From NCBI GenBank assembly GCA_002269645.1, contig NIVC01001622.1, forward strand, positions 116,984 to 180,983: DNA of 64,000 bases, read 5' to 3'. The DNA comes from Macrostomum lignano. Its lineage: Eukaryota. The notes beneath the pieces are model-generated. The model searched no databases, was not told the origin of the DNA, and saw only the letters and a program-made list of their open reading frames with translations. Positions within the stretch are counted from its first letter, which is position 1. Every line of letters starts with the position of its first letter. This document shows positions 1-64,000 of the stretch, piece by piece. The position numbers and the translations under genes were made by a program.

Positions 1-1075
1 CCGCCACCCCGTCTGGGGCCTTCGCCTGTTTCGACTTTGTTAGCCTCTCGCACCCTTGCGAGCCTGTGTAGCTTGTATGCTCAGGCTGCCTTCACTTGGT
101 CACTTGCCTTCTCTCCGTCACGGTTCTAGCCACGCCTCTGCCACTACCAGCCACGCCACTTCTACTTAAGCAAATTACTTTATTGTTGTGTAGCCGCGCA
201 TTGTTATTCAAAGTACAAGACGTAACAATAAATTAAGTCTGCAGCCAGCGTTCGTATTAACGCTAATCCAAATTACTGCCAAGTGCTACCGCTACAATTC
301 CCCCTTTGCCACACTCATTTGTCTTCGCTCGTTCGCGAGGCCGCCACGCTAATATCGTCACAGAGTCTTCTCGAGTCACTTCTTTCTTATTTCACCTGTG
401 TTACTTGCAACGACTCTGAGGCGACGGAGAAGACTTTGGGTTGGGATGCTTCTTGGCCTAGGTAACGTTTTCATCGGGTGACGGGTAATCTTGACAACAT
501 AAAATAGTATGCATTTAAACCACGATTCTGAAGCAAACAATTCAGTTGGCCAGTTTTGGCATAGGCCTTGGTATAACAGCTTTGCTACTTTCAGTTCAGT
601 AGCAAGGAAGAATGTTAGCTATTTTTTTAAGAAAAGAAAGGCGTTGGACTTAAGGTCATAAACAACTTTTTTATCGGTACAGCCTTACTAATGTACATTT
701 AGCCAGCGCCGATAAAAATGTACATTGTAGCTTTTAGGCTAGATAGCGCAAAGGAGGACAGTAAAAACTGGGCGGAGAGAGGGAGGGGGTGGCTTTTCCT
801 GGAAGGACGCTGTCGGTTGGCCGTTAGGTTAGTAGAATAGTAACATTGAATTAAAATTACTTCTACTAAAAATTCTACTTATTATATTTAACTGAATCTG
901 CTGCTTGGCCTAACTAGACATTATAGCTATCTAGTGTTTGTCTATTTTTGTAATATTAACAACTAAACGACTAAGCTAGTAGTTAATCAGAGATGAAGCA
1001 TTCTCTTTGTATTACGATACCTACTGAACCATTGTAACAAAGGGCACCAGGGTTTTTGTTTGTTTAACTACGGCC

Positions 1076-1473
1076 CAGGGATCAGCAAACTTTTTAACCT
1101 CAAAGGCCAGATGGAGAACCTAGAGAATGACTGCGCGCCGGAGGAGGGGAGAGAGGAGAGGGAATAATAAAGCGATAATGGAGATAAGAGGAGAGGCGAG
1201 AGAATAAAGGAGAAGAGAGGATGAGAGAGAAGAGGGGAGATACGAGAGGAGAGGAGAGGGAAGAGAAGAGAGAAGAGAAGACAGAAGAGGAGAGGAAAGG
1301 AGAGAGGAGAGGAGAGGAGTGAAGAGGAGAGTAGAGATATAAGAGATATAAGAGAAGAGATATAAACATTGAGCGGACCGGATTCCTATTGTGAACTTTC
1401 AAAGGATCCAAAGGGCCGGATGGAGCCCTTGCGGGCTGCATGTAGCCCTCGGGCTGGAGTTTTCCCAACCATG
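1076..1473 (+). mobile_element. hAT/Charlie-like MITE with GA-rich core (copy 1 of 4)
   Basis: Starts cagggatcagcaaact...aaaggccagat and ends tttcaaaggatccaaagggccgg...gggctggagttttcccaaccatg. The same end blocks flank the GA-rich tracts at 17705, 28101 and 62907. No clean TSD. Confidence 0.65.
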
Positions 1474-1653
1474 AACTACGCGAACAGCCTATTATTTAGG
1501 CCCTTAGTGATAACTAAGGCTAGTATAAACATCAAGGATGACACATGTGTGGTATGATAAGAAACAGTTAATGAAAGGCTAAACGATTCCGAATGCATTA
1601 AAAAGGCAAAATGGATATTCATGCAAAGCTAAAAAAACAGTTGAAAATCTTAC

Positions 1654-2281
1654 CTGAGGAGCCCTTAGAGATTGCTTCTCCGTGCAAATTGCGCTTGATG
1701 ACGAAGCGATAGGCGCTGCTGGTGCTACCGAAGCACTTGCCGCCCGAAACGGACACCGAGCTGTCGAATTCTTGCTCGTTGTAGCCTTCGGAGGCTTCCG
1801 TCGAATACCGGTCGATGCAGCGACCTTCGACGACTCGCTCGTCTACAAACTCGACCTCGCCTTCGCCTTCGCCTTCGGGTAGTAGTACCTCGTACTTTTG
1901 CCCGAACGTCTCGTCGACGGAGTTTGACGAAGTTGACTCGTCCTCGTCTAGGAGTGGGCACGCCTCGGCCACCGTCGCCTCGACTGTAATCGACGTTCTC
2001 ACCGGCTTGTCACTTGTTGCCGATTCGACAGTCTCAGTCCTGGTCTCAGCCAATTCCTGCTGGCTCTCCTCGCCCTTCTCAGTGACTACCATGGTCACGT
2101 CATCGGACAGAATGCGCTCGTGGATTACAACTCCGCTTTGTCCGATTGTTTCAGCCGACTTCTGCTCCTGCCAGATCGCCTTCGATTGGCTCTCCGACTG
2201 CTGCTTCGGCTGCTGCTCTTGACGTCTTTGCTTCTGCTGCGACAGCTTCTGCTGTCGCGTCTCTCTCTGCCTATCAGCCAT
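1654..2281 (-). CDS. First coding exon of an unidentified gene (Q/R-rich then acidic, probably disordered N-terminus); downstream exons not resolved
   Basis: ATG at 2281, open GC-rich frame (MADRQRETRQQKLSQQ...RFVIKRNLHGEAISKGSSG), consensus donor CAG|GTAAG at 1654/1653. No recognisable domain. Confidence 0.6.
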
Positions 2282-3244
2282 TCCGCGTTCCTGCCAAAGA
2301 GTTCGGTGCTGACAAAAGCTTTGGCACCGATTTGGTCAGGAAAATGAAGGGAGGGTTGAAAAACAGCTAAAAAACTGTGCCTCGAAAGTTCGACAATTTT
2401 TTTTCACTAGTATCGCTCGATGCAACTCTGCGTCGTCTGCTGTCTCTGTTTAAATAGAGCTCGCCGCGCGCCAGCAATCTCAACTCCCCTCCCCACCTGC
2501 GGCAAACTCGTGTATTGTTGGTTTTCGAGATGGCGCGATTTGTTAGCTCTGGGCGCAAACTCTAAAAAGCAGACGTCACCAAGCCCTTATTGTCCATCCA
2601 GTGGCTTATAGAAAACATACCGCGGGCGAGGGGGGGGGAAGGCTAAAGAGAGTGGGCCATTGTCTGAGCAAACTAACTATTTCGCAATCTTAGAGTTCGC
2701 TCCTGCAAAAATGGACTTTGCTTTGAATAGAGATTTGCCACTAAAATGGGACTTACTCGTAAATGCAGGGCAGGGGCTAGCGAACCAAAAAGTGGCAGTT
2801 TTAGGGTCTGTATTACATCAGTTCGGCAGAGAACTGGTTAACTGGTTTAGACTAGTTTGCGTTTTTGTGTCAGACCAGTTGGATGTTCTTCAGGTACATT
2901 TCTGGTGTTTTTCCGCTTCATTTGCCTGCTGCGAAATGGCCCCCAGGCAAGGTGGCCCTGTTTTTGGCATTCTGCCCCTGAAGCAAAATGCATCTCTGCA
3001 CCTGTGCTCACTGAAGTAGAACCGAGATAAAAAGCTAGGATTGGAGTTTTAAATGGGGGACGATGCAAGGAGAGTTAAACAGTGATTGTGGGGCATTGTG
3101 TTAGCATTGGAGCTTTACGTCCCCACGCACTTTCCGCTGACGCAGATGGGGAAACATTTTCACTTCACGTGACACTTTTTATTACCTTAACAAAGATCTT
3201 TTAGGTTTTTGTAAATGTTTCTCACATCTTTCTGACCAAATCAC

Positions 3245-3869
3245 CTGACTGACTGACTGACTGACTGACTGACTGACTGACTGACTGACTGACTGACTGA
3301 CTGACTGACTGACTGACTGACTGACTGACTGACTGACTGACTGACTGACTGACTGACTGACTGACTGACTGACTGACTGACTGACTGACTGACTGACTGA
3401 CTGACTGACTGACTGACTGACTGACTGACTGACTGACTGACTGACTGACTGACTGACTGACTGACTGACTGACTGACTGACTGACTGACTGACTGACTGA
3501 CTGACTGACTGACTGACTGACTGACTGACTGACTGACTGACTGACTGACTGACTGACTGACTGACTGACTGACTGACTGACTGACTGACTGACTGACTGA
3601 CTGACTGACTGACTGACTGACTGACTGACTGACTGACTGACTGACTGACTGACTGACTGACTGACTGACTGACTGACTGACTGACTGACTGACTGACTGA
3701 CTGACTGACTGACTGACTGACTGACTGACTGACTGACTGACTGACTGACTGACTGACTGACTGACTGACTGACTGACTGACTGACTGACTGACTGACTGA
3801 CTGACTGACTGACTGACTGACTGACTGACTGACTGACTGACTGACTGACTGACTGACTGACTGACTGAC
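3245..3869. repeat. (GACT)n microsatellite, ~155 units
   Basis: Perfect tetranucleotide run; explains the SVSQ ORF 3222..3932. Confidence 0.98.
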
Positions 3870-6419
3870 GGCGCTGGGCAATGAGGTAGATCTCAAATGG
3901 ATCCCGGTTTCCTCGGCTGACCTGCTGGCCAAGTCTGGCTCTTCCGGGACGCTTTTGAGGCCGGACCTAGTAGCTCCATCCCCGTCTCGGTGATCAACTC
4001 GGTGAGCAAAAATTTATGTCAAAGCTGCTGATGCCAGCTTTGTGCAACTGCTCAGCACACTGGTTGATGGCCATGACTTTGGATTAAAAAACCGAGACAT
4101 TCTCACCGACATGAAGGCTCTCTTGCAGGATGGCCCCACCCTTGTGGAAAACGGCAATGCGGGATTGTCTGGAAGTGAGAATTCATGGTAATGGCCATAG
4201 ACACGAGCCGCTCCAGCTAATTCCAGCGGTTTTCTCAATTCCAGCTAACTTCATTGGTCTATTTGTCCATCAGGATCCGAGTGGTAATGGGGAATGGGGC
4301 TGTTGGGGGCGAAAACCCCTCTAACAACCATAGACTATTTTATTTTGCGCTCATAGATTTACGTTCGTTTTCTAAAATTATATCCCGGTAAGTTTACTTT
4401 ATTGTCAATTTCAAACAATGACCGGTCATTGCTTGAATGTCATTGCCTTAACATAAATTACCATAGACTTTTTTAATAATGCCTGCGCCAGCCAGGGCGT
4501 CGCACAGGGATCCGTCAGTGAAGCAGTGAATGCCGCGACTTCTCCGGCATTGGTGCCCACGTCTGGTGGGTGGTTCCAGAGTAGCTCGTACATTTGAAGC
4601 CCTTCCTGAGAATTAGTGAGGGGGGGTTAAAGTTTACCACGTTTAAATTGAGGTGGATGTGTTGAACGTCGCGACGGATATAATCCAGGTGTGGAATGAG
4701 TGTCTTCTCAGGCGTGAAGCCCGAGGGGAAATTAGTAATGAACTTGTCACAAATTAGACACTTCTGATGCGAACCCAGTAGCTCCATACCCGTCTCGGTG
4801 ATCAACTCCCGCTTCAGGGTTAACCCCGAGTATCTTCGCAGATGGCACAATTCACCTGGAATTACAGACAATCGCGTGTCCCTCTCCCCTCTTGCGATTT
4901 CTGAGTTCTTCCCCACAGTTGGCGACGAGGGCCGCGCTGCAGGCAAGACCCACGGGTGTGCCCGAGAAACATTACTTTGGTCGCCAGGGGTTTGCGAACC
5001 GGGCAGTTCCCTCCTCCTCCTCGCTGCATCCGCCACGATCGGTGCCCCCTGCAGATAAGTTAAGTAAGTCAAGACAGCCTGTCTGTGGTCAACACACAGA
5101 AGACCATCGTGCTCTGCGAGCCAGACGACATCAAGGCCGACACTTTCTGGTTCCCGACGTTCGCGAAGAGCTGGCCTGCCTGAGCTGCTTATCGTTCCGT
5201 AAAGGCAGTCCCGCAGTCCGAGGCAGTACCCAACTGCCAGAGGGCGGCGTTGTGATCCAGGCTTTTATGTGCCCTGCATCTGCGCATAGAAGGTCATCTA
5301 GTTGAAGCAACTTTGGTAAAAGCGATATCTGCATGGCTACATCAGCAGAGTTCACGACAGAATAAAATTTCAAGGCATAGCGCCACAGGGTTCCCGCCCT
5401 GCAATTATTATTATCAAGCATGCCAGTCTTGCATCTCGACTCGGATGAACTTTCATCACTTTGACGATATTAACTGGTTTGACCAGATTCGGTTTGGTCT
5501 TCAATGATGCGTAACCCGCCGCAATGAAAATTCAACCTACTTTCGTAGCTTTTCTACCCCCAGCTAACCTGGCGCTCGACCAACTTTTAAAAATAACAAA
5601 CAAGACGGTTTTCTTTCGTCAGAAAGGACAGCAAGTTATAATGTAGTTGAGCTGTGCAAAGCACTGAGATGGTTTTATAGCCTATACTGAGTGCAGTGCA
5701 ATTCAAGCAATAGCCTGGGGGCATTTCAGCGTCTTTTTTAGCCTACACGAATCTCTCGAGGCTTTTAGAAGAAAATACACTCGTCGAGCGGTTTAAATGC
5801 ATATACGAGCGTAGAGTGGGCAAGGCGTATCGCCGAATGAAGCCAGCTCCATTGTATTCCTACGGGCATCGGCTATTCAATTGTATGCGGCATACAAACA
5901 GCGACTATAGCTCTATAGCTCGCGTCAGGTGGATTTACTGTAGCCTATAGTCTAAATGGACCATCTTAGCGAATTGCTTTTGGGACTTGATTGTTCAAGA
6001 CTTTGGTGCGTAAAAGAAATGCGGCTGACAATAATAACATAACCCTTCTCGCTCGACAGAGGCAGATGCAAAGCCTAATAGTGGGAGTACATAGCCATGG
6101 CTAGTTTTTGTGTTTTGCAGGCTCTTATGCGTCCTAAAGCGTTTATTGTCCAAAATTTTACTACCCACACTGCTTGGTTTTGCGCACTGCCACTTTAAAA
6201 AATAAGCTTAAAACTGGTAGCAATGATACTGAAATGTGTAGGATTGGTTGTTATTCTACATTTTACCTAGCCTCTAAAACAAATATTCACATAAGCATTT
6301 TCAGCAGCCATTATTCACAATAAGTTTTTTGATTAGAAAAACAATATAACTTTTGCATTCCAGATTGAGTGTCTAAGCAATTAAATTGTTAATTCTCTCT
6401 GGAGCGTGCATGGTTTATG

Positions 6420-7740
6420 TGATATGTCTATGGCTACTCCTCTAACCGGATCATGCAGAATTGGTTATGTCTATGGCCAATTCTCGCCGTAGCGTGCAGG
6501 ATTGGTTACGTCTATGGCTAATCCTCTACCCAGAGAGTGCAGAATCGATAATGTCTATGGCTAATTCTTACCGTAGGGTGTAGAGTTGGTTATGTCTATC
6601 GCTGATTCTCCCCGTAGCGTGCTGAGTTGGTTATGTCTATGGCTAATCCTCTACCCGTAGCGTGCAGGATTGGTTACGTCTATGGCTAATCCTCTACCCG
6701 GAGCGTGCAGGATTGGTTACGTCTATGGCTAATCCTCTACCCGGAGCGGACATGATCGGTTACGTCTACGGCTAATCCTCTACCTGGATAATGCAGAATT
6801 GGTTGTCTATGGCTAATTCTCTACCCAGAGAGTGCAGAATCGATAATGTCTATGGATCGGATGGCTAATCCTCTACCCGTAGCGTGTAGAATTGGTTGCC
6901 TATGATTAATCTTCCATCCGTAGCGTGTAGAATTGGTTGCCTATGATTAATCTTCCATCCGTAGCGTGTAGAATTGGTTGCCTATGATTAATCTTCCATC
7001 CGTAGCGTGTAGAATTGGTTGCCTATGATTAATCTTCCATCCGTAGCGTGTAGAATTGGTTGCCTATGATTAATCTTCCATCAGTAGCGTGTAGAATTGG
7101 TTGCCTATGATTAATCTTCCATCCGTAGCGTGTAGAATTGGTTGCCTATGATTAATCTTCCATCCGTAGCGTGTAGAATTGGTTGCCTATGATTAATCTT
7201 CCATCCGTAGCGTGTAGAATTGGTTGCCTATGATTAATCTTCCATCCGTAGCGTGTAGAATTGGTTGCCTATGATTAATCTTCCATCCGTAGCGTGTAGA
7301 ATTGGTTGCCTATGATTAATCTTCCATCCGTAGCGTGTAGAATTGGTTGCCTATGATTAATCTTCCATCCGTAGCGTGTAGAATTGGTTGCCTATGATTA
7401 ATCTTCCATCCGTAGCGTGTAGAATTGGTTGCCTATGATTAATCTTCCATCCGTAGCGTGTAGAATTGGTTGCCTATGATTAATCTTCCATCCGTAGCGT
7501 GTAGAATTGGTTGCCTATGATTAATCTTCCATCCGTAGCGTGTAGAATTGGTTGCCTATGATTAATCTTCCATCCGTAGCGTGTAGAATTGGTTGCCTAT
7601 GATTAATCTTCCATCCGTAGCGTGTAGAATTGGTTGCCTATGATTAATTTTGATTAATCTTCCATCCGTAGCGTGTAGAATTGGTTGCCTATGACTAATG
7701 TCCACCCGTAGCGTGTAGAATTGGTTATGCTGATTCTACC
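6420..7740. repeat. 41-bp minisatellite (tatgattaatcttccatccgtagcgtgtagaattggttgcc)
   Basis: About 20 near-identical units at 6880-7730, preceded by diverged units containing gtctatgg at 6420-6880. Confidence 0.95.
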
Positions 7741-8828
7741 CGGAGTCTGCAGGATTATTTTTAGAGAGTTGCCACCATAAATATTGACCAATGACCAGTG
7801 TCGTTAATTACGAATATAAGAACCAAGAAACAGGTTAACAGTTAAGGAAACATATTTAAGATTTAACAAACTCATAAAGCCACCACATGCTGAAATAGGT
7901 AGCCAACACTGCACACGGCAGAGTACAAATATAACAAGAGCATATATTTTTCTTATCGAAGTAACAGATCTGATCGGGAAGTGCACTCAGACACGCTTAA
8001 GTTGCTAGAAAGAAAAGTACATTGCTTCGCGACTTGTTTTGGCGATATTAAAAATAACTACCTTACGATCCATCACACACTGGTTTAAATAAACGAGCCT
8101 AAAATTTGTCTTACATTACATTTTTTTCTCTTGACGAGCATAAAAATGTAATTAAAATTAGAACAAGATTACTTAAGAGTAGTTAACTGAGTTTTCAGGG
8201 CCTAAAACAACTCTTACCTTAAACCTTGCAATTTCAAGAACAAATTAAAAAGATATATTTTACCATAGCAGAAAAATAGGAAGTTTTACTCTGAAATGCC
8301 CAACTCATACATTAGTAATAAGTTTATAAGACTCAAAGAAATTAATAATCATAGCGGCACCCAAAACTTTTTACTCAGCAATATTTTGTTATAAATTTGC
8401 AATGCGAAGTTTTGACTAATAGTTCGTTTGTTTGCTTAAAAAATTATTTACTTAACAAGCAAGCAATAGTACAATTAACTAAAGTAAAAGCCAGCAAAAT
8501 TTCTTATATAAGTAACCTTTGTTAAAGTCTGGGACGAAAATTGTCCCTTGAATAGTCTGGACAGTCTTGACAGGCTTAAAAGGGAAGAAAAAACATACTA
8601 ATGGCAACATAATAATAGCACAAATACCAGCATAACTGAATACGCCACGCGCAATTAAAGATGTGAAAAAAGCAGCGCGTTTACTTTTTTTAGTAGTTTG
8701 TTTGCGCAGTGTCACTTAAATTTAATCTGGCAGCTAAAATTTCCTTTCCTTCTTCTGGGGTTTGTGACCTCAGGAGAATATGAGATTAAGAACGACAAGC
8801 ATATAACTTGATGTGCACAAGTGAACGC

Positions 8829-9430
8829 CTAGGGGGCAGGCCCAATCTAGCTCAGCCAATGAGAGAGCAGTAAGGAGAGAGGCCAAAGTCAGACGGACGA
8901 AACTCAGCCTGGGGGCAGGCCCAATCTAGCTCAGCCAATGAGAGAGCAGTAAGGAGAGAGTTCAAAGTCAGACGGACGAAACTCAGCCTAGGGGGCAGGC
9001 CCAATCTAGCTCAGCCAATGAGAGAGCAGTAAGGAGAGAGGCCAAAGTCAGACGGACGAAACTCAGCCTGGGGGCAGGCCCAATCTAGCTCAGCCAATGA
9101 GAGAGCAGTAAGGAGAGAGTTCAAAGTCAGACGGACGAAACTCAGCCTAGGGGGCAGGCCCAATCTAGCTCAGCCAATGAGAGAGCAGTAAGGAGAGAGG
9201 CCAAAGTCAGACGGACGAAACTCAGCCTAGGGGGCAGGCCCAATCTAGCTCAGCCAATGAGAGAGCAGTAAGGAGAGAGGCCAAAGTCAGACGGACGAAA
9301 CTCAGCCTGGGGGCAGGCCCAATCTAGCTCAGTCAATGAGAGAGCAGTAAGGAGAGAGACCAAAGTCAGACGGACGAAACTCAGCCTGGGGGACAGGCCT
9401 AATCTGGCTCAGCCTATGGGAGAGCAGTGA
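8829..9430. repeat. 79/80-bp tandem repeat, ~7 copies
   Basis: gggggcaggcccaatctagctcagccaatgagagagcag...aaactcagcct recurs at 8911, 8991 and onwards. Confidence 0.95.
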
Positions 9431-9769
9431 GGATAGAAGTCGACACCAGCGCGGGCAGAGCCAGGAAAGCCAGAGGCGATTGGTGCAGATTCAACGGGTG
9501 ACAAATCCAGCTATCCTAGTATCTGTGAATAATACTTAACATTGTTATCATTAATATTATTGTTATTAGCAGGCGAGCTTGAAAATCAGCTCTGCGACTT
9601 CTTTGCTTCATAAATAAAACCTTGGCTCTACATTTGCTTGTTAGCCACAGTGACTTGCAGCATTAGTTCAGCAAAAGGGATGCATACTGATAAATGGAAT
9701 GCGGACACAGGGATTACTCGCGCATCCGTAGCAGCGGGGAAAGGGGTGCCGTAGATCCTTCTATCCGCG

Positions 9770-10084
9770 TCAGTCCTCTTCCATTCTGTGCGAGGAAGCT
9801 CCGCTGCCGCCGCCACCGCTGCCAGACCCGTCACCGCCGCTTCGGTCGCGACTTCGCGACGCAGTTGACCCGGCGGTGCCGCCGGACGGCAACACTGAAG
9901 CGGCGGCAATTCTGCGGCGTAGATTCCGACGCGGCGGCGGCGGCGTCTGCACAGCGACGGATGATCGACGCGTGCTGGCGCCGCTGACAGTAGCGGCAGC
10001 GGCCGGGGCGCGCCGGTCGGCAAACGACTGTGTGGAGGTGTCCTCACCGGAGAGGCGCTTGCGGCACACTGGACAGGTGCCGTG
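9770..10084 (-). CDS. RNF115/RNF126: RNF115/RNF126-like RING-H2 E3 ligase, exon 4 (last)
   Basis: Acceptor tgtag| at 10085, then HGTCPVCRKRL, which completes the RING begun in exon 3. TGA at 9770-9772. Confidence 0.88.
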   Translation of the reverse strand, partial: HGTCPVCRKRLSGEDTSTQSFADRRAPAAAATVSGASTRRSSVAVQTPPPPRRNLRRRIAAASVLPSGGTAGSTASRSRDRSGGDGSGSGGGGSGASSHRMEED

Positions 10085-10387
10085 CTACAGAGTTGAGAAT
10101 CGGATTTCAAATAAAAGCAAAAATTCGCCAACTTTATACTACTACTGTTGCTGCTGTGTGCAGTAGTATTTTAGAGAAAGATAATCTAAATTTACTTGAA
10201 AAGCAACTTTGTTTTAATTGATTATTTCGAAGACTTGCTTGTCGAAATTAAGGATAATTAAAGAATTAAACCATGGTTTTGTTTATTCGCAACCTATGGC
10301 CATCATTTTATCGCTCGATAATTTCTCCTTGCAGACAAATAATCAAGCAGACAAGCTATAAGTGGCTATAAATCAATTTAAGCAAAC

Positions 10388-10976
10388 CTTCTCCAGCCAT
10401 GGCCGAATACAGTTGTGATGAAAGCAGTGCTGGCAGGGCAGCTGGTCAACATAGCAGCCTAGTAAAAATTCGTCGAAGCACACGGAGCACTGCAGCTTGT
10501 CCGACTGCTGCTGTTCAGTGACGGCCACTGACTGGATTCGGCGCATATCGTCAGGCGTAGCCGGAGGCGGCCCGCCGCCATCGAGCTGGTTCATCAGCTG
10601 CGTGACCACATTGTCCAGACTTTCAACGCCTAGTGCGTAATTGTCTAAATCGCCAACAATGCCAAACACCTGCTGGAACAGGCTCTGGATGAGCTGGTCC
10701 AACTCGCCCTGCCCAACTACACTGGCGCTTGCACCGCCCGAAGCACCGCCGCCGGTCGCTCCGCCGCCAGATCGGCTTAGTCGCAGTCTGTACACCTCGC
10801 TGCCGGCGCCAGCTGACGAGCTGGAAGCTCCGGCGGCACCGCTGTCAGAAACTTCGGTGCCCGCGCGGTCAGACGAGGCGCTAGAGAATAGTGAATAAGC
10901 GTAGGGATGATGACGCTGGTGATGATGCCGACCGCTCGAGGAGCCCGACGACTGGTCGAATACTAACGACGGGAAA
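10388..10976 (-). CDS. RNF115/RNF126: RNF115/RNF126-like RING-H2 E3 ligase, exon 3
   Basis: Encodes GDLDNYALGVESLDNVVTQLMNQLDGGGPPPA (the family DYAWG...LD.IITQL...GPPPA motif) and CSVCFDEF...LPCQHCFHHNCIRPWLEK. Acceptor ttgcttcag| (phase 2), donor AAG|gtttg (phase 0). Confidence 0.9.
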
Positions 10977-12137
10977 CTGAAGCAAATGGTATCACGGCAC
11001 AGAATGCTGAATCCCGAATTTTAAGAAAGTTTATTGCACAAGAATTACATTCTATCCTAGTAGCTACTCTCATTGTGAAGAAAAGAATCAAGTTAGAGCA
11101 GAATGGAACTTTGCAAACTATATCTTTCAAACTTTTGATTGGCGCTTAAACGCCAGGGTTATGACACTCAGCAGCCAAATGCTAACTAGCTCTGTACGCG
11201 TGCAGGGAGGAAGACCGAACACCTATACTAGCGCATATGCTTTGGGCCATAGACAAACCGAATGGTAAGTATGCATTTTACAGTCATGGTCTCAAATCCA
11301 GGTTTCTAAGTTGATTTCCAAGTTTTTTTTCATGTTTTTGGAGAGGGGGAGCTATCTCAGGTTTTTTGAGGCCACGGACACCCTGTAGAGTATCAGCGAG
11401 TATACAGGTAACTTGCTGGGTAGACTAACAACTTCTGCCTCAACTAATCTCATCCCAATACCCAAATCAATGGAGTCACATACTTTCATTCTATCATTTT
11501 CACAAAGTTATATGTCATCATGACGCATCAACTAATTTTGGCATCCTGTCCTGAATTCGAACCTCTGATCGGATACCAAGTTGGCATCCTGTTTTTTTTA
11601 ACCTGGATGCATTTAAATGAGTTCCATATTTTCTATAACTCATTTTGTTTAAAATACCTATACTGAAATAATTACTGGGATTTAAAGACTTCTATTAACT
11701 GTTAAATTTGAGTAATCTGTAGGTGATAGACTCGGCAGTGTAAAATATATTGCAGATATGTTGAGGTTTTCAATTTGGCTGAATTTCCTGAATTTGATGG
11801 ACCTAGGACGTCGAAATGGCACTGCGATTCTAGAGGCAACTTCAACGTACATACAGAGTGCTTTTTTATAAATTTGGTTGAAAACTCATAGGTCTTAACA
11901 TGACGCTTTAATATCACTGGGGGGGGGGGGGTACTGGACTCCGCAATAATCTCCATATCAAAAAGCAGCTGCCCCTTTGCCCTCCGACTCTGTCACGCGG
12001 TGTCTGACACCACGGAATTACTAATAGTAGTGCTTCCTGACTCAGTCGTAATAAAATGTAAAAAAGATGATTTTTCCAATGATAATATCTAACTTGATGC
12101 CTTCTATGGCATCATGAAAAGAGACAGTGATACTTAC

Positions 12138-12193
12138 TGCTGTTCATTTAGCTCCTCCAGGAAGTCTGACCTGCAGTCTCTGCACACGAGGCC
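12138..12193 (-). CDS. RNF115/RNF126: RNF115/RNF126-like, exon 2 (second half of N-terminal zinc ribbon)
   Basis: ttttag|GLVCRDCRSDFLEELNEQ-ca|gtaagt matches the family CPxCxSGFIEEL pattern. Phases 0 and 2 fit both neighbouring exons. Not on the ORF track. Confidence 0.85.
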
Positions 12194-12393
12194 CTAAAAA
12201 TTGGCGATCCAAGTGAAATATCAATTTAAGTATGAGCCTACATTTAAAAACAAAAAACATAAACTAACTGGAATGCACTTTTAAATACAACAGAAAATTT
12301 CATATTAGCTTTCTTAAATTCTACTTAATGTGTACATATTTTATCATAGCATATAATTGCTAATTGCATTGTTTTTTTACTCAAAGCAAAATA

Positions 12394-13460
12394 TTATTGC
12401 TGAGATGCAAAGGCTCATTGGGGCGATTGCTGAGATGCCAAGGCTTATGGAGGGATTGCTGGGAACTGAGATGTCAAGGCTCATGGGGGAATTGCTGAGA
12501 TGCCAAGGCTTATGGAGGGATTGCTGGGATGTCAAGGCTCATCGGGGAATTGCTGAGATGCCAAGGCTTATGGAGGGATTGCTGGGATGTCAAGGCTCAT
12601 GGGGGAATTGCTGAGATGCCAAGGCTGATGGGGGGATTGCTGGGATGTCAAGGCTCATCGGGGAATTGCTGAGATGCCAAGGCTTATGGAGGGATTGCTG
12701 GGATGTCAAGGCTCATCGGGGAATTGCTGAGATGCCAAGGCTGATGGGGGGATTGCTGGGATGTCAAGGCTCATCGGGGAATTGCTGAGATGCCAAGGCT
12801 TATGGAGGGATTGCTGGGATGTCAAGGCTCATGGGGGAATTGCTGAGATGCCAAGGCTTATGGAGGGATTGCTGGGATGTCAAGGCTTATGGAGGGATTG
12901 CTGGGATGTCAAGGCTTATGGAGGGATTGCTGGGATGTCAAGGCTCATGGAGAATTTCTGAGATGACAAGGCTCATGGGGACGGGTTTTCTGAGATGCCA
13001 AGGCTCATGGGGGAATTGCTGGGATGTCAAGGCTTATGGGGGAATTGCTGAGATGCCAAGGCTTATGGAGGGATTGCTGGGATGTCAAGGCTCATGGGGG
13101 AATTGCTGAGATGCCAAGGCTTATGGATGGATTGCTGGGATGTCAAGGCTCATGGGGGAATTGCTGAGATGCCAAGGCTTATGGAGGGATTGCTGGGATG
13201 TCAAGGCTTATGGAGGGATTGCTGGGATGTCAAGGCTTATGGAGGGATTGCTGGGATGTCAAGGCTCAATGGAGAATTTCTGAGATGCCAAGGCTCATGG
13301 GGGAATTGCTGGGATGTCAAGGCTCATGGGGGAAATTGCTGAGATATTAGAATCTTGGGGGAATTGCTGAGATATTAGACTCATGGGGGAATTGCTAAGA
13401 TATGACTTATGGGTAGATTCACTAAACTGCTATGGCTCAGGGGGATTGCTTAGATGCCAA
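12394..13460. repeat. 29-bp minisatellite with two alternating subtypes (58-bp higher-order unit), in RNF intron 1
   Basis: atgccaaggcttatggagggattgctggg alternates with atgtcaaggctcatgggggaattgctgag. Explains ORFs 12357-13342. Confidence 0.95.
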
Positions 13461-14788
13461 TGGTTGATTAGAAGTTGTTGATAGACCTAGAATCAAAGGG
13501 AGAGTTAGGGAGGGTGAAGCCATGGCTTAAAGGTATCAAAGTTCAAATGAGGTCCTGATATCTTAGGCTAGATAGCTAGCTTTTAGGGCTAATGCTTTTT
13601 ACTTTAACTATTATTTTCCTTAAAAAAACTAATAAAAGTGAGTAAACAAAGTATAAAGCTACATGTAGTTTATCCTAGCATTTTTATGTCTACAACAAAG
13701 GAGAGGCAAATATTATTAGTAATTCCTTAAAATATAGCCTTTATTAAATTGAATCTAAGCATAAAAAAAGGAAAAAGCTTCAAATTGGAAAGGGCAAATC
13801 TAAATTATTAATAAAATATTAGACTACAATTAGAAAATTAAGATGCAAATTGCAATAACTCTGCTAAGATCTAGATATATAAGATTTAGAATAGCATATA
13901 AATAAAAATTTTTGTATGATAGCTTAGGCTATGTGACTTTTTGGTGAAGTATAATTATGTTTTAGTGAATTAATTTTTGAGGGCTTTTTATTTTGAATAC
14001 ACAATGTTATATAATTTCTGAACTAGCAAAATGAACATTTTCTACTACCTAGTGGCAATTTAGACTATTCAGTTAAAATCATAACTTAATGCAATATAAA
14101 TGCATATAATGCATTAGTATAAATGCAATATGTTAAGACTATATAATTTTTAAAGGCCAATTTCCTAAAAAAAAACAATGGAAAAGATAGAAAAATGTTC
14201 ATTTTTATAACACACTTATAATTTATGATTGCATATATTTACGTCAACAAAAGTGTTGCAAGTTTTATTAAATCCTGCAGACTATAATATAAGTATATAT
14301 TGTGATAACTTAATTAACTGAGGCAAAAGTATGGAATTGAGAAACTCAAAGAGAAAGATTAAGAAAAGGTGCTCGCTTAAGAGCTAGGCTGACAATATTT
14401 ATTAGTTAGCAATGAAGTAGTAGGTGCAGAGAGATTAAATTGCGTGCATGGGGTAGGGGTTGAATAAAATACAAATCTCTAAGTCAGTCAATAACAATCT
14501 CCATTGCTAATGAGTCAATACTTCAGTATATGCAACTAGTTGCAAAGTTCATTGTGTCACTATGTTACATATATAATGTATAATATAGGCTGTTTTTAGA
14601 CTTTACCATTATGCTAGATATGATGCAACTACCAAGCCAACCCTCCCCTGCTTCTATTTTATCTATTTATTAATTTTGTGATTTGCCAAAATATTACTTT
14701 GCCTATAGCCACAGCTTATTATAATAGGCCTCCAGTTTTTATAGCAATTTCTTAGAAAAAGTTGCATTTCCAAAAAACGTACTACTGT

Positions 14789-15471
14789 TGTTATAATATG
14801 CGAATATTAAAAATATTTCTTATATGCAAAATATTCTGAATATTCTATACTTTGTTAAAATAGGAAAATTTTACTATAAATAGGAGTCAGCTGGGAGCTA
14901 AAATAAATAACCTGGTGAACCTTGTGAACCATTTCTTGTTTATTGTTTCAAACATTGATCAAGCTTTAAATCAGCCTTCGGCTTGTGATCACTTGTGTTA
15001 CTTATTTCGAGTAATGGATAGTGACATAGGAATTGCCCCAAGATTGGGAGTTCAGTCCGTTCTCAGAGAACAAGAAATCCTAGACTTAGGAGTCTAGTAA
15101 CCTGCCTTTAGAAGGCAGAATTCCTACCACAAGGTAGAGAAATCCAGGCTTAGAGTCTGAGAAACCCCCCTCAGAGCAGAATACCCAGCAAAGTGCGCTG
15201 TGACCCTCTGATCCCGGGAATGCCTAGGACTGATAATAATATCTTTAGAGGAGTATAGGGATAGGATAGACAGTGTTTAAAAGACCGCTCAGGCTAGAAA
15301 GTACAACAGAAGTACATATGCTACCAATAAAAGTATATGCACTACCAGTTGAAATTAATAACCAGTAAAATTGTTAAGGAGAAATAGCTCTATTACAACT
15401 TTGGTGGCATTTAGTGGGATTCTCAGTGCACAGGAAACACGCCTAGCACAGCTTGGTGGCAGCGGTGGGAT
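14789..15471 (+). mobile_element. Retrotransposon 5' LTR remnant with tRNA-Leu primer-binding site (Ty3/gypsy-type), internal region missing
   Basis: tggtggcagcggtgggat (15454-15471) is the complement of a tRNA-Leu 3' end (ATCCCACCGCTGCCA+CCA). A degenerate copy (15402-15420) directly follows ...tattaca (15397). AATAAA at ~15326. The 5' boundary (tgttata, 14789) is tentative. Confidence 0.65.
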
Positions 15472-16567
15472 TTTTATAGAGAGACAGAGCCCTAGCACAT
15501 TATTTAATAAAATATTTTAGATTTAGTTATAATACAAGCATACAAACCTTAGAGATTTAGTATATTTAGATAGATATAGATTTAAAAGCTAGTTATTTAG
15601 CTTATTATAATAATATTTTATATCTTTCAAAGCTAGATAAAATATTCAATTTGATGAAAATAATATATCGTATATAAAATATACTAATATATCTACCAAT
15701 TGGAAGTCCTATAACATGCTTGGGTGCAACCTAGGGATTCACCCAGCTGTTTCTATTGGCAACACACACATGTAAGCCACTATTGGATGGAATAGTAGTC
15801 ACGTGACTGCTTTCAAGTCTTAGGCCAATAGCGACTTATATGTATGCCAGGGTCAGGATCATGTACCACTGTACGCCAGAACAAAAATTGCTTCTGTAGC
15901 TCATGTACGCCAATGTACACTCCAATAAACTTTTTATTATATACAAAAATATGCCAAAATAAAAATACAAGTTATGATCAATATTAATTTGCTTGCAAAG
16001 TTTTAATATTAAAAAATTATTGTGTTAAAACTGTTAATTTTTACTAAACTATATAAAACTAGAACTTCATTTTTACTATTTTTTTAACTTCTTGGAAAAG
16101 TTAAATCTGGGTTTTTTAATTAGTTTGAATCTATTTTTTTCATAAAGGGTTAGTGGGCTGTTCTTTCTGATCAAAATTTAGCTATTGTACATGGAGACTA
16201 TGCCAAATGTAAACTTATTCATTTTTGTATGCTAATTGTATAGGTTGATGGGGACTCAGAACTTTTGGTCCAATTGCTATCTTGGCAATCTCTAAATGCC
16301 AAGCTATACACCAAGAGGGCATGCCAGGCCCTTTTGTATACCAAGTTGTATGCAAATGGTGTACTCTAGGTCCCTCTATACACTAGAATTTCCGGCATAC
16401 ATGTATACCATCTGGAGTCTAGCATGTATGTGTTGCCAATATAAATGGCCAAATGATTCCCAAGGTTGCATATGTATATTTGATAAATATAGGATTTTTA
16501 GCTAGAAAAAAATCTTATAAATAGCCAAAATGGCAATAGGCTATAATGTTATTATTATAAATATAAA

Positions 16568-17240
16568 TCTCTACCTATAAAAACCAAAACTCTGTCTGTC
16601 TGTGGACAAATTACTTCGCTATGGACTCCCAAACCGCTCAACCAAATTACACCAAACTTTACACCCATCCTAAATTCACTATGGAGAATGTCTTAGGCTA
16701 CCTTTTAATTTCCTAGACTCAAGTCTTCCTACCTAAAAGTGCAAAAAACTGCTCAAAATGCGCGATTTTTTCACTTAATCCTCCATAGTGCCGCTCCACT
16801 TCTACCGATTCTCTTCAAATTTGACACAGGCAATTTTCAACTATTTTGACACAATCATGTAAAATTTCGAGTCTCAAAGTTAATCCTGAAAGCCGCTGTG
16901 CACTTTTAAAGTTAGGCTGTTTTTTTCAGCGTAGCAACCACCCCAACCTCCGCCCGCCTGCCTCTCTTTCCCGATACCGATCTGAGCCCAGATGTGTAAA
17001 AGGGTTTCAAAATTGAATAACTTTCAGCTGCCATAAGTTTGCTCCACGTAAAGCGATTGACTTTAAACTTGACACAATTCTTCATTGACCCATTCACTAT
17101 CTAAATGTAAAGTTTCAACTCTGTAACTCAACCGAAAAAAAGAAACTGTAAGCATGTGAAGTTTGTTTGCTTTTTCTGTTGTTTGTGCCACTCACTCATT
17201 CCCCCAGAGCCAGACGAAGGGTCAGGCGATAGGGCTCAAT
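16568..17240 (+). mobile_element. Possible non-autonomous Helitron/Helentron-like element
   Basis: A|TC start, ctataaaa followed by ctgtctgtctgt, and ccgattctcttcaaatttgaca-type internal motifs seen in such elements. No CTRR 3' end found. Confidence 0.3.
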
Positions 17241-17704
17241 GTACATAGCGAATGTACAGTGTTTTGGAATAGCCTTCTCTGTACCCCCGCGAGTGGAGAG
17301 GCGTGGAGAGGAGAGAGTTTAGCGAGAGATTCAACCACTGTCCTCACTCCTGTATAAGACAAGTCTGCAGGAGATAAACAAGGATGGCAAATCAAGGCGA
17401 TGTGGGATGGTTTGTAAAAATAGCGAAAAATTAATGATTACAATGAACTGATTACAATGCAATCCTACTAAATTGCTTACACCATGAAAATTTTAACATT
17501 AAGATACGAATAAGGTACTTGAAAATTTAAATAACCTCCTAAGAAATGCGTATTTCCTTGGTTGTTAGACTGCTGCAGACTGTGGTGGTGGAGCTAGAGA
17601 ATGGAGATACACAAATTCCTCTCAGGACTGCTAATTGGCCAGAAAGAGCACGAGAAATTATAACAACCATGATAGTACTACGTCCCACAAACTGGCTTTC
17701 GAAG

Positions 17705-19454
17705 CAGGGATCGGCAGATTTTTATCTCAAAGGCCAGATAAAGAATCAAGCTTATGGCTGCGGGGCAGATGAGAGTGAAAAGGAAAAGGAATAGACTATT
17801 AGAAAGGGAGGAGGGGCGAGAGGGGATAAGAGAATAGATAGAAGATATCAGGAGAGACGAGGGGGTCGAGGGCAGAGCAGAGAATATGGGAGTCGGGAGG
17901 AAGAAGCGAGAGGAGGGAAGAGAGAAGGGAGATGGAATTAGAGGTGAGAAGATGGAGAGAGAAGAGGGGAGAGATGAGACAGAGGATCATTGAGAGAGGA
18001 GAGTAGAGAAGAGTGAGAAGAGATGAGAGATGAGAGAACAGAGAGGCAGATGAGAGAGGATCGAGAGGAGAGATTAGAAAGGATAGAGAAGAGAGGAGAT
18101 AAGAGGGGGATAGAGGGGAGAGAGAGGAGTGAGAAGAGGAGATAAGAGATGAGAGAGGGAAGAGTGAGAAGATGAGATAAGATATAAGATATAAGAGATA
18201 AGAGAGAGAGAGAGTTGAGAAAGAAGAGAGGAGAAAGGAGAGATGATAGAGTAAAGGGAAGAGGAGGAGAGAGGAAAGAGATGAGATCGAGGAGATGAGA
18301 GAGATGAAAAAAAGATAATCGAGAGAGTAGAGATGAGAGATGAAGGAAGAGAGAGCAGATTGCAGAGAGACGAGAGAAGAGAATAGAGGGGAGAGAGTAT
18401 AGAAGAGGGAAGAGAAGAGAGGAGTAAGGAAAGAGGGGTGTCAGAAGAGGGGAAAGAGAAGAGTACACAGTAGAGAGGAGAGTAGAGATGACAGAAGAGA
18501 GAGGGGAATGAGAGAGCAAAGATGAGAGTGAACAGACAATATAAGAGAGGAGAGAGGAGAGTGAGAAAGAAGAGAGAAGACAAGAGAGGGAGAGAGTATA
18601 GAAGAGAGAAGTGAAGAGACAAGAAGAAAGAAGAAAGGATCGAGTCCTCCTGAGTCAAAAAAGGGGAAAGAGAGGAGTACAAGTGGAGAGAGGTGAGAGA
18701 ACATATGAGAGTAAAGATGACAGAACAGAGAGGGGAGATGAGAGATCAGAACAGACGAGAGATGGGAGAGTAGAGAGAAAAGAGGAGAGATAAGAAATAA
18801 GAGATGAGAGGTGCAGACAAGGGAGAGATGAGAAGTGAGTGAGGAGAGAGGAGGGGAAGGGAGAGAATCGAGAGGACAGGGGAAATTGGTGAAAAGGACG
18901 AGAGAGGAGAGGAAAGAGGGGAGAGGTTAGAGAGAAGAGAGATAGGACAGGAGATAGCAGAGAGATGAGAGGAGAGAGGGGGGAGAGGAGAGAGAAGATA
19001 AAAGAAGAGAAATGAGAGATAAGATAGCAAAGACGAGAGAGAAGGGAGGTGAGGGATAGAAGACATGAGAGGAGAGAGTTGAGAGAAGAGAGGAAAAAGG
19101 AGAGAGTAGAGATAAGGAAAAAGTTAAGAGAGGGTATAGTAAGGAGTGAGAAGAGAGGTGAGGGAAGAGAGAGCAGAGAGCAGAGGGAAACAAGAAGAGA
19201 TAAAAGAGGAGAAATGAGATATGAGAGACCAGAGACCAGAGAGAAAAGAGGAGAAGAGAGAGAAAAGAATAGAGAGGAGATGGAAGAGACGAGAGAGGAG
19301 AGAGGACAGAGGAGAGAAGAAAGAAGAGATAAGAGGAGAGAGAGAGAAGAGACAAGAGAGAAGATAGGAAACAGAAAAGAAGATGGAAGTTTCAAAGGAT
19401 GCAAAGGACATAGGGAGAGGCAGAGGTAGAGGCCAGAGTTTGCCTGACATTCTG
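17705..19454 (+). mobile_element. hAT-like MITE with ~1.6 kb GA-rich core (copy 2), in RNF intron 1
   Basis: cagggatcggcagatttttatctcaaaggccagat ... agtttcaaaggatgcaaagg...gagtttgcctgacattctg. The interior is imperfect polypurine and explains the L/S-rich ORFs 17799-19492. Confidence 0.65.
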
Positions 19455-20510
19455 CGCAGCACCCCAGCCAACAATAGCAATGTTTGCCTCAAATCCTAAT
19501 TTTACATGAATGTACACTATTTTATGTTTAACTCTAATCCTAACTATTAACAAGTTTTTGTTAGAGTTTGACCTCAGATTTTAGAATACATGCAAAAAAA
19601 ATTCCGGGGAATGGAGTTCCCCGAGGTCAAAATCTGCGGGTTTCAACAGCTTGTTACATATATATAGGCCTAGGTTATAGTATTGGCCTTACAAAATTAC
19701 CATATCTTAGGCCTATCTTACACTTGTCCAAGCCAATAGACTATGGCTATTTATGGTTTATAATAATAACTTATTATAATAACTATAGTCCAGATCATGC
19801 TGGGTGAACACTGGAACAAAAATTGAATAATTACAAATGCATGCCAAAAAATGTAGTGCATGCCCATTCTCAAAAATATGCCGGTGTTGCAACAATAAAT
19901 GACCTTTTTCAAGTTGTGACAATAAAATTAAAATACCTTTTTTGAATTGCATAATAGACCCATTACCAAATAATTTGGTTGCTTTTTTTATGCTTTTTTC
20001 AATGATACTTCAGCGCTATATTTCAGTGCTAGTAAATTAACCAGTGGAAAATTTAAACATGAAAAGATTTGTTTAAATGATCTTTTACAAGCTTCAAAAA
20101 CTAGAAAGCTTGAAACTTGCACTTAATTTTTTTCATCTTTTTTCTACTTCACAATAACTCTTGCGCATGAATAGCCATGATTCTATAAAGTGAATGCCAG
20201 GTATGCACATATACTATTTTCTCAAGAGTGATGCATGCCAACTGTGCATGCCTAATTTTGGCGTGCAAGGCCAATGCATGCCCAAATTTTTGGGCATAAA
20301 CTACATGATCTGGAGTGTGGCATAATAAATTAAAGTTAAATATATAAGCCTACTTATAATATATAAAGCTAAAATTTGAATAAAAAACTATGCAATTACA
20401 ATCTAAAAAGTTTTAATAACCAAATTGTTTAAATATTTAACATCAATAAAATTAACAACATTTATTGTTCATTAGTAATTTAGTATTAATTAAAAAATAC
20501 ATTAACTTAC

Positions 20511-20576
20511 ATCAGCACAATGTTCAATTTTGCTTTGCTGCTTGGCATCTTGGCAGCTATGACAATAGTAAGACAT
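20511..20576 (-). CDS. RNF115/RNF126: RNF115/RNF126-like, exon 1 (start; first half of zinc ribbon)
   Basis: ATG TCT TAC TAT TGT CAT AGC TGC (MSYYCHSC...EHCAD)|gtaagt. Phase 0 joins exon 2 and gives the family YxCHxC...CxxCxSxFxEEL finger. Spliced CDS 1026 nt = 341 aa. Confidence 0.82.
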
Positions 20577-21343
20577 TGAAATAAGTCTACTAGCTAGGCC
20601 AGGTAACAGATAGCTAGGTGTTGAATAAAAATTATGTTGGATTGAGTAACTGGTTTTTATATTTACTTTCAATGCTTAAACATAGAAACAGGTGCTAGTA
20701 AGGGCCTATTATATCATTATCAGAATTCAATATTAGGCCTAGTTATCTTCATCTTCCAGCTTAATCAAATCAAGTTAATCAACTACCAAATAAACTTCTA
20801 AGTGCTAGCTAGGCCTAGGTAATTAAGGACAGTTTGCTGTCAATTTGGATACCTTAACTGTCTCAAGTCAAAATCGAAAATTGGTCAACTGGTAGTGGTA
20901 GGGCCTAATGTAATTTAATACAACTGCATAGGCTACACCTGCATTATTGGGAAAATTTAGCGATACACTGTAAGTAGCCTAAATAATTAAAACCTAATTT
21001 TAACTTTCAGTGCCTTATGACTAAGTTAAGATGGCCTATGGCAAGATATTCTAATGTATGACCAATGTTAAGTCCCTTATTTCGCCCAGTTCGACTAAAT
21101 TTTGGTTTCCGGGAAAAAGACTTCAAACGTCTCCAACGCTAGTTATAACTCTCATTTTACGATGACGATTTGAGAAGCGAGGACATGCCTACAGATAGAG
21201 ACATTACACTAGTAAATTATTTAAACACGAATAAGTCATCATTATTCAACCAATTCAATCAATTGCCATCACTTGAAATTATCAGCAAACCTAGCTGCGT
21301 TACCATGCACTTACCTGCCAACCAGCAATCCCAACCATAGCAC

Positions 21344-21700
21344 CAGGGGCGTAGCCAGAGGGGGGGCAAGGGGGGCCGTGGCCCCCCAATCACCAACTCT
21401 GGCCTTGGCGCCCCCCCCCCCTCTAAAAGAAACTGGCGCCCCCCCTAAAAGAAACTGGCGCCCCCCCCCCCCTAAAAGAAACTGGCGCCCCCCCCCTCTA
21501 AAAGAAACTGGCACCCCCCTAAAAGAAACTGGCGCCCCCCCCCCCTATAAGAAACTGGCGCCCCCCCCTAAAAGAAACTGGCGCCCCCCCCCTATAAGAA
21601 ACTGGCGCTCCCCCCCTAAAAGAAACTGGCGCCCCCCTATAAGAAGCTGGCGCCCCCCTAACTCACGGCCCCCCAATCAAAATTCCTGGCTACGCCCCTG
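21344..21700. mobile_element. hAT-superfamily MITE (357 bp) with internal aaaagaaactggcgccccc tandem repeats
   Basis: Perfect 15-bp TIR caggggcgtagccag / ctggctacgcccctg and perfect 8-bp TSD catagcac (21336-21343 and 21701-21708). Confidence 0.92.
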
Positions 21701-23094
21701 CATAGCACGCATCTAAAATGTCAAATCGTGAATGTACACATTTAATCGATAAGGACGAGCATTTATTTGAAGTGAAGTTCTCTACTCACATGCAATAACT
21801 GTCAGTTTTTTTATATTGCTATAGCGATTCGATCATGCTTTACATTTGATTATGTCTGTAGATACATGTAAAAGCGCGTAATTCGATTTATATATCTTTA
21901 TACTTTTCACTTGCTATCTTCTCAAATATTAAATCCAGTTGCTTGCCCTCACGCTACATTAGAGTCGGCAAACACCGGTCGGCGCTACATCTGCAAAAAC
22001 ACTGTGGGTGACTGTGGAAATTTATTTAGCGATGGATTTACACAGCTTTACAGCGATGGAGACATTAACGAAGAGATACTTAGCGATGGATCGGAGACAA
22101 TAATAGAGAATGAGGTGGAGACATTATAGCAATGGGGACAGCTAGCATCGATGGAGACAATGGATCGAGACAGTTACATGTAGCAGTGGAGAAGTACCTA
22201 GAACGTACATGTATAGCCAGGAACTTAAGTTTATAGAAGCAATTGTAAGACAATTAGCGCCTGAAAAATGAGCACTCGCAGATCGTGACCTACTATTTTA
22301 GCTAAATCAACTATTTATAGTTACAGAACCCAAAAGGAGATTATAAAAAGTACGTCGTAGATACGATCGACTTTTGTACTCGGCTGGTGTAGTAATTGCC
22401 ATCTGACTTTTATGAGATATTGCGCGATTCTTTAGCTGAGCTCCCGCGTTGCAAAAAATTGGCACGATTTTGTACAAAAATAATCATCCATATTATTCGT
22501 CAAAGTTGATCCTTTTCTAGGTAATGTAATGAAAAAAATATAAGTTTCGACAGACAAGTATATTGCCAATATTTTAATTGATTTTAAAGTGCGCAAACTA
22601 AAGGCTTCATACATTTACACTTACGAAACGGTATAAAAGTAGTGCACATAAAGCCACTGAGCATAATTAATAAGCGCTAGCAAGCAAAAAAGCATAAAAA
22701 TTTCCGTTATTAATATAAGCCTCAATAAAAAAGCGTGTGTCTACTAAAAATAGTAAGGAAAGTGTATGGAGAGCAGTTTTTTTACTAAAAAATTCGTTGA
22801 AAATATTAAATGGACAGTATAACAATTTTAAACGTACTACGTACACGTACGAGCGTAAGAGTACATAAGCGGATAATGCACTGATATATGAAATATTTTC
22901 AGAAATCTCTCAGGCCACACTATTAATGTACAAAACTTAAAATACACCAGAAACCAAAAGGTTTGTTATTATACAGTACACAGGTCATTGATGACTTAAT
23001 GAGCCAAAATGTGGCAAGAAAATTAATATTGCTCCATATAATATCTTTTACACAATATTTATACATACACTTATTCATACATATCCATACTTCC

Positions 23095-23395
23095 AGGCCG
23101 TCAACTCCCCTCCCTCAAGCGTCAGACTCTTGCGACACAACCCTATGGTTCCATTCCGTGCCCGGCCACACTCATTTGAGACTAATTGCAGGAGTGCGCA
23201 AAAAACGGCCCTGGGAGGGGGGGGGGGTTGAGATTTACAGCCATGAGGTACAACCTCTAAAGACACAGAGATTGTATTGAGTACATGCCCGACGATTTGA
23301 CAGTCAAAGGGCCGCATGTACACCCTGTGTGAGCGTGTGTATGAGTGCGTATTAGTGATTATAAAATGACTATTCATAATCATAAATCACTAGAT
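23095..23395 (+). mobile_element. Diverged tRNA-derived SINE (family 2), related to 60571-60935
   Basis: B-box-like ggttccattcc. Shares the blocks cacactcatttgag..aattg, aacggcc and gtacatgcc..acgat..agggccgc(a)tgtacac(t)cctgtgtgag with the 60.6-60.8 kb copy. Confidence 0.5.
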
Positions 23396-24115
23396 AGATA
23401 AAATATTTAAAAATAGACATTAAAAACAAAGTTGACATTGAGATTACAAGTATATTAGGCAATTAGCTTCTGGACTTAATATAATCGTAGCTATTAAGCT
23501 TCACAAAAATGATCAGCGATAGCTACTGGCAGTAGGACTAGAAGAAAGATATCTGAACCGATGCTAATTAATGCCACTTATAACTTGCCACTATTTTCGT
23601 ATGCAACACGAATCAGGTGTCAAAAAGAGATAAAAAATAGGTTAATTGATAAATGGCTCCGGTAAAAGATACAGATTTATCTTTTTACGAAGTCAAAGAT
23701 ACACACTTAAATTGAATAACTATACAATATAACATTTCATAAGTTAGAAATGGTCTGGTTGATTTATGGAGAAGTGTATCTTGCTTTATCAACCAGATAA
23801 ATAATAATAAATAAGAAGCTTGTTAACAAGTACTACAAAGCAAGATAGTAATTATTACGTAACAGCTTACGTCATCGTTTTCGGAAAACTACACGGCTTG
23901 AAGCAGGCAGAGGAACTAATAAAAATTACTCAAAATTCATTCAGAATTTTAAAGAAAAAAACATGCTTGAAAAAGTCTCCTTGCCCGTGGCTATGGTTAC
24001 TAGATTGACTATTATAGTTAGTAGTAAGTTACAGCCTAGGGCAGCTAGAAAAATATGGGCTTTTCCCCTAGTTCTGTTTATAAAAATTGTTTCAGAATTC
24101 CTTGGAGACCCCCCC

Positions 24116-24660
24116 GGGCGCTACATTTGGCGCTGAAATTCCCTCTTCAGTGGCGCTACATTTGGCGCTAAAATCTACCCGTGGCGCTAACCTCTCTCTT
24201 GTGGCGCTAAATCTGGCGCTAAGATCTCTCTTGGCGCGCTATTTGGCGCTAAGATCCCCATTGAGGCGCTACATTTGGCGCTAAAATCCACCCGTGGCGC
24301 TAAGATCTCCCTTGTGGCGCTACATTTGACACTAAGATCCCCATTGTGGCGCTAAATTTGGCGCTAAGATCCCCATTGTGGCGCTACGAGCTAAGATCCC
24401 CTTGTCGCTAAGATCTCTTTGGGGCGCTACATTTGGCGCTAAAATCCACCCGCGGCGCTAAATATAAATCTCCAGCTCCCGCTATGAGCGTAAAATCCTC
24501 CACGCGGCGATAAATTGGGAGCTAAGAGCCCCTCCCAGCGGCGCTACATTTGGTGCTAAAATCTCTCTCTTCACCCCTAAGCGCTACATTTGGCGCTAAC
24601 CCCCCCCCCCCACGGCGGCGCTACATCTGGCGCTAAGTTCTCCTCTGTGGCTCTCCTCTG
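24116..24660. repeat. Degenerate tandem array of ggcgcta(catttggcgctaa) motifs just 3' of the Shisa-like stop codon
   Basis: Dozens of ggcgcta cores in irregular 10-35 bp units. Confidence 0.85.
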
Positions 24661-24698
24661 TAAGTTCTCCTCATTTGGCCGTAAAAAGTTGCGTATCA

Positions 24699-25407
24699 TC
24701 ATTGGTACGATTTGTCCTCCGGGGGAGAATAAGCTGGCGGCGGCGCCTGGATCACTGGGTAGCCGCTGAAACCGGCATCGGCAGGTGGAGCGGACGCTGG
24801 CACAGCAGGATCGTGTCCCATAGGCTGTCTAGGATAAGCAGCCGTAGGTAAATTAGTAGCGACAGCACTGCCTGGAACAGAAGCGTAGGGCACAGGCGGG
24901 CCGGCCATTTGCATCGGTGGATGCGCAACGGCGTTTGGCTGCGGCACGTTTCGATTGCGTTGATTCTGTCGCGAGATGTATAGGTAAATGCCGAAACCGG
25001 CCCCGCAGCAACAGCAACAGCACAGTATAATTGACACTAACAGGACTGCCAACACGGGCCCGAATACAGCAGCATCGCCGTGATATCTATAAAATTCCTC
25101 TTCATCGCAGCATCTCTGTTTCTCTTTACCGCAGCAATATTTAGAATCTTCATCATAATCCCATCCAATAGCGTCAGTGGGGCACACAAAATATGAGTAG
25201 TTTTTCCCAACGCTAGGCCTGGTGGACAAGTCTTTATTAACTGGCGCTTTGAAACTGGGGCTCTCGCAGACGGCGATGTCATCGTAGGTATTCAGATAGC
25301 TGTAGCCGTTCCCGTCACCGGTGGAGCTGAACTTGTGTCGCATGCGGCTGCCCACGTACACTGACCCAGCTAGGAACAGCCGCTCCTTCTTCAGCGTGGA
25401 CACGCCG
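24699..25407 (-). CDS. Shisa-like single-pass membrane protein, exon 3 (Cys-rich ectodomain, TM, Pro-rich tail with PPAY motif)
   Basis: C...FVCP...KYCCG...RCC, then hydrophobic VLAVLLVSIILCCCCCCGAGFGIYLYI, then a Pro-rich tail ending APPPAYSPP: the Shisa-like layout. Acceptor tttaacag| phase 2. Confidence 0.8.
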
Positions 25408-25480
25408 CTGTTAAACATTGAGGGAATTTGCCAATTGTTGGTTTATAATTTGAGTCTTCGCAGTCAGAGACCGTGGGGAG

Positions 25481-25650
25481 GGGGGTTGTAGCCTAGTGGT
25501 TGTTAAGAGCGTAGGACTCACGACTGAAAGGTCGGGGGTTCGATTCTCCACCCATTCGGAACAATTTGTGTCCTTGAGCAAGACACCTAACTCTGCATTG
25601 CTTCAGTTCACCCAGCTGTAAAATGGGTGCCAGCATTAGCTGGGCAGGTG
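25481..25650 (+). mobile_element. tRNA-derived CORE-type SINE (family 1, copy 1), in Shisa-like intron 2
   Basis: A box tagcctagtgg, B box ggttcgattct, then gtgtccttgagcaagacacctaac...cttcagttcacccagctgtaaaatggg, which closely resembles the MIR/CORE domain. A second copy lies at 47572-47736. Confidence 0.85.
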
Positions 25651-25784
25651 TAATCAATTATTAATAGGCCTAGTGAAAATAACTAACTAGTTTAATTCCT
25701 TTTCAAAACTACGAGGTGCACTCGTAGGCACACAAGTATCAGCAATCACTATAGGAATAAAATTTAAAACCAATATAAACTCAC

Positions 25785-25971
25785 CCCATTCGTTGGAGAA
25801 TGCCAACTGGCATGATGTAGTCTGACTTGCGAAATCCTCCACTTTTATATGGCGTGTAATATGAGCGAGTATTCGATTGGAAAGAGCTTAAACGATTGCT
25901 TTGATCGCTTCTATAAGAGAAACTGCTGGAGTACCGATCAGAGGACACATAGCGCGTGGCTGCAGTGGCAT
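25785..25971 (-). CDS. Shisa-like protein, exon 2 (Ser/Tyr/Arg-rich)
   Basis: aaacag|AT GCC...ATG GG|gtgagt; 187 nt open; phases 1 and 2 match exons 1 and 3. Not on the ORF track. Confidence 0.72.
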
Positions 25972-27600
25972 CTGTTTACAAAAAAATGATGTACATTTTC
26001 AAATTTATTAAGATGCAATATTTAATTTAAGGCAATAAAAACTACATTTTCAATTTGTAGGCTAGTAGAATATATAGTAAATTTACTAAATGTACAATGT
26101 GAACATAATATAATGAAAATGTTTTTTACAACCATTTTATTTGTACATTAATTGAAATTGAATCAAGGCTTAAATATATTAATAGTGTGCTGTTTTGATT
26201 GCTATATATAATTAAGCATTATATTGCATATCAAGTTTCTACTAAACTAATAAATTTAGACTTTGTAGGACATTATACATACTTGGACATTAAGTTGATT
26301 GTTTTCTCACTAATTTTCAACTCATAAACTAGGTTTTTTTTGCAATAGGGATGCTATAGCATCTTTAATTTCGAAATTGCATCTTGAAATTTGACCTTGG
26401 ATACAATTTTGCATCTTAGTGCCAAAAAACCCCAGCTCATAAACCTAGATTAAAAAAGATTAATTTTTTTATTTTGATTCAGAAGACTTTTCAAATAAAA
26501 AACTACAAACTATTATCGTAGACAAGAAATTCAAGAAAAGTTCTGACAAAATTAGGCCGCTACTGTTGTCCAGATTGTTTTAATTAGTTCTAAATGAAGC
26601 CAGTCTATGCTGAAATCATATGATTTTATATTATTGAATATTTAAAAAAGAAATTTAAAAATTAAAAAAACTTTGAAGAGCTTAGCTTAATTTAATGTTT
26701 TTAATCTCTTAAGATAATAAATAATAAATAAATAAAGTTACAGTTATAAAAGTTTTAAATAAACTTTCTACAAAACATACATTTGCTCTATTAGTGAACC
26801 TTAAAAGTTTAGAAATCAAGATATAAATATGTTTATCTAGTTTTTATCTGAAATTTACTTTCAAAAATATTTACAAAAAGCATATGTTTGGTAGAAAAAC
26901 TAGTTATTAGACACTGGAGTCTAGCTCTTATGTTAGACCATAGAGTCTCACTTGAACTTATACAATTGAACTATGTAAGAATTTTATAGTTAAAAGTTGT
27001 ATATATAATACACATAGATATATAACCTATGCATTTATAAACCCTAGAATCATTTTGCTCTTGCTATAAACAACTAGAATAATGTAATGATTATAGTAAT
27101 TATAAGTAATGCAGTTATAAGATTCAGATTAATCATTACTAACCAATTGTTTTAAATAAATAAAAAAGATCTAGATTCTAGGCCTAATTTATTATAATTT
27201 TTTCTTTTTTCTTAAGGTTGAATAAGGTAATTAAATTAATTACTTAATCTTTGTTCTTCAAAATTTAAAGCACCATCTTTTCTTTACAGTACAGATACAG
27301 TGCTATAGTAAAGTGTTAGTGGCAAATTAATATAAGTAGAAAAACTAACAATACAATTTCTCCATAGTCTAAGACTCTCAACATTTATTTCTAGGCATTC
27401 TTTTTGTAAACTAATGAAGCCATCTACAGCAAATATTGAAAGATATATTGTTTAAGTGTTTTGGTGCAATGACACTTTGTGCATCTATGAAAAGCTATAG
27501 TTTTAACTGTCTATTATATAATGCATATCTCAGTAAATATTTTTTACAGACACTTACATTAGGTACGAAAGAAAACTGAATAGAAATCGCGAATGTGTAC

Positions 27601-27664
27601 CTTGAGATAGCAGCGTAAGTAGGCCTAAACCAAACGCAATCACCAGATTACGAATTCGATCCAT
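27601..27664 (-). CDS. Shisa-like protein, exon 1 (signal peptide)
   Basis: MDRIRNLVIAFGLGLLTLLSQ-G|gtacac, a hydrophobic signal-peptide shape. Phase 1 fits exon 2. Spliced CDS 960 nt = 319 aa. Confidence 0.7.
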
Positions 27665-28100
27665 TTCGTAGTGCTCTGTAACTACAAAGTAAAAAAAACC
27701 AGTCAGTTTGAAGGTAAATCCAAAATGCTTATTGTGACGGGTTGTTTTTTGCTTATTTAATGACTTGAAAACTTCCTAAAATTTTCACAAACACAGAGTA
27801 ATCTAATGGCGCTATAGCCTCAACCAGCCACAAGGTCAAGGCCAAAACCAAAACCAATTGTAAAAAGTTAGCTGTACTGTCTAAGAAATCTGCTGTTTAA
27901 CATTTTAGGAATTGGTAACTCATTGACCATTAGAATGCTTAATATAGTAAGATACAAATAAAATACAAATCGAAAATAAAGATTTAACAATTGAAGTTAT
28001 TTTTCATGGTGTGTATTAGAGAAACACGTTACTTGTTGTTTTACTTTTATTTTTTCGGTAAATCAAAGCGAGACGAGTAAAAGATCCAAAGCATCTTAAT

Positions 28101-28545
28101 CAGGGAACAGCAAACTCCGCGACGCCGCGTACCAAATCCCGCGAAGCCTCTATACCCAGCCCTTTGGTCCAGCCCGCTTCAAGTTTAAACGCTTCTCAGC
28201 TTTCTTCTCTCTAATCGTCCTCTCCTATATCCTCTCCCTTCTCTCCTCCAATCGTTTTCTCTGCTTAACTCTCTCCTCTTGTCTCCTCTCCTCACCCCTG
28301 TCCTCTCTTTTCTGTTGTTGCTCCTCTCCTCTCCCCCTCTCCGATCTCTCCTCTCTCCTCTCTCCTCTCCTACATGTGTACATGTATGTATTGATCGCCT
28401 CTCCTCCCTTTCCTTATTCTCTCGCCTCTCCTTTCTCCTACTGTATCTCTCTTCTCTCTTCTCTCTCCTCTCTTTTCCCTCTACTCTCCCCTTCTCTTGT
28501 CATGCGGCATATTCTCTATCTGGCCCTTGGGGCAAAAGGCGTGAA
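28101..28545 (-). mobile_element. hAT-like MITE with GA-rich core (copy 4, reverse orientation, diverged)
   Basis: cagggaacagcaaactccgc resembles the reverse complement of the copy-3 right end. gccctttggtcc and tctctatctggcc match the family blocks. CT-rich interior. Confidence 0.55.
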
Positions 28546-29302
28546 ATGATGTACATGTACATGTAGATGTAAAGATTTTCAGACTTTAACTCAAGGTGCC
28601 ATAGTCCAAGCTTTATCAAACCGCGATAACTTTTCCGTTTACCAAGCGTAAGATCAGATAACAAGAAAAACAAATTGAGACACCTCATTCTATCTCTCAT
28701 GCGGCAATTATGGCACTGTAGAGAAAATACTAACGATTGAATTATGAGATATTTAAATTAGAGTTAAATTGAATCTAAGATAAGCCAGTAAGTGGGCGCA
28801 GGGCCCAAACAAGTATATTTATATGACTTAATTTAGAGGGGGGTTGACTCCAGATAATAAGGAGAGGGGTGAAGTGCGCGACTGAAGAGAGAGGCGAGAA
28901 TGGAGAGCCAATCAGAAGGCAGCAAGGGAGAGAGAGATAAGAATAACAAGATTGAGCTAGACAGAGAGAGAGAAAACAGAGACAAGTGAAGGTGAACTAA
29001 GAAATGACTAGGAAAGTCGCGACAGGCACTAACACCTTTTTTACCTCCTATTTTGAACCAAAGTACGTCTTGTTCAAAAGAATTAAACAAGCAGAACTTC
29101 CACTTAAACACTTGAGAAATCTCAGCGCTTGTGGAAGTTTAACTCAAGCAAAGTCCATTTCTAATTGAAACAGATGAAATCCAATTCAGACTGTCTGTGG
29201 CCGAAACTGTCCCTGAGTGACGCGCACGCGCAGATTTGAAGTTCAAAAGAAAAAAAGTTTACAAACAAACAAACATTCTATTTCGACAGAGTTTTGCAGA
29301 TT

Positions 29303-31320
29303 AGATACGCATTTGTTTCCCGATCGATATTCAGATTGATATTCGAAAACTAACAAAATCTCTGCTCTGCAAAAATATTTTAGAACGCCGTTTGACAGGA
29401 AAAAAAGTGCAACTAAGAAAATTGCAAAAATTAAGTTTCAGCTCGATCCGTCACTCTGGCTCGAAATGGCACCGATTTTCGATGTGCTCCCATTTAAAAT
29501 ACATGTGATTTTATAAGGCAGATCGATATTCGAGTTCGCTCACTTTGGCTTGACCATTCAACATGAAATTTTACACACTAAAAAGTGCAACTCAGAAACC
29601 GATAAATATACAGTTTCAGCTCGATCCGTCACTCTGGCTCGAAATGGCACCGATTTTCGATGTGCTCCCATTTAAAATACATGTGATTTTATAAGGCAGA
29701 TCGATATTCGAGTTCGCTCACTTTGGCTTGACCATTCAACATGAAATTTTACACACTAAAAAGTGCAACTCAGAAACCGATAAATATACAGTTTCAGCTC
29801 GATCCGTCACTCTGACTCGAAATGGCACCGATTTTCGATGTGCTCCCATTTAAAATACATGTGATTTTATAAGGCAGATCGATATTCGAGTTCGCTCACT
29901 TTGGCTTGACCATTCAACATGAAATTTTACACACTAAAAAGTGCAACTCAGAAACCGATAAATATGCAGTTTCAGCTCGATCCGTCACTCTGGCTCGAAA
30001 TGGCACCGATTTTCGATGTGCTCCCATTTAAAATACATGTGATTTTATAAGGCAGATCGATATTCGAGTTCGCTCACTTTGGCTTGAGGCAATAAATAGA
30101 ATGTACTGCTTGCTTAGTATTGCTTAGGAAACACCATTCTTCGGGAAGCTGAATAAGATTTGCAACCCCTAATTAGATCCGCAACCTGCCTTCTGTGAGC
30201 TATATACGAGAGCTATAGATTTCGCGTTCCTCATTGTATATACTTTTCTGAATGCACCAACATCCGAACTTAACAATGTTCTGCCTCCTGCGTAAAATAA
30301 ATGAGCAAGATAAAAAAATGTTTGCTATCAAAATGGAACAAAACTTCGAGTCGAATGGTCAAGCCAAAGTGAGCGAACTCGAATATCGATCTGCCTTATA
30401 AAATCACATGTATTTTAAATGGGAGCACATCGAAAATCGGTGCCATTTCGAGCCAGAGTGACGGATCGAGCTGAAACTGCATATTTATCGGTTTCTGAGT
30501 TGCACTTTTTAGTGTGTAAAATTTCATGTTGAATGGTCAAGCCAAAGTGAGCGAACTCGAATATCGATCTGCCTTATAAAATCACATGTATTTTAAACGG
30601 GAGCACATCGAAAATCGGTGCCATTTCGAGCCAGAATGATGGATCGAGCTGAAACTGTATATTTATCGGTTTCTGAGTTGCACTTTTTAGTGTGTAAAAT
30701 TTCATGTTGAATGGTCAAGCCAAAGTGAGCGAACTCGAATATCGATCTGCCTTATAAAATCACATGTATTTTAAATAGGAGCACATCGAAAATCGGTGTC
30801 ATTTCGAGCCAGAATGACGGATCGAGCTGAAACTGTATATTTATCGGTTTCTGAGTTGCACTTTTTAGTGTGTAAAATTTCATGTTGAATGGTCAAGCCA
30901 AAGTGAGCGAACTCGAATATCGATCTGCCTTATAAAATCACATGTATTTTAAATAGGAGCACATCGAAAATCGGTGTCATTTCGAGCCAGAATGACGGAT
31001 CGAGCTGAAACTGTATATTTATCGGTTTCTGAGTTGCACTTTTTAGTGTGTAAAATTTCATGTTGAATGGTCAAGCCAAAGTGAGCGAACTCGAATATCG
31101 ATCTGCCTTATAAAATCACATGTATTTTAAATGGGAGCACATCGAAAATCGGTGCCATTTCGAGCCAGAGTGATGGATCAAGCTGAAACTTAATTTTTGC
31201 AATGTTCTTAGTTGCACTTTTTTTCCTGTCAAACGGCGTTCTAAAATATTTTTGCAGAGCAGAGATTTTGTTAGTTTTCGAATATCAATCTGAATATCGA
31301 TCGGGAAACAAATGCGTTCT
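29303..31320. mobile_element. Foldback-like element: ~0.8-1 kb inverted arms made of 178-bp tandem subrepeats around a ~265-bp spacer
   Basis: Outer ~130 bp unique and inverted (cgcatttgtttcccgatcg... / ...cgatcgggaaacaaatgcg). Left subrepeats start at 29436, 29614, 29792 and 29970 (~3.7 units). The right arm 30353-31189 is the reverse complement (~4.7 units). Confidence 0.85.
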
Positions 31321-31792
31321 ATTAAAAAAAAAAGATACATTTTTCTAAGTTAACGACACCGACGAAGACTTGTAGATTCCGGACAACGTTCAGGTCAAGC
31401 GGCTTTCACCATACAGTCCGTTTATGACTCCTGTAGACCAGTATAGACAAAGACATACGAGTAGACAAGAGGTGATATTCATATTGACATTTTGTCCCAA
31501 GTTTTCTTGAAATGAATTCCGGCCCTTGCCTTATGCATGTATAAAATGCTACGTACATGAGAGTGTGTAATATACATATATAATTACTACCACATTTAGA
31601 GTCGAGAGGATTAAAAATACGAGGTTTTAGGCAAGTTAGTTAGCTCCATTGTAACAAACAGGCGTTTAAAGTAAAACAGGATGGCTTCGATCACATTATA
31701 TTTTAAATTGATGCCTTATCCATACAGCAGTTCCTATGGCTACATAGTTGCAATCCACTGGTAATAAAACATTTCATATGAACACTACTAGT

Positions 31793-32254
31793 AGTATCGC
31801 TTTTGTCAGCCTAACTGAGAATAAAGCCACCCAAAATGAGAATCCTGCCTACGCTGACTGCGAAGGGCCTGGCTGCGTGCAGCCTTAGTCTATGGGCCAT
31901 AGACAATAAAGGACAAGCAAAGTGATAAAAAGCCATCCAATGTGCGAATCGATTGGTCTATGCGTCGTATTCTTTTATTTTTATACCTTCTGAGCTTCTG
32001 AGCCATATGACTAGCCAATCCTAGCTTATCCTTTATAGTCTATGGCTCATAGACTAGGCTGGTCGCAGCTAGGCCCTTCGTATTCAGCGTAGGCAGGATT
32101 CTCACATTGGATGGCTTTTTATCACTTTGCTTATCCTTTATAGTCTATGGCCCATAGACTAAGGCTGCACGCAGACAGGCCCTTCGCAGTCAGCGTAGGC
32201 AGGATTCTCACTTTGGATGGCTTTATTCTCAGTTAGGCTGACAAAACCAATACT
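31793..32254. mobile_element. Palindromic MITE, ~157-bp inverted arms
   Basis: 31793-31950 is the reverse complement of 32097-32254 with a few mismatches. The spacer holds a further diverged arm copy. Contains three gtctatggNNcatagac hairpins. Confidence 0.8.
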
Positions 32255-33024
32255 TTTAGAATCTAACGCACATGTGATGTATCGACCAAATCCAATTCGA
32301 TGGCAAATTTCTTCAAAATCTCATTAAGCACTATATATGCTTTATGCCTCAAATAAAAGTAATAATTTCGTGGAAAATATTTTCTGCTTTTTACCAGTAA
32401 AAAAGAATTAATTCATTCCAGCAGCTGCTGATGCATGTATCCATATTATATTGTAGCCCTTGGCAGTTTCTGACGAATGGCATTGAGCATGAGGGGGCTC
32501 GCCTGCCCCTGCAGCATAGGACACATTCTTCCATTGAAAGCCAGGTCACGATATATGCATGCATATCCCAGGAGTTTAATGAATCAGCTTCATGATTGCA
32601 GATTCATGAATCGAAAATGAGATGTATAGATGATGTACATCATAGCTCAGTTCTGCAACACCCCCTACGGCGGGATACTGAGAATCAAGTAGATAAAGCC
32701 ATTTGTCTTACCATAATTTTAGAACATCAGCATGTGATTACGAGCGTAAAGTTTCTGTGTCGGAACAGTTTTTCATCCTGTCAGCAAACTATAAGCTTGT
32801 AAATTAAATAACAACACGAAAGTGGTGCATGTGTTGTAATTGCAGAAGCTCAATCTTATGTGCTTACTTCAATAAGTCCATTGGGTTGGGAAAAGATCTT
32901 TCCTCAATCAGGTGGTAAAATACATCCAATAATCAAATGTCCTTATTTTGTTAAAGACCCTTCAATTTTGTTGTTTTGACTATTAGTCAGATATACGCTC
33001 GTGTCTTTTTCCGAGCAGACCGGG

Positions 33025-33750
33025 CTACATCTCTCGCTTTCCGAGCAGACCAGAGTACATCTCTCGCTTTCCGAGCAGACCAGAGTACATCGCTCGCTTT
33101 CCGAGCAGACCAGAGTACATCTCTCGCTTTCCGAGCAGACCAGAGTACATCGCTCGCTTTCCGAGCAGACCAGAGTACATCTCTCGCTTTCCAAGCAGAC
33201 CAGAGTACATCGCTCGCTTTCCAAGCAGGCCAGAGTACATCTCTCGCTTTCCAAGCAGACCAGAGTACATCGCTCGCTTTCCAAGCAGGCCAGAGTACAT
33301 CTCTCGCTTTCCAAGAAGACCGGAGTACATCTCTCGCTTTCCAAGCAGGCCAGAGTACATCGCTCGCTTTCCAAGCAGGCCGGAGTACATCTCTCGCTTT
33401 CCAAGCAGGCCAGAGTACATCGCTCGCTTTCCAAGCAGGCCGGAGTACATCTCTCGCTTTCCAAGCAGGCCAGAGTACATCGCTCGCTTTCCAAGCAGAC
33501 CAGAGTACATCTCTCGCTTTCCAAGCAGACCAGAGTACATCTCTCGCTTTCCAAGCAGGCCAGAGTACATCGCTCGCTTTCCAAGCAGGCCGGAGTACAT
33601 CTCTCGCTTTCCAAGCAAACCAGAGTACATCACTCGCTTTCCAAGACCGCGCTCCAACACCCGCTTAGAGGCAAGAGCGCTCTCTAGTTGACCAAAATTG
33701 TCCAGCAGAACATAGACTACCAGCAGCAGAAGCAGTGGATACTTCATCAT
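33025..33750 (-). CDS. Prepro-neuropeptide encoding 20 x (E/A/V)MYSGLL-amide plus VLERGL-amide
   Basis: Signal peptide MMKYPLLLLLVVYVLLDNFGQLESA, KR site, then 30-bp repeats each ending G-K-R (amide donor Gly plus dibasic convertase site): 11 EMYSGLL, 8 AMYSGLL, 1 VMYSGLL. Other frames give no such logic. Confidence 0.93.
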   Translation of the reverse strand: MMKYPLLLLLVVYVLLDNFGQLESALASKRVLERGLGKRVMYSGLLGKREMYSGLLGKRAMYSGLLGKREMYSGLLGKREMYSGLLGKRAMYSGLLGKREMYSGLLGKRAMYSGLLGKREMYSGLLGKRAMYSGLLGKREMYSGLLGKREMYSGLLGKRAMYSGLLGKREMYSGLLGKRAMYSGLLGKREMYSGLLGKRAMYSGLLGKREMYSGLLGKRAMYSGLLGKREMYSGLLGKREM

Positions 33751-34444
33751 CTGATTTCTAGGAATGATTCTGTGCCAATCTAAAAAAATAATTGCTTGGT
33801 TTTTTGATCAAACTCAGAAAATGATGGACACAAACATTGACAAATAATCTTTTAAATTATTTAATGAAGTGTTGTTATAGTAAGGACATAGTTTAGGAGG
33901 TAATTCAAATTTGCTTTTGCGCTACTTTGAGTAGTTTTATTTCCAGAAATACCAGTAGATAGGTTAGTGAAGGCTTTGCGGGATGGGGGCACATGACGAA
34001 ACCTGACGAGAGCTGCCCATTTGCAACGTTTTTCCCAGATTTGAGAGAGAGTAAGCAAAATTTTAGAAATTTTAAGCATAAATTTTCTTAAACCGACAGT
34101 CAATCTGAAGAAATGTCCATAAAAATTCGAGCACATTTCCTGAGCCATCCCAAGTGAAGAGAAGTACTCTAGCATCACGGAATTTACATGCCTAGTCAGA
34201 CAGTATTAAGAGGACTCAAGATAAGAGTAATGACTGCCGCAACTTCAGCGGAAAATGTTTTCTAAGAAATACTCATCTGTCAGAATTTTATTTGCTAGGT
34301 AAACTAAACCTGCAGGGATCTGATTTTCTTGGTAAGCAAATAAATTGCGATTCGAAATATTTCCACTGACAAAATCAACACTGGTAGAGCCATTGAAATA
34401 GCTACTCAATCAGCGGGCTATTACGAGCGTAGATTGGGACAGGT

Positions 34445-35010
34445 GAGGGTGAGGCTATTAGTGAGTGCAGTTGAGGCTATTAGTGAGTGGAGTTGAGGCT
34501 ATTTGTGAGGTGGAGTTGAGGCTATTAGTGAGTGCAGTTGAGGCTATTAGTGAGTGGAGTTGAGGCTACTAGTGAGGTGGAGTTGAGGCTATTAGTGAGT
34601 GGAGTTGAGGCTACTAGTGAGGTGGAGTTGAGGCTATTAGTGAGTGGAGTTGAGGCTACTAGTGAGGTGGAGTTGAGGCTATTAGTGAGTGGACTTGAGG
34701 CTATTAGTGAGTGGACTTGAGGCTATTAGTGAGGTGGAGTTGAGGCTATTAGTGAGTGGACTTGAGGCTACTAGTGAGGTGGAGTTGAGGCTATTAGTGA
34801 GTGGAGTTGAGGCTACTAGTGAGGTGGAGTTGAGGCTATTAGTGAGTGGACTTGAGGCTATTAGTGAGGTGGAGTTGAGGCTATTAGTGAGTGGACTTGA
34901 GGCTATTAGTGAGTGGACTTGAGGCTATTAGTGAGTGGACTTGAGGCTATTAGTGAGTGGACTTGAGGCTATTAGTGAGGTGGAGTTGAGGCTACTAGTG
35001 AGTAAAATTT
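34445..35010. repeat. 22/23-bp minisatellite (45-bp higher-order unit)
   Basis: gaggctattagtgagtggagtt alternates with gaggctactagtgaggtggagtt. Confidence 0.95.
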
Positions 35011-35567
35011 AGGGCTGTTAGTGAAAAATGCAACTGAAAAGTGATCAATTACCAGTATTTTGAAGCAATCTTGCTGGAATTCAGAACCTAGCTGTGTTCA
35101 GTAAGTTGATGGCTCTTCAAATTATTCTTCCTGCAGTTGCCAAGCGGCGCAATTCTTCAAAGAAATGGAAATGCTTCGCAAATAAAGATGCGAGTCTGAG
35201 ATGATGGCAGCCGAGAATCCACGGGTTCCGTTTCTGATTGGATATTTGCAATTTTCTTAACGCGAATTGGTCGGAAATTTCTGGGCTGGTAAGGTTGTCA
35301 AATTTGTTATTTTCTAATGGATTTTGGTTCCAAATTCAAAATCAATTCATTTTGCGGTTCTTTAATACTTTATCCACTGGATTAAACTAAAAAACCGATC
35401 ATTAATTTCCTGAATAAATAAGACAACACTGAAAAAGAGAGGGCGGGGTGGAATGACAAGCGACTTACATGTAATTAATTTGCGATAGCACGAACTTTCA
35501 GTTCTGAGCCACCAAATCTAGCCCTAATTGGGGAATCTCGATTTTCAGAAACCATAAAAAACTCTGC

Positions 35568-36334
<767 letters not shown>

Positions 36335-36511
36335 CCTATGCAGAATTCCTAGACTTGAAAATCTCTCTACAAACTTGACTGAGCATTTTAGTCTATGTCA
36401 CAAAGGCTTTACGATTGAAAGCTGATGTTACTGGAGCTTATTCCGGTAAAGTCTGAATCTCGCATTAATTGTTAATTAAGAACGACCTCCTCTTTCAACA
36501 CGGACGCGGCA

Positions 36512-37193
36512 ATGAAATCCTCAATGCCTGCACCTTCGAATGCGCACTTGAATGTCCGCTTCGCCGACACAGCCGTCGTTCATTATCCGGCCCCGGAGCC
36601 GCTGTCCCCCACGCCGCTGGAGGTTGCAGCGGCTTCGATAAGCGACGGAGGCGGCGGCGGCGGCGGCAGCGGCGAGACTGGAGCGGAGGACAGCGGCTTG
36701 GCCAGCTTTTCAGGACCGCCTCGTTGCGGCCGAATCATTTCAAAGCGCGAGCTGCTGCAGTGCTTGAACGGGCCAGACTTTGATGCCAACATTGGCTGCC
36801 AAAATGTCCCAGAAACTGCAGTTGCAGACTCGTCTAACGTGAGCAACCTGAGCGGCGACTTGAACGCCATGGACCAGCAGTCTCAGCAGCGGCAGCAGCA
36901 GCTGAGCATGATACCGAAGTACCAGCCGATTAACAACGTACCGCCGCAGGTGGACAATCGAGGTGGCCGGGTCGCGCGAGTAGCCACTGACAACATCAGG
37001 GAGGTGGCAGCTGCGGCAGTTGCAGCAGCAGCAGCAGCAGCCGCAGCCGCAGCGGCCGCCGCGGCCGGTGGTACAGACAAATCCAACATGGTCGGAAAGT
37101 CGACCGGAACGATGTCGTCCGCCCTGCGCCGCCGCAACCTTGCCAGCGAGAGAACAAGAAGCAAACAGTCCACCGTGTGCGCGATTCTGCTTG
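36512..37193 (+). CDS. TMEM272-like 4-TM protein, exon 1 (long low-complexity N-terminus with poly-Ala/Gly)
   Basis: Open GC-rich frame. Donor CTT G|gtgagg at 37193/37194 (phase 1) splices STVCAILL-V-FLLLILP into a continuous first TM helix. Confidence 0.72.
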
Positions 37194-37877
37194 GTGAGGC
37201 CTTCGACGATGTGGGTCACTTCTGGTACGACCCGGGGGAATTGTATGGAGCCTCCTTGATCTTTTGTTTGGTATGGCAATTGTTTTAAGCATCCATGGCC
37301 TGTTTGAAATTTTCATTGTTAAACCCAATGATAGCTATATAGAATTCCTACGAGAAAATTTGATGCTGAAAACACCCAAAACTGGTTAAACCATTGGTCA
37401 AAAAAGGAATTTGTAAAATTCAAATGTTGTTTACAAGTGTTTCTAATGGTCTTTAAAAAAACTAACTTTGAAATCAGCAACCCCCCCCCTACAAAAACTG
37501 CAAAACAATTCTTGGTACTTGCCTAAAAATCATGAACTTACAGGTTACAGCAGTAGCAAGTGATGCTATTATAAGTAGTATCGTGCAAAAGAAAAACAAG
37601 GGGCAATTATAAATCTTTCTCGCAACCAAGAACGGCAGAGTTTTTGTGGAACTTTTTAATTAAACACCCATTATACTCATTTGGTTAGTGAAGAGAAAAG
37701 TCAGCAAACAATGAACAATTATCAATATTTATTATTGTTGATCAAGGGCGTCGCCACCGGAGGGTCCAGGGGGGCAGGTCTCCCCAGTAAAAGCTATGTG
37801 GGGACAGGCCAATGCTTTGTTCCCCCACTCAACCTTGTGACCCGTTATGGAAATTAATAATCTTGCTTCAGGGCGAC

Positions 37878-38497
37878 AAAATGAGTGCCTGCGGCGCTAA
37901 AATGAGTGCCTGCGGCGCCAAAATGAATGCCTGCGGCGCCAAAATGAGTGCCTGCGGCGCCAAAATGAGTGCCTGCGGCGCCAAAATGAGTGCCTGCGGC
38001 GCTAAAATGAGTGCCTGCGGCGCCAAAATGAGTGCCTGCGGCGCTAAAATGAGTGCCTGCGGCGCCAAAATGAGTGCCTGCGGCGTTAAAATGAGTGCCT
38101 GCGGCGCCAAAATGAGTGCCTGCGGCGCCAAAATGAGTGCCTGCGGCGCCAAAATAAGTGCCTGCGGCGCTAAAATGAGTGCCTGCGGCGCCAAAATGAG
38201 TGCCTGCGGCGCTAAAATGAGTGCCTGCGGCGCCAAAATGAGTGCCTGCGGCGCCAAAATGAGTGCCTGCGGCGCCAAAATAAGTGCCTGCGGCCTCAAA
38301 ATGAGTGCCTGTGGCCCCAAAATGAGTGCCTGCGGTGCCAAAATGAGTGCCTGTGGTACCAAAATGAGTGCCTGCGGTGCCAAAATGAGTGCCTGCGGCG
38401 CCAAAATGAGTGCCTGCGGCGCTAAAATGAGTGCCTGCGGCGCCAAAATGAGTGCCTGCGGCGCCAAAATGAGTGCCTGTGGTACCAAAATGAGTGC
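37878..38497. repeat. 21-bp minisatellite (aaaatgagtgcctgcggcgcc), ~29 units, intronic
   Basis: Explains the MSACGAK and PQALILA ORFs. Confidence 0.96.
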
Positions 38498-38620
38498 TGA
38501 GAACACCGATTCTGAAAATAATGAAAACTGCAAGTCTAACACAAACTCAGCAAATTAAGTTGCAGTTTCGGCCGGCGCGAGTTTCTGTCATTTGTACCCA
38601 CCTCAAAATTTGCCTTCCAG

Positions 38621-39033
38621 TGTTTCTGCTGCTCATCCTGCCCATCACTATGGTGGTTGGCACTGTGACTCAGATCTCATCCGGCTGCCGAATCTGGTTG
38701 GACTCGCCCATCCTGCTCCTGGTCATCGGCCTGTGCTCAACCGTCATCGCAGTCATGGCGCCGCTGTTTCTCTTCCGACTGATGGGAATTCGCTGCCTTG
38801 AGGATCTGATCTCCATCTGCACGATTGCTGTCATCACCATTGCCCTGGGTGCCATCATCTTTGCGCTGTTGCTGGTGATCACCGGTGGCATGCTGTTCCA
38901 CCCGGAGAAGCAGGAGCAGCACCGGGTGTGCAGCCAGTTCATTAAGAAGTTCATCATTGCCAGCGTCGCGGTGCTTTGGTTCTTCATAGCGCTGGCTCTA
39001 CTGCTGTTCTGCTGCGACGTCATCATGTCCTGA
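38621..39033 (+). CDS. TMEM272-like 4-TM protein, exon 2
   Basis: Acceptor ttgccttccag| phase 1. Four hydrophobic segments; LPITMVVG...C...PILLLVIG resembles the TMEM272 pattern. TGA at 39031-39033. Spliced length 364 aa. Family call is by motif memory only. Confidence 0.68.
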
Positions 39034-41979
39034 CAGCCGCGGTAACAACCTGAAAGGGATATTTACTTTGAGTATAGAATTACAAATTGTCATTCTTATT
39101 GGGGGTGCTTCAAAAGAAAAATATTAGTTAAAATTCGGTTTTTTTGTCAGTGCAACGTACAGGGCAAGAGTATATGGTCTGATGTAAGCTAATTTTTTGT
39201 ATCGAATAAGTTTAGTTTTATTCGCAAAGCAAATGCAAAATGAGCGCACAATGATATCAAAACTACTATTGACAATTAGTGATTTTACAAGTGATTTTTT
39301 TACAATCCGGAATTCTATGCTTTCCCAACTGGTTATGAATAGTCTAACATGTTACTTGAAATCCTGCCTCAATAACACGAAAATCGATAACTTCAACTTG
39401 CAGCCTTCAGCATTGCTTCCTTGTACTGGGCTTGCAGAAATTGTTGCTATTTGAAAAAAAGGTAGAAATATTTCAAGTGGCATCTCTGCGTACACATCAA
39501 ACCAATGCAAAATGGAGTGCATCTGTATAATTCGGAGTTGACAAGCGGACAAACAGACTCATTTTGTGTGGAGTAAATAGCTGGAGTAGAGTCCATCGTA
39601 GAAGTCGGCGTTTGAATACGGCGACAGGAAACAGAATGGATGGTCCGGGACCATCGCTTGGAACAGAGCCAACCTCTCTGGCATCAACGCCCTCACAGGA
39701 CAAAAGGCGAGCATCGCAGATTCTCGCGGACGTCAGGAACCAGACCGTTTGAGGTAGAAGAACTGCAGACAACATCGCTGTAGCTCCCCATTGCCTGTCC
39801 ACCATCGCGATCTCAGTGCCTTGTCTCGAAGTCGTCCGGAATGCAGAGGCCGAAAAGCAGCTCGGCAGCATCCAGTCTGGAGCGACTCTGACGTCATAGA
39901 GAATGTTTAACGCAGCTGATAGTTTGCCGAGGCTGAAGTGCAGCTTTTATTGACGAAGAAGGACAAATTTTTCTTATCTGCTAAAGTACACTCAGATTAC
40001 TCACTACAGCTTGTGTTTCATCTGATTTTGCCAACAAAAAGCGGGTTTTTTGCTGAAGCATTTCTGCAAATACTTTATTTTCTGTCTTGGAGACAATTCT
40101 TCCCATATTTTGCCTCTGCTGAAGAGAAATCTCCCTATAGCGGTTTGATTTCATCGTTTTTGCTTAAAAACGCTTTGCCTATTTTCAAAGATACGAGACA
40201 GGGATACAGTGAGCTCACATCCTCTCTGAAGAAATGTGACAAGCTGAGCAATTTATAAAGTAATCTTTTCTTTCATCTCCCTGCATCTCCCTATTCTTTT
40301 CAGCAAATTCAAATCTATGCAAGCATCGGGGACGCATGAGAGAGGCTGTGGGTATTTTTGGTAGCGAGAAAGCAGATCGCCAGCGTTTAAATGCTTAAAT
40401 GCAGCCTCCCCCCCCCAGGTGATTCGTTTTTGAATTATGTAGCGCGCAAAACGGTGAGCTGGGGGAGTCGACCGGCTGTTTATTCCCCTCTTATCTCTCT
40501 CTCCCTCTATCCTCTCCATGCATAGTTCGGATACAAACGCAGTCAATACGCTTTGTGCATCTGGGAAGGGCTCAACTATAAGCCTCAAGCACCTGGGTCT
40601 GCACAGTCAAAGTCGAGTAGAAAGAGAAAGGATGGCGGACACAGAGAGCTGCACGCAAAACGCAGCAATAAGGTTGAGGGAAGAGTCGGAACACACCTGA
40701 AGTCCTAGCCTAAGCCCTCGACAGAGGAGAGAGACAGTTTAAGTTGAGGTTTAGTTAAACTCTGCCAATCTTCAGTGTCGCAGCGGTGTCTGCTATAGTA
40801 TTTGAACTTTGAGTACTCGTATAAGATGAAGCTAATTATGCTTAAATATGCACAATTTTTTAATACTCACAAGTGTTAAATAAAAAGAATGCTAATCTTC
40901 ACTGCACCAAATCAAATGCAATCATTGATTTTTCCTATCTCCGCAGTGTATTTTTTCGAGGAATTTGGCCTCCAAAAATACACGATCGTTGAGTTTAACG
41001 TCCTGTTTGTTATATTACAGTGATCCTTTGGGGGGGGGGGGATGGTAGCTAGTCCGTAAATCAAACTCTTAAGAAAAGAGGCCGAAAATAAATCTCAAAA
41101 AATGATTTTGACTGGCTAAGATTTTGGCCTTAGCCTGTCACAAATTATTGATTAATTTTGTCAGCTTTTCAGTGCGAATTTCCTTGGAATAAGAAGACTT
41201 AAAATTCTTCAACTCCACTGCCCAATACGCTGACAATCATTTTTGTCGTGAGCAGCATCTTGTTGGGCGTAAAAAATCAGACACTCTAGCTTATGTTAAA
41301 ACCGCAGGTTACAACAGCTTCTGTTACAGGCGTGCTGATCAGCTGACCGTCTCATGGCTTACATGTCCTATATACTATATAGGCTCTATCCAGACAGTCT
41401 TCTTATCTCTGGTCAAGGAGAACCACAGCTAGAATCAGGAATGACTTGCACAGCAGGAGCACAACAAGTAGGCTGTCGGCTGACTGACAGGCAGCGCAGA
41501 CAGCAGTTGATAATCACCTGACAGGTGGGAACAACCACTGCCCTGAGCTGCCCTCGGCGCCTTCGCCATTCTGTGAGACAGGGAGGCTGAATGCTCACCC
41601 ACGCGCCCCCTCACTGAGCCTCGTCCTCGCCTCACCTACCCAACTGTTCCCCAGCTACTCCCCATCCCATGCCTCAGCCTCTCATCTTCATTGCATCCTC
41701 TTCTTCTTTCTGTCGTCTCCGTTTTCTATTTCTCCCCTATCTTCCAGCGGGTTCCCAGAGCTCTGTTTAAATGTGAGCGCGACTGTCCCCATGTGTGGAA
41801 CGTTCACCTCGCACTAGAGTATCCAAAGTTCTTTGATTGCAGATCCCTCTGACTCCTCTGTTACTGCTGCTGTCCCGTTGACCCTGCCCGCATCCTAACT
41901 GGGGAGCTGAAAATTAATACACTGAGCGACTGGGAGAAGCGATCAAAGGCGTAAGAAGACACTGAAGAAAAGGTAATTG

Positions 41980-42518
<539 letters not shown>

Positions 42519-42732
42519 ATACACTTGTCCTATAGTCTAATATGCGGAATATGCAGCTCATTGAATTTTATTGAATGAAATGAATTTATTTCCTAAAAAG
42601 GAATTCATCAAAAAGTGAATTAAAAAGCCAAGAAAATCCTCATTGAAAAGATCGGAAGAAGTGATGGAAATTGCACTTTTGCCTAATTAATTCCAATGCT
42701 AAATGGCTAGTTTTTTACATTATTTTTTACAG

Positions 42733-43100
42733 AAGACAATCTGAAATTTAACTGCGACTTGTTAATCAGCAAGCAGGCAATGAGTCAAAGCTGGGACGTG
42801 GCTGTGAAGCCGAAGCTACTCACAGTAGTCAACTCGCACAAGATCGTTCGGGCACGGCAGTCGACTTTCACGCCGAACTGCCTGCAACGGTTGCGCGAGT
42901 TCTCCGCCCAGTGGCCGCAGGAAGCCAGCGGCAGTTCAGCGGCGGTTGGCGCGGATCCCGAAGCCTTCCAGGTGGCGCCCAGCGAAATTTTGCTGCCAGA
43001 CTTCGTCTGCGAGGTTCGGCTGGGGCCTCCGGTGGAGCCGCTTCGAGTGCTGCTGGTTCTGGCCGACTCTCTGGCGCTGCTCACCCACACTAATGCTCAG
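42733..43100 (+). CDS. PH-domain protein, first resolved coding exon (ATG 42780 or an unidentified upstream exon)
   Basis: Acceptor ttttttacag|, open frame, donor CAG|gtgtgt phase 0. Confidence 0.7.
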
Positions 43101-43124
43101 GTGTGTTGTGCTCTGCAATAATTC

Positions 43125-43811
<687 letters not shown>

Positions 43812-43845
43812 GAAATAACCTGCAACCGAAACAAACTCTCTGAAG

Positions 43846-44823
43846 GTCGCCGCCGAGATCACTCGCTGGACAGACCAGGTTATGAGCAAGGCGCAGTGGC
43901 AGGCACTGAGCAGCGAGATGACCTCGCACCTGACTGTGTTTCTCCACCACGCCAGGCTTGAAATCATCAACTGCTACTCAATTATGATCTCATCACAATG
44001 CCTCCGCATGGAGTTCACCCCAACCAGCTTCAACTCGCAGAGCCTATTCGAGCTGCTGTGCGCTGCCAAGCAGCTGGACCTTACCAGCTTGTTCGTGTCT
44101 CTGCCGCTGGAGGCCAAGCCCAACTTTCTTGGCCTGCAGTCGCAGTCGCGTCACGTTTCCCAGGCGTCCTTGCTGTCGCAGGTTCCGCTTTCGTCCAGTC
44201 CTTGCTCCACCAAGTTCTTTAAAAAGAAATTCGACTCGCTGTGGGGCTACTTCAACTTCAGCGCCCCGGTCATTGAGAACTCGAAAATGTTTTACGGGGC
44301 CATCGCCAATGCCGATCTGGAGAGCAATATGAACGTAGCCAGGAAGGCCAAGGCCAAGCGTCAGAAACTGTGGACGGTGCTGAAAGGCGGCACGATGTAC
44401 ATGTTCAAGAAGCGGAGCGGCGCCTGTAATGCCGAGTACGAAATAGACTTGGAAAGCTTATCGGAACTGGACGTGACTGAGGACACGGTGGGCGCCGGTA
44501 AGAAGGACCTTCTGGCTGGTGCCATAGCGATGACCGGAGGCGCGGCCAAAACTCTCGTGCTGCGCTTCTCAAACTCAAAGAAGTGCGTCTACCTGACACC
44601 GCTCGATCGGTTCGACTTCAAACGCTGGGAGGAGGCGCTCAACGCTGTGCTGCGCGGCGAGCGACGCCTCGAACAGCGCACGCTGGAGTGCATGAGCAAG
44701 CTCCAAGCCAGGCGCATTTCCGGCCTGAGCAACTCCTTTCACAACCTGTCCTCGGCGAATGACAGCAGACAGGAGTCGCCAACGACTTTCAGGCGAAACG
44801 ACGGCAAGCTCGGGCTTACGATA
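43846..44823 (+). CDS. PH-domain protein, large exon containing the PH domain
   Basis: ctgaag|VAAEITRW... KLWTVLKGGTMYMFK...EIDLESL...VYLTPLDRFDFKRWEEALNAVL has the PH pattern, including the invariant helix Trp. Donor ATA|gtaagt. Confidence 0.82.
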
Positions 44824-45298
44824 GTAAGTGAACCCCCCCCCCCGAACACACTGGGGAACGGCTATTCCTGACGGGTCTCCTCCGGTCCACTCAGTCTCCA
44901 TTCGCTTTGGCTTATTGCTCTTTCCATGCTCAGGGACACGCTGGGGCAACTCCCAGGAGAGCTCGCATCAAAGAAAAGCATAAAAATCCTGTTTAATTAT
45001 TTCTAATCATTCGATGTTTCTCCGCAAAATCTTTTAAGCTAGGCGCGCGACTTGCCCGGACAAAATAAACCACAAAGCAATGTGGCAACGACCAGTGAAC
45101 CTAAGAAGCCTGGCTTTAATTTATTAGTACAAGTCATTAGCCTAGGCATTCTGCACGAAGCTCTGCACAAAACACCAGAACTATGACCGACTTCGTACCG
45201 TTACAGGACGTATTAAAATCGTATAATAAGCTCGCATAGGCGTCTGCATTATTTACCAATCGTGTGCTGAATTTCAAACGCTTTCATTTACTTTTCAG

Positions 45299-45359
45299 AG
45301 CCGCGGAAGCCGAGAGATGATGGCTTCGTGCACAAACTTGGACGAGTTGGGAGGAAAGC
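45299..45359 (+). CDS. PH-domain protein, small exon
   Basis: cttttcag|SRGSREMMASCTNLDELGGK-C|gtgagt; phases 0 and 1 consistent. Confidence 0.65.
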
Positions 45360-45426
45360 GTGAGTCATGCGTCACAGTCCCTATCTCACAGCCTCTCGTT
45401 AGTTACTAACTTCATCAACCTTCTAG

Positions 45427-45471
45427 ATATTCGCCAAAACTATTTTATTATTGAAAACAATCCACTGAAAG
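45427..45471 (+). CDS. PH-domain protein, 45-nt exon
   Basis: ttctag|(H)IRQNYFIIENNPLK-G|gtaaga; phases 1 and 1 consistent. Confidence 0.6.
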
Positions 45472-45518
45472 GTAAGACAATGGGACTGTGGTTTCTTGAA
45501 TCGCTGTAAGCGTTACAT

Positions 45519-45845
45519 GAGGATGCTTCTCCACATTGCTTGTGGATGTCAGTAAATGAGGATGCTTCTCCACATCGCTTGTGGATGTCAGTAAATGAGG
45601 ATGCTTCTCCACATCGCTTGTGGATGTCAGTAAATGAGGATGCTTCTCCACATCGCTTGTGGATGTCAGTAAATGAGGATGTTTCTCCACATCGCTTGTG
45701 GATGTCAGTAAGTGAGGATGCTTCTCCACATCGCTTGTGGATGTCAGTAAGTGAGGTTGCTTCTCCACATCGCTTGTGGATGTCAGTAAGTGAGGATGCT
45801 TCTCCACATCGCTTGTGGATGTCAGTAAGTGAGGTTGCTTCTCCA
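45519..45845. repeat. 39-bp minisatellite, ~8 units, intronic
   Basis: gaggatgcttctccacatcgcttgtggatgtcagtaaat repeats. Confidence 0.95.
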
Positions 45846-46343
45846 AGACACTGTCTCCTTATGAGGCCTCTAGCGTGATAGTGTTCGATAGCGTTCTGGA
45901 ACACCTACCAGAAGGACATATAGCAGGAAGTTATTTTATCCAGCGAATGCTCACGTTTCACTAATCCAGACACGAAATAATCGAAATTTCGGTAAACTGA
46001 GCCTTGCTAACATCGATTTCAGACGCAGACGATCGATTTTAAGTCTTCTAGCTTCTAAATGAATGAAAAAGCCGAGAGAAACTCTATGAGAAGCGCTTGA
46101 TCGATCAGTTCGTGAAGCTGAAATATCTCTGCAAAAGGTGTACTGCAAAACTACTTTAATATAATAATGTGGGATTGAAATTTGCACGTATTATTTACAT
46201 AGGAATGTTTTCTAGCTTAGCTAAGCACCCTGTGCAAACGCGAAATGAGCTAGATGTACTTTTCAGACTCTTAGGTACACTTATTCAATGCTTATGGAAT
46301 TCCCGCTTCCTATGCTCTATTCCAATATTCCTGAGGAAGGTGC

Positions 46344-47121
46344 TGTCACATTCCTATATTCCTGAAGAGAGTCCTATGTCACATTCCTATATTCCTGAAG
46401 AGAGTCCTATGTCACATTCCTATATTCCTGAAGAGAGTCCTATGTCACATTCCTATATTCCTGAAGAGAGTCCTATGTCACATTCCTATATTCCTGAAGA
46501 GAGTCCTATGTCACATTCCTATTCCTATATTCCTGAAGCAGGTCCTATATGTCACATTCCTATTCCTATATTCCTGAAGCAGGTCCTATATGTCACATTC
46601 CTATTCCTATATTCCTGAAGCGGGTCCTATATGTCACATTCCTATATTCCTGAAGCGGGTCCTATGTCACATTCCTATATTCCTGAAGAGAGTCCTATGT
46701 CACATTCCTATATTCCTGAAGAAGGTCCTATATGTCACATTCCTATATTCCTGAAGCGGGTCCTATATGTCACATTCCTATATTCCTGAAGAGAGTCCTA
46801 TGTCACATTCCTATATTCCTGAAGCAGGTCCTATATGTCACATTCCTATATTCCTGAAGCGGGTCCTATATGTCACATTCCTATATTCCTGAAGCGGGTC
46901 CTATGTCACATTCCTATATTCCTGAAGATAGTCCTATGTCACATTCCTATATTCCTGAAGCGGGTCCTATGTCACATTCCTATATTCCTGAAGCGGGTCC
47001 TATGTCACATTCCTATATTCCTGAAGCAGGTCCTATGTCACATTCCTAGATATTCCTGAAGCGGGTCTTATGCTCTATTCCTATATTCCTGAAGCGGGTC
47101 CTATGTCACTTTCTATATTCC
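46344..47121. repeat. 33-bp minisatellite with 35/39-bp variants, intronic
   Basis: gtcacattcctatattcctgaagagagtcctat repeats. Confidence 0.95.
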
Positions 47122-47264
47122 AGAAACAAATTTGAAGTTTCCTTTAACAGCCTTACCTTGAGTTAATATTAATTTAGTAAATTTCCTTTCCTGTGCATCA
47201 TGTTTCATGTGGATGCATGCTTTCACAGGTAATTTTTGAAAATAAATCTGTTTGTCTTCTACAG

Positions 47265-47458
47265 CTTGCAAGCAATCGACAATGAACCGTCTGTTCAATG
47301 CAGAGTCGCCTGTCGGTTGCAGCAAGTACAGCGCAGTGGGAGCCTGCGGCTACACCAGCACGACCAATCCGATCATCACCGTGGATTGCATCGGCGACGA
47401 TCCGGACGAAATCGGCCGGAGAGACTTTGACGATGATGATGAGGGTCAAGACAGTCAG
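47265..47458 (+). CDS. PH-domain protein, exon with acidic stretch
   Basis: tcttctacag|(A)CKQSTMNRLF...DFDDDDEGQDSQ|gtgagg; phases 1 and 0. Confidence 0.7.
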
Positions 47459-47571
47459 GTGAGGTACCAGCTCGACAGCTGAACAGCTATTGCTCGGCGC
47501 ATTTGAAAACTGCGTACGGCTGTTCAGTCCAAGGACTGGGGGAGCGGGGGGGGTCGCCACACTCACCCTCA

Positions 47572-47736
47572 ATTACCCCAGCTAATGCTGGCACCCATTT
47601 TACAGCTGGGTGAGCTGAAGCAATGCAGAGTTTAATGTGTTGCTCAAGGACACAAATTGTTCCGAGTGGGTCGAGAATCAAACCCCTGACCTTTCAGCCG
47701 TGAGCCCGACGCTCTAACCATCCAGCAAGCTACAAC
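47572..47736 (-). mobile_element. tRNA-derived CORE-type SINE (family 1, copy 2), intronic
   Basis: The reverse complement aligns with 25481-25650 along its whole length. Confidence 0.85.
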
Positions 47737-48080
47737 TTATTAGTACGCATACTATAGATTGCTCAAAAAACATCGAATCCCAAAAAAAGCATTTTGCAGC
47801 AAAAGTTGCACGGTTTGCTAGTGCATAATAGCGTTCTTCTCGGTGAGCACTGTAGCTGTCAAAATGAACCCATCGCTAGCTTGACTTGCTGCTAAAAATA
47901 GAAAAAATGATACTCCAGTTCGTACGAGTATACTTCAGTACTTGCAATTAGGAGCGAGAAAGGCAAACCATGCAATAAAATGAATCTTACACTTCAGGTA
48001 ATTACTTCGTATTCACTCCGATCTCTAATCCTTCTAATACTTGTAGGAGCTTAGTCTACTTCAGATTATGTAATTTACAG

Positions 48081-48209
48081 CCAGTGTCAATTCGGAAATT
48101 GCAGCTAAAGAAACTGGAAATCTGGCGCTCGTCGCAGGAATCGATCGATCAGCTGACGCCGGAAGAAATTGCCGAACTCAGGCGTCGACGAATCTCAACC
48201 CAGATTCAG
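48081..48209 (+). CDS. PH-domain protein, penultimate exon
   Basis: aatttacag|PVSIRKLQLKKLEIW...RRRRISTQIQ|gtgaga; 129 nt, phases 0 and 0. Confidence 0.7.
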
Positions 48210-48775
48210 GTGAGAGCTCGTATACGGATGCACTTTCACCCTGACGCAATGACGGATTGACACTAAGTCAATTGTCACAAAGTAAATTATGCTACACAAT
48301 GCACTCATCGGTTTGTCGTTAATGGAGGACATCAACTTGTGAGTTGGACAATCCAGATATGGCTTCTCCAGGCAGTTTATTGTAGTCTACGAGCTACTTA
48401 ATATAAACGCTTAGTCGAAGGCTCCATGAGGATATTGTAGAGTTCATGTGATTTCTCCCTTCCTTCCCAGTTTTTTCAGACCCTCTAATGTGTGTAAAAT
48501 GTCCGTGATCACTGAGATTCATTTAAGCCTTCATTTATACAAGGAGTTTTATAATTAGCATCCAGAGTGGAAACGAATTTTTCTTTCAATTTGAACCCAT
48601 GAGGCTCAATTACTTATTGGTTCAAGATCTTTGACTGGATTATATCCAGCTCTCTACTAGTAGAACTCCTTGATTCTTATTAAGAATACTGCATAGGCGT
48701 GCAAATAATGGATGTCTATGGTAAAAAAGAGAGACTTTCGCGTTCGCACAATGGAGAGATAGAGTTAGCGCACCA

Positions 48776-49665
48776 ATGTCTATGGCATTATTGCAAGATC
48801 AAGCCGTGCATCTAAGGCATTATTGCAAGATCAAGCCGTGCATCTAAGGCATTATTGCAAGATCAAGCCGTGCATCTAAGGCATTATTGCAAGATCAAGC
48901 CGTGCATCTAAGGCATTATTGCAAGATCAAGCCGTGCATCTAAGGCATTATTGCAAGATCAAGTCGTGCATCTAAGGCATTATTGCAAGATCAAGCCGTG
49001 CATCTAAGGCATTATTGCAAGATCAAGCCGTGCATCTAAGGCATTATTGCAAGATCAAGCTGTGCATCTAAGGCATTATTGCAAGATCAAGCCGTGCATC
49101 TAAGGCATTATTGCAAGATCAAGCCGTGCATCTAAGGCATTATTGCAAGATCAAGCCGTGCATCTAAGGCATTATTGCAAGATCAAGCCGTGCATCTAAG
49201 GCATTATTTCAAGATCAAGCCGTGCATTTCTGAAATTATTGCAAGATCAAGCCGTGAATCTATATGGCATTTTTGCAAGATCAAGCCGTACATCTATGGC
49301 ATTATTGCAAGATCAAGCCGTGCATCTATGGAATTATTGCAAGATCAAGCCGTGCATCTATGGAATTATTTGATATTGCAAGATCAAGACGTGCATCTAA
49401 GGCATTATTGCAAGATCAAGCCGTGCATCTAAGGCATTATTGCAAGATCAAGCCGTGCATCTAAGACATTATTGCAATATCAAGCCGTACATCTATGGCA
49501 TTATTGCAAGATCAAGCCGTACATCTATGGCATTATTGCAAGATCAAGCTAGCCGTGCATCTAAGGCATTATTGCAAGATCAAGCCGTACATCTATGGCA
49601 TTATTGCAAGATCAAGCCGTACATCTATGGCATTATTGCAAGATCAAGCTAGCCGTGCATCTATG
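48776..49665. repeat. 32-bp minisatellite, intronic
   Basis: ggcattattgcaagatcaagccgtgcatctaa repeats; explains ORFs 49175-49740. Confidence 0.95.
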
Positions 49666-50760
49666 ACATTGACGACTAGTAGAGCCAACTGGTGTAGAAG
49701 ACTTCAAATTTACCACAGACAAAGTTCAATAATGCAATAATGCGCCATTGTCTGCACACTGATTGATCTACCAAGTATTTTTTATGTAAAGTATTATAAC
49801 GTCTATGGTAAAAAGATGATTAACTGCATTCACTTATTGGCTATATCATTCGGGAATGCGTCTATCACTAAGTTTTATTGTGTTCTCGTGCAGAGATGTC
49901 AATCCATCGTATGCACGCTTGAGCGTTGTACAATAGCAATTAGATTTGGCCATTACTATACAGTTGCTCCCGAATGTACATTTACCTCATTGACTTTCTC
50001 CCTACGCGCGCTCGTATTTCGGCTATTTATTCAATTCAGCAAGTGCATTGTATATGTATTTTGCCTATTCCGTATACGTGTTTGTACTTTGTATAGATAA
50101 TAAACGCGGCGGAAATGTCACGTGATGAAATTTGTACACAGGGTAAATGTACATTGGGGAGCAGCTGTGGAATAATGGCCAACACTTACTTACCATTGTG
50201 TCTGGGGGACAGTAAGCAATGAACGGCATTCTAGTTTTGTTAAAATTATTGTACATATCATAGGTTCTCAAGCTCAGTATTGAGAGAAATTAAATTCTCA
50301 AAATCTAATACAGTAGTAACTGCTACAGTTAATGGTGCGTAGAAAGCAGCCTAGGTATGTCCGAGTCCGCGGGAAGGCCTTAGCGAAATGAAAGCTCTCT
50401 CCCCCTCATATCGCAGCAGCTGCGGCACCCTTCTCATCCGTCTCACACAAACAAGCAGGCCAACTCAGTTGACAGGAGCGCCACCCAGAAGTCTCTAAGC
50501 CCCTCCCCCAGAGCCCAATTAGCGTCTCCAATTAGGGAAGCTTCATCAGCATAGGCTTCCTTTGTACGTTGGATTCGTACGGGGCTTGAGAATGCTTCTG
50601 CGACGGCCGCTGCGAGCTGTCGAAATGATCGAATTTTGCTTAGGGTCCACGAAATTCGATTCGTTTATAGTAATATTAGTAGTCAGAATCGATCCTAAGT
50701 AAATATAACTAACCTGCATAGATTCTGATGTCAAGGCCTGCGCAAGTACGTCAAGAGTTA

Positions 50761-50905
50761 AAGCAAGTATGTCATGAATTGAGCTAGTATGTCATGAATC
50801 AAGCAAGTATGTCATGAATCAAGCAAGTATGTCATGAATCAAGCAAGTATGTCATGAATCAAGAAAGTATGTCATGAATCAAGCTAGTATGTCATAAATT
50901 AAGCA
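50761..50905. repeat. 20-bp minisatellite, ~7 units
   Basis: aagcaagtatgtcatgaatc repeats. Confidence 0.9.
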
Positions 50906-50993
50906 AGTTTATGCAAGTCAAACTTTAACTTGCCAAGTACATGCAAACATTATCATGCTTAGTCGATAACGATCACCACCACATTCCCTGCAG

Positions 50994-51173
50994 CTCGAGA
51001 GTCTCCAATCAGAGATCAAGAAGCGCGAGATGCACCTGTCACCGCAGCAGATCCAGACGCTTAATCTTAAGATGTCTGATCTGTACGAGGACATCCAGGA
51101 CATGAGCATCACCATCTCAAAGATCGACAAGAAAGTCAAGTCGCCCAAGAAGCATAAGAAGAAAAGCCTATAG
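50994..51173 (+). CDS. PH-domain protein, last exon (coiled-coil plus basic tail)
   Basis: ttccctgcag|LESLQSEIKKREM...KIDKKVKSPKKHKKKSL*; phase 0. Model from ATG 42780 = 635 aa. Confidence 0.68.
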   Translation, partial: LESLQSEIKKREMHLSPQQIQTLNLKMSDLYEDIQDMSITISKIDKKVKSPKKHKKKSL

Positions 51174-53123
51174 TTATAGAAAAAGTTGACAGTACAATTT
51201 TAGTTTTAAAATATACTTTCTACATGTATCTGCCGCAATGTCGAGTTATTATCCATTCGTGTCGCTGTATTTTCCCAGACTTTATTCCCGCTTGCTTCAC
51301 TCTAACTGCGAGTTGAGTAACTGTACTTTTCGAATATTGAAACTTGTGAAAATTATTGGTCTCCAACTTCGCTGCATAATGCATTGGCGAGATGGGAAGT
51401 TGTAAGTTTCTTTATGTCAGTAAATTTACAACATGTCACCCCCCGATGTTTAGCCAAGCTAAAGGTAAGCTAACATGTATGTGTCGTGCCGCCCATGTTT
51501 ATCAAGCTGTATTTAAGAACTAGCTACTCAAGAAGGTCGGGGAACAACGTTTCTTGAAAATTTTTAGTAGGCAGATTTTTCCCGAAAATACATGTACGCT
51601 ACGGGGAATGGAAGTTTTCAGTTTTTCATTAAACTTTTTTAATTGCTTTTTATTAAAGACATAATGTTCATAATTTGATATGACTTGCCTTTCTTATAGC
51701 TCTACTGATTTTTGTAGAACCTGCCTCCTAAAGATTTTTCCAAGAAAGTTCGTTTCCTGTTCTTCTACTTGACAAAAAAGTAAATCTTTGCAAAGTCTGT
51801 TTAGAACTCACAACTGTACAGGTAATGCTACAACACTGAAAAATTACTACTTTTGCTAATGGGTTTTTTCAGCGAGCTAAAGTTTTCCGATTCGACCAAC
51901 TTTTATCGTGCTGTATGACTACAGTGGCGCGAATGACGTCTGCCAAGCAGCTTTAGGCAGTTACTTTTCGCCTATACATGTAACCGTCGGATGAAATAAC
52001 AGCAATGTCAAGTTGATCTACGTTCGAATACGTTAAGTCCATGCAGGATATAGCTAAGTCCGATTTATCCAGTAAAACTAAATACAATTATTGGTAGTTA
52101 AAGCTTTGTGCGTTAACTTCGCTATTAATTCAAATTCATATTAATTGCAACAATTACGAGACCTTCTCTGAATTTTTTACTACAGATACATGAAATCGTC
52201 CGTTTACATTTTAATAGAAGTGAAAAAATATCTTTTTTACTATTATTCAAAATTTCTCAAACATGTTTTGCTTCGCTTTTATTCTTCAAAACTAAAAGCC
52301 TAAAATAATGATTCCTAAGCGTGGAATAATGAGCGTACAGCATGACACAATGATTTTTACGAGTGCTAAAATTAACATTATTTATTATTGCTTGCTGTGA
52401 CGATACAAAAGTTCCACTAATTCGAGATTGTTATTAAAAACGTTCTCCAGAGTAAAAGTGAATTTAGTACTGTACATATGGCAACATCGACAAGAAACAG
52501 AAACAGAAAATAATTTTACTTTGATTAAACGACTTTAATTTCACATGTACATGCACTCCAGCTTGACAGTTAGCTATAGGTAACAAAGGCAATTCAAACA
52601 ATTTATAAGCATCTGCAATAAAGACCTTAGATTTCCAAAGCATTCAAAGAAAATCCACATTTAATATCGAATTTCTGTCACTAAAGATTCTTTCTAAAGC
52701 CGAAATCGTTAGTCACATTGAAGTCTCTCTTAAAACCGTTTTGTGTGATGACGCAGAACTGCTGTGCTGCCGGTGGAACCCTTGTGTTTTTGGCAAGCGA
52801 ATTCAGGGTGAAATAAGCGGCAAGGGATAGAGGGGAACGGCCTGTGTGTAATACCATGGCTTCCCGGCTTGTAAACTATTCGCTCTGGGAGCTTCGCTGT
52901 GTGTACAGAAAAGACCTTTTAAATTTCCCACGACCGAATGGATTGGATGCTATCGGCCCTTATCGGCTGCCCCCCCCCTCTCTCTCCCTAACCCTTAAAG
53001 CTTCCTCTAACCGAGTGTGTATCGTTTGGTACCATATATGTATTCTGCTGCTGCATTCTGCGACAGAATACCAGTGATCCACACGCGAAAGACTACCCTG
53101 GGCTTGCAGTCAGATCGTCTTCA

Positions 53124-54039
53124 ATGAAATCTCTTCAGGCTCTCACAGTGCTGCTTCTATTCAACTCGTGCAACGAGGTGTTAGCAACTGAAACTATGAG
53201 CGACACTGGGAGCCCTTTGATGCTGTCACAAGCCGGTTGGTACGCCTGCCTGCTCTACAATGACAGTCGCGGTCTCAACTGTGACATCTTTGCCAGCGAT
53301 GTTGCAAATGCTATTAGGCTTCTCCCGCCACTGCCCCGGACCATCTCCAGTCTGGCACTGGTGCTTCAGCCAGCGACAGACGAGCCTGCAGCTGACCAAC
53401 TGTTGCCAGTCGACACCTTGGTGCGGTATGGTCCAATCGAATCATTATTCGTGAGAAGCCACAGACGTCGCCCATTTGGCGTGGCCGAATGCGGTCTAAG
53501 TCCACTTGCGGCCAGTCTGCGTTCTCTAGAATTCATCGGCTTCTGTGGAATTATTGGCAGTGAACTAGCCAGCAATGATCCATTCTGTGATGCGCAGATT
53601 AATCTGACCAGTTTGAAACTGAGCTTGACTCCAGGCAGCGCCAGCTGCTGGGGATGCTATTCGCCTGCCACAATCATGGATCGAAATTCATTCAGCCTGA
53701 AGGAACTGCACCTTAGCTTGCCATCCGACTGCAGTCTGGCTAGGTTACAGGTGGAAAATATGCCTCGACTGGAGAGGCTGTCCTTGCGCACGACTTCTCT
53801 GACAGGAGACGCCAATGAAGCAAACAGTGACAGCAACTCCATAAATAGTCAAAGAGAGCTGCGCTATGAAGAAGAGAGCCTGTCTGGCATGCGGTTTCGC
53901 AATTTGCCTAACCTTCGGTCTCTGTTTCTGACACTCTATCACAAGATGGTCAAGTGTGACAATGGCAGCGTGTTCGAATCGGAGTCATTCGTGAATCTCA
54001 CCAGCCTGGAGTCAATCAACATTGGCAACATGCTTGTAT
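53124..54039 (+). CDS. Secreted leucine-rich-repeat protein, exon 1
   Basis: Signal peptide MKSLQALTVLLLFNSCNEVLA; degenerate LRRs (MPRLERLSLRT, LPNLRSLFLTL, LTSLESINIGN). Donor GTA T|gtgagt phase 1. Confidence 0.82.
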
Positions 54040-54614
54040 GTGAGTAAACTCGTACCAAATTTTCTGTAACAGTGAATGAGAATAGTTAATGAAAACAAAA
54101 CAACATCAGCCCCGTTCAAAGTTGGGCCATAGACGATTCCACTGTCTGACTTTCATATCCGTTCCCCCTATCCAGAGCTGCCGATTCAAATGCATTTTAT
54201 TGGAATTTGAGCTTAGAATTTCACCATCCTCTCTCTTAATGATCGCAGTATTGATTTGGTCAGCCAAGTTGATAGTTAAGCTAACAAGGTTCCATCTTCA
54301 CTGCATAGAAGTCGATGTTTAAGCATGATTTATATGAGAGAGGCTGCTGCTGGCATCCTTCTTTGTGCTGATGCCCAAGGTCGAATTCTCAACTTACAGT
54401 GTACTCGTCTTTTTTCCACATTCACATCTGAGATGATAGGCAGTGAAGTAGACGAGATAATCAGATAATTTGGTGAAATAGAATTTCTATGATATATTTT
54501 ATTCGAGACCGGGTGAATGATGCGAAATTGGGCCAACCTGGTAACTTTTGGTAGAGTATTTTAGCTTTCTAGACGTAATTCTTCACTCGTGTATCCATTT
54601 TTGCGTTTCCGCAG

Positions 54615-56734
54615 CTGTCGGGGCCTCGCTAATCTCGGCCAGCAACAAACAAAACTGGTGCGAGCTGCTGGCACCGGGAGCCTTTCAAGCCGGCTCTGAA
54701 GCAATCCGGCATGTCAGTCTTGGCGCCGGCTTCATGATGCCGCTCAGCATCAACCTGCGGAGTAACCCGGATCTGCTGCGCTGCCGCAACTGCTCCGAAC
54801 AAAGACTAGTGATTGGCGAGTCCCCCTGGATGACGTCATTGTTTTTTACGAACCCGAAGCGCTGCCAGCTGCTGCTGCCAGTAGATCAAGCGCTAAATGT
54901 TACACATTTACGCGTCGGCAAGTGTACGTTTGGCCCTATAAATTCCAGCCTTCTTAGTTTATGGCCGCGTCTTCGCTCAATTGTTATGGACAACACTGAC
55001 AGCAATGATGGGCCCAAGGATGACATCAGAGAATGGAATTCATTCCGAGCCGGTCGCGGTTCAGTTGGTGAAAATCATTTTCTCGTGACGCAGCTGAACT
55101 TAGACGACTTCATTCACTATGCCGGAACCAATGCGAAGCTTCAACAGGTGACACTGACCGCTCGGGAGTGCTTGTGTTCGGCTGGCAATTTCAGCGATAA
55201 CTTGCCGAGGCAAATACCAGAATCGCAGGCGATACTAGTCTCTATTGGCTGCGCCAACCTCAATTCTGCAGATCCGTTTACTTCTCTGGCTTCGGCGCTG
55301 GAAGGTTGCCGCGAGTTTGCCGTTTTTCCAATCAGCATTCGACAGTTTCTCGCCGCCCAAGAAGGCCAATGTGTCAGCTTCAACACAAGCGTTTCATGTG
55401 TTTTAACGAGCAGTTTCTTTGTCAGCTCTCTGCCTTTGCCATATCCGGTAGATCGCTTTGATTGCCTGATGAGGATAGTAGTCCCGACTTTATCGCATCT
55501 TTTTCTGGCAAAAGCGCAAAATCTGCGCACCTTAGTATTTTCTGGGTCACACTACTCCAGCTTTCGGACTGTGGGGCTTTGCGACATCGAGGACGGCGCC
55601 TTTGAGGCATTGCATAACTTGGAAACACTCGTGTTGCGCAATAACCTTCTCAGCAAGATTAATGCGCACACATTCACGGGACTTAGCCGGCTTCGACTGC
55701 TCGACTTGTCCACTAACTTCCACCTTAAGACAATTGCTGCCGAAGCATTTAAGCCAGTGGCAACAACAGTACAATTCCTTCGAATGACAGTGCGCCAACC
55801 AGATGACCTACCAAAATGTATCAGCCAGTCTAATCTGACGCATCTTGAAAGCTTTAACATTGAATTTTCTTTTAGCCTTGATGAGCCCAACCTCGAGACA
55901 AAGCTGCTGCATATCGACCTACCAGAGGGTAGCGTTGCTAATCTGCCGTTACTGCGCAAGCTCGCCATTTCACTGCACGACTACTGGCTGCCTCGGCGGG
56001 TCCTGCTGCGCCGTCACAGCATTGCACACCTGCCTAGTCTGCGAAGCCTGTCTATTCACGCAAACCACCGAGACTCGACCATAACTATGGAACCAGAAGC
56101 CCTTTATCGCTTGGCTCAAGGCCACGATGGTTTAGGGCTTCGGTACCTGTCTCTGCTGTCGCTGAAGCCTCCCGTGCCAGTTTCTATTTGGCGCGAACTT
56201 CTGTCTGGATCCGTGAGCGGCGGTCAAGAAGCAATTATAAACTTTGCAGCCGCGCCAACAGAGTTCATTTTTCACAACTTGGCGTCTTCTGCTAATCTGA
56301 GCTTTAACGCTAGCCGCTTGACTTTAAGCGTGAGTAGAGGCTGTAATCTACTGACTCGGCGAGATCTGGGTGACCTGGGACGCCTGTTTCCAAGGCTCCG
56401 TCGGCTCAGCTTGCAGTCATTCTTGGCCATCAATTTAGGAGATGATGAAAACCTTCTCACTGACTTGAGGTCAGCTGCAATCTTCTTGACGCGACTCGAT
56501 GCGGTGCCGAACAACTGCACAGCGCTTTCCACAGTCATTAGGCCGCGATTTCTAGATGGCGTTAACTTCAACGAATCTCTTGTTGGACCCCGACTCAAGC
56601 TAAGACTTAGCTGCCCGAAAACGGGCGGAGAATGCAACTTTTACAATTTTGCCTCTATGCCGATCCAAGGTGCTAAAAGTTTGCAGCCTTTGATAGCCAT
56701 TTCTGCACTTGTTTGGATGGTTAGTTTCTTTTAG
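54615..56734 (+). CDS. Secreted leucine-rich-repeat protein, exon 2 (hydrophobic C-terminus, possible GPI signal)
   Basis: Acceptor ttttgcgtttccgcag| phase 1. Typical extracellular LRRs (LHNLETLVLRNNLLSKINAHTFTGLSRLRLLDLSTN). Ends LQPLIAISALVWMVSFF*. Spliced length 1011 aa. Confidence 0.85.
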
Positions 56735-58003
56735 ACATGGTCATGTTTGCTTGACTTCCCAGAAATCATGCCTAATGTCCATATAAGACTTTACTGCCTA
56801 ATTATATTAGAGCAAATTTACACAGGGTGTACAGGCCGATAGCAGTGTACGGTACAAGGACTAATAAGTAGGACTGGAAACTTGGAAAATTTTAGGACCC
56901 AGGTTTTACCAAAAAATATATTACGGAGAATGAATAGGTTTTATCATTTTATCCTTCTTAGCTAACTGTGTAACAAAATGTCAAATGCCAAAGAGCCATA
57001 AAAAGGCAAGTCATATAAAAAGATGTCTCCTATAAAACGTAATAACAATGTTTGTCCTGAAAATGAAAAACCTCCATTCTCCGCATTGTATTTTTCGGGT
57101 ATTGAATAGAAATTAATAAATCCTAGTACTACTGGACTACCTTCGGAACAATTAAATAAACAAAACTACACTTTTAATAATTGGCACTGGACGTAGTCCA
57201 AGAGTTGAGGACTTAAACATGGTCTCAAAATATTGCCATTTCAACTACCTATTACAGTGCGTAAAGTCCTAAGTTTGCATGAATTCTGCTGTTTTTTTGA
57301 CATAAAATGTACAATAATGATAAGTTGCTAAATAATAAACGTTGTGTCAGGATCTATGAAGATTCACATATAGCTATATGATAAATTACTACTTGAGCAT
57401 TTTAGCCGCTCTTGGTCCAACAGCTTCTTTACTTTCAGTTCAGTAGTGAAAGGCAGAGTGTGTAAGCTATTTTTATGAAAATAAGGCTGCGCTAAAGAGT
57501 GACTTGTTAGGTCGTAAAAAACTTGCTAATCGGTGCAATCGTAATGTACATTAGTCAGCCAGCGCTACTGAAAATGTACATTTCGGCTTTCGGACGGAGC
57601 ACTGAGGGAGGCAATAAAAATAGGGTTGGTGGCGGGGTAAAGGTTTGTGTGGAAGGACACGGTCGGACGGTTAAGGGCCTATAGAAGGGTTTTTTCCTAG
57701 AATACATTGTATTGTCTATGATCAAAACACTGTCTATGGTAAAAAACCGTCTATGGTCACAAACCGCGTCTATGGTCAAAACACCGTCTGTCTACCGGTA
57801 TGACGCAGGCACAGATACAGTATTGAATTTAAGACACAGGCTAGGGCAGTTAAATTCAGACAAGTCATGCCCGCCCTGCAAATGAAGCTTGAGAGTCCAC
57901 CAGACGAGATCAATCTACAGAACTGGCGTTCCATGGTAACTGCAGAGAATCATGGGTTGAATATGTTGGCCGTGTCTTAAATTGAATGCTCGACTTCCTA
58001 AAT

Positions 58004-60160
58004 CAGTGTTGCCACTACAACAACCAAAGAAATTATCACAGAATAAGAAAAAAATCGCAGGAACAAATTTCTTATTTGTCATAGAGAAAAAGGCGCCAGT
58101 ATGCGAAAACAATTTTTTTTAGTTTCCATTTCTAATTCCATCTTCTATTTGACCAAAAAGAACTACTACAATTTGCAATACGCTCGTAACTGCATGCAAC
58201 TCTCATTTACGCCGAATCAGTGAAGTAGTCATACAACACAAGCATTTTCTTAAGGGAAGACAGGCATACATATAATATAGTTACTGATGTTCATTATGGA
58301 ACCGACCCGAGCAACCAACTAAAACCCAAGACGCTACGACCGCTGATGAGTAATAACAATTGTCATTAACTTTTCTTAGCTCAAGTGTCCGTTTTCGGGG
58401 TATCAATGAATGAAATTTCGTCTCGAATTTTCTTAGCTATGGTAAAACAAGTTCCAACCAAGTATGCTTTTATATTTCAAAAGAAATTATACTTTTATAG
58501 GATTATTATGATTTAGTTTTCTTTTACGCTTTCGTACTTTTATAATTTCGTACGTATCGTACATGCGCGCCTTCTTGACATCTGGAACTCGCAGGGTTTT
58601 AACGAAGCCTTTGAATTCTTGCTGATAATTTCATGGTTTAGAGCGACATACTCTCTGCCTTCCGAGTCCTTTTGAAAAACGAAGCTTGCTTTGTCTAGCA
58701 AAGGGAGCGTCTCTCGTCCACGTAGTCCGAAATAGTAAATTAGGTGGAATATTACCTCCTGCTGCAGTGCTGCGCCGTTTGTCCGATCAAAGTAGGCCAT
58801 GATTTTGACCAGATCGTTCTTCTCGATGGCAGCGAATTAGTCTCGGACCTTTGGCTGGTTTGCGCGCTTGTATTTTTGGACCATGGACACTAGCATCTGA
58901 TTGGCAGCGGTAAACATGGGATCTCCGATAATGTTTACTCCTGGACGGTTGAGATTGAAGAACCTACAAGGTCCGGCTCGAATGCAAATCAGTGTTGGAG
59001 GTGCATAGAACAGGCCATCCTAGGTCCTTAGCGTTGAATAGAAGAAATGCAGATAGTTGTTCAAAATAGTAGGAGGTACTCGCATCAGACCTGATGATAA
59101 TTGCTTATCAGTCAAAAACGTTTGAAACCTCCTCACAGCGTCCGCCATCTGTCTTTCAGAGGACTTCGGGATTCCTTCTCGTTCAATTTCTTTAAGTTCC
59201 TCGAGCGCATCTTCGCTTAGGTCCTGAATCTCTTCAGCGTCTAGTTGTCGAGCGAACTCGCCACTCAATTCTTCCAAATAGCGGGTTGCTGACTCTGACG
59301 ACACCCAATTCAACTCCTCTGTTGACAGACCACTGATAAGTTGGTCGGGCAGATTCGCGTAGTTCAACATTCTTAGTCAGTAGTTGATTAGACAGACAGA
59401 ACTTTCTAGAATCGTTGCTTCAAAACGCGGCTCCATAGCCCCGTCCTCTCGATTAATCCGAGTGTTTAGTCTATGGCACAAAGATTTGCCCATCCACCGA
59501 AAAAAATAGCCTTCGACCATAGACTTTCTCAACTTTCTGCCTATCTCTAACATAGTGCCCGCAAATTTCCACATTGTTACAAATTTCTTGCATTGTTAAT
59601 GACAATCTGACATAGAATTCTAGTTGTCAATGTTTGATATTTTACAACTAAATTTCGTGCTATATTCCAGTTGTCTGAATCTGTTCTCAATTCTATATAG
59701 CTGAAATGAATTCTTTTAATATTTTAATTGTTGATCAATGTCGGTTACTGTAGGGGAAGAAATACTTTTACGTGAATCTTTGTTTGGCTAGTCAAACGTT
59801 AGTCAGGAAAAACTGCAGGCTCTTCAGTGGATGTTCATTTTTTCTTTGGAACCTTTGGCAGGACAGATCGAGCGCCGAACTCCGCCTGTCTCTTTCGCCG
59901 AGCCGTTTCGTCAGCAGCTTTCCTTAGTGCTCGCTCGACCGCAGCATGCTCAATCTCCTTTCGCCGAGCTTCAAAACCGGAGGCTTGCACAGCCTCACGC
60001 TATATTGATGACAATCATGACACTTAAATTGAGCACAAAATGAAACACAGTACTTGATAAAAAAGCTGAAAGGACTGGTGTCCACAAAAAATCGCAGGAA
60101 ACGAGCAAAATGGACAAAATTATCGCTGAGCGATAAAAAATCGCAGTGGTGGCAACACTG
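58004..60160. mobile_element. 2157-bp element with 12-bp inverted ends and 5-bp flanking direct repeat, carrying a Crypton-type recombinase remnant
   Basis: taaat|cagtgttgccac (58004) ... gtggcaacactg|taaat (60160). Repeated aaaaaatcgcag motifs near both ends. Confidence 0.65.
58540..59370 (-). pseudogene. Crypton-type tyrosine recombinase (DUF3504/ZMYM-QRICH1-KCTD1-related), disrupted
   Basis: One frame reads IPKSSERQMADAVRRFQTFL...LNNYLHFFYSTLRT*DGLFYAPPTLICIRAG...NIIGDPMFTAANQML...RD*FAAIEKNDL...LQQEVIFHLIYYFGLRGRE...SKNSK. Stops at 59020 and 58837, a frameshift near 58580 before ARMY, C-terminal catalytic half not recognisable. Confidence 0.82.
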
Positions 60161-60570
60161 TAAATACGAGCTAAAACGAAAAATGCTATAATAATTGCAT
60201 GCTAAAAAGTTTTAGACTACGCAAAACAGCGGAAATGCTTCTAAATTCAGCGCAAAAATTTCTGTTTCCGTGAGGCAATGTGATGGAGGGCTGAGGGGTC
60301 GCTGAGAGATGAAGAACTGTAAAATGCGCGTGACCTGCCATTTATTAATTCTAAAAGATTATAGAATTTATAGAATAACAGCCGAGTTCGTTCAATTATA
60401 ACAAATTGAGGATAGTTGAACTTGCAGTTATAACGCCTTTCCCGAAAATTCTAGAATCTACTAACCTTGAACCAATTGTATTTTCCGGAAACTTCCCTCA
60501 CTTCTAAATGATTACTTGTAGCATTTTTAGCTATAAACATATTATCATAAAATGTATTTAATGCGTCGGT

Positions 60571-60935
60571 GGTGCCGTAGCCCAGTGGTCCAACGCGGCG
60601 CTTGATGTACCAGCGGCCCAGGCTCGATTCCAAGTGCAGTCACATTAATTTGGGCTGAATTGGAATCTCGGCTTGGCTCTGCTCGTGCAATTAACGGCCT
60701 TGAGGCCAACCCCCAAGGCGCAGTGAAGTGTACATGCCTAACGATAAATAAAGTTAGGGCCGCTGTACACTCCTGTGTGAGTGTGTGCCTGTGCGTGCGT
60801 ACGTATCCGCGCGCTTGTGTGCCTGCTCAGGGGAGTCGGCGGAATGGGCAGTAATGCCTCTCGCCGGTTGTGTGACAGTGTGGCGCTTAAAGTGTCCCAG
60901 GGTGCACATGGCCCCTGCCTCTAATAAAAATGCAT
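60571..60935 (+). mobile_element. tRNA-derived SINE (family 2)
   Basis: A box tagcccagtgg (60578-60588), B box ggctcgattcc (60621-60631), body similar to 23095-23395, ending near aataaaaa. Confidence 0.55.
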
Positions 60936-62906
60936 ACACCCTATCCCTCTGATAGATGCAATTAGTCTTTTATAAAACTTTAGGAAGGCCATATTACTAT
61001 AATAAACACACAAATCCAATCTGCGTGTTACTTAAGACTCTTCCAAGTAATCATCTATGCTTGGTAACAGGAAAAACGAATTTAATCGAACAGAAAGAAT
61101 GCGAATCAAGTTCTTAGGCTTGTTACCGAGCAGCCTGACAGTGCATAACTAGGCTCAATCAGGACTCTGATTCTTGAGTCAGATTGTGTGTATAGATATT
61201 TAATAAAATTATAATTCATTTAGGAAAAGTCAATTAAATGATAAACATAAGGATAATGTAAGGCATCAGTTTAATGTACGTACAGTGCCACTAACCTGTG
61301 CATAGACGTATGGCAGCATATTATAAATATGAAAAGTATCAAACAAAGAATATATTATAGAGTCAGTCTAGAGTTGACAACATAAATACAGACAGCTATA
61401 AATCAGCGCTTGCACAAATAAATATAGCCTTAGTGACAGAATGTTGCAAAACCAATCGCATTGAAGGAAGGATTCTAATGGTTGAAAAATAGTGAATTAA
61501 ATCAATATTGTCGAATACAGTATTATCAAATGTCTGAAGCCATAACTAGAATGTGAATATCTGAGAGGCTGCTACAGAAGAAGGCAATGCCGCACTGAAA
61601 ATGTATGTATATGGTTACGGGCCAATATTCATATATGCTCTTTATCAATCTTGTCCTAAGCCTGTTTATTTGACAAAACTGATAAAACTTCTATAAGGTT
61701 ATCAGGCAATATCAATCAAGTGCACCATGGCGCAACTGCGACATCCCCACCACAACCCTAGGGGTCGGCCCTCAAGGCTGTGAACCGCACGACAACCTCT
61801 GGTAGCCAATGCAATTTTTCCTGCACAACCCCCAAATGAAAGTGAACTCTTCTTCTACAATCAAAGATTAAACACGGAGGAGCAAGGACTAAAAGTATAA
61901 AGGCATGATCGAAAACGCAGAAGAAAAAAGAAACGCAAAAACACGGTTAAAAGTTTCAGCAAGAAAACCTGAGACAGAGATTCAAGTGGCTCAAAGAGGT
62001 GCACGCAGTTGCGCAATGTACAACTGGGTCAAGGCCCCAACTGCATGAAGCGCCAAGTGCATGAGTACATCAGCTGGTTAAGAACCAAGCAGACAAAGAG
62101 TGCGCCTGCATAACAATCAATAGTTCAATGGACGTGAAACAGTGAGCTGTGCGGTGCTTCAATATCTGTAGCAAAGAACAGGACTGAACTCTATATAATA
62201 AAATAAATATAATAAATATACACGAGTATGATAATTCGGTTGGAGTACACAGAGTTTATAATATTGTTTCAAGACTTGTATAGACATGGGAAAAATATGA
62301 TTAATCGCGAGATTAAAGTCTTTGGATATTCAAAAATGTCATTGGAGTTCGCAGCTACTACTACTCATAGCATTATAGTTATTGCCGCAGAAGCAGTTAG
62401 CTATGAAGTGAGTGCAGGAACTGACTACAACAGTGGCTGCTGCTGACTTCGTACCAGTCAGAGAGAGAATCCAGCAAAGTGCTTTGACAGTAATAAAAAA
62501 TAAAATAGTAATTATTAGTGCTAAACTGAATAGAGGTAGCTGATTATTTCTTATCTAAAAAGTTACAGCCAATAAAACATTCAGATTCTAAAGCAGTCGG
62601 CTTGTGCTACTACTACAAGTATGCATTCAGGTGTGCATTTTTTAAGAGATGATCTTAATCCTAATCATTGGACAGCTAAAGTACAAGGACTGCAGACTGC
62701 ATCCGAGGTACAAATCAAGCAAGCACGTGTTTTTCCAAGGCGCACTTTCAAGTTCTTCAAGCTGTTTCTTTCAAGTAAGCAAAGTTGCAGCAAAATTTAG
62801 AAAAAGACCAAAAAAGCAAATCTTTACGAAATTATTTAGAATCTGCACGATTTGAAAAGTGCATAGTGTCCTTCTGCTTCAGCTGTCCTGGATTGTAAGT
62901 TTAAAT

Positions 62907-63523
62907 CAGAGGTCGGAAATCTTTTTTACCTTAAAGGCCAGATAGAGAGCCTGGCTCATGATTGCCACGTCAAGGGAGGAGGAGAGAAGAGAGGGAATAG
63001 GGATAGGAGAAAGGAGAGATGAGGGAATAAAGAAGAAAAGAGGAGAGGAGAGGAGGGATGAGGAGGGAGGAGAGAGGAGAGAGGGGAGAAGAGAATAGAA
63101 AAGAAGAAAGAGGAGAGAATAAAAAAGAGGGGAGAGAAAAGAAAGAGAAGAGGAGAGAGAGAGGAGAAAGGAGAGGAGAGGAGGGGAGAGAGAAGAGGGA
63201 GAGTGAGGAGAGAGAGGAGAGGAGAGAAGAGAAGAAAAGAGGGAAGGGAGAATAGATACAAGAAAAGAGAGAGGAGAGAGGAGATAGGAGAGGGGAGAAG
63301 AAAGAGAGAGGAGAGAGGAGAGAAGAGATAGAAGAAAAGAGAGAGGAGAGAGGAGAGGAGAGAGTAGAGAAAAAGTGAGAGAGGAGATTTTGCAAGAGAG
63401 CTGAGAAGAGACACAAACCCTGAGCAGGCCGCATTGCTATTGTCAAGTTTCAAAGGACCTGACGGCCGGTAGAGAGGCGTCGCGGACCGAATGTGGCCCG
63501 CGGGCGGAGTTTGCCGACCTCTG
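62907..63523 (+). mobile_element. hAT-like MITE with GA-rich core (copy 3, best preserved ends)
   Basis: TIR cagaggtcgg(a)aa / tttgccgacctctg and a Charlie-like subterminal ggcccgcgggc. Flanks gtttaaat / gttagaaa match only 5/8. Confidence 0.75.
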
Positions 63524-63783
63524 GTTAGAAAAAAAACTCAAACTAGAAAACAATATTTAATTATTACTTGTATTTGTATTGACTGATCTGAGTTTTGCCA
63601 GATGCAAGCTGACTCAAGCACAGTTGACTGCAGGAAATCGGTACAAGTTATTCAGAGTGGGCGGGGACAGAAGCCGCAAAGTCGAGTCCCAGAAGATGCT
63701 TTCAGGGAAACGTCTGAGAGGATCACCCATGATTGCAGTAGGAGAAGAAAAGCAGCTCAGCCAATAGGAATTTCGCCGGCTCG

Positions 63784-64000
63784 TCACTCCAGCATCTCTT
63801 CGTCATCATCATCGTCGTCATCCAGGGCCTCCTGCAGGATGAGCAGGCTGCGATCCCGGATGCGCGAGCTCCTGCAGGCTGCGCTCCAGCTGGCGGCGTC
63901 TGAAAGCCGTTCTGTCGTCGGCGCGCACGAGCTCGCACTCGCTGAAGTCCTCCTCGGCGGCCGCTTCAGCGAATTTGCGCACGGCCAGCAGCGGACTGTC
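63784..64000 (-). CDS. 3' end of an unidentified gene running in from beyond the window; possible 1-nt frameshift at ~63865
   Basis: Frame from 64000 reads DSPLLAVRKFAEAAAEEDFSECELVRADDRTAFRRRQLERSLQEL. A shifted frame continues RIRDRSLLILQEALDDDDDDEEMLE* (stop 63784-63786). Unshifted stop at 63818. Confidence 0.55.
   Translation of the reverse strand, partial: TVRCWPCANSLKRPPRRTSASASSCAPTTERLSDAASWSAACRSSRIRDRSLLILQEALDDDDDDDEEMLE

What the first reader, a model, noticed from the sequence alone, without database searches (positions are those of the whole stretch)
33025..33750. Multi-copy MYSGLL-amide neuropeptide precursor hidden in an apparent 30-bp minisatellite
Seen: a signal peptide, then KR-VLERGL-GKR and 20 spacer-less 10-aa units (11 EMYSGLL, 8 AMYSGLL, 1 VMYSGLL), each followed by GKR. 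DNA differences among units are synonymous or confined to residue 1, which argues for selection on this frame. Established: G-K-R means prohormone convertase cleavage plus PAM amidation, and multi-copy precursors of this layout are typical invertebrate neuropeptides. Inference: it yields about 20 short amidated peptides, and N-terminal Glu could cyclise to pGlu. I do not recognise xMYSGLLamide as a named family. The closest remembered resemblance is allatostatin-A/buccalin-type (...GL-amide), but these peptides end GLL-amide. It may be an undescribed peptide signalling system, and repeat masking would likely hide it from annotation.
Basis: partly seen in the sequence, partly recalled or inferred. 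Interest (0 to 1): 0.88.

Follow-up and report, generated by a model that had tools for sequence, protein, structure and literature searches.

The report
Flatworm multi-copy MYSGLL-amide peptide precursor gene
The apparent 30-bp minisatellite is very probably a real gene of a Macrostomum-type flatworm that encodes about 20 copies of a short amidated signalling peptide; this peptide type already occurs in flatworms, so it is a new family member rather than a new signalling system.

Summary
On the minus strand, 33750..33025 is a 241-codon ORF. It encodes a hydrophobic signal peptide, KR, VLERGL-GKR, then 20 spacer-less xMYSGLL-GKR units (11 E, 8 A, 1 V). A decayed 21st unit carries the stop.

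It is more than a chance open frame:
- It is the only G-[KR]-[KR] cluster in any of the six frames of the 64 kb window.
- Five of seven unit variants are synonymous in this frame (P=0.011), against three or fewer in the other five frames.
- An exhaustive protein search found Macrostomum lignano PAA49395.1, a signal peptide followed by 16 D/A-MYSGLL-GKR units. Only the peptide array is conserved between the two loci.

A second M. lignano gene encodes AG[Y/F]RGLL-GKR. The planarian prohormone Smed-spp-13 yields FRGLLamide, which was detected by mass spectrometry (Collins 2010 supplement).

The gene is therefore a member of a flatworm [F/Y]xGLLamide peptide family. It is not allatostatin-A/buccalin, and it is not EFLamide, because M. 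lignano has a separate EFLamide-type gene.

The window shares a SINE-like element (90% identity) with M. lignano, so it comes from that species or a close relative.

Expression, processing and the receptor remain untested. Novelty: new member of a known kind. Interest is moderate to low.

The parts
33025..33750 (-). Complete coding sequence of the prepropeptide (241 aa plus TAG stop), apparently a single coding exon
   Evidence: ORF listing and translation. It is the only G[KR][KR] cluster in the six frames of the window.
33670..33750 (-). Signal peptide, aa 1 to about 20-27 (MMKYPLLLLLVVYVLLDNFG / QLESALA). Cleavage after G20 or after the A-L-A motif at A27 is inferred by eye and not predicted with SignalP.
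   Evidence: The hydrophobic core has a 10-residue Kyte-Doolittle mean of 3.41. That is higher than in the M. lignano and planarian homologues (2.2-2.7) and in the control array ORFs (0.4-1.9).
33634..33666 (-). First dibasic site (KR, aa 29-30), followed by a single divergent peptide, VLERGL-GKR, predicted to give VLERGLamide
   Evidence: Translation. The position matches SIFSGVL-GKR in M. lignano PAA49395.1.
33034..33633 (-). Array of 20 in-frame 30-bp units encoding xMYSGLL-GKR (1 V, 11 E, 8 A). E and A largely alternate, giving a 60-bp higher-order repeat.
   Evidence: Unit-by-unit table, TRF, variant classification, 86-90% DNA identity to the M. lignano array.
33004..33033 (-). Decayed 21st unit (EM*PGLLGKR) that carries the stop codon at 33027..33025
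   Evidence: The terminal unit has TAC->TAG and TCT->CCC.
33780..33790 (-). Polypyrimidine tract plus AG (tattttttta-g) about 30 nt upstream of the ATG. It may be a cis- or trans-splice acceptor in front of the coding exon. This is inference only.
   Evidence: Sequence read. No transcript data are available.

Best explanation
This is a genuine peptide-prohormone gene of a macrostomid flatworm (Macrostomum lignano or a close relative).

Proposed mechanism (inferred):
1. The 241-aa product enters the secretory pathway through its signal peptide.
2. A PC2-type prohormone convertase cuts after each Lys-Arg.
3. A carboxypeptidase trims the two basic residues.
4. Peptidylglycine alpha-amidating monooxygenase converts the exposed Gly into a C-terminal amide.

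Predicted products are one VLERGLamide, 11 EMYSGLLamide, 8 AMYSGLLamide and 1 VMYSGLLamide. These most likely act as neuropeptides or peptide hormones on an unidentified receptor.

The gene belongs to a flatworm family of [F/Y]-x-G-L-L-amide peptides. Other members are M. lignano PAA49395.1 (the same MYSGLL peptide), M. lignano PAA58165.1 (AG[Y/F]RGLLamide) and planarian Smed-spp-13 (FRGLLamide). The coding array also behaves as a minisatellite: copy number and synonymous variants change by unequal exchange, while selection keeps the peptide constant.

What is shown: the anatomy, the frame-specific constraint and the homologues. What is inferred: processing, amidation, neuronal expression and receptor signalling.
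For: Anatomy: signal peptide, KR, and 21 peptide-GKR modules in one ORF.

Uniqueness: this is the only G[KR][KR] cluster in the six frames of the window.

Frame-specific constraint:
- Five of seven variants are synonymous in this frame (hypergeometric P=0.011). The other five frames have three or fewer, and one of them gains a stop.
- Pooling this array with the M. lignano array, residues 2-10 show 9 synonymous against 2 non-synonymous steps (binomial P=2.5e-4). The two non-synonymous steps are one M->V and one R->K at the cleavage site.

Homologues:
- An exhaustive phmmer search of 1.84 billion representatives found P0006, which is M. lignano PAA49395.1. It has a signal peptide, SIFSGVL-GKR, and then D/A-MYSGLL-GK[KR] units.
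- Its locus L001 has 16 such units, 86-90% identical in DNA to the window array. The flanks, signal peptide and propeptide are not alignable, so only the peptide-coding part is conserved.
- A second M. lignano gene, P0012/PAA58165.1, has the same single-exon layout. It uses the same 30-bp register, encodes AG[Y/F]RGLL-GKR, and is 73% identical in DNA to the window array.

Processing in flatworms:
- Smed-spp-13 (KK-FRGLL-GKR) yields FRGLLamide, detected by mass spectrometry (PMC2953531 supplementary files 4 and 6).
- M. lignano has a nervous-system-expressed PC2 homologue (PMC4490696).

Taxon: a non-coding, tRNA-derived SINE-like element at window 60571-60927 is 90% identical to M. lignano contig NIVC01003891. 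A second dispersed repeat is 81% identical.
Against: There is no transcript, peptide or expression evidence for this locus.

No gene with exactly this product is on record.

SignalP and NeuroPred were not available, so the signal peptide was judged by hydrophobicity only.

The selection test on the window alone is modest (P=0.011, seven variants).

The three arrays use almost identical codons for GLLGKR (GGN CTG CTY GGA AAG CGA). Their similarity may therefore partly reflect recent duplication or gene conversion rather than long-term constraint.

Orthology versus paralogy to PAA49395.1 is unresolved, because the flanks do not align.

The nearest canonical polyadenylation hexamers lie 447 nt (ATTAAA) and 800 nt (AATAAA) downstream of the stop.

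The stop codon sits inside a decayed repeat unit.
Confidence: 0.8

Rival explanations
1. It is a non-coding minisatellite whose open frame, N-terminal hydrophobic stretch and GKR motif arose by chance.
For: The window is extremely rich in tandem repeats. Four of the six frames of this array are open, and other period-3n arrays also give ORFs of 130-250 aa. No product is on record.
Against: The synonymous excess is specific to this frame. This is the only G[KR][KR] cluster in the window. An ATG, a signal peptide, KR and an extra amidated peptide lie in frame directly upstream. An independent locus in M. lignano has a different signal peptide in front of the same peptide array.
Confidence: 0.03
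2. It is a silent or recently inactivated paralogue (pseudogene) of the functional MYSGLLamide gene represented by M. lignano PAA49395.1. It is intact only because it is young.
For: There is no expression evidence. The stop lies inside a decayed terminal unit. The spacer and C-terminal tail seen in the M. lignano gene are missing. No nearby AATAAA was found. Array codon usage is nearly identical to the M. lignano arrays, which is compatible with a recent copy or gene conversion.
Against: The 600 bp of highly mutable array contain no indel, frameshift or internal stop. The array has its own distinct signal peptide and its own first peptide in frame. Its variants are biased towards synonymous changes.
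Confidence: 0.1
3. It is a real secreted multi-copy amidated peptide precursor, but it is not neuronal. It could be a gland, reproductive, pheromone-like or defensive peptide.
For: Nothing in the sequence specifies the cell type. Multi-copy dibasic-processed precursors also occur for non-neuronal secreted peptides (general knowledge).
Against: The layout matches the neuropeptide precursors that dominate the homology search: EFLamide, allatostatin-A, myomodulin and MIP types. The related planarian FRGLLamide was catalogued among prohormone-derived peptides.
Confidence: 0.08
4. The peptides are the flatworm orthologues of a named bilaterian family: arthropod xMGSEFLamide (EFLamide/TRH-type), mollusc LASGLV/Iamide, or allatostatin-A/buccalin.
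For: EFLamide: AMGSEFL-GKR and AMYSGLL-GKR share 7 of 10 positions. Arthropod EFLamide precursors are the most numerous strong hits and have the same layout of one N-terminal copy plus a spacer-less array. LASGLV/Iamide: the mollusc peptides (MMDPLASGLVamide, YxxxSLASGLIamide x11) share S-G-L plus an aliphatic amide.
Against: M. lignano already has a separate, clear EFLamide-type precursor: P0061, with RAVSEFL-GKR and RPVSEYL-GKR x7. The C-terminus here is GLL-amide, not EFL-amide, FGL-amide or GL-amide. E-values in the repeat searches scale with copy number and with GKR periodicity, not with relatedness. The LASGLVamide resemblance rests on three residues.
Confidence: 0.12

Closest known systems
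Macrostomum lignano hypothetical protein BOX15_Mlig004832g1 (PAA49395.1; P0006; locus L001 on NIVC01003891.1)
   Same: Both have a signal peptide, one divergent first peptide ending in GKR, and then a spacer-less 30-bp array encoding x-MYSGLL-GK[KR]. AMYSGLL-GKR units are identical, and array DNA is 86-90% identical.
   Different: It has 16 units rather than 20. Residue 1 is D/A rather than E/A/V. About 45 aa of acidic spacer precede its array, and it has a C-terminal tail (SGSFASSKENNIRD). Signal peptide, propeptide and flanks are not alignable with the window. The deposited model is 'partial' because of a 1-bp deletion in one unit. It is unnamed and uncharacterised.
Macrostomum lignano PAA58165.1 (P0012; locus L002)
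   Same: It has the same single-exon layout, the same 30-bp unit and the same GLL-GKR C-terminus with an aromatic residue at position -5. Codons for GLLGKR are identical, and array DNA is 73% identical.
   Different: Its peptides are AG[Y/F]RGLLamide, with Gly-aromatic-Arg in place of Met-Tyr-Ser.
Schmidtea mediterranea secreted peptide prohormone 13 (Smed-spp-13), FRGLLamide (Collins et al. 2010, PMC2953531, supplement)
   Same: It is a flatworm prohormone in which F-R-G-L-L-GKR is cut at dibasic sites and amidated. The amide was detected by mass spectrometry. It has the same GLLamide end and an aromatic residue at -5.
   Different: The known partial sequence shows only two copies. The peptide is a pentapeptide with Arg at -4. 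It is closer to PAA58165.1 than to the MYSGLL branch. Its function and receptor are unknown, and it is listed as a 'miscellaneous amidated peptide'.
Arthropod GSEFLamide / EFLamide precursors (e.g. Eriocheir sinensis P0001, mis-named 'ribosome-binding protein 1-like')
   Same: These are heptapeptide amides such as A-M-G-S-E-F-L-NH2. The layout is one N-terminal copy followed by many spacer-less x-GKR units. Seven of ten unit positions are shared.
   Different: The C-terminal pharmacophore is EFLamide rather than GLLamide. Macrostomum has its own EFLamide-type gene, P0061, so this is resemblance and not orthology.
Mollusc LASGLVamide / LASGLIamide family
   Same: It is a spiralian family of multi-copy peptides ending in S-G-L plus an aliphatic amide.
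   Different: It has A rather than Y before SGL and ends in V/I rather than L. Its peptides are longer. Precursors were not compared, and its receptor is unknown.
Allatostatin-A / buccalin
   Same: These are multi-copy amidated peptides with Tyr, Gly and Leu near the C-terminus. AstA-type precursors appear among the repeat-driven hits.
   Different: The defining Y/FxFGLamide or GGLamide ending is absent. The peptides here end in GLLamide.

Membership tests
Multi-copy amidated peptide prohormone (generic kind) | N-terminal signal peptide | tested here: met
   The sequence MMKYPLLLLLVVYVLL has a 10-residue Kyte-Doolittle mean of 3.41. Control array ORFs score 0.4-1.9. SignalP was not available.
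Multi-copy amidated peptide prohormone (generic kind) | Every peptide copy is flanked by dibasic cleavage sites and ends in a Gly amide donor | tested here: met
   All 21 modules end in G-K-R. This is the only such cluster in the six frames of the window.
Multi-copy amidated peptide prohormone (generic kind) | Purifying selection on the peptide frame, and conservation of the peptide elsewhere | tested here: met
   Five of seven variants are synonymous (P=0.011). With the M. lignano array the count is 9 synonymous to 2 non-synonymous (P=2.5e-4). The identical AMYSGLL-GKR occurs in M. lignano.
Multi-copy amidated peptide prohormone (generic kind) | Transcribed in neurons or secretory cells, with mature amidated peptides present | not testable with these tools
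   No transcriptome or peptidome of the source organism is available here.
Flatworm [F/Y]xGLLamide peptides (Smed-spp-13 FRGLLamide; M. lignano PAA58165.1) | C-terminal G-L-L followed by G-K-R, predicting GLLamide | tested here: met
   All 20 units end in GLLGKR. The same ending occurs in P0012 and spp-13.
Flatworm [F/Y]xGLLamide peptides (Smed-spp-13 FRGLLamide; M. lignano PAA58165.1) | Aromatic residue five positions from the C-terminus | tested here: met
   Tyr here, Y/F in P0012, F in spp-13.
Flatworm [F/Y]xGLLamide peptides (Smed-spp-13 FRGLLamide; M. lignano PAA58165.1) | Arg at position -4 (the RGLLamide core) | tested here: not met
   The residue is Ser here (YSGLL), so this is a distinct branch of the family.
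Flatworm [F/Y]xGLLamide peptides (Smed-spp-13 FRGLLamide; M. lignano PAA58165.1) | Homology of the precursor or array beyond the short motif | tested here: met
   The window array aligns with the P0012 array over about 340 bp at 73% identity, in the same 30-bp register. Both share the single-exon layout and the GLLGKR codons. No comparison with the spp-13 DNA was possible.
Allatostatin-A / buccalin | C-terminal Y/FxFGLamide (AstA) or ...GGLamide (buccalin) | tested here: not met
   The peptides end in SGLLamide. The AstA-type precursors found in the search carry PYSFGL-GKR.
EFLamide / GSEFLamide (TRH-type) | C-terminal (S)E[F/Y]Lamide, and being the lineage's EFLamide gene | tested here: not met
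   The ending here is GLLamide. M. lignano has a separate precursor with RAVSEFL-GKR and RPVSEYL-GKR x7 (P0061).
Mollusc LASGLV/Iamide | C-terminal (L)ASGL[V/I]amide | tested here: inconclusive
   S-G-L plus an aliphatic amide is shared, but Y replaces A and L replaces V/I. Precursor sequences were not compared.
Neutral non-coding minisatellite | Unit variants show no bias with respect to any reading frame | tested here: not met
   The bias is specific to the peptide frame.

The most novel reading that the evidence does not exclude
MYSGLLamide, the RGLLamides of Macrostomum and planarians, and possibly the mollusc LASGLV/Iamides together form one spiralian 'SGL/GLL-amide' peptide family whose receptor has never been identified. 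Under this reading, the Macrostomum genes, with 16-20 identical copies, would be the best entry point for deorphanising a new peptide-GPCR pair.
Probability: 0.25. Interest if true: 0.5.

Novelty: new member of a known kind. Interest (0 to 1): 0.35.

Why it matters
It adds a clean, high-copy member to a barely characterised flatworm peptide family with no known function or receptor. That gives Macrostomum researchers concrete peptides to synthesise, look for and knock down. The sequences are EMYSGLLamide, AMYSGLLamide and VLERGLamide, with predicted masses.

It also illustrates an annotation problem. Spacer-less neuropeptide arrays look like minisatellites. Here the gene is absent from the protein collections, and its M. 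lignano relative is truncated by an indel in the array and labelled 'hypothetical'. A crab EFLamide precursor found in the same search is mislabelled 'ribosome-binding protein 1-like'.

It is not a new kind of signalling system.

Tried and rejected
1. Word-indexed protein search with the precursor. It returned only a crab EFLamide precursor and an annelid DLamide-like protein. It missed the M. lignano homologue that the exhaustive search later found, so its negatives are weak.
2. One search with five window ORFs concatenated, to identify the organism. Nothing passed: the list hit its 8,000-candidate limit and none of them scored.
3. Search with the RNF126-like RING exon. The only hit was a 63%-identical fragment from the Logan assemblies of public sequencing runs, which says nothing about the taxon.
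4. Exact look-ups of the precursor and nine other window ORFs or ORF variants. None is on record, so the species could not be fixed this way.
5. Rfam at gathering thresholds and ARAGORN on the window. Both found nothing.
6. A search for the M. lignano spliced-leader sequence, recalled from memory. No match, which is uninformative.
7. A metagenome scan for two tandem x4-GLLGKR units. It gave four loci, all chance matches in unrelated or bacterial contigs.
8. The Pfam hit 'ITAM' (E=5.6e-27) on the precursor. Rejected as an artefact of the repeated YxxL motif; no single stretch passes.
9. Literature strings MYSGLL, YSGLL, SGLLamide, GLLGKR and FRGLL. There were no neuropeptide hits in main texts. 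'GLLamide' appears only as a synthetic control peptide in a coral study.
10. McVeigh et al. 2009 and 2011, which catalogue flatworm neuropeptides and include M. lignano ESTs, are not held. Koziol et al. 2016 was seen only as a reference without a PMC id and was not read. A prior description of this peptide there cannot be excluded.
11. Alignment of the flanks and pre-array region with the M. lignano locus. No similarity was found.

Full report
**1. The observation**

The region 33025-33750 holds a 241-codon ORF on the minus strand, with the ATG at 33750 and the TAG stop at 33027-33025. Translated codon by codon, it begins MMKYPLLLLLVVYVLLDNFGQLESALAS-KR-VLERGL-GKR.

Twenty exact 30-bp units follow at 33633-33034, each encoding x-MYSGLL-GKR. 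Residue 1 is V once, E eleven times and A eight times.

A 21st unit at 33033-33004 is decayed (EM*PGLLGKR) and supplies the stop. Tandem Repeats Finder sees the array at 33008-33645: period 30, 21.3 copies, 93% matches, no indels. E and A units largely alternate, which gives a 60-bp higher-order repeat. The Leu-7 codon changes from CTT to CTC towards the 3' end of the array. Both are typical of minisatellite dynamics.

**2. Is it more than chance?**

An open frame alone proves nothing here. The window carries dozens of mini- and microsatellites. Four of the six frames of this array are open. Other arrays whose period is a multiple of three (21, 33 and 39 bp) also produce ORFs of 130-250 aa.

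Three things set this frame apart:
- It is the only place in any of the six frames of the 64 kb window with a cluster of G-[KR]-[KR] sites.
- It is the only array ORF that starts with a strongly hydrophobic, signal-peptide-like N-terminus. Its 10-residue Kyte-Doolittle mean is 3.41. The three control array ORFs score 0.4-1.9, and the homologous flatworm precursors score 2.2-2.7.
- Of the seven distinct substitutions among the 20 units, five are synonymous in this frame. The other two both fall on residue 1. Only 23 of the 90 possible substitutions are synonymous, giving a hypergeometric P of 0.011. In the other five frames at most three of the seven are synonymous, and one frame acquires a stop.

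**3. Relatives**

The word-indexed protein search returned only a crab precursor with AMGSEFL-GKR repeats and an annelid DLamide-like protein.

The exhaustive phmmer scan of 1.84 billion representatives was decisive. Most strong hits are repeat-driven matches to other GKR-periodic neuropeptide precursors: arthropod EFLamide, allatostatin-A, myomodulin and MIP types. But P0006 carries a signal peptide, SIFSGVL-GKR, and then D/A-MYSGLL-GK[KR] units.

P0006 is Macrostomum lignano PAA49395.1, annotated as a 'hypothetical protein, partial'. Its genomic locus, L001, has 16 units. One unit has a 1-bp deletion that truncates the deposited model. Without that deletion the ORF would end in SGSFASSKENNIRD.

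The two arrays are 86-90% identical in DNA. Upstream DNA, signal peptide, propeptide and downstream DNA show no detectable similarity. Pooling the two arrays, residues 2-10 have undergone 9 synonymous steps against 2 non-synonymous ones, a single M->V and an R->K at the cleavage site (binomial P=2.5e-4). Conservation is thus confined to the peptide-coding units and to this reading frame.

A second M. lignano gene, P0012 (PAA58165.1, locus L002), has the same single-exon layout. It consists of a signal peptide, a short propeptide, a few divergent copies, and then a 30-bp array encoding AG[Y/F]RGLL-GKR. Its array is 73% identical to the window array and uses the same codons for GLLGKR.

**4. Which organism?**

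Direct identification failed. Rfam, tRNA scans, exact-sequence look-ups and the remaining protein searches gave nothing.

However, window 60571-60927 is a non-coding element with a tRNA-like end, probably a SINE. It is 90% identical to L001 2951-3303 of M. lignano. Another dispersed repeat (window 28839-29019) is 81% identical to an intronic segment of L002. Together with the near-identical peptide array, this places the window in Macrostomum lignano or a close relative.

Because the flanks do not align with L001, the window gene is either a paralogue within that genome or a diverged orthologue in a congener. I could not decide between these.

**5. How it most likely works**

By established prohormone biochemistry, processing would run as follows. 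The signal peptide is removed. A PC2-type convertase cuts after each KR. A carboxypeptidase removes the K and R. PAM converts the terminal Gly into an amide.

The predicted products are 11 EMYSGLLamide, 8 AMYSGLLamide, 1 VMYSGLLamide and 1 VLERGLamide. A two-residue remnant (EM) is left at the C-terminus.

This route is documented in flatworms for this very ending. The planarian prohormone Smed-spp-13 (…KK-FRGLL-GKR-VHA-KR-FRGLLG…) yields FRGLLamide, which was detected by mass spectrometry and listed under 'miscellaneous amidated peptides' (Collins et al. 2010, PMC2953531, supplementary files 4-6). M. lignano has a PC2 homologue expressed in the nervous system, and its knock-down is lethal to hatchlings (Arbore et al. 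2015, PMC4490696).

Neuronal expression of this particular gene, amidation, possible pyroglutamate formation from N-terminal Glu, and the receptor are all inferences.

**6. Comparison with known families**

The best-supported assignment is a flatworm [F/Y]-x-G-L-L-amide family with two branches. One is RGLLamide (planarian spp-13 and M. lignano PAA58165.1). The other is MYSGLLamide (M. lignano PAA49395.1 and this locus).

The arthropod xMGSEFLamide (EFLamide, TRH-type) family resembles this one strikingly in unit sequence (7 of 10 positions) and in precursor layout. But M. lignano has its own EFLamide-type precursor, P0061 (UniRef A0A1I8IPR6), with RAVSEFL-GKR and RPVSEYL-GKR x7. MYSGLLamide is therefore not the EFLamide orthologue.

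Mollusc LASGLV/Iamides (MMDPLASGLVamide, YxxxSLASGLIamide x11) share S-G-L plus an aliphatic amide. That is a lead, not a demonstrated relationship.

**7. Novelty and caveats**

The strings MYSGLL, YSGLL, SGLLamide, GLLGKR and FRGLL do not occur in a neuropeptide context in the searchable full texts. FRGLLamide is found only in the Collins supplement. The catalogues most likely to list an M. lignano peptide of this kind could not be consulted. McVeigh et al. 2009 and 2011 are not held. Koziol et al. 2016 was seen only as a reference without a PMC id and was not read. A prior naming there cannot be excluded.

The gene is a new, apparently unannotated member of a known but barely studied flatworm peptide family. 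It is not a new kind of system. The near-identical codon usage of all three arrays suggests fairly recent common ancestry or gene conversion, which tempers the 'deep conservation' argument. The frame-specific synonymous bias and the independent signal peptides still argue strongly for function.

**8. Verdict**

Confidence that this is a real, functional secreted peptide precursor is about 0.8. The main rival is an unexpressed young paralogue, at about 0.1. Interest is moderate to low (0.35).

Noticed in passing
L001 6571-6600 (M. lignano NIVC01003891.1): The deposited M. lignano gene model PAA49395.1 is 'partial' because one repeat unit has a 1-bp deletion (GGAAGCGA instead of GGAAAGCGA). Five more peptide units and a C-terminal tail lie beyond it. 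The cause is probably an assembly error in a homopolymer, or else a real frameshift.
   Followed up: partly
P0061 (UniRef A0A1I8IPR6, M. lignano), not in the window: The N-terminal 180 aa form a clear EFLamide-type precursor: signal peptide, RAVSEFL-GKR, and RPVSEYL-GKR x7. The remaining 550 aa or so look like a fused or mis-predicted gene model.
   Followed up: partly
P0001 (Eriocheir sinensis), not in the window: A crab AMGSEFLamide (EFLamide) precursor is named 'ribosome-binding protein 1-like isoform X2' in NCBI. This is an annotation error caused by its repetitiveness.
   Followed up: no
window 60571-60927: A non-coding element with a tRNA-like end (SINE-like), 90% identical to M. lignano contig NIVC01003891. 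It is the best clue to the source organism. ARAGORN finds no intact tRNA.
   Followed up: partly
window 10373-10795 (-): An exon-like ORF encoding an RNF126/RNF115-type RING-H2 domain, with the GPPPA motif and CSVCFDEF...LPCQHCFHHNCIRPWLE (Pfam zf-RING_2).
   Followed up: partly
window 53124-54047 and 54548-56734 (+): Two long ORFs (307 and 728 aa). They carry an N-terminal signal-like sequence, LRR_8 repeats and a C-terminal hydrophobic tail. They are probably two exons of one leucine-rich-repeat surface protein.
   Followed up: partly
window 24699-25418 (-) and 43882-44871 (+): The first is a 239-aa ORF with a Cys-rich ectodomain, a CCCCCC-containing transmembrane segment and a Pro-rich PPxY tail. 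It has a shisa-like look but no Pfam hit. The second is a 329-aa ORF with a weak PH-domain match.
   Followed up: partly
window 37872-38497, 45517-45845, 46319-47125: Other tandem arrays with periods of 21, 39 and 33 bp give long ORFs, for example (KMSACGA)n open on both strands. They have no signal peptide or dibasic sites. They served as negative controls for the rule that an open frame in a minisatellite is not evidence of a gene.
   Followed up: yes
window 29402-30087 and 30353-31222: A 178-bp satellite occurs in two blocks of 3.9 and 4.9 copies. Their consensus units are reverse complements of each other, so they form a large inverted arrangement about 2 kb downstream of the peptide gene.
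   Followed up: no
window 3245-3869, 35568-36339, 41980-42508, 43125-43811: Exceptionally long and nearly perfect tetranucleotide arrays: (CTGA)156, (CTAT)193, (TCTA)132 and (AGTT)172.
   Followed up: no
window 33025-33750 (-), Pfam scan: Pfam reports ITAM (PF02189) at E=5.6e-27 for the precursor, with no single stretch passing. This is a false positive created by 20 repeats of YSGL (the YxxL motif). The same 'faint' ITAM flag sits on the M. lignano homologue.
   Followed up: yes
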